IMG/VR virus record: IMGVR_UViG_3300029171_000045 | Coordinates: 1 to 24,769 of that record | Length of the DNA: 24,769 nucleotides | DNA from: a virus | Taxonomy: Duplodnaviria > Caudoviricetes | Reading direction: 5' to 3' (one strand) | Shown here: piece after piece, positions 1-24,769 of the stretch | Layout of the letters: the number at the start of each line of letters is the position of its first letter | How positions within the stretch are numbered: the first letter of the stretch is position 1 | Notes under the pieces: model-generated | What the model was told of the DNA's origin: nothing | The model's input: the letters and a program-made list of their open reading frames with translations, nothing else | The model's database searches: none | Translations under genes and position numbers: made by a program

Positions 1-21
1 CCCCCTTTTTTAATCCGTTTA

Positions 22-462
22 ATGTCCAGGGCAAAAATACCCATGAGGGCAACGGTAAAGCCTGAGGAAAGGATATCGATCCAGTTTGCGGATGGGCTAA
101 GGGAATATACCCTTACAGGCCAATTAACCGCATGTTGGCACCACAATCCCAATGAAGGAAAAAGACATCCCTTCACAGCGCTTATAATGAAGGCAATGGG
201 TTTGATATCAGGTGTAGGGGATTTTACTTTTACATGGGGCTCTTTAGAGCTTGAGGGAAATTTTTATAGACCTTCTGGTGGAGGCCACATCGAAATGAAA
301 TTTGGCAAGGGAAAACAGACCCCCTTGCAGCAAGATTACCAATCGTGGTGTGAGTTAAATGGCGTACCATACGTGATATGCCGTACACCCACGGAAGGCC
401 TTGACGTGTTAAAGAATTGGAAAGTTTTAGATGCTAAAGTGGAGTACAAACCTATGCCTTAG
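22..462 (+). CDS. VRR-NUC / PD-(D/E)XK family nuclease (Holliday junction resolvase-like)
   Basis: 146 aa ORF with HNPNEGKR, GVGD, IEMK.GKGKQTPLQ..YQ.W....G..Y.ICR, the usual VRR-NUC pattern of phage early regions. The ATG overlaps a TAA (TAATG), suggesting an upstream gene cut by the window edge. Confidence 0.8.
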   Translation: MSRAKIPMRATVKPEERISIQFADGLREYTLTGQLTACWHHNPNEGKRHPFTALIMKAMGLISGVGDFTFTWGSLELEGNFYRPSGGGHIEMKFGKGKQTPLQQDYQSWCELNGVPYVICRTPTEGLDVLKNWKVLDAKVEYKPMP

Positions 463-520
463 GCTCCTCCCTCCCGTATTTAATATTATACTACAAGTTG
501 TCATCGGACACCACATAATA

Positions 521-557
521 TAAATTATACGATCTTTAATTTTTAAAGTATAATTTA
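521..557. promoter_or_regulatory. 10 bp inverted repeat (operator-like) containing a TATAAT -10 box upstream of the replication gene
   Basis: TAAATTATAC (521-530) and GTATAATTTA (548-557) are exact reverse complements. TATAAT lies at 549-554, within an AT-rich 140 nt intergenic gap. Confidence 0.45.
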
Positions 558-603
558 CTATTTGGTAGTCCGGCCTATTAAGAGATTAATTGGACGTACT
601 TAC

Positions 604-1398
604 ATGGCGGAATTTCCTGCACTACCACTTCAAACCGAAAAGTTTCTTGCCGACACCCGCCACCTAACTACACAACAGGTTGGCGCTTATATGCTTATGC
701 TAATGATGGCGTGGCGGCAAGAAGACAATTCATTGCCCAATGATGACGAATATCTTGCGCGTATTACTGGCCTTGGAAAAAAGACTTGGGAGAAAAATAA
801 AGGCACACTTTTGGAGTTCTGGAAGTTAAAAGTTAATAATCGGTGGTCGCAAAAAAAATTAGATGATGTGAAATTTTTCGTTCAGCAAAAGAGAAAACAG
901 AATTCGCAAGCTGGTATTGCTAGTGCATTGAAAAGAAAGGAAACAGCTTCAACGGATGTTATAATTACGTTGCAACACGGCGCCAGCATAAATCCAACCT
1001 ATAATAGCCATAGCAATAGTAGTAAGGAAGTAAGTAAGAAAGTAAGTGTAGAGAGAGAGGATGCGCGTGAGGATGAAAAACCACCTGGCAAACCTCCGCC
1101 TAACCCACCCGATTTTGAAATCAAAAATTTTGATGATGCTTTTGCTGGCTGCTGCTTGCTGCTTGGGGTTAAAGCACTGTCTAGGGCTGACCAGGAATTG
1201 CTTGCTAGTTGGTATGATCGGGGGGATTTTGTGAGCCACATTGTGCCACTGATGAAGGAAAAAACCGCCAAGTTTATGCAAAAAAACGGCGGTAAAGCGC
1301 CAAAATCTCTAGCTTATTTTGCAAAAGCGGTGGATGAAACGATGCCAACGCACCAAATAATCTCGGGACTTGCAATGCAATTTGCGGCACCTCCCTAG
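604..1398 (+). CDS. Phage replication initiator, DUF1376/YdaU-type N-terminal winged helix
   Basis: MAEFPALPLQTEKFLADTRHLTTQQVGAYMLMLMMAW...LPNDDEYLARI matches the DUF1376 N-terminus, followed by NSQAGIASALKR, a low-complexity linker and a C-terminal PKSLAYF motif. The ATG at 604 is preferred over the TTG at 562 because the family motif starts there. Confidence 0.8.
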   Translation: MAEFPALPLQTEKFLADTRHLTTQQVGAYMLMLMMAWRQEDNSLPNDDEYLARITGLGKKTWEKNKGTLLEFWKLKVNNRWSQKKLDDVKFFVQQKRKQNSQAGIASALKRKETASTDVIITLQHGASINPTYNSHSNSSKEVSKKVSVEREDAREDEKPPGKPPPNPPDFEIKNFDDAFAGCCLLLGVKALSRADQELLASWYDRGDFVSHIVPLMKEKTAKFMQKNGGKAPKSLAYFAKAVDETMPTHQIISGLAMQFAAPP

Positions 1399-1446
1399 AA
1401 TCTTTGCTTAGTGACTGAAAAACAATGAAATTTAATGGTAACGTGA

Positions 1447-1722
1447 ATGGAAAAAATCTGTGAACACTGCAAAACGGAATTTGAGGCAAACCGTGACTTT
1501 CAACGGTTTTGCGCTGAGGAATGCCAGATGAAAGCAGTCAGGGCAAGAAGGCAAAAACAAAAAAGGCTGCAAATGGCTGAAATGGTTAAGAAATATGGGG
1601 TAAAGACTATGCTGCAAATGCAGGCAAAAGCCCAGGAAAGACGAAAAAAAGTAATTTACCAAAACAACCAAGAATACCGCGCTGCACTGAACGAAAAAAT
1701 ACAGAGGCACAAGACAATATGA
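1447..1722 (+). CDS. Small basic zinc-finger protein
   Basis: CEHC...F......QRFCAEEC (CxxC-x12-CxxxC) followed by a K/R-rich helix; ATGA overlap with the next gene. Confidence 0.65.
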   Translation: MEKICEHCKTEFEANRDFQRFCAEECQMKAVRARRQKQKRLQMAEMVKKYGVKTMLQMQAKAQERRKKVIYQNNQEYRAALNEKIQRHKTI

Positions 1723-2384
1723 CTGAAATCGATGATGTTTTTGGGAAGAACTTTAGCCATTGGAAACATTTAACTTTAGAAAATGAGGAAAAAAATATGA
1801 AAAACAATGTATTGTGGTATGTTTTTGATTTAAGTTGGGGTACGCTTTCATCCACCCATGAAAGCTATGCAGAGGCGTTTACGCATGCTGAAAACAAATT
1901 GAAAAAAAAACCAAAAGGCCATTACCAAATCCTGAAGTGCGAAGCGGAAGTTTTTAATCGCAATGACTTGCAGGTCGTTGAACCGCAAAGCAAGCCAAGC
2001 GGCAATTGGGGGCATGACGAGGTTAAGTTTGAAGAGCAAGGCACTGGGGATAATTCGGAACACCGGGATGATGCTATTTCGTATTTTTCCGGACAAATCC
2101 ATAATCCGCGTTTTTATTCAGGAAAAATCCCATTAACCCCATACGGCGAAGCCTGTAAAGCCAACCGGTTCGATCCTAAGCTTATTCCACTTGTCCCAAG
2201 TGATGTGGGTAACGTGGTGCTGGTAGACGGCCTTGGTGATCGCCATCTTATGACTTCCTACGAAAGTTCCAGAGAACCCGCTTGTGTAAAAGCAGGGGAA
2301 TGGAGATTCACAGCCACCGGGGTTTTTAAAGCTGATGAGAGGGTTTTAGATATTGCCTATTACTACCGCCTGGATAGGAAATAG
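1719..2384 (+). CDS. Hypothetical phage protein (alternative start at 1797)
   Basis: 221 aa ORF coupled to the upstream gene by ATGA. It contains a W.V......H.SYAEA...A.....KPKGHYQILK segment typical of small phage proteins. Confidence 0.6.
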   Translation: MTEIDDVFGKNFSHWKHLTLENEEKNMKNNVLWYVFDLSWGTLSSTHESYAEAFTHAENKLKKKPKGHYQILKCEAEVFNRNDLQVVEPQSKPSGNWGHDEVKFEEQGTGDNSEHRDDAISYFSGQIHNPRFYSGKIPLTPYGEACKANRFDPKLIPLVPSDVGNVVLVDGLGDRHLMTSYESSREPACVKAGEWRFTATGVFKADERVLDIAYYYRLDRK

Positions 2385-2386
2385 CC

Positions 2387-2605
2387 ATGCAAGCAAACGA
2401 TAACCCCAACAACGTCCACCACATCGACGACTACCGTCAGTACGCAGTTAGTGAGTTAATCTGCATTAAATGCTTTTTTAGGGGTGTTGTTAAGTTTCCT
2501 GTAGGGGCTAAGCTAAAAAACCTATCTTGCGTCTGTGGGGCTACGGGAACGATAATAGGGACGGGGTGTGGCGTTGTTGTCGAGGGTTTCGACAATGCAG
2601 AGTGA
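2387..2605 (+). CDS. Small zinc-ribbon protein with N-terminal ANDN motif
   Basis: CIKC...SCVCG; starts 2 nt after the previous stop; begins MQANDN. Confidence 0.6.
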   Translation: MQANDNPNNVHHIDDYRQYAVSELICIKCFFRGVVKFPVGAKLKNLSCVCGATGTIIGTGCGVVVEGFDNAE

Positions 2606-2753
2606 GTTCTTTGAAGAACGTGCTGCCATTAAAGAATTTGATGGTGGTATGTCTAGGGAACAAGCAGAAAAAGAAGCGAAGATTGAGGTGTTGATAGAGT
2701 TTAATGAATTGTTAAAAACAAGGAGTATTTATGACAAAAGCAAGAAAAACTAA
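2595..2753 (+). CDS. Small phage protein with EERAAI.E.DGG.SRE.AE motif
   Basis: In-frame ATG at 2595 gives MQSEFFEERAAIKEFDGGMSREQAEKEAK, a recurrent short phage motif often seen near replication/primase genes. Confidence 0.65.
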   Translation: MQSEFFEERAAIKEFDGGMSREQAEKEAKIEVLIEFNELLKTRSIYDKSKKN

Positions 2754-3105
2754 AGTTACTAAGACAGCTAAGCCAAAGGCAAAAAAAATAGAAAAGCCTA
2801 TTGATAGCAAAGTGCTAGCAGTATGCAAGCCTGTTGCTATCCCAGCGGCAAAGACAGAATCTCTCGCTCAGATTATTTCCTGCGTTGAGGATTCAGCATT
2901 TTACCAGACCTTCAAAACTCCACATGGTGGGGATGAGAAGATTTCTTGGGTGCTAATTGACCGCTTGAAAGTTAAGCTAAAAATCGATGGCTACATGGAC
3001 ATAGCAACCCTAATTAAGATGGCAGATGAAAGGGTTATGAAGATATTTTTAGATGGAAAAGCAGAATCTTATGTGAAAGCACTGGAAATTATCGTGGATG
3101 AGTAG
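2731..3105 (+). CDS. Hypothetical protein with Lys-rich N-terminus
   Basis: 124 aa ORF with an AAGGAG ribosome site at about 2719-2724; N-terminus MTKARKTKVTKTAKPKAKK. Confidence 0.7.
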   Translation: MTKARKTKVTKTAKPKAKKIEKPIDSKVLAVCKPVAIPAAKTESLAQIISCVEDSAFYQTFKTPHGGDEKISWVLIDRLKVKLKIDGYMDIATLIKMADERVMKIFLDGKAESYVKALEIIVDE

Positions 3106-3154
3106 TATTTTCGTTCTTTAATTGAATAATGTTTAAAATAAATTTAATGACAAA

Positions 3155-3622
3155 ATGCAAATAATCCAACGTAAAATATCAACATTGAAACCAGCAGAAT
3201 ATAACCCGCGCCGGTTGACTGATAAGCAATACCAGAACCTTAAAGATTCGCTGGAAAATTTTGATGTTGTAGAGCCAGCAGTTATCAATATGCATCATGA
3301 TCGCAAGAATGTGATTATAGGTGGGCACCAACGCATAAAGGTTGCAAAAGATCTGGGGTACAAAGAGTTCCCATGCGTTGAAATAAGCCTACCTATTGAA
3401 AAAGAAAAGGAGCTTAACATCCGCCTTAACAAAAATACGGGTGAGTTTGATTTTGATATGCTTGCCAATGAATTTGAGACAGGGGACTTGGTGCATTGGG
3501 GATTTGAATTAAAGGAATTAGATATACCTAATTTTGAGTCTGCCCCTGAAGAGGAGCAGGGTAAGTTAGATGAGAAAGCAAAGATACAATGCCCTGAATG
3601 CGGATATGAATTTGAAAATTGA
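3155..3622 (+). CDS. ParB N-terminal (ParB/Srx) domain protein with C-terminal zinc ribbon
   Basis: LKPAEYNPR...LKDSLENFDVVEP...IIGGHQR...EKELNIRLNK.TGEFD and terminal CPECGYEF. Confidence 0.88.
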   Translation: MQIIQRKISTLKPAEYNPRRLTDKQYQNLKDSLENFDVVEPAVINMHHDRKNVIIGGHQRIKVAKDLGYKEFPCVEISLPIEKEKELNIRLNKNTGEFDFDMLANEFETGDLVHWGFELKELDIPNFESAPEEEQGKLDEKAKIQCPECGYEFEN

Positions 3623-3633
3623 TAAGGCTGCTT

Positions 3634-3999
3634 ATGCCTAAAAAACCCTACAATACCAACACCTTAAAAAGGAAAGAGCGGTTTCTTGATAACTTAAAAA
3701 AATATCATGGGCTTATTTCTTTAGCGGCTGAGGCTTCGGGTATTGACCGTAGCACTATTTATGACTGGAAAAAATCCGATGATAATTTTGCTAAGAGCAT
3801 GGCAGAAATTCAGGAAAGGGTAGGGGATTTTGTGGAATCTAAGTTGTTGAATAATATAAGTAAAGGCTTGGAAACATCCATTATATTTTACTGCAAGACC
3901 AAATTGCGGGAGCGCGGGTACAAGGAAAAACAAGAGATTACTGGCGAAGATGGCAGTCCGATGAAAGTGACATTCGAGGTGCTTAAGAAGCAACTATGA
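3634..3999 (+). CDS. terS: Terminase small subunit (HTH type)
   Basis: KERFLDNL...GLISLAAEASGIDRSTIYDW...D..F...DFVESKL...SIIFY.K.K.RERGY...EITGEDGSP. It lies directly upstream of terL and overlaps it (ATGA). Confidence 0.85.
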   Translation: MPKKPYNTNTLKRKERFLDNLKKYHGLISLAAEASGIDRSTIYDWKKSDDNFAKSMAEIQERVGDFVESKLLNNISKGLETSIIFYCKTKLRERGYKEKQEITGEDGSPMKVTFEVLKKQL

Positions 4000-5363
4000 A
4001 AATCCGTTATGATTACAGTGATGTCCCAACCATTCAGGCTTTCAGCGAGAGTGACGCACAAGTGCGTGGTCTTATGGGGCCATTTGGCAGTGGGAAGTCG
4101 TCTGGTTGCGTGGTTGAAATGGTGCATCGTGCCAATATGCAAGCGCCAGGGCCTGATGGGATACGTAGGACGCGCTTTGCTGCTGTGAGGAATACCTATA
4201 GCCAGCTTGAGGATACAACGCTCAAAACGGTGCTAGATTGGTTGCCTCCACAACACTTTGGCACGTACAATTCCTCCGAGCATACTTACCATGTCGAAGG
4301 CTTTCAGGGCGTAGAGATGGAAATCATGTTCCGTGCGCTCGATAGGCCAGACCACGTACGTAAACTGCTATCCTTGGAGCTTACCGGCGCATGGGGAAAT
4401 GAGGCGAGGGAACTACCTTATGTTATCGTCAAGAGCTTGCTAGGCCGCTGTGGGCGCTATCCCTCACAAAAGGACGGTGGTTGCACCTGGTACGGTGTGT
4501 TTATGGACACCAACCCCCCTGACGTGGATAGCTGGTGGTATAAGCTTTTTGAATTAGATAAGCCCTCTAATTGCGCCATATTCAAGCAGCCAGGTGGGCT
4601 AAGTGATAAGGCAGAAAACCTAAGCAACCTGATACCAGGATATTACCAATCGCAGTATGAGCTTAATAAAGGCGATCCTGAATGGGTAAAGGTCTATGTG
4701 CATGGTGAATATGGATTTGTCGTAGATGGCAAACCCGTTTACCCGGAATATAAGGACTCCATACATTGCAAAGAGGTGGAGGCTGTAAAGGGATTGCCGA
4801 TCTTAAGAGGATGGGATTTTGGTTTAACACCCGCATGTATACTATTGCAACAACTGCCAAATGGCCGGGTAATTTTCATTGATGAGCTAGTCAGTGAGGA
4901 TATGGGGATTGAACGATTCGGGACGGTAGTACTTGACCATTTTGGCAAGGAATATGGGAGCTTCGCATCTTCAGATGTTGGTGATCCCGCCGGGACAGTG
5001 AAGGCACAAACGGATGAACGGAGTTGTTTTGATATATTACACGGCATGGGAATTAAAATAAAACCAGCCCAGCAATCCCCAAAAATCAGGATTGAGAGCG
5101 TCAAGAAGCCATTAAACATGCTGATAGATGGTGAACCAGGGTTGTTGGTATCACCTAAGTGTAAAACACTCCGCAAAGGTTTCCAAGGGGGCTACCAATA
5201 CCGCCGCATGCAAACAAGTGGTGAACGTTATACTGATAAACCCGACAAAAACCAATACAGCCATATACACGATGCTGCGCAATATGCTTGCTCATCGCTG
5301 TTTAGTGGTAGCCTGCAACAGAAAAGCAGCCAAACAATTGATTATGACGATCTTTATGCTTAA
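3996..5363 (+). CDS. terL: Terminase large subunit
   Basis: Walker A GPFGSGKS, RFAAVRNTY, Walker B-like AWGNEARE, DTNPP coupling motif, and nuclease motifs GWDFG.TPA, GDPAG and SHIHDA.QY. Confidence 0.95.
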   Translation: MKIRYDYSDVPTIQAFSESDAQVRGLMGPFGSGKSSGCVVEMVHRANMQAPGPDGIRRTRFAAVRNTYSQLEDTTLKTVLDWLPPQHFGTYNSSEHTYHVEGFQGVEMEIMFRALDRPDHVRKLLSLELTGAWGNEARELPYVIVKSLLGRCGRYPSQKDGGCTWYGVFMDTNPPDVDSWWYKLFELDKPSNCAIFKQPGGLSDKAENLSNLIPGYYQSQYELNKGDPEWVKVYVHGEYGFVVDGKPVYPEYKDSIHCKEVEAVKGLPILRGWDFGLTPACILLQQLPNGRVIFIDELVSEDMGIERFGTVVLDHFGKEYGSFASSDVGDPAGTVKAQTDERSCFDILHGMGIKIKPAQQSPKIRIESVKKPLNMLIDGEPGLLVSPKCKTLRKGFQGGYQYRRMQTSGERYTDKPDKNQYSHIHDAAQYACSSLFSGSLQQKSSQTIDYDDLYA

Positions 5364-5374
5364 GGAGCAAAGAT

Positions 5375-7459
5375 ATGGATGATAACAAAACGCAATATGA
5401 CGATAAAAGCATAAACCCAGAACGCAAGGTGGAAATTTTGGAACTTGCCTCGAAACGGTTTTCAGATTTTATTACAGCATCTGAATGGTGGTATATCAAT
5501 GAGTTAAAATCAAGTTATGCTATCTATGAAGGTGAGCAATGGAGCGAAGAGGCCAAAAGAAAATATGAAGCAGATGGAATAGAGATTTTTACAATTAACA
5601 AGACTGCCCCGATTGTGGATGCGATTTCTGGCTTTGAAATCCAAAACCGGACAGAGGTGAATTACCAGCCCCGCCTGAGTGATGAGGATAGTAGGGGTTT
5701 TTCGGACATAGCCTCCAGTGCTGTTAAATATTTTGAAAGCGATGCTTTTATTCCTGAGCAAAATTCCCATGCATTTTTGGATATGATAAAATGTGGCGTA
5801 GGGGCTACCCATACCACGTTTAACTATGAAGATAACCCTAGCGGCGAAGTGGAAATTGATAGGATTTTTCCTGGCATGGTGATGTGGGATCCAGCAGCCC
5901 GCAAAAAAAATATCAAAGATGCAAATTGGGTGGCTCGCGTTAAAGTTGTTGATAGTGATGTGATCGGCCAAGAATTTGGCATCCAAAATGATGGCACAGG
6001 ATTAACCGACTATGGATTTGATTTCACAAGGTTTTATGAATGGTATGATGGCTCTTTGCGCGGCGGAAAACTATCCGCAGTAATTGAGTATGAGTGGCGG
6101 GAGAAGAAGCCCATATACCGCGTAGAAAATCCTTTTTATGGGGTGGAGTCCGCTGAACAAGAAGGTCAAAATATGATTGACCCGGACTCATTGGCCTTTA
6201 TTGCGCAGTATAAACAGATCGCCAAGGAACGTTATGACATTACCCTGGAGGATAAAATTGTAACAATGATGCCTTTTGAATACCGCCAATTCCGCAAGGA
6301 TATGAAGGCATTGGATATATCTCCTAAAGCGACTAATCAAAAGATTTATCATTATTATCGCTGCATAATTGCCGACGGTAAATTGGTTGAATCGGGGGAA
6401 AACTACTCTCAAACAGGTTTTTCCATTAAATTTATGACAGGAAAATACAGCGAGACGCGCCAGTGTTTTTTTGGGGTTGTGAGGGCTGCAAGGGAGCCGC
6501 AACGTTTGCTAAATGAGTCTGTAAGTGATTACAAGGGTTATCTTTCTACTATCCCTAAAGGCGGGGTAGAAATCGAAAAAGGCGCGGTATCTGATTCAAA
6601 AGCTTTTATCCGAAACTATAGCAAAGCAAAACGTGTCACTATTTATGAAGATGGTGCATTAAGCCAAGGTAAAGTAAGGGCAAAAGTTGCGCCCCCATTA
6701 CCGCCGGGCATGGTGGAGATGGTGCCACAAGCTGGTCAATGGATGATGGAAAGTGTGGGTATCGATAATAATTTCATGGGGCAGATGGATAGTAAACTTA
6801 TGACTGCGCAATTACAGAGGCAGATCATAAGGCAAGGACTTACGACACTGTCGGTGTATTTTGATGCTAAGACCAACTATATGATTGATCACGGGAAATT
6901 ATTGATAGACTGCGTCCGCATTATGGCTGAAAATTCCCCCGGACGGTTGATCCGTAACGTGGCGGGGCAAGGGACGGCTAAATATCTTCCCTTATTTACC
7001 GATAACATCGCGGCGGAATATGATGTGGTTGTTGGTGAGGTGCCACAAACGCCAGGAGAACGCCAGGAAACCTTCTCCACTTTGGTAGAACTTTCGGATA
7101 AGCTAATGACAACTAAGGGTGTTGACATACTGCCAGTGGTGATGCGCTACTCGCCGCTGAAAAAGGCGGAGGTAGACGAAGTACTAGAACTTACCAAGCC
7201 AGTACCACAACAGCCTGATCCGCTCAACCAAATGCTTATAGAGTCCCAGATTGCCTTACAGCAAGCAAATGCGGCGAAACTTAAGGCCGATGCAACTAAA
7301 ATCCAATTGGAAGCATTATTAGCGCAAAAACAGTTGGAAACATACGATCAAGAAAAAGAAGCTGATATCACTGAAACAATGAGTACAGCAGTTTTGAACC
7401 AAGCAAAGGCTCACCAAACAGTAATGCCAGTGCAAATTAACACGCAAAATAGGGGATAA
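5375..7459 (+). CDS. Portal protein (P22-like)
   Basis: 694 aa after terL; YEGEQW..E, TINK.AP.VD.ISG.EIQNR, WDPAA....KDA.W, FGVVRAAREPQR.LN, YDVVV.E.P.TP.ER, and a Q/A-rich C-terminal coiled-coil barrel. Confidence 0.92.
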   Translation: MDDNKTQYDDKSINPERKVEILELASKRFSDFITASEWWYINELKSSYAIYEGEQWSEEAKRKYEADGIEIFTINKTAPIVDAISGFEIQNRTEVNYQPRLSDEDSRGFSDIASSAVKYFESDAFIPEQNSHAFLDMIKCGVGATHTTFNYEDNPSGEVEIDRIFPGMVMWDPAARKKNIKDANWVARVKVVDSDVIGQEFGIQNDGTGLTDYGFDFTRFYEWYDGSLRGGKLSAVIEYEWREKKPIYRVENPFYGVESAEQEGQNMIDPDSLAFIAQYKQIAKERYDITLEDKIVTMMPFEYRQFRKDMKALDISPKATNQKIYHYYRCIIADGKLVESGENYSQTGFSIKFMTGKYSETRQCFFGVVRAAREPQRLLNESVSDYKGYLSTIPKGGVEIEKGAVSDSKAFIRNYSKAKRVTIYEDGALSQGKVRAKVAPPLPPGMVEMVPQAGQWMMESVGIDNNFMGQMDSKLMTAQLQRQIIRQGLTTLSVYFDAKTNYMIDHGKLLIDCVRIMAENSPGRLIRNVAGQGTAKYLPLFTDNIAAEYDVVVGEVPQTPGERQETFSTLVELSDKLMTTKGVDILPVVMRYSPLKKAEVDEVLELTKPVPQQPDPLNQMLIESQIALQQANAAKLKADATKIQLEALLAQKQLETYDQEKEADITETMSTAVLNQAKAHQTVMPVQINTQNRG

Positions 7460-7462
7460 ACT

Positions 7463-8464
7463 ATGACCGATACATCCATTGAAAATATTACCAACCCAGA
7501 ATCTTTCCGTCAGATGCTTGCTGAGGTGCAGGGTTCCCCACAAGAAAGTGATTCTGTAGAACCTTCTGAAGACCAGGAAAGCCAAGGGGAAACCCCTGAT
7601 GTTCCCACAACGCAAGAAGATATGGAAACAGAACCCAAAAATGAGGGACAAAACCAAGACGACGAAGATGACGAAGATGGCTATGAACTTCACAAAAATG
7701 AAAATGGCGCTTTTGTTTCGCTTGGTGCAATGAAGAGAAAATCACAAGCAAACAAGGCATTAAAGGAACAGCTTAACAAACAACGTGAAGATTATATCGC
7801 GTTGAAAACGCAATATGATGCCATACAAGAGGCCATTAAGGAATTTATTCCTGCTAAAAATCAAGATTTCCAATCTTCAAATGATGATTTTGAACCACTA
7901 GATAGTGAAGCAGATCAACGCTATAAAAAGGAAATTAATACATTAAGGCAAGCGCAAGAAGAAACAAAGCATGCATTGGAATATCAACAAATGAGTATGG
8001 GAATTTCACAGATGGAACAGCAATTTTCTGTGACAGTCCCAGATTATGCGGATGCTGTAAATTTCTTGGCAAATAAGCAGATTGAAGAGGCTGCGGTATT
8101 CTTTGGTAAATCAAAGGATCAAGTCCATGATGCAGCTAAGGCGGCTTTAAGCCATATTGTGCACATATCTTATACTCAAGGCCGCAATCCTTCAGAAGTT
8201 ATATATAACTTGGCTAAAGCTAAAGGATTTACTGCGAAGAAAACAGCATCACCTCAGAAGGCAGAATCGGATATTGATGCGATCAATAAAAATATGAAAC
8301 GCAGTGCGTCCATTAATGGCATACCTTCATCTTCTGCGCCGTCTTCTAATGGAGCGTATCAGATCACCAATGAAAAATGGCAAGGTTTACTAAATGAGAA
8401 GAATGGTGTCGATAAAGATGCGTTTCACAAAGAGTTAGAACGTCTTAAAAAACTATCATCTTAA
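7463..8464 (+). CDS. Capsid scaffolding protein
   Basis: Between portal and capsid; acidic disordered N-terminus, coiled-coil middle, PDYADAV, RNPSEVIYNLAK, and a short C-terminal helical coat-binding-like segment. Confidence 0.8.
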   Translation: MTDTSIENITNPESFRQMLAEVQGSPQESDSVEPSEDQESQGETPDVPTTQEDMETEPKNEGQNQDDEDDEDGYELHKNENGAFVSLGAMKRKSQANKALKEQLNKQREDYIALKTQYDAIQEAIKEFIPAKNQDFQSSNDDFEPLDSEADQRYKKEINTLRQAQEETKHALEYQQMSMGISQMEQQFSVTVPDYADAVNFLANKQIEEAAVFFGKSKDQVHDAAKAALSHIVHISYTQGRNPSEVIYNLAKAKGFTAKKTASPQKAESDIDAINKNMKRSASINGIPSSSAPSSNGAYQITNEKWQGLLNEKNGVDKDAFHKELERLKKLSS

Positions 8465-8488
8465 ATTAAATATTGTTCAAAATATGTA

Positions 8489-8517
8489 TTGCTTTACAAT
8501 GCGGAGTGCGATAATAT
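8489..8517 (+). promoter_or_regulatory. Putative sigma70-type promoter for the capsid gene
   Basis: TTGCTT (8489-8494), 17 nt spacer, TAATAT (8512-8517), with AT-rich sequence upstream. Confidence 0.5.
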
Positions 8518-8533
8518 TGAACTATCGCACTCC
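8503..8533. repeat. Perfect 11 bp inverted repeat overlapping the putative -10 and start site
   Basis: GGAGTGCGATA (8503-8513), 9 nt spacer, TATCGCACTCC (8523-8533). Confidence 0.9.
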
Positions 8534-8645
8534 AGGGATACGATAGTTCCTACGTCAGCCGCACGATACGCGGTGCGGTGTTGCCGTCCGATAACGGTAC
8601 GTGAAGAAGAGCGATAAACAAACCCTTTTGTTTATCATTCACGTA
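8523..8645 (+). ncRNA. Candidate structured RNA / capsid mRNA leader with three CGAUA-loop hairpins and a long 3' hairpin
   Basis: Hairpins at 8534-8551 (loop ACGAUA), 8558-8574 (loop ACGAUAC) and 8582-8599 (loop CCGAUA), each with G-U pairs. A nested stem follows: 8598-8605/8638-8645 plus 8613-8622/8627-8636. Confidence 0.6.
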
Positions 8646-8657
8646 TTGGTTAAAATT

Positions 8658-9773
8658 ATGTCATTTACTACCTTCAGTGTATCTGATGTGCAGACCTTGA
8701 AATTATGGTCTAAACGTCTTCTTCAAGACAATATTTCCAATGAAACTTTAATTGGCGGCTTTTTAAGTGATAAAGTCTTAGTGCGTCAAGATGAGTTACA
8801 ACGTAGCGCAGGGGACCAAATTAAAATTCACCTCCGTAGAAGGCTATCTACTAAAGGTTTTATTGGTGATGAGATGGCCACCTCAAATGAAAAATCCCTA
8901 ACCTATTTCCAGGATTCATTGCTCATTAACGAACAGCGCGAAGTTGTTCAGAATTCTGCAAAAAATACCATAGGTCAACAGCGTGTCCTATTTAATTTGG
9001 AAGAAGATACCTATGAAACATTGCGGGATTGGTTTAGGGAGAAAATGATTGTCGGAACGCTCAACCAACTTGTTGGTAATACAGCGCCTTCAATTACTTA
9101 TGATGGCGACACTTATACTGGTGCTGATTTGGTAAAGATCACCGGTATGAATGCTGCCCGTGCCCCTTCTGGCACTGGGCGTATATTCCGTCCAAACTCC
9201 CTCACAACCGATCAAGCGGTAAATGGTGATACGACAGCAACCGCTAAATTATCCCATATTCTTGAAATGGAAAAGTTTGCTGAAAAAACAAGGCCATATT
9301 TCAAGCCATTGGATGGGAAAATGGATGGGGAGAGCTATAAGTATCTCTACCTAGTCCATACGGATGTGTTTAACCAGTTGCTTGAAGATACGACCGCGCC
9401 TTATCAATTCCGTGATATTTACTACAACCGCCTAGCGGCTGGTAAAATGATGGGATTCGGGCGCAGTGGTGTTTTCAGCCAAACAAAGATCATGTCCATT
9501 GATAAGCTTCCATTTGGTGTTCATTCTTCCACGGGTGCTGAACAGACAAATACCCGTCGCGGGGTATTCCTCGGGCGCGAAGCAGGGGCTTTGGCTTTCG
9601 GTCAAGGATTCTCTGATGGCAAAGACACCATCGCGGGTTTCATGTTCAAAACAGATCAAGTTGACGTTCAAAAACTTGACCGTATTGCAGTGGTAGGTAT
9701 TTGGGGTGTCGTGAAAACGGTATTCGATTCAATCGATTATGGCACGATCGCCACAACCCATTACACAGCATAA
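8658..9773 (+). CDS. Major capsid protein (N4-gp56/DUF4043-like, HK97 fold inferred)
   Basis: KLWSKRL, DELQRSAGDQI...L...L...G..GDE....NE..L......L.INEQR, QQR..FNL, RRGVFLGREAG.LAFG, IWGV.KT.F...DYG.I. The ATG at 8658 is preferred over the GTG at 8601, which lies inside the hairpin leader. Confidence 0.9.
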   Translation: MSFTTFSVSDVQTLKLWSKRLLQDNISNETLIGGFLSDKVLVRQDELQRSAGDQIKIHLRRRLSTKGFIGDEMATSNEKSLTYFQDSLLINEQREVVQNSAKNTIGQQRVLFNLEEDTYETLRDWFREKMIVGTLNQLVGNTAPSITYDGDTYTGADLVKITGMNAARAPSGTGRIFRPNSLTTDQAVNGDTTATAKLSHILEMEKFAEKTRPYFKPLDGKMDGESYKYLYLVHTDVFNQLLEDTTAPYQFRDIYYNRLAAGKMMGFGRSGVFSQTKIMSIDKLPFGVHSSTGAEQTNTRRGVFLGREAGALAFGQGFSDGKDTIAGFMFKTDQVDVQKLDRIAVVGIWGVVKTVFDSIDYGTIATTHYTA

Positions 9774-9795
9774 TGATTTTTAAGGAGATATTAAC

Positions 9796-10266
9796 ATGGC
9801 ATTAGGTGCAGTTACGGCCACTATCCCAGTGGCCTCTAAATGGCAGGCAGGGCATGAATTAACCGGATACGGTTATTACAATATAGGCGCTGCTGTTGCT
9901 CAAAACGATACGATTACTTTTACAGACATTATCCCGGCGGGCGGGGTGGAGATTGTGGATGTCATTATTGACACGCCAAAGATTGATACCAACGCAACGC
10001 CTACCGCATTGTGGATTGTGGGAGATTCTGGGGATAATGACCGTTTTATTAACGATGTTTCGGGCGGCTGGGATGATGAAACTACCCGTATCCGATATGG
10101 CGTTAACGTAGCTTCTACTAGCAGCGGGGTGATCGATACAGGAGTGGGTTATCGCTATACGGGCGCTGCTTCACTGATTGCAAAGATAGATGCGGCTGTC
10201 GCTACAGCCGCTTCCAGCGGGTTTGTAGCATTGATGGTTCGTTACCGCTGCTCTGGCACTGTATAA
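9796..10266 (+). CDS. Putative capsid decoration/cement protein, copy 1
   Basis: Directly after the capsid gene with a strong AAGGAG site (9782-9787); beta-rich with IPAGG..VDV and VGDSGDNDRF motifs. Confidence 0.7.
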   Translation: MALGAVTATIPVASKWQAGHELTGYGYYNIGAAVAQNDTITFTDIIPAGGVEIVDVIIDTPKIDTNATPTALWIVGDSGDNDRFINDVSGGWDDETTRIRYGVNVASTSSGVIDTGVGYRYTGAASLIAKIDAAVATAASSGFVALMVRYRCSGTV

Positions 10267-10278
10267 ATAATAAAAGAT

Positions 10279-10312
10279 TGGGATGCTAACATCATAAATA
10301 GTTAGCATCCCA
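10279..10312 (+). terminator. 12 bp hairpin, possible terminator/attenuator or RNA processing site
   Basis: TGGGATGCTAAC, 10 nt loop, GTTAGCATCCCA. There is no clean U-tract, only T-rich sequence a little further downstream. Confidence 0.55.
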
Positions 10313-10355
10313 TCCTATGTAATTATTTCTTTCATTTAGACGGAAAGGCTACGTT

Positions 10356-10796
10356 ATGGCAGATTACAATGGCGTTGTGCCAGATTCCCCCAAATGGCAG
10401 GCAGGCTCGGAATTAACAAGTTATGGATATTATGAGATAACTGGCCCTTTGAATACGGGGGACAAAATTATCTTCACTGGTTTGCTTCCTGATTTTGGTA
10501 TCAAAATTGTACAGTTAATCCTTGAAACGGGAGTTATTGATTCTACGGGCGAATATTTAGGAAATGTAAGTGTCGGTGATTCTGACGATCCTGCAAGGTT
10601 CATTGATAATATTTCGGCTGGCTGGCTTTTTGGTCCTAGTAGAGCTTGTTTCGGCATTAATACCCCCGGTGGGTTCGGCTTCAAATACACAGAGCCAGTA
10701 CCTATCATCTTGGAGGTTGTAGGAACCCTCGACGTTCCAGAGGTTACGGGCTTTATTTCCCTTACTGTTCGGTATTTTTGCTCAGGGCGGAAGTAG
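10356..10796 (+). CDS. Putative capsid decoration protein, copy 2 (paralog of 9796-10266)
   Basis: Shares KWQAG.ELT.YGYY.I, VGDS.D..RFI...S.GW and L.VRY.CSG with the upstream gene. Confidence 0.7.
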   Translation: MADYNGVVPDSPKWQAGSELTSYGYYEITGPLNTGDKIIFTGLLPDFGIKIVQLILETGVIDSTGEYLGNVSVGDSDDPARFIDNISAGWLFGPSRACFGINTPGGFGFKYTEPVPIILEVVGTLDVPEVTGFISLTVRYFCSGRK

Positions 10797-10797
10797 C

Positions 10798-11427
10798 ATG
10801 CCAGCAACCAATTTCCTTTCCATGAAAACAACTATTCAATCCATGGTCAACCGTGGGGATGAAGAGTTGAATAATATAGGTAGTAGTGTTGTTGCTGCCA
10901 TACGTTTTTATGAAAGAAAAAGACTTTGGTTTAATGAAACCATTGTAGAAAATCTTACACTTTCTGTGAGTAATTCATCACTTTCTCTTCCGGTGAATTT
11001 CAAAAAAGAAATATTGGGACGTGTTACCGTCAATGGCCAATGGCGTGGCAAAGGTCGGGGATTCGAAAAGACAAGTTTCGAAAAACTAAAGAATGAAATA
11101 TTTCTAGACCCTAATGCCACAGGGTTCCCAGAGAATTGGGCAATTTTTGGCAATACTATCTATGTCGATAAGCTTGCTGATCAAGATTATACACTAGGTT
11201 TAGCCTATGTTTATGGCGATACATCCCTTCCGAGTGCCGATGGGGACATTTCAATATGGTTTGATGAAGCTAGGGACTTGATACGTTATTACGCCGCTGG
11301 CCTTTATTACCAAGATTACCTACATGGGGAAGAAAAGGCGCAATTTTACTTTGGAAAAGCTAATGAGTGGATGCGCAACCTTACAGATGATTTTGTAAAC
11401 CGTGAAACAGAATTGGAGCTTGAATAA
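10798..11427 (+). CDS. Head-tail adaptor protein
   Basis: 209 aa after the capsid module; AAIRFYE....WFNE, TGFPENWAIFG..IY....D.DYTL, and W.DEARDLIRY.A pattern of podovirus adaptors. Confidence 0.7.
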   Translation: MPATNFLSMKTTIQSMVNRGDEELNNIGSSVVAAIRFYERKRLWFNETIVENLTLSVSNSSLSLPVNFKKEILGRVTVNGQWRGKGRGFEKTSFEKLKNEIFLDPNATGFPENWAIFGNTIYVDKLADQDYTLGLAYVYGDTSLPSADGDISIWFDEARDLIRYYAAGLYYQDYLHGEEKAQFYFGKANEWMRNLTDDFVNRETELELE

Positions 11428-11939
11428 TGCCTAATACCACCACTAATTATGGCATGTATAAGCCCTTAGTAAATGATCCAGTCGATCAAGATTTATGGGG
11501 TGCTTATCTCAATACCAATTTTGATACGTTGGACAGCAACCTTAATACCCGGACGCAAAATTGTAACTTCGCCGATTTCCAGCTTATACGGCCTTATACT
11601 AAAGATGTTGCAGAGGTGGTTTATAATGCTGGCAATATCAGTGGGGCGGTTACGCTCGATTATGAAAATGGCAATGTCCAATACGCCACAGCAACGGGAA
11701 ATATTTCAGGTATTACCATAAATAATTGGCCTGCTACGGGGCGCGGTGGGTTCTTGACGTTAGAAATTACCCAGGACGGTACAGGGGGGCGCACCCTCAC
11801 GCTTAGCTCTGCATATGTTACAGCAGGAAATGCTGCAATTACCCTAAGCACTGGCGCGGGGGATGTGGATGAAATTTATTTCCGTACCCGCGACGCAGGA
11901 ACAACCATAAAAACTGATATTAACCTGGATTATAGCTAA
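11427..11939 (+). CDS. Short tail fibre / fibre base protein
   Basis: N-terminal attachment motif TTNYG..KP....D.D.WG..LNTNFD.LD. C-terminal domain LDYENGNVQ...TGN...TINNWP..G....LTLEITQDGTGGRTLT, common at phage fibre ends. Confidence 0.7.
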   Translation: MPNTTTNYGMYKPLVNDPVDQDLWGAYLNTNFDTLDSNLNTRTQNCNFADFQLIRPYTKDVAEVVYNAGNISGAVTLDYENGNVQYATATGNISGITINNWPATGRGGFLTLEITQDGTGGRTLTLSSAYVTAGNAAITLSTGAGDVDEIYFRTRDAGTTIKTDINLDYS

Positions 11940-11940
11940 T

Positions 11941-12675
11941 ATGGCGTTGTTTTCTACGCGATTAGGGATTTTAGCGAGTGGAGGAGGGGGAAACATTCCT
12001 ACCCGGTCGCTAGATTTTGAATCCAGTAGTTCGCAGCAATTAAGCATGAGCAGCGCCAATTTTGGCGCATTTAATAGGGACAAGGGAACATTTAGCCTTT
12101 GGTTAAAAGTAGAATCAGCAGCAATATTAGGAAGGAATACGCCAGTTTGGGAGAAGGGGCAGGGATCAAGCAATAAAAGCTTTAGACTTGGTTTTAATGA
12201 TGCCAGTGCTTTTTTCTTGGAAATCTCCACTAATGGAAATACGTGGGATGGTTTGTTGGTAACTAATGCCACTTATAGCATTGGTACATATCGTCACATC
12301 AAATGCTTGTATGATCTTCAAAATAGCACGGCCAATAATAGGCTAAGAATTTGGGTCAATGGCAGCGAAATAAGTTCTTTTAGTTCAAGGACTAATCCTC
12401 CGCAAGTTTCTTTATTTAATTCCAACGATACTGTGCAAATAGGTGGTGGGCCAGGCGATTATGACGGGTTGATCTATCAACCAGCCTATTTTTCCGGGAT
12501 GGATGTGGATATTGCCAATCTTTACAATGCAGGCCAGCCGCGTGATGTTACACAATTATCTGGTTTGTATTCATTGCTGCAAACTACGGCAACAGGTGAT
12601 TTAACTGATGATTACATCCTTGCGGCTAATTGGACAAATGTAAACGGCGTAATGAAATCGACGGACGTGCCATGA
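11941..12675 (+). CDS. LamG/concanavalin A-like lectin domain protein, candidate receptor-binding protein
   Basis: RSLDF, TFSLWLK, YRHI...YD.......NRLRIWVNG, V.IGG, YDGLI, IANLYNAG.P. Confidence 0.78.
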   Translation: MALFSTRLGILASGGGGNIPTRSLDFESSSSQQLSMSSANFGAFNRDKGTFSLWLKVESAAILGRNTPVWEKGQGSSNKSFRLGFNDASAFFLEISTNGNTWDGLLVTNATYSIGTYRHIKCLYDLQNSTANNRLRIWVNGSEISSFSSRTNPPQVSLFNSNDTVQIGGGPGDYDGLIYQPAYFSGMDVDIANLYNAGQPRDVTQLSGLYSLLQTTATGDLTDDYILAANWTNVNGVMKSTDVP

Positions 12676-14726
12676 TAATAGGTCGCCGCTCTGATATTAC
12701 CGTCAATCCTGGCACCAACCGCACACCAGATGCGACCGACACTGAAACTTTGCATTGGGTAGATACCCAAAATGCCCGTTTCTTCAATGGGAAACTGCGT
12801 AAAGACAGTGGGTGGGATAGTGTGGAATTTTCTAACAACCAGATAATACTAGGTTGTGGCAGGATGCTTTACGGATACCGTAGCATCAATAAAGACCGCC
12901 TAATGATCGGGACTAGCACGCGCCTATATGTATTCCAGGATGGCGCACTGTATAATATCAGTCCATTAGTGACTAGCACGACTGCAATAGCAAATTCCTT
13001 GGATACCAATTACACTACTCTGGCCACTGACCCATTTACTACGGTAATTGGCAGCAGAACCGTAACCATAGCACATACTGCTCATAAACTATTTTCAGGT
13101 GACAGTATAACTATTTCCGGGGCAGCCACTACCAATGGGATCCCAAATACTGAGTTGAATGCTACACATATAGTGCGTTCTACTACCACCAATAACTATA
13201 CTATCATGGTGCCCACCACAGCGGCTACTAGCAGCGGAACGGGGGGAGGGGCTTCTGTGGTAGAAGCCACTGCCATTATTACGGTCAACGCAGCAGCGCA
13301 TGGATTTCTAAGTGGTGACCGTGTGAAAATTACTGGGGCAACCGCAACAGGCGGTATTCCAGCATTAGAAATTAATGCAGAGCATATTATCCGCAACGTT
13401 CTCACAAATACATTTGATATTGTAGTGCTTACCAAAGCAACTTCTTCTGTTACAGGTGGGGGAGGGGCTGGCACCTTGATGCAGGGACAAATTGCAGAAG
13501 GTGTCTGTGATTATTCCGTAGGAATTGGTTATGGGGGAGGATTATATGGTGTTGGTCTATACGGTGTTGCAAAACTCTTTGTTTCTGCTGCACTTTATCC
13601 CCGTATCTGGTCTGGGGGTAGGTTCGGTAATGATTTTATAGGCACCCCAGGCGGTGGAACTGGCGTTTATATATGGCAAAACAATACGTCTATTGCCGCT
13701 ACTCCCTTAACCAATGCCCCTACCCAATGCAATTGGGTGTTCATTGCACATAATGCCGTTGTAACATTGGGTGATTCAGGTATTGGGAACCGTATAAAAA
13801 TCAGCGACCGGGGCGACGCGACGATATGGGTTCCATCCGCTTCTAGTTTAGCTTATGAGGATGACATTGAAGGGGCGGGGACATTCATTTCTAGCGCTCA
13901 AAGCAAGGAAATTGACCTGCTTTTCAGTGAAACGGAAGTGCTAATCTTACGCTACGTAGGCTTGCCGGATATTTATGCGACTGACACGTTGCTTTCGAGT
14001 GATAGTATTATTGCCCCGAAAGCCCGTATCGAAGTGGAAGGGGCTGTGTTTTGGATGGGGAGCAAGGATTTCTACGTATATGACGGATCCGGCGTTAGTA
14101 GATTGCCAAACAATACCTTGTATGAATATATTTACAATAATATCAACTACGAACAACGTTGGAAGATATTTTGTGCCCCGATTTCCAAATTCAATGAAAT
14201 TGAATTCCATATTCCGCTAGGAACGCAAAACGAGCCTATAACGGTTGTAAAATATAATTATAAAGAACAGACATGGACTTTAGTAGGCACTAGGAACCGT
14301 ACAGCAGCGGAAGAGCCTTATAATTTACTGCGCACTCCTTATCAATTGGATGCAGAGAGTGAAACAGTAGCAGGTACGCTATATCGACATGAAAGTGGCG
14401 TGGATGATGATAATTCTGCTATGGATTTTTTTGCTTTTACGAATTTTGCCAAAATAGGCAATGGTGATTCCACTATGGAAATTATCGGCCTTGTTCCAGA
14501 TGGCACTATAGAAGGTAATGCAGAGGTCACACTCTATACCAAAAATGCGCCATATGATGCCAATATTAGAACATTTGGCCCATATTCTATTGATTCTACC
14601 ACTGAATTATTAACGTTCAGAGCGCAAGGACGCTATCGCCAGTATAAATTTGAGCAAAATAGTATAGGCGATGAATTTATCATGGCCCCCTGGTATGAAT
14701 TAGTAGAGGGAGGGACGCCACGATGA
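12672..14726 (+). CDS. Tail nozzle / packaged-DNA stabilization protein (P22 gp10-like position) with two inserted beta-repeat domains
   Basis: ATG at 12672 overlaps the upstream TGA. WVD..NARF.NG...K..GW, beta-propeller-like AVFWMG..DFYVYDG, FNEI.F..P, YNYKEQTW, LYRHESG.DDD, FRAQGR. Confidence 0.78.
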   Translation: MIIGRRSDITVNPGTNRTPDATDTETLHWVDTQNARFFNGKLRKDSGWDSVEFSNNQIILGCGRMLYGYRSINKDRLMIGTSTRLYVFQDGALYNISPLVTSTTAIANSLDTNYTTLATDPFTTVIGSRTVTIAHTAHKLFSGDSITISGAATTNGIPNTELNATHIVRSTTTNNYTIMVPTTAATSSGTGGGASVVEATAIITVNAAAHGFLSGDRVKITGATATGGIPALEINAEHIIRNVLTNTFDIVVLTKATSSVTGGGGAGTLMQGQIAEGVCDYSVGIGYGGGLYGVGLYGVAKLFVSAALYPRIWSGGRFGNDFIGTPGGGTGVYIWQNNTSIAATPLTNAPTQCNWVFIAHNAVVTLGDSGIGNRIKISDRGDATIWVPSASSLAYEDDIEGAGTFISSAQSKEIDLLFSETEVLILRYVGLPDIYATDTLLSSDSIIAPKARIEVEGAVFWMGSKDFYVYDGSGVSRLPNNTLYEYIYNNINYEQRWKIFCAPISKFNEIEFHIPLGTQNEPITVVKYNYKEQTWTLVGTRNRTAAEEPYNLLRTPYQLDAESETVAGTLYRHESGVDDDNSAMDFFAFTNFAKIGNGDSTMEIIGLVPDGTIEGNAEVTLYTKNAPYDANIRTFGPYSIDSTTELLTFRAQGRYRQYKFEQNSIGDEFIMAPWYELVEGGTPR

Positions 14727-15004
14727 AGCCATTTCCCCCCACTAGTGGGTTAAAAACATTAGGTGATTGTATCGCACAATTACAGTCTATCAGCCAATTA
14801 CGCCAAGAAGATATTACCGATAATAAACGACAACGCTACGTGTTGGGAAGGCTACGGACTGATCGTGCCATCCCAACGAGTGCCGCTATAACCGGCGGCG
14901 ACGCGCTTGGGGATGTGGTTAGAGATGGTGATCAATATTGTGTAGTGGTGGACACAGGCTCTGCATATGAATGGCGGTGTATGCCGTTATTTGTGCCGGT
15001 GTAG
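14723..15004 (+). CDS. Small tail protein, possible needle/plug
   Basis: ATGA-coupled to the nozzle gene; short helical N-terminal part and a G..GDVVRDG....V.......WR beta tip; occupies the P22 gp26 slot in gene order. Confidence 0.45.
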   Translation: MKPFPPTSGLKTLGDCIAQLQSISQLRQEDITDNKRQRYVLGRLRTDRAIPTSAAITGGDALGDVVRDGDQYCVVVDTGSAYEWRCMPLFVPV

Positions 15005-15056
15005 AGAGTAATTTTTTGAAGATATGGGCTAAGGTAAATTTTAAGAGGGTGTAAAT

Positions 15057-15557
15057 ATGGTTGATCCAGTAACTATAGGACTTGTGGGCAGCACATTATT
15101 GAGTGGATTGTTTGGGGGTAAAAGTAAAACCCAAACATCCCAACCAACTGGGTTTAATGCGCTTCCCAAAGCAGTGCAAGACGCATGGTTAAATGTTGCT
15201 TTGCCAAAAATCACCCAAACGGCTAACAGGCCATATCAATCTATGCCAATGCAGCGCGTAGGTGCGCCAAAGGATATTTTTGATAGCCAGGCGCTTTATG
15301 ACCTGCAAAATTACAGTGATTCAATGGGAGGGTATTTCTCGCCCATTGCCGGAAGGCAACAGCCTATTGCGGCTCCTGTCTCCCCGATGGGGCCGCAACT
15401 TAACCAGACAGATTTTGAAGCATTAATCCGGGCAATTAATCCAAGTTTCGGCGCGCCAAGAAGCAAATTGGATGCGTTATTTGGGCGGCAAATACCTAAT
15501 CAAAGCCAGCAGCAAAATGCTATTTCAGCCGCTTATAAACAATATGGGATGAGGTAG
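15057..15557 (+). CDS. Putative DNA ejection (internal virion) protein 1
   Basis: MVDPVTIGLVGSTLLSGLFGGKSKTQTS: a hydrophobic Gly-rich N-terminus like P22 gp7-type pilot proteins; Q/P-rich, no Cys. Confidence 0.65.
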   Translation: MVDPVTIGLVGSTLLSGLFGGKSKTQTSQPTGFNALPKAVQDAWLNVALPKITQTANRPYQSMPMQRVGAPKDIFDSQALYDLQNYSDSMGGYFSPIAGRQQPIAAPVSPMGPQLNQTDFEALIRAINPSFGAPRSKLDALFGRQIPNQSQQQNAISAAYKQYGMR

Positions 15558-15561
15558 TGAG

Positions 15562-16599
15562 ATGACAAAATGGTCGCCAGCAGAGAATCAACGCATTTTA
15601 GGAAAGTATGGATATAGTGGCCCCGTTGGAAGTGGGCAGGCAGAGGCTTATCTATCGGCCAATCCCCAATATATCAATTCCTATGCAGCGGATCGTAGGC
15701 AGGTAGACCCTAACTATATGCTTAGCCCACTTTTGATGAATGCGCTTAACCAAGCGCAATATCAAGGTGGGGTCGCACCAGTAGGGCAAGTGGAACCATT
15801 TAATGCGGTTCAAAAAAGTGCGCTTTCCACTTATGCCAATGCCGATGCTACGCCTTACCAAAATAGCGCTAATAATTATTTTGGCAGCATTGCAGGGTTA
15901 TTTGGACAGGCAAATCCCATGATACAGGGCGCTACCAGTGCATTGAGTGGCGGGGCTATTAGCCAATATATGAATCCCTACAATGAACAGGTGATTCAAA
16001 ACACGGTGGGGGACATAAACCGTGCCGGTGATATTGAACGGAACCGCATTAATGCCAATAAACCAGGCCAGCGAAGTTTTGGGGACAGTTCCAGTGCAAT
16101 CCAAAATTCAGAACTTTCACGGAATATCCTGGATAGAATAGGCAGCACAACGGGAGCACTGCGCTCGCAAGGATACGATACCGCAGTTAGTAACATCAAT
16201 ACCGATAAAAACCGCCAACTTGCTGGCGCAACGACACTTCAACAGCTTATAGGGCTGGGCGGTGATCTTGGTGCCCAGCAGAGGGGTTTTGCAGAGGATG
16301 TTACACGCAACAAACTTGCGGCGGGTACGACAATCCAGAACCAGAACCAGAAGCTTTTGGATGTATTACGGCCTGAGATTGGGAATAGAACGAATTATGA
16401 TATGACCCAGCTTAATTCGCTTTTGGCATTGCTAAACCAATTTCCTGGTGGTGCTTCTGGAAGCACTACTTCAACCAGCCAAAATCCATTAGGTCAACTA
16501 GGCGGAGCAGGAATGCTAGGCTTTGGTTTGCTTGGTGGACAGATGGGCGGTGGACAATCAACCCCTTGGCTTAACCCAGATACCAATAGGTTTGTATGA
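15562..16599 (+). CDS. Putative DNA ejection protein 2
   Basis: Q/N/G/A-rich; YMNPYNEQVI, SFGDS, LRSQGYDTA, and a C-terminal NPLGQLGGAGMLGFGLLGG membrane-like segment. Confidence 0.7.
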   Translation: MTKWSPAENQRILGKYGYSGPVGSGQAEAYLSANPQYINSYAADRRQVDPNYMLSPLLMNALNQAQYQGGVAPVGQVEPFNAVQKSALSTYANADATPYQNSANNYFGSIAGLFGQANPMIQGATSALSGGAISQYMNPYNEQVIQNTVGDINRAGDIERNRINANKPGQRSFGDSSSAIQNSELSRNILDRIGSTTGALRSQGYDTAVSNINTDKNRQLAGATTLQQLIGLGGDLGAQQRGFAEDVTRNKLAAGTTIQNQNQKLLDVLRPEIGNRTNYDMTQLNSLLALLNQFPGGASGSTTSTSQNPLGQLGGAGMLGFGLLGGQMGGGQSTPWLNPDTNRFV

Positions 16600-17747
16600 A
16601 ACAGAGCTTCAATGACCGCCTTCTTTCCAATCCCCTGGCATTAGCTGGAATTGGGGTAATGAGTGGAAAAGACTTAGGTATAGCGCTTAATGAAGGCGCT
16701 GTTACCGCAAGGCAACATGAACAAGCGCAAGCGCAAAAAGCCCAATTTGAGCAGCAACAAAGGTTGCAGGCTAACATTGGCGATATCATGCAACGCATTG
16801 ATCCCAATGACTTGCAAGGAAGTTTTGCGGAATTGGTTCATGGAGGGATTCCTCCACAGCAGGCGCTTGGCTTGGTGGATAGTGTTCGTAAGCAGCAGGC
16901 GCAGACACAAAATCAGGAATTGCTTTCCGGATTATTAGGAGGCGGAGGCATGGATGGTGCCACGGCTGGAAATGGCATGGGCTTGATGGCAGCCGGGGCG
17001 CTTACAGGTAATACAGGACTTTCTACTTTAGGTTCTGCTATCAACCAACAGCAACAACAAAACCGTGCTTTTGGGGCAGGGCGTGAAGACCAGGCTTTTT
17101 CCCGTGCCAGCAAATTAAGTAATGATTTCCAACGGGATAGTGCGAAATACATTGCGACTAAGGACAGCTTCCAAAATATGCTAGATGCAGCTTCGGAACC
17201 CTCTGGTGCAGGTGACGTTAATATGGTCTATGGCTATATGAAGATGCTTGATCCCACGAGCGTAGTTAGGGAAGGAGAGGCAGCGACAGCAGAGAATGCT
17301 GGTGGTATTAGCGCTAAAGTCCGCAATTCGTACAATAAGATCATTTCTGGTGAGAAACTTAACCCGTCTGTGCGACAGGATTTTATTAAGCAAGCAAATA
17401 ATATCTACAATCAGCAAGCAAAATCCCATAAAACCCGCATCGCGCAATATAGCAAGCGGGCGGATTCCTTTGGTCTATCACCTGACATGGTTATTAGTGA
17501 CTTTGGCACGGTTACATTGCCAGGGCAAAAGGGCAATGGAACTATAGACAATACTATTGAAAACGTTCAAACGGGTACAAGTCTCCTACCTAAAGGTCAT
17601 AAAGGACAAAGTCTCTCAGAAATAGCGGCGGGGGATCAAGCACAAAGTTCACTTCCACCCGCACTGCAAAACGACCCCCGCGTATTGAAAGCCCGCCAGG
17701 CAGGCTACAGTGACGCCGAAATTATGCAATATATGCGAGGCCAGTAG
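16596..17747 (+). CDS. Putative DNA ejection protein 3
   Basis: Q/A-rich helical protein with AGD..MVY.YMKMLDPTSVVREGE motif, seen in podovirus internal proteins; ATGA-coupled. Confidence 0.7.
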   Translation: MKQSFNDRLLSNPLALAGIGVMSGKDLGIALNEGAVTARQHEQAQAQKAQFEQQQRLQANIGDIMQRIDPNDLQGSFAELVHGGIPPQQALGLVDSVRKQQAQTQNQELLSGLLGGGGMDGATAGNGMGLMAAGALTGNTGLSTLGSAINQQQQQNRAFGAGREDQAFSRASKLSNDFQRDSAKYIATKDSFQNMLDAASEPSGAGDVNMVYGYMKMLDPTSVVREGEAATAENAGGISAKVRNSYNKIISGEKLNPSVRQDFIKQANNIYNQQAKSHKTRIAQYSKRADSFGLSPDMVISDFGTVTLPGQKGNGTIDNTIENVQTGTSLLPKGHKGQSLSEIAAGDQAQSSLPPALQNDPRVLKARQAGYSDAEIMQYMRGQ

Positions 17748-19912
17748 TGAAACGTCCTTCCCTTGATGAAATATTTGCAGCCCCTTCAATGCCACTATCC
17801 GGTGGTATGGCGGCGCGTCCTTCATTGGATGCGATATTTTCTGAGCCGGTTAATGCATCATTGCCGCAAGAAAAGGGTAATTTTTGGGAAGGATATGGTA
17901 ATGCTTTCGCTAAACTAGGCGTTGGTGCGAAACAACGTGTTCTAGAAATCGCTCAAACGATGGGCAGTGATGCAGCGGTAGAAGAATTAAACAAGATCAA
18001 TGACCTTGCAAAAAAACTTGATATGCAGGGTGAAGGTAAGGGCTTTGGATATAAAGCCGGGGAATTTGCTGGGAATGTTGTTCCTGGTTTAGCTTTCCCT
18101 GCTGCTAGGACTATGGCAGGAGCCATAGGGGTAGCTGGTGCAACCGGCGCGGGGCAGGAATTCCTCCAATCTAATGATCCAGATGGAAGAACGGCAGGAG
18201 AGAATCTTACTAAAAAGGCATTGGATGCTGGGATTTCGGGTGCGTTTTCCGCCGCAACAGTTCCGGCTGTTAATTTGCTGGCACAAGGTGGTAGAACAGT
18301 TTTAAAGAAATTCTTGCCAGATAGCTTTACGCAATCCGCTACCGGAAATATCGAAGAAATTACACGAAAAGCAGCACAAGAATCTCCTGAATTGGCAGAA
18401 AAAATTTCCCAGGAATCGCCGGACGTAGTGCAAGCTTTTGCCAAGAATATGGATAGTGGCTTAACACCACAGCAAGCCTTACTAAAAGCAAAAGCAGATG
18501 AATATGGGGTGCGGACATCCCGTGGGGATATTACTGCCGATTTAACGCAGCAATCTAGGGAAGAGGCAGCCCTTAAAGGCATGATGGGGCAGGATACCCA
18601 GATGATTGCCCAGAGCTTCCGGGAAGGACAGGCGAACGACCTTCGCACTATGGCGACTAATGTTGGTAAGCGCGTGGGCGGTGGACAGGAATTGCCCGGG
18701 GATATGCAAGATGTGGCTGACCGCATTACTTCTTCTGTCACTAAAAAGGCTAAGGCTGAAATGGCCACAGCGCGGGAGGCCTATGATAATGCAGGCCTTA
18801 ATAAAGCCCGTGCCAATATTGAGGATGTGTATAACTACCGTCACTCCCTGCGTTCGGAGCTTAGCAAAGAGGGATTTGACAAAGACTTGACCCCCTCAGC
18901 ATATAATGTCTATTCCAAGCTTGATAAGTATTTGCAAGATTCCAGGAAGAAAGGTTTAAAGACCATTAATTTACAGCATGTTGAGGGATTCCGTAAGCTA
19001 ATGAACAAGGTGGGCAAGACTGCCCCACCAGCGGATGCGCGGATGCTTGGGATTATGAAAAATACCCTGGATACCACTTTAGATGATGCCTTAGAAAAAG
19101 GCCTTATCCAGGGCAACACGGAATCCATAGCTAACATCAAGAACGCCCGTGGCCTCTGGCACTCATATAAACAGCGCTATTATGGCAAGGATGGCAAGGC
19201 ATTTATCGGAAAAATCATTGACAACGATTACACCCCTGAAAAAACCATGCAACTGCTTATTGGCACCGGAAAAGCTGGTGGAAAAGCAGAAGCTGCAACC
19301 GCCATCAAGCAACTTCGCGGTGTATTAGGGGAGAACTCTGAGGAATTTAATGCCCTGCGCGGTGAAGTATTCAAGCGCTTGGTAGGACAAGACCTAGCTC
19401 TAATAGCCCCTGGTGACATTCCACAGGGCTTCAATGGTGTAAAGTTCCGCAATAATGTCAAAGAATTGGCAAAGACTAATAAGTCTTTGGTTCAAGAGTT
19501 GTATGGCAATGACACTTGGAAAGCCATTGAGGATGCGGCAGAGTTTGCAGGGCGCATTACCCACCGCAAAGATGGGGTGGTAAATTATTCTAATACAACG
19601 CCTACTTTAGTGCGCTTCCTTAATAGCACCGCCGCTAAATTTGGTCCTATTGGAAGGTATATTGCGGCACCTGTCGCTGGGACAGTCGAGAAAGTTACCC
19701 GCCAAGCGGAGAAAGCTTCTGCCCAACAAGCATTTTCTGAGCCAGTGCAGCAACAGAAAAACTTCTCCCAGGCGCTTGCCCAAAGAATAGGCATAGCTAC
19801 AGGCGGCGGCGTGTCTCAGGCTAGGCAGGCACTCGAAAAAAGTTCTAGGGAAGATGAGAAAAATCTTCAGGATAGCTTGAAGGGCATAAAAATTATCAAT
19901 CCCTATGAATAA
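17747..19912 (+). CDS. Putative large DNA ejection protein 4 (P22 gp16-like position)
   Basis: 721 aa, A/G/K-rich helical, no Cys, with a Gly/Ala hydrophobic stretch (GAIGVAGATGAG...GAFSAA); GTG start overlaps the upstream TAG. Confidence 0.7.
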   Translation: MKRPSLDEIFAAPSMPLSGGMAARPSLDAIFSEPVNASLPQEKGNFWEGYGNAFAKLGVGAKQRVLEIAQTMGSDAAVEELNKINDLAKKLDMQGEGKGFGYKAGEFAGNVVPGLAFPAARTMAGAIGVAGATGAGQEFLQSNDPDGRTAGENLTKKALDAGISGAFSAATVPAVNLLAQGGRTVLKKFLPDSFTQSATGNIEEITRKAAQESPELAEKISQESPDVVQAFAKNMDSGLTPQQALLKAKADEYGVRTSRGDITADLTQQSREEAALKGMMGQDTQMIAQSFREGQANDLRTMATNVGKRVGGGQELPGDMQDVADRITSSVTKKAKAEMATAREAYDNAGLNKARANIEDVYNYRHSLRSELSKEGFDKDLTPSAYNVYSKLDKYLQDSRKKGLKTINLQHVEGFRKLMNKVGKTAPPADARMLGIMKNTLDTTLDDALEKGLIQGNTESIANIKNARGLWHSYKQRYYGKDGKAFIGKIIDNDYTPEKTMQLLIGTGKAGGKAEAATAIKQLRGVLGENSEEFNALRGEVFKRLVGQDLALIAPGDIPQGFNGVKFRNNVKELAKTNKSLVQELYGNDTWKAIEDAAEFAGRITHRKDGVVNYSNTTPTLVRFLNSTAAKFGPIGRYIAAPVAGTVEKVTRQAEKASAQQAFSEPVQQQKNFSQALAQRIGIATGGGVSQARQALEKSSREDEKNLQDSLKGIKIINPYE

Positions 19913-19916
19913 CATT

Positions 19917-19959
19917 TTGAACAACATTCAATTAAGTATATAATCACCCAAAAAAGGAG
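19917..19959 (+). promoter_or_regulatory. Putative sigma70 promoter and ribosome-binding site
   Basis: TTGAAC (19917-19922), 16 nt, TATAAT (19939-19944), AGGAG (19955-19959), ATG at 19967. Confidence 0.6.
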
Positions 19960-19966
19960 AACTACC

Positions 19967-20467
19967 ATGTCAAGAACCCCCGCAGATGCTTCCCTTCAAA
20001 CAGTTATTCCAGCTAGCAATGATTTCATTACACTCATTGATTCAAGCGATGGCTTTAGTATAAAAAAAGCATCATTTCCTATGATATACACCACCGTTAC
20101 TGTGACGGCCGCGTTGCTTGATGGTGGCGGCAATGTGGCAGCCTTTACCGCAAGTGCTGGTGATCAAATAAAAGTTGAGGAAATCAAGCTAATTGGAGGC
20201 GGTACGAGTTTCGGTGCTGGTGGAGATAGAAATATTAGCCTCACAGATGGCACCACAACTTATACAACGATTGCCAATGCTGATATAGAAAGTGCCCCCG
20301 CTACTACGCTTCGCTGGGGTGATACCAAAGTGCCTTTCAGTGCAGGAAGTGCGGATACTGCTACAGTGGCATCCCAGAACCTGCGTTTTGCCTATTCTGG
20401 GGGAACAACAGACCATGGCGGGGTAGGTTCTATTAAATTCCGTGTGGGCTTTACAAAGGTAGCGTAA
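19967..20467 (+). CDS. Hypothetical beta-rich virion protein
   Basis: 166 aa, T/G/A/S-rich. The N-terminus PASNDFITLIDSSDG..IKK resembles fibre N-terminal motifs. Strong RBS. Confidence 0.6.
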   Translation: MSRTPADASLQTVIPASNDFITLIDSSDGFSIKKASFPMIYTTVTVTAALLDGGGNVAAFTASAGDQIKVEEIKLIGGGTSFGAGGDRNISLTDGTTTYTTIANADIESAPATTLRWGDTKVPFSAGSADTATVASQNLRFAYSGGTTDHGGVGSIKFRVGFTKVA

Positions 20468-20727
20468 TGCTGAAGGTTGCAACCTACGAACGGAACAATA
20501 GCGAAAAAGATAGGATCGAGGAAGTTACATACTTTCTTGATCCTTTGGATGGGTATTTTTACCATAAAGTAGCCTTTGACGGCGGGGAAGAAATGACAAA
20601 ACTTCCCCATGCATCCATGTTTGTGTACCCCAACGTTCCTCGGCCTGAATCGATGCTGACTGAACAGGCAAGAAAAATAACCCGCTGCGCTAAGCAATGG
20701 ATAAGCAATCAATTAATTAGGAGATAA
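20467..20727 (+). CDS. Hypothetical protein
   Basis: 86 aa ORF, TAATG-coupled upstream and ending 5 nt before the next ATG. Confidence 0.6.
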   Translation: MLKVATYERNNSEKDRIEEVTYFLDPLDGYFYHKVAFDGGEEMTKLPHASMFVYPNVPRPESMLTEQARKITRCAKQWISNQLIRR

Positions 20728-20732
20728 AATCC

Positions 20733-22508
20733 ATGGAAAAAGGTGCAACCCTTTATTTTAATCCCACGACGCCAGCAACGGTTGATGGTAATTATCCTGA
20801 TGATAATGGGCTGTTATGGCTTGGTGATTCAGCTTATCTAATTCTTGATGGAGTTTTTGGCACTGCAACTATTACAGTGCAATTGCGCTCTCCGGCAACG
20901 GGAGATTGGTATGATGTATCGGGATATACAACATCTGATGGTAATACTATCATAGTTGGATCTATACCTGCAAATGTCTTTATTAGAATCAACATTTCAA
21001 ATGCATCTGGAGCAACCTCAATCCGTGCAACGATTGCACCTCTTGAAGGGATAAGCGTTCCATCATCATCTGCTGGAGGCGGGGGAAGTTCGGTTATTAC
21101 GGAAGTTACGCCGGGAACATCTGCCACCAATCTAGGCAAGACTGAAGATGCTATACACGCATCGGGGGATGTTGGCGTTATGGCATTGGCAGTACGTAAT
21201 GATAGCGCCTCTACGACGCTTACTAGTGCAAATGGGGATTACAGCCCAGTTGCAGTAGACAATAAAGGACAGGTATTCATTTCTTCAGCAACATTAGCCC
21301 TCGAATCAGGCGGTAACTTAGCTGCGATTGCTGCCTCTGCCTCTGTTTTAGACGACTGGGATGAAAGTGACCGCGTCAAAACGAACCCCATTGTAGGCCA
21401 GGCTGGTGTGCAAGGAGGCAGCGGTACAGTTTCTGCGAATACACAACGTGTTGCACTCGCGACAGATGTTGCGCTACCCGCTGGCACGAATGAGATTGGC
21501 AAGTTAGCTGCAAATTCTGGTGTAGATATCGGGGATGTAGATGTCACGTCAATTATCCCAGGGACTGGTGCGACGAATTTAGGCAAAGCGGAAGATGACG
21601 TACATAACAGCGGTGATACCGGCGTTTTATTGCTTGGCGTTCGAGCGGATAGTAGCGTTGAATTCACAGATGCCGATGGGGATTATTCTCCAATTGCCAT
21701 CACGAACAAAGGATATGTTTATACATCGGCGGCTATTGCTTCGTCCGTTCCGCTGGATATCGTTTCTGTCATTCCTGGAACAGGTGCGACAAGCCTAGGC
21801 AAGACTGAAGATGCTATACACGCATCGGGGGATGTTGGCGTTATGGCATTGGCAGTGCGTAACAATGCCCATTCCACGACGCTTACTAGTGCAAATGGGG
21901 ATTACAGCCCCATAGCAGTCAGTGGAACAGGAGAGGTTTATACCCAAACTGAGATTACTTCAGTTATTCCCGGGACGGGGGCAACGAATCTCGCAAAAGC
22001 GGAAGATGCCGCCCATAGTAGCGGGGATACCGGCGTAGCTATTTGGGGCGTTAGAAATGATGCTAAAGCTACTACTTTTGGGGCGAATGGGGATTACACT
22101 CCTATTGCAACGAATTCTGCAGGATCCGTCTTTACAGAAACCACATTAATACCGGTAGCGTCTGGTGGTCTTTTGACACACCGGTTGATTTCGGCTGCAT
22201 CAACCAATGCTACCAGCGTTAAGGCAAGCGCTGGACAAGTTTACGGTGGATATATAAGCAACATCAATACAGCCGCCCGGTATTTGAAATTATATAACAA
22301 AGCTTCTGCTCCTACGGTTGGGACTGATACCCCCTTTATGACATTGTTGATTCCTGGTAATTCAGCAGGGGGGGGGGGTATATTCAGTTTCCCCCACGCC
22401 ATACCGATGGGCACTGGTATAGCATTTGCTATTACCACGGGTGCAACAGATGCAGACACTGGAGCAGTAGTTTCAGCAGAAGTTATTATTAATCTCTTCT
22501 ATCTCTAG
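20733..22508 (+). CDS. Repeat-containing fibre/spike-like virion protein
   Basis: 591 aa: N-terminal beta domain, four ~60 aa PGTGATNLGK.ED..H.SGD.GV....VR.D.......GDY.P.A repeats, and a C-terminal beta-sandwich (VKASAGQVYG..I.N......YLKLYNKASAPTVGTD). Confidence 0.7.
   Translation: MEKGATLYFNPTTPATVDGNYPDDNGLLWLGDSAYLILDGVFGTATITVQLRSPATGDWYDVSGYTTSDGNTIIVGSIPANVFIRINISNASGATSIRATIAPLEGISVPSSSAGGGGSSVITEVTPGTSATNLGKTEDAIHASGDVGVMALAVRNDSASTTLTSANGDYSPVAVDNKGQVFISSATLALESGGNLAAIAASASVLDDWDESDRVKTNPIVGQAGVQGGSGTVSANTQRVALATDVALPAGTNEIGKLAANSGVDIGDVDVTSIIPGTGATNLGKAEDDVHNSGDTGVLLLGVRADSSVEFTDADGDYSPIAITNKGYVYTSAAIASSVPLDIVSVIPGTGATSLGKTEDAIHASGDVGVMALAVRNNAHSTTLTSANGDYSPIAVSGTGEVYTQTEITSVIPGTGATNLAKAEDAAHSSGDTGVAIWGVRNDAKATTFGANGDYTPIATNSAGSVFTETTLIPVASGGLLTHRLISAASTNATSVKASAGQVYGGYISNINTAARYLKLYNKASAPTVGTDTPFMTLLIPGNSAGGGGIFSFPHAIPMGTGIAFAITTGATDADTGAVVSAEVIINLFYL
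21093..22133 (+). repeat. Four intragenic repeat units; units 1 and 3 near-identical in DNA
   Basis: Units at about 21093-21278, 21543-21723, 21759-21941 and 21954-22133. Identical blocks: 21132-21193 = 21795-21856 (62 nt) and 21213-21247 = 21876-21910 (35 nt). Confidence 0.92.
22368..22378 (+). repeat. G11 homopolymer in coding sequence
   Basis: GCA GGG GGG GGG GGT ATA; eleven consecutive G. Confidence 0.9.
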
Positions 22509-22519
22509 GGTCTAATAAT

Positions 22520-23413
22520 ATGCTAATGGGATTTTTTGGCACTGGTGGAAGTGTTCCAACTAACGGATTGATTGGCCGGTATGAAAGTGATCTAGGTGTC
22601 GCAAGAACATATAATTCTATCGCTCAAACTGCCACTGGCACTTCAGGTGCAAGTAGTTTTTTGATGAGTGCAGATAGATCATCCGATCTATTCCCTAACA
22701 TGCTTATCCGTCTTGCTGGTACTGATATTTATACAATTTCTACTGTTTCAGGAACAACGGTGAATATCGTAGGAACCCTTTCTACGAATTACGTAGCATC
22801 TGCCATTGCAGTGGAAGGTATTTCACAATGGAATGATCAAAGTGGCCTTGGAAATCATATTACGATGGGAACTGCTTCGAAGCAGCCCTGGTATATCCCA
22901 AACCATATTAATGCACATCCAGCCGTTTTATTTAGTGATAACAGCCATGAATTAACCGCACCTTCAGGATTATATTCATTGTTTGGAACTACGCCACTAA
23001 CGATATTTGCAAACATCTATTCTAATCAGCAAGATTATAGTTCGCGCATTTTTGTTGCAGCAGATGCGGGAGGAACCCGTGTGGCTTTCGGAACCACATC
23101 TACAAGTACGGGTGGTGTAACCTTTGGGCATGATAATGCTGGTGCCACTGTTGATAAAATAGTTACAAATACGCAGTGGGCAGTTTGGCGGGGGAGAAGA
23201 AATGGAACGACAATGGCTATTACACAAAATAATGCAGCTGAAGTTACATCATCTATTGCAGATGATTTAACGCTTGTGAGTGCTCGCGTTGGCAACAACA
23301 GCTTTGATGGAATGCTTCTAGATTTATTTATCTATAACCGCGCCCTTGATGCGAATGAAACTAATGCTGTGCAATCATATATGGCTGTAAGAAGCGGCGC
23401 AATTCTAAGCTAG
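22520..23413 (+). CDS. LamG/concanavalin A-like lectin domain protein 2, candidate receptor-binding protein
   Basis: NGLIGRYESD.GV, ISQWNDQSGLGNH......KQP......IN.HPAV.F, and FDG.......IYNRAL...E...V.SY. Confidence 0.78.
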   Translation: MLMGFFGTGGSVPTNGLIGRYESDLGVARTYNSIAQTATGTSGASSFLMSADRSSDLFPNMLIRLAGTDIYTISTVSGTTVNIVGTLSTNYVASAIAVEGISQWNDQSGLGNHITMGTASKQPWYIPNHINAHPAVLFSDNSHELTAPSGLYSLFGTTPLTIFANIYSNQQDYSSRIFVAADAGGTRVAFGTTSTSTGGVTFGHDNAGATVDKIVTNTQWAVWRGRRNGTTMAITQNNAAEVTSSIADDLTLVSARVGNNSFDGMLLDLFIYNRALDANETNAVQSYMAVRSGAILS

Positions 23414-23430
23414 GGAGAGGAGAATTTCCA

Positions 23431-23718
23431 ATGTACATGATCGGAACTATAGATGATTTTAACACATGGCATGAAATAGCCAAGGAAGGCGAGGGCATCC
23501 CTTCAGAAGGGCGCATAAGCTTTATTAATGGGGTTGCAGCACCAGATAGCCAGCGAACTATGGCTTATGTTGAGGCGGTCAAACATCCAGAAGAAGAAGT
23601 ATATGCATGGGAATGTATGGCTTATACCAATCCCGTTAATGATGAAACTATAAAAACCCTTATTGAGATTAAGGCTATGGGTTATAAAATAGATGAAGCA
23701 GAAGGGATTATCCCGTAA
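23431..23718 (+). CDS. Small acidic hypothetical protein
   Basis: 95 aa with GAGGAG RBS; follows the lectin gene, so possibly a fibre assembly partner. Confidence 0.6.
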   Translation: MYMIGTIDDFNTWHEIAKEGEGIPSEGRISFINGVAAPDSQRTMAYVEAVKHPEEEVYAWECMAYTNPVNDETIKTLIEIKAMGYKIDEAEGIIP

Positions 23719-23966
23719 TGACAGAAGAAAAGTTAGAAGCGCTAATCCACGCAACAATCAAAGAAGCCGTCAAAGAGACCTTATCAAGCCTTGGTATCAA
23801 CACGGAAAATATACATGAAACGCAACAAACTTTTCTTTTTCTCTATCGGATGCGTAAGGGCTCGGAAGATATTAGCAATGCGGTTCGCAAAACTGCGATA
23901 GGATTGGCTGTAAGTGGCTTTCTCTACTTGATTTGGGAAGCGTTTAAATTGGCGATGTCACGATGA
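23718..23966 (+). CDS. Single-TM membrane protein, holin-like
   Basis: 82 aa with a C-terminal hydrophobic helix AIGLAVSGFLYLIW; overlaps the endolysin start (ATGA). Confidence 0.6.
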   Translation: MTEEKLEALIHATIKEAVKETLSSLGINTENIHETQQTFLFLYRMRKGSEDISNAVRKTAIGLAVSGFLYLIWEAFKLAMSR

Positions 23967-24397
23967 ATATGCCACAGGATGCCATTGACCTCATTAAAAA
24001 ACATGAGGGCTTCCAGCCCCGCCCGTACCTTTGTCCAGCGGGATATAGAACCATTGGCTATGGGCATAGGATTTTACCTGGCGAAGTGTTTGACAGGATG
24101 ACCGGACGTGAGGCAGGAAGTATATTATTGTGGGACTTGCAGAAGACCTTTAAGGTTATAGATGAAGTAGTAAAAGTGCCATTGAATGACAATCAGCTTA
24201 GCGCATTATTAAGTTTCGTATATAATGTAGGCGGTTCAGCTTTTAAGGGTAGTACACTGTTAAAGAAGCTGAATGATAAAAAATATAAAGAGGCAGCCAA
24301 CCAGTTATTGCGCTGGGTGTATGCCAACCAGAAAGAACTACCTGGCCTAGTGAACCGCCGGATGGAAGAACGGACATTGTTTTTAACTGAAGTGTAG
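23963..24397 (+). CDS. Endolysin, GH24 lysozyme
   Basis: IKKHEG....PYLCPAG..TIGYGH (catalytic E-x8-C-x5-T), LNDNQ..AL.SFVYNVG...F..STLLKKLN, W.......LPGLVNRR.EER.LF; no SAR or signal sequence. Confidence 0.95.
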   Translation: MNMPQDAIDLIKKHEGFQPRPYLCPAGYRTIGYGHRILPGEVFDRMTGREAGSILLWDLQKTFKVIDEVVKVPLNDNQLSALLSFVYNVGGSAFKGSTLLKKLNDKKYKEAANQLLRWVYANQKELPGLVNRRMEERTLFLTEV

Positions 24398-24408
24398 GGA
24401 TTTGATTT

Positions 24409-24603
24409 ATGAAAGGATATAGAACTTTAGCCCTTAATGTATTGGGTGTTATTTTGCCAGTTCTGCAAGCTGTTGATATTACGGCATTTAGTCCAACCGC
24501 AATGGCGGGCTACGGCATTATACTATGCAGTGCAAACATCCTAATGCGCTTACTTACTACCACCCCGGTGGGTGGCGGGGTTACTATAGGCATGCGGCCT
24601 TAG
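24409..24603 (+). CDS. Two-TM holin-like protein
   Basis: 64 aa MKGYRT..., two hydrophobic helices, ending NILMRLLTTTPVG; directly after the endolysin. Confidence 0.65.
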   Translation: MKGYRTLALNVLGVILPVLQAVDITAFSPTAMAGYGIILCSANILMRLLTTTPVGGGVTIGMRP

Positions 24604-24639
24604 TAAAATATCGCATCTGCCAAGATGCAGAAGGAGTTC

Positions 24640-24668
24640 GGGGGTTCGCTACGGCGAGCCTTTGCTTT
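24640..24668 (+). terminator. Intrinsic terminator with cUACGg tetraloop
   Basis: GGGGGTTCGC-TACG-GCGAGCCTTT followed by GCTTT, after the last lysis gene. Confidence 0.72.
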
Positions 24669-24752
24669 ATCCTAAGCCGCCATAAGAAATATAAGCCATT
24701 AAAGATGTTTACCTTTATAGGCTTGCTGAAAGATCGCATAATTTGCGTTATA

Positions 24753-24769
24753 GATCGTGACTGGGAAAC
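24753..24769 (-). other. Random-amplification primer remnant (Round A/B / SISPA primer B), a technical artifact
   Basis: The reverse complement of the last 17 nt is GTTTCCCAGTCACGATC, and it ends exactly at the contig end. Confidence 0.9.

What the first reader, a model, noticed from the sequence alone, without database searches (positions are those of the whole stretch)
8534..8616. Array of CGAUA-loop hairpins in the major capsid leader: candidate undescribed structured RNA or protein-binding platform
Seen: CGATA occurs at 8509, 8541, 8564, 8589 and 8612, plus once inverted at 8523; the last four are spaced 23, 25 and 23 nt. Three copies sit in the loops of consecutive hairpins with unrelated stem sequences: AGGGAU-ACGAUA-GUUCCU, GCCGC-ACGAUAC-GCGGU and UGCCGU-CCGAUA-ACGGUA. 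Each stem uses G-U pairs, which favours RNA on the + strand over a DNA cruciform. A constant loop on variable stems is the design of multivalent protein-binding RNAs such as the GGA loops of CsrB/RsmZ (established), but the loop here differs and I do not recognise the family. Inference: a phage protein (scaffold, capsid or a small early protein) binds these loops to tune capsid synthesis or nucleate assembly, or the RNA titrates a host protein. Post-transcriptional autoregulation by P22 scaffold is a known precedent for control at this locus.
Basis: partly seen in the sequence, partly recalled or inferred. Interest (0 to 1): 0.85.

Follow-up and report, generated by a model that had tools for sequence, protein, structure and literature searches.

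The report
Tandem pseudoknot leader of capsid mRNA
The DNA in front of this phage's major capsid gene encodes three small hairpins, two of which are predicted to close into RNA pseudoknots by a pairing that changes in step across dozens of related phages, and the last knot likely decides whether the ribosome-loading site is open, making it a candidate uncatalogued control element for capsid production.

Summary
The three hairpins (8534-8599) exist and the CGATA cluster exceeds chance; the copies at 8509, 8523 and 8612 lie in stems. In 69 non-redundant PF13252 capsid leaders the conserved loop is CG-N-(U/C/A)-A, not CGAUA (10 of 91). Its CG pairs with a CG just upstream of the same hairpin. The flanking third pair is Watson-Crick in 91 of 138 units (38.6 expected; within-leader control 78 of 121 against 57.6), and the downstream-CG control is null. 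So these are tandem mini H-type pseudoknots, not open CsrB-like loops. In this phage's clade the last knot's 3' strand can instead pair over the ribosome-binding region (16 of 25 leaders; controls 6.9 and 2.7), nearly isoenergetic in the window. Best reading: a cis translational control leader. Function is untested, no RNA run was listed, and one competing window hairpin beats unit 2. No Rfam match. Two anonymous published candidates upstream of N4-type capsids (PMC10690425) may overlap; I could not read their alignments. This scan noted this element class before on other DNA (125 notes).

The parts
7463..8464 (+). Upstream gene, probable capsid scaffolding protein (333 aa)
   Evidence: Lies between the P22-like portal (PF16510) and the capsid. 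No Pfam, PHROG or NCBIfam match. The nearest named ESM Atlas cluster is scaffold-like (score 0.92, PF09306 in 13% of members; a lead only).
8473..8500 (+). Weak sigma-70-like promoter candidate (8 of 12 consensus matches, 16-nt spacer)
   Evidence: Best match; below the scanner threshold (one search found none on +). Homologous leaders have a match of 9 of 12 or better in 8 of 25 (shuffle mean 1.8) and 4 of 44 (0.4).
8503..8533 (+). Perfect 11-bp inverted repeat holding the CGATA copies at 8509 and 8523; likely a 5'-terminal hairpin, or a DNA operator
   Evidence: -18.3 kcal/mol; present in both minimum-energy folds.
8534..8551 (+). Unit 1: hairpin (8534-8539/8546-8551) with the family loop but no 3-bp upstream partner
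   Evidence: third pair not Watson-Crick. First units lack a partner in 25 of 50 multi-unit leaders.
8553..8574 (+). Unit 2: predicted H-type pseudoknot. S1 8553-8555/8563-8565, L1 2 nt, S2 8558-8562/8570-8574, L3 4 nt
   Evidence: A competing 7-bp hairpin (8558-8564/8573-8579) is 5.7 kcal/mol more stable than S2 alone in a model without pseudoknots.
8576..8599 (+). Unit 3: predicted H-type pseudoknot. S1 8576-8578/8588-8590, L1 3 nt, S2 8582-8587/8594-8599, L3 3 nt
   Evidence: It ends 58 nt before the ATG.
8595..8648 (+). Terminal helix: core 8600-8605/8638-8643, plus an extension 8595-8599/8644-8648 that uses 5 of the 6 bases of unit 3's S2 3' strand and reaches the ribosome-binding region
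   Evidence: -19.7 kcal/mol with unit 3 open against -18.8 with unit 3 S2 formed, before S1 is counted. The same layout recurs with compensatory changes in the clade.
8613..8636 (+). A/U-rich inner hairpin (10 bp) inside the terminal helix; the CGATA at 8612 runs into it
   Evidence: Pair probabilities 0.6-0.98.
8658..9773 (+). Major capsid protein gene (371 aa; Pfam PF13252, PHROG 334)
   Evidence: Homologues align from this Met. It scores below the TIGR04387 cut-off (17.9 against 60 bits).

Best explanation
The region is predicted to be the 5' leader of the major capsid mRNA, folded into tandem mini H-type pseudoknots whose extra pairing covaries across related phages, and in this clade the last knot likely acts as a translational on/off element by holding a strand that would otherwise pair over the ribosome-binding region. 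Shown by sequence comparison: the repeat unit (CG-X, short linker, 4-6-bp stem, X'-CG, short loop with A at position 3, closing strand), its confinement to the 200 nt before the capsid start, and the overlap of the last unit with a terminal helix. Inferred: the units fold in order during transcription and stack into a compact rod that likely protects the message and leaves the site open (ON). When the last knot fails to fold, or a protein opens it, the terminal helix would extend over the site (OFF). The trigger is unknown; free scaffold or capsid protein, or host ribosomal protein S1, are the likely candidates.
For: 177 hairpin units in 69 non-redundant leaders against a shuffle mean of 50 (maximum 64 in 50 sets); reverse strand 52, coding control 56. 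Third S1 pair, not used in selection: Watson-Crick in 91 of 138 against 38.6 permuted (0 of 10000); within-leader swap 78 of 121 against 57.6 (0 of 10000); downstream-CG control 29 of 120 against 33.7. All four Watson-Crick types occur. On 14 same-geometry units 92% of cells pair and 29 cells change on both sides, 0 of 500 shuffles. CG is specific: 100 knots against at most 19 for any other dinucleotide; A at loop position 3 in 66% without selecting for it; 0.5-0.8 knots per 100 nt in -200..0 against at most 0.15 elsewhere. Terminal duplex of -6 kcal/mol or better in 16 of 25 near leaders against 6.9 (tail swap, maximum 12) and 2.7 (shuffle), with overlap of the last S2 by 2 or more bases detected in 8. 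The base next to the CG changes in step (A-U, G-C, U-A, and for the window). The two window states lie within 0.9 kcal/mol. Precedent: the T4 gene 32 leader pseudoknot 67 nt upstream of the AUG (PMC3014915, passages).
Against: No expression or probing data. 47 of 138 units lack the Watson-Crick third pair, and it is kept in only 8 of 14 in the curated set. First units lack a partner in 25 of 50. A fold without pseudoknots keeps S2 in only 33 of 91 units. In the window a 7-bp alternative hairpin beats unit 2's S2 by 5.7 kcal/mol and would remove both S1 helices. The 44 more distant leaders show no terminal helix above controls (13 against 10.3 and 15.7), so the switch is not family-wide. The window's Shine-Dalgarno pairing is weak (-2.2 kcal/mol). 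G-U is not enriched over A-C (16 against 11). No conserved small RNA-binding gene was seen between scaffold and capsid in the 18 leaders with long gaps.
Confidence: 0.45

Rival explanations
1. Constitutive stabiliser or translational enhancer: the stacked pseudoknots block nuclease access and keep the leader folded locally, with no regulated switch; the terminal helix is only a structure 5' of an open site.
For: 44 distant leaders carry knots but no terminal helix above controls, and have an A/C-rich spacer instead. Copy number varies from 1 to 4. Promoter-like sites are enriched just upstream. Tandem pseudoknots enhance translation in the TMV upstream pseudoknot domain (PMC10870377, passages).
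Against: It does not explain why the last S2 strand stays complementary to the ribosome-binding region through compensatory change, nor the invariant CG and loop A.
Confidence: 0.3
2. One reading: open hairpin loops form a multivalent, CsrB-like landing pad for a phage or host protein.
For: The loop motif is kept even in first units that lack a pairing partner (25 of 50). CG and loop A are sequence-specific. A sister branch of this capsid family has a CsrA-like gene directly before the capsid gene (PMC9144972, passages).
Against: The loop base before CG covaries with the upstream linker, which open loops would not need. CG-AUA is only 10 of 91. No CsrA-like gene was found in the window or its related loci.
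Confidence: 0.1
3. The array is cut out or made as a small RNA that acts in trans, for example as a decoy for a host defence nuclease, like the pseudoknot repeats of type III antitoxins (recalled).
For: Tandem short pseudoknots with a fixed core; candidate promoters upstream.
Against: Units are not sequence repeats, no terminator follows, there is no Rfam match, and the position is fixed at the capsid start.
Confidence: 0.07
4. The elements act as DNA: repressor operators or single-stranded DNA hairpins near a late promoter.
For: A perfect 11-bp inverted repeat abuts the candidate promoter. G-U is not enriched over A-C.
Against: Interleaved covariation with 1-3-nt and 3-7-nt connecting loops matches RNA H-type geometry (established knowledge), and stems differ within one array, unlike operator repeats.
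Confidence: 0.05

Closest known systems
T4/T2/RB69 gene 32 translational operator (PMC3014915, passages read)
   Same: Phage mRNA leader with an H-type pseudoknot about 60 nt upstream of the start (67 nt there, 58 nt here), followed by an A/U-rich stretch.
   Different: There a single knot, bound by the ssDNA-binding gene product, precedes an unstructured site. Here there are two or more knots with an invariant CG/CG end, a capsid gene, and a competing helix over the site.
Upstream pseudoknot domain of tobamovirus and hordeivirus 3' UTRs (PMC10870377, passages read)
   Same: Consecutive small pseudoknots joined by short linkers; a role in translation.
   Different: That is the 3' UTR of a plant RNA virus and binds eEF1A; this is the 5' leader of a dsDNA phage gene. 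No homology is claimed.
CsrB/RsmZ sRNAs and CsrA-bound leaders (features recalled)
   Same: Repeated short hairpins with a recurring loop motif.
   Different: No GGA loops, loops predicted to be paired, cis position, no terminator.
Candidate RNAs DNAVirus_3698 (85 nt, 180 sequences) and DNAVirus_865 (62 nt, 139 sequences) of PMC10690425 (supplementary table rows read)
   Same: Structured RNA candidates within 25 bp upstream of capsid_maj_N4 genes (37 and 4 cases).
   Different: Identity with this element could not be checked because the alignments and diagrams were unreadable. The window's capsid is below the TIGR04387 cut-off, and the main text does not describe pseudoknots for them.
P22 scaffolding-protein autoregulation (reference title only; otherwise recalled)
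   Same: Post-transcriptional control within a podovirus head module.
   Different: It controls the scaffold gene, and I know of no pseudoknot array there; here the element precedes the capsid gene.

Membership tests
H-type pseudoknot (fold class) | Loop of one stem pairs with a flanking strand in A-B-A'-B' order, with covariation | tested here: met
   91 of 138 against 38.6; within-leader 78 of 121 against 57.6; downstream control null.
H-type pseudoknot (fold class) | Loop lengths compatible with crossing both grooves | tested here: met
   L1 mostly 0-3, L2 0-1 in 74 of 91, L3 3-8 nt.
H-type pseudoknot (fold class) | Forms in solution or in vivo | not testable with these tools
   Needs probing; a competing window hairpin exists.
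CsrB/RsmZ family | GGA in hairpin loops | tested here: not met
   GGA only at 8503 and 8536, both in stems.
CsrB/RsmZ family | Stand-alone sRNA with a terminator; Rfam match | tested here: not met
   No terminator-like site; no Rfam hit.
T4 gene 32 operator | Leader pseudoknot followed by an A/U-rich stretch before the start | tested here: met
   Last knot ends 58 nt before the ATG; the near-clade spacer is 82% A+U.
T4 gene 32 operator | Precedes an ssDNA-binding protein gene | tested here: not met
   The downstream gene is the major capsid.
T4 gene 32 operator | Autogenous repression by the gene product | not testable with these tools
   Needs binding and reporter assays.
Tobamovirus upstream pseudoknot domain | Three consecutive pseudoknots in the 3' UTR of a plant RNA virus | tested here: not met
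   5' leader of a dsDNA phage gene; no Rfam hit.
Type III antitoxin arrays (recalled) | Near-identical pseudoknot repeats upstream of a toxin gene, with a terminator between | tested here: not met
   Stems are unrelated, the next gene is the capsid, no terminator.
Any Rfam 15 family | Score at or above the gathering threshold | tested here: not met
   0 in the window and 0 in 20 homologous loci; only sub-threshold chance hits at E up to 10.
DNAVirus_3698 / DNAVirus_865 candidates | Match to their covariance models | not testable with these tools
   Only table rows were readable; alignment archives and diagrams were not.

The most novel reading that the evidence does not exclude
A widespread, uncatalogued class of phage RNA regulators: modular CG-capped mini-pseudoknots stacked in capsid leaders, each a binding site for a head-assembly protein, so that the array counts free scaffold or capsid subunits and flips the last knot to shut capsid translation. 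This would be an RNA sensor of virion stoichiometry.
Probability: 0.2. Interest if true: 0.85.

Novelty: new variant of a known kind. Interest (0 to 1): 0.62.

Why it matters
How tailed phages make a large excess of capsid protein and match it to scaffold is largely unexplained at the RNA level outside a few models. A 22-25-nt pseudoknot module with an invariant core, found across capsids as little as 26% identical and in cultured phages of harmless hosts (Paracoccus, Rhizobium), gives a directly testable handle. It would also be one of the smallest natural pseudoknot modules and a possible part for engineering mRNA stability or translation. A review (PMC3014915, 2010) noted that the T4-type gene 32 knot might be the only viral pseudoknot known in translational autoregulation.

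Tried and rejected
Rfam at gathering and E-value thresholds: nothing. Single-protein search of viral contigs: no relatives. GTDB searches: none with the near-clade alignment, 4 distant loci with a cultured-phage capsid; the host stays unknown, and cluster look-ups gave no host names. RNA runs: none was listed, which is no evidence either way. A DNA-pattern scan for last loop plus terminal helix gave 17 stretches, 0 of 17 before a capsid gene. A 22-position covariance model recovered only its training unit in the array, missing units 1 and 3, so it is too weak to use. Loop pairing with the downstream CG was rejected (29 of 120 against 33.7), as was outward extension of S1 (29 of 138 against 31.2). 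G-U against A-C strand test: inconclusive (45 against 34; 16 against 11). The in-frame GTG at 8601 was rejected as the main start because homologues align from 8658. Literature searches listed no paper describing such arrays in capsid leaders; 'tandem pseudoknots' had 0 occurrences in the 20 papers listed, and most subscription papers are not searched. The tree is the quick version; the careful search did not finish.

Full report
Setting. The window is a whole 24,769-nt contig of a podovirus-like phage: terminase, P22-like portal (5375-7459), a 333-aa probable scaffold (7463-8464), a PF13252 major capsid gene (8658-9773) and a lysozyme. The finding lies in the 193-nt gap between scaffold and capsid. 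The scaffold name rests on position and a weak Atlas lead. The host is unknown.

Observation. All six CGATA positions and the three hairpins are as stated. Five plus-strand copies in the gap compare with 0.45 expected; 0 of 5000 shuffles reached five, and any 5-mer did so in 3 of 3000. The region folds with z = -5.3. Three copies are not loops: 8509 and 8523 are the arms of an 11-bp inverted repeat (8503-8533, -18.3 kcal/mol), and 8612 runs into an A/U-rich stem. Rfam has no match in the window or in 20 homologous loci.

Homologous leaders. An alignment of 33 capsids retrieved the best 80 of 159 viral and the best 80 of 101 metagenome loci; three cultured phages were added. Of these 163 loci plus the window, 129 had a capsid start with at least 200 nt upstream, 101 were distinct, and 69 remained after removing similar leaders. 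I searched them for hairpins of 4 or more pairs whose loop holds CG-N-(U/C/A)-A, without using any other pairing. This gave 177 units, in 65 of 69 leaders, against a shuffle mean of 50 (maximum 64), 52 on the reverse strand and 56 in coding controls.

The loops are paired. In 138 units a CG lies just upstream of the stem. The base after that CG and the base before the loop CG form a Watson-Crick pair in 91 of 138, against 38.6 by permutation (0 of 10000). Swapping partners only within a leader, which keeps ancestry and composition, gives 57.6 against 78 of 121 observed (0 of 10000). The same test with the CG downstream of the hairpin is null (29 of 120 against 33.7). The strand order is that of an H-type pseudoknot: S1 3-4 bp, S2 mostly 4-6 bp, L1 0-3, L2 0-1, L3 3-8 nt. 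Such knots occur in 54 of 69 leaders, two or more in 28. On 14 same-geometry units, 92% of cells pair, all five S2 pairs and the third S1 pair change on both sides, and slid controls fall to 29-46%; the third pair holds in 8 of 14. S2 was selected for pairing, so only the S1 result is an independent test. CG is specific (100 against at most 19 for other dinucleotides), loop position 3 is A in 66% of 160 knots found without asking for it, and knots are confined to the 200 nt before the start. CG-AUA is only 10 of 91; UCA, UUA and UAA are commoner. In the window units 2 and 3 fit, with different third pairs; unit 1 has no 3-bp partner, like 25 of 50 first units.

A clade-specific overlap with the ribosome-binding region. 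After the last unit the window has a helix (8600-8605/8638-8643) that can extend by five pairs (8595-8599/8644-8648) at the cost of unit 3's S2: -19.7 against -18.8 kcal/mol before S1 is counted. Among the 25 leaders with capsids at least 39% identical, 16 have a terminal duplex of -6 kcal/mol or better, against 6.9 with swapped tails (maximum 12) and 2.7 with shuffled tails. A knot directly before it was detected in 9, and overlap of two or more bases in 8. In most, the extension pairs with the AGG of the Shine-Dalgarno sequence, and the base beside the CG changes in step. The 44 more distant leaders show no such signal (13 against 10.3 and 15.7) and have an A/C-rich spacer. A quick tree of 68 capsids (one partial row dropped) splits 25 from 43 rows with SH-aLRT 100, with knots on both sides. 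Promoter-like sites are enriched upstream of the arrays (8 of 25 against 1.8; 4 of 44 against 0.4), but the window's best match is only 8 of 12.

Results against. A fold without pseudoknots keeps S2 in only 33 of 91 units. In the window a 7-bp hairpin (8558-8564/8573-8579, -12.8) beats unit 2's S2 (-7.1) and would remove both S1 helices; pseudoknot energies were not computed. G-U is not enriched over A-C, so the case for RNA rests on geometry and position. The window's Shine-Dalgarno pairing is weak (-2.2). Nothing here shows expression, folding in vivo or protein binding.

Range. The strict detector found knots in 4 of 14 named leaders: Microcystis phage Mae-JY35, Rhizobium phage RHph_Y1_10, Paracoccus phage KLEP18-1 and a Pseudochrobactrum prophage. 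It found none in eight more distant cultured phages, nor in L164 and L165. In one distant branch a CsrA-like gene sits directly before the capsid gene (PMC9144972, passages); no such gene was found in the window or its related loci at E up to 0.01. This suggests, as inference, that capsid translation in this family is controlled after transcription by more than one device.

Mechanism. Shown: the unit, its covariation, its position and the overlap of the last unit with the terminal helix. Inferred: the units fold during transcription and stack; the last one holds the strand that could cover the ribosome site; failure or protein-driven opening extends the helix and lowers translation. S1 unfolds weak H-type pseudoknots (PMC7038950, abstract), which makes it one candidate trigger; scaffold or capsid protein are others. 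I give this 0.45, a constitutive stabiliser or enhancer 0.30, open-loop protein display 0.10, a trans RNA 0.07 and a DNA role 0.05. That the knots are real and selected I put near 0.9.

Known systems and novelty. It works most like the T4 gene 32 leader (PMC3014915, passages) and is built like the tobamovirus upstream pseudoknot domain (PMC10870377, passages), but fails membership of both, and of CsrB and type III antitoxin arrays (recalled). Passages of PMC5737381 and bioRxiv 10.64898/2026.09.22.753630 hold no occurrence of 'capsid'. PMC10690425 lists two anonymous candidates upstream of capsid_maj_N4 genes; their alignments could not be read, so overlap is open. Eight literature searches listed no description of such arrays. 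My pseudoknot reading was written before the first look-up. The scan's notes then showed 125 earlier findings holding the words pseudoknot, capsid and leader, in at least 123 genomes, of which 8 were shown (one more), and none on this genome or for this capsid. These are unchecked leads, not support. Verdict: a real, family-wide structured RNA; new variant of a known kind; interest 0.62.

Noticed in passing
L193:29-223, L194:137-319, L190:1193-1402, L192:147-278: A CsrA-like gene lies directly upstream of the capsid leader in Burkholderia, Serratia, Klebsiella and Erwinia phages. By eye the leaders share a short hairpin (GGA loop in L193 and L198, a variant loop in L190, L192, L194) next to a helix ending at the Shine-Dalgarno site: a possible phage-encoded regulator-site pair. 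PMC9144972 treats the gene as a moron of unknown role.
   Followed up: partly
window 8601-8657: An in-frame GTG inside the terminal helix could give a 19-aa N-terminal extension of the capsid protein; homologues align from 8658.
   Followed up: no
window 10278-10314: Long inverted repeat between the gene after the capsid gene and the next one; terminator-like position but no clear U tail.
   Followed up: no
L044:1727-2207 (minus strand): A two-gene insert that looks like a type II toxin-antitoxin pair (Txe/YoeB-like by eye, recalled) sits between scaffold and capsid leader.
   Followed up: no
L002:1798-2373, L003:1708-2286: HNH endonuclease genes are inserted between scaffold and capsid just upstream of the array, which stays intact.
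   Followed up: no
L004:2322-2357, L036 and L014 upstream of the first unit: Long inverted repeats flank or follow the candidate promoter in many near-clade leaders, like the window's 8503-8533; sequence is not conserved.
   Followed up: no
window 24735-24756: A hairpin with the family loop at the contig end scored E = 0.06 with the weak model; not before a known gene, probably chance.
   Followed up: partly
L165: A contig filed under Bacillus subtilis carries a capsid and leader very like those of the Pseudochrobactrum prophage L166, which suggests a mixed assembly.
   Followed up: no
window, whole: CGATA is over-represented window-wide (51 against 34.7 expected, 0 of 100 shuffles), which slightly raises the background for the cluster.
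   Followed up: partly
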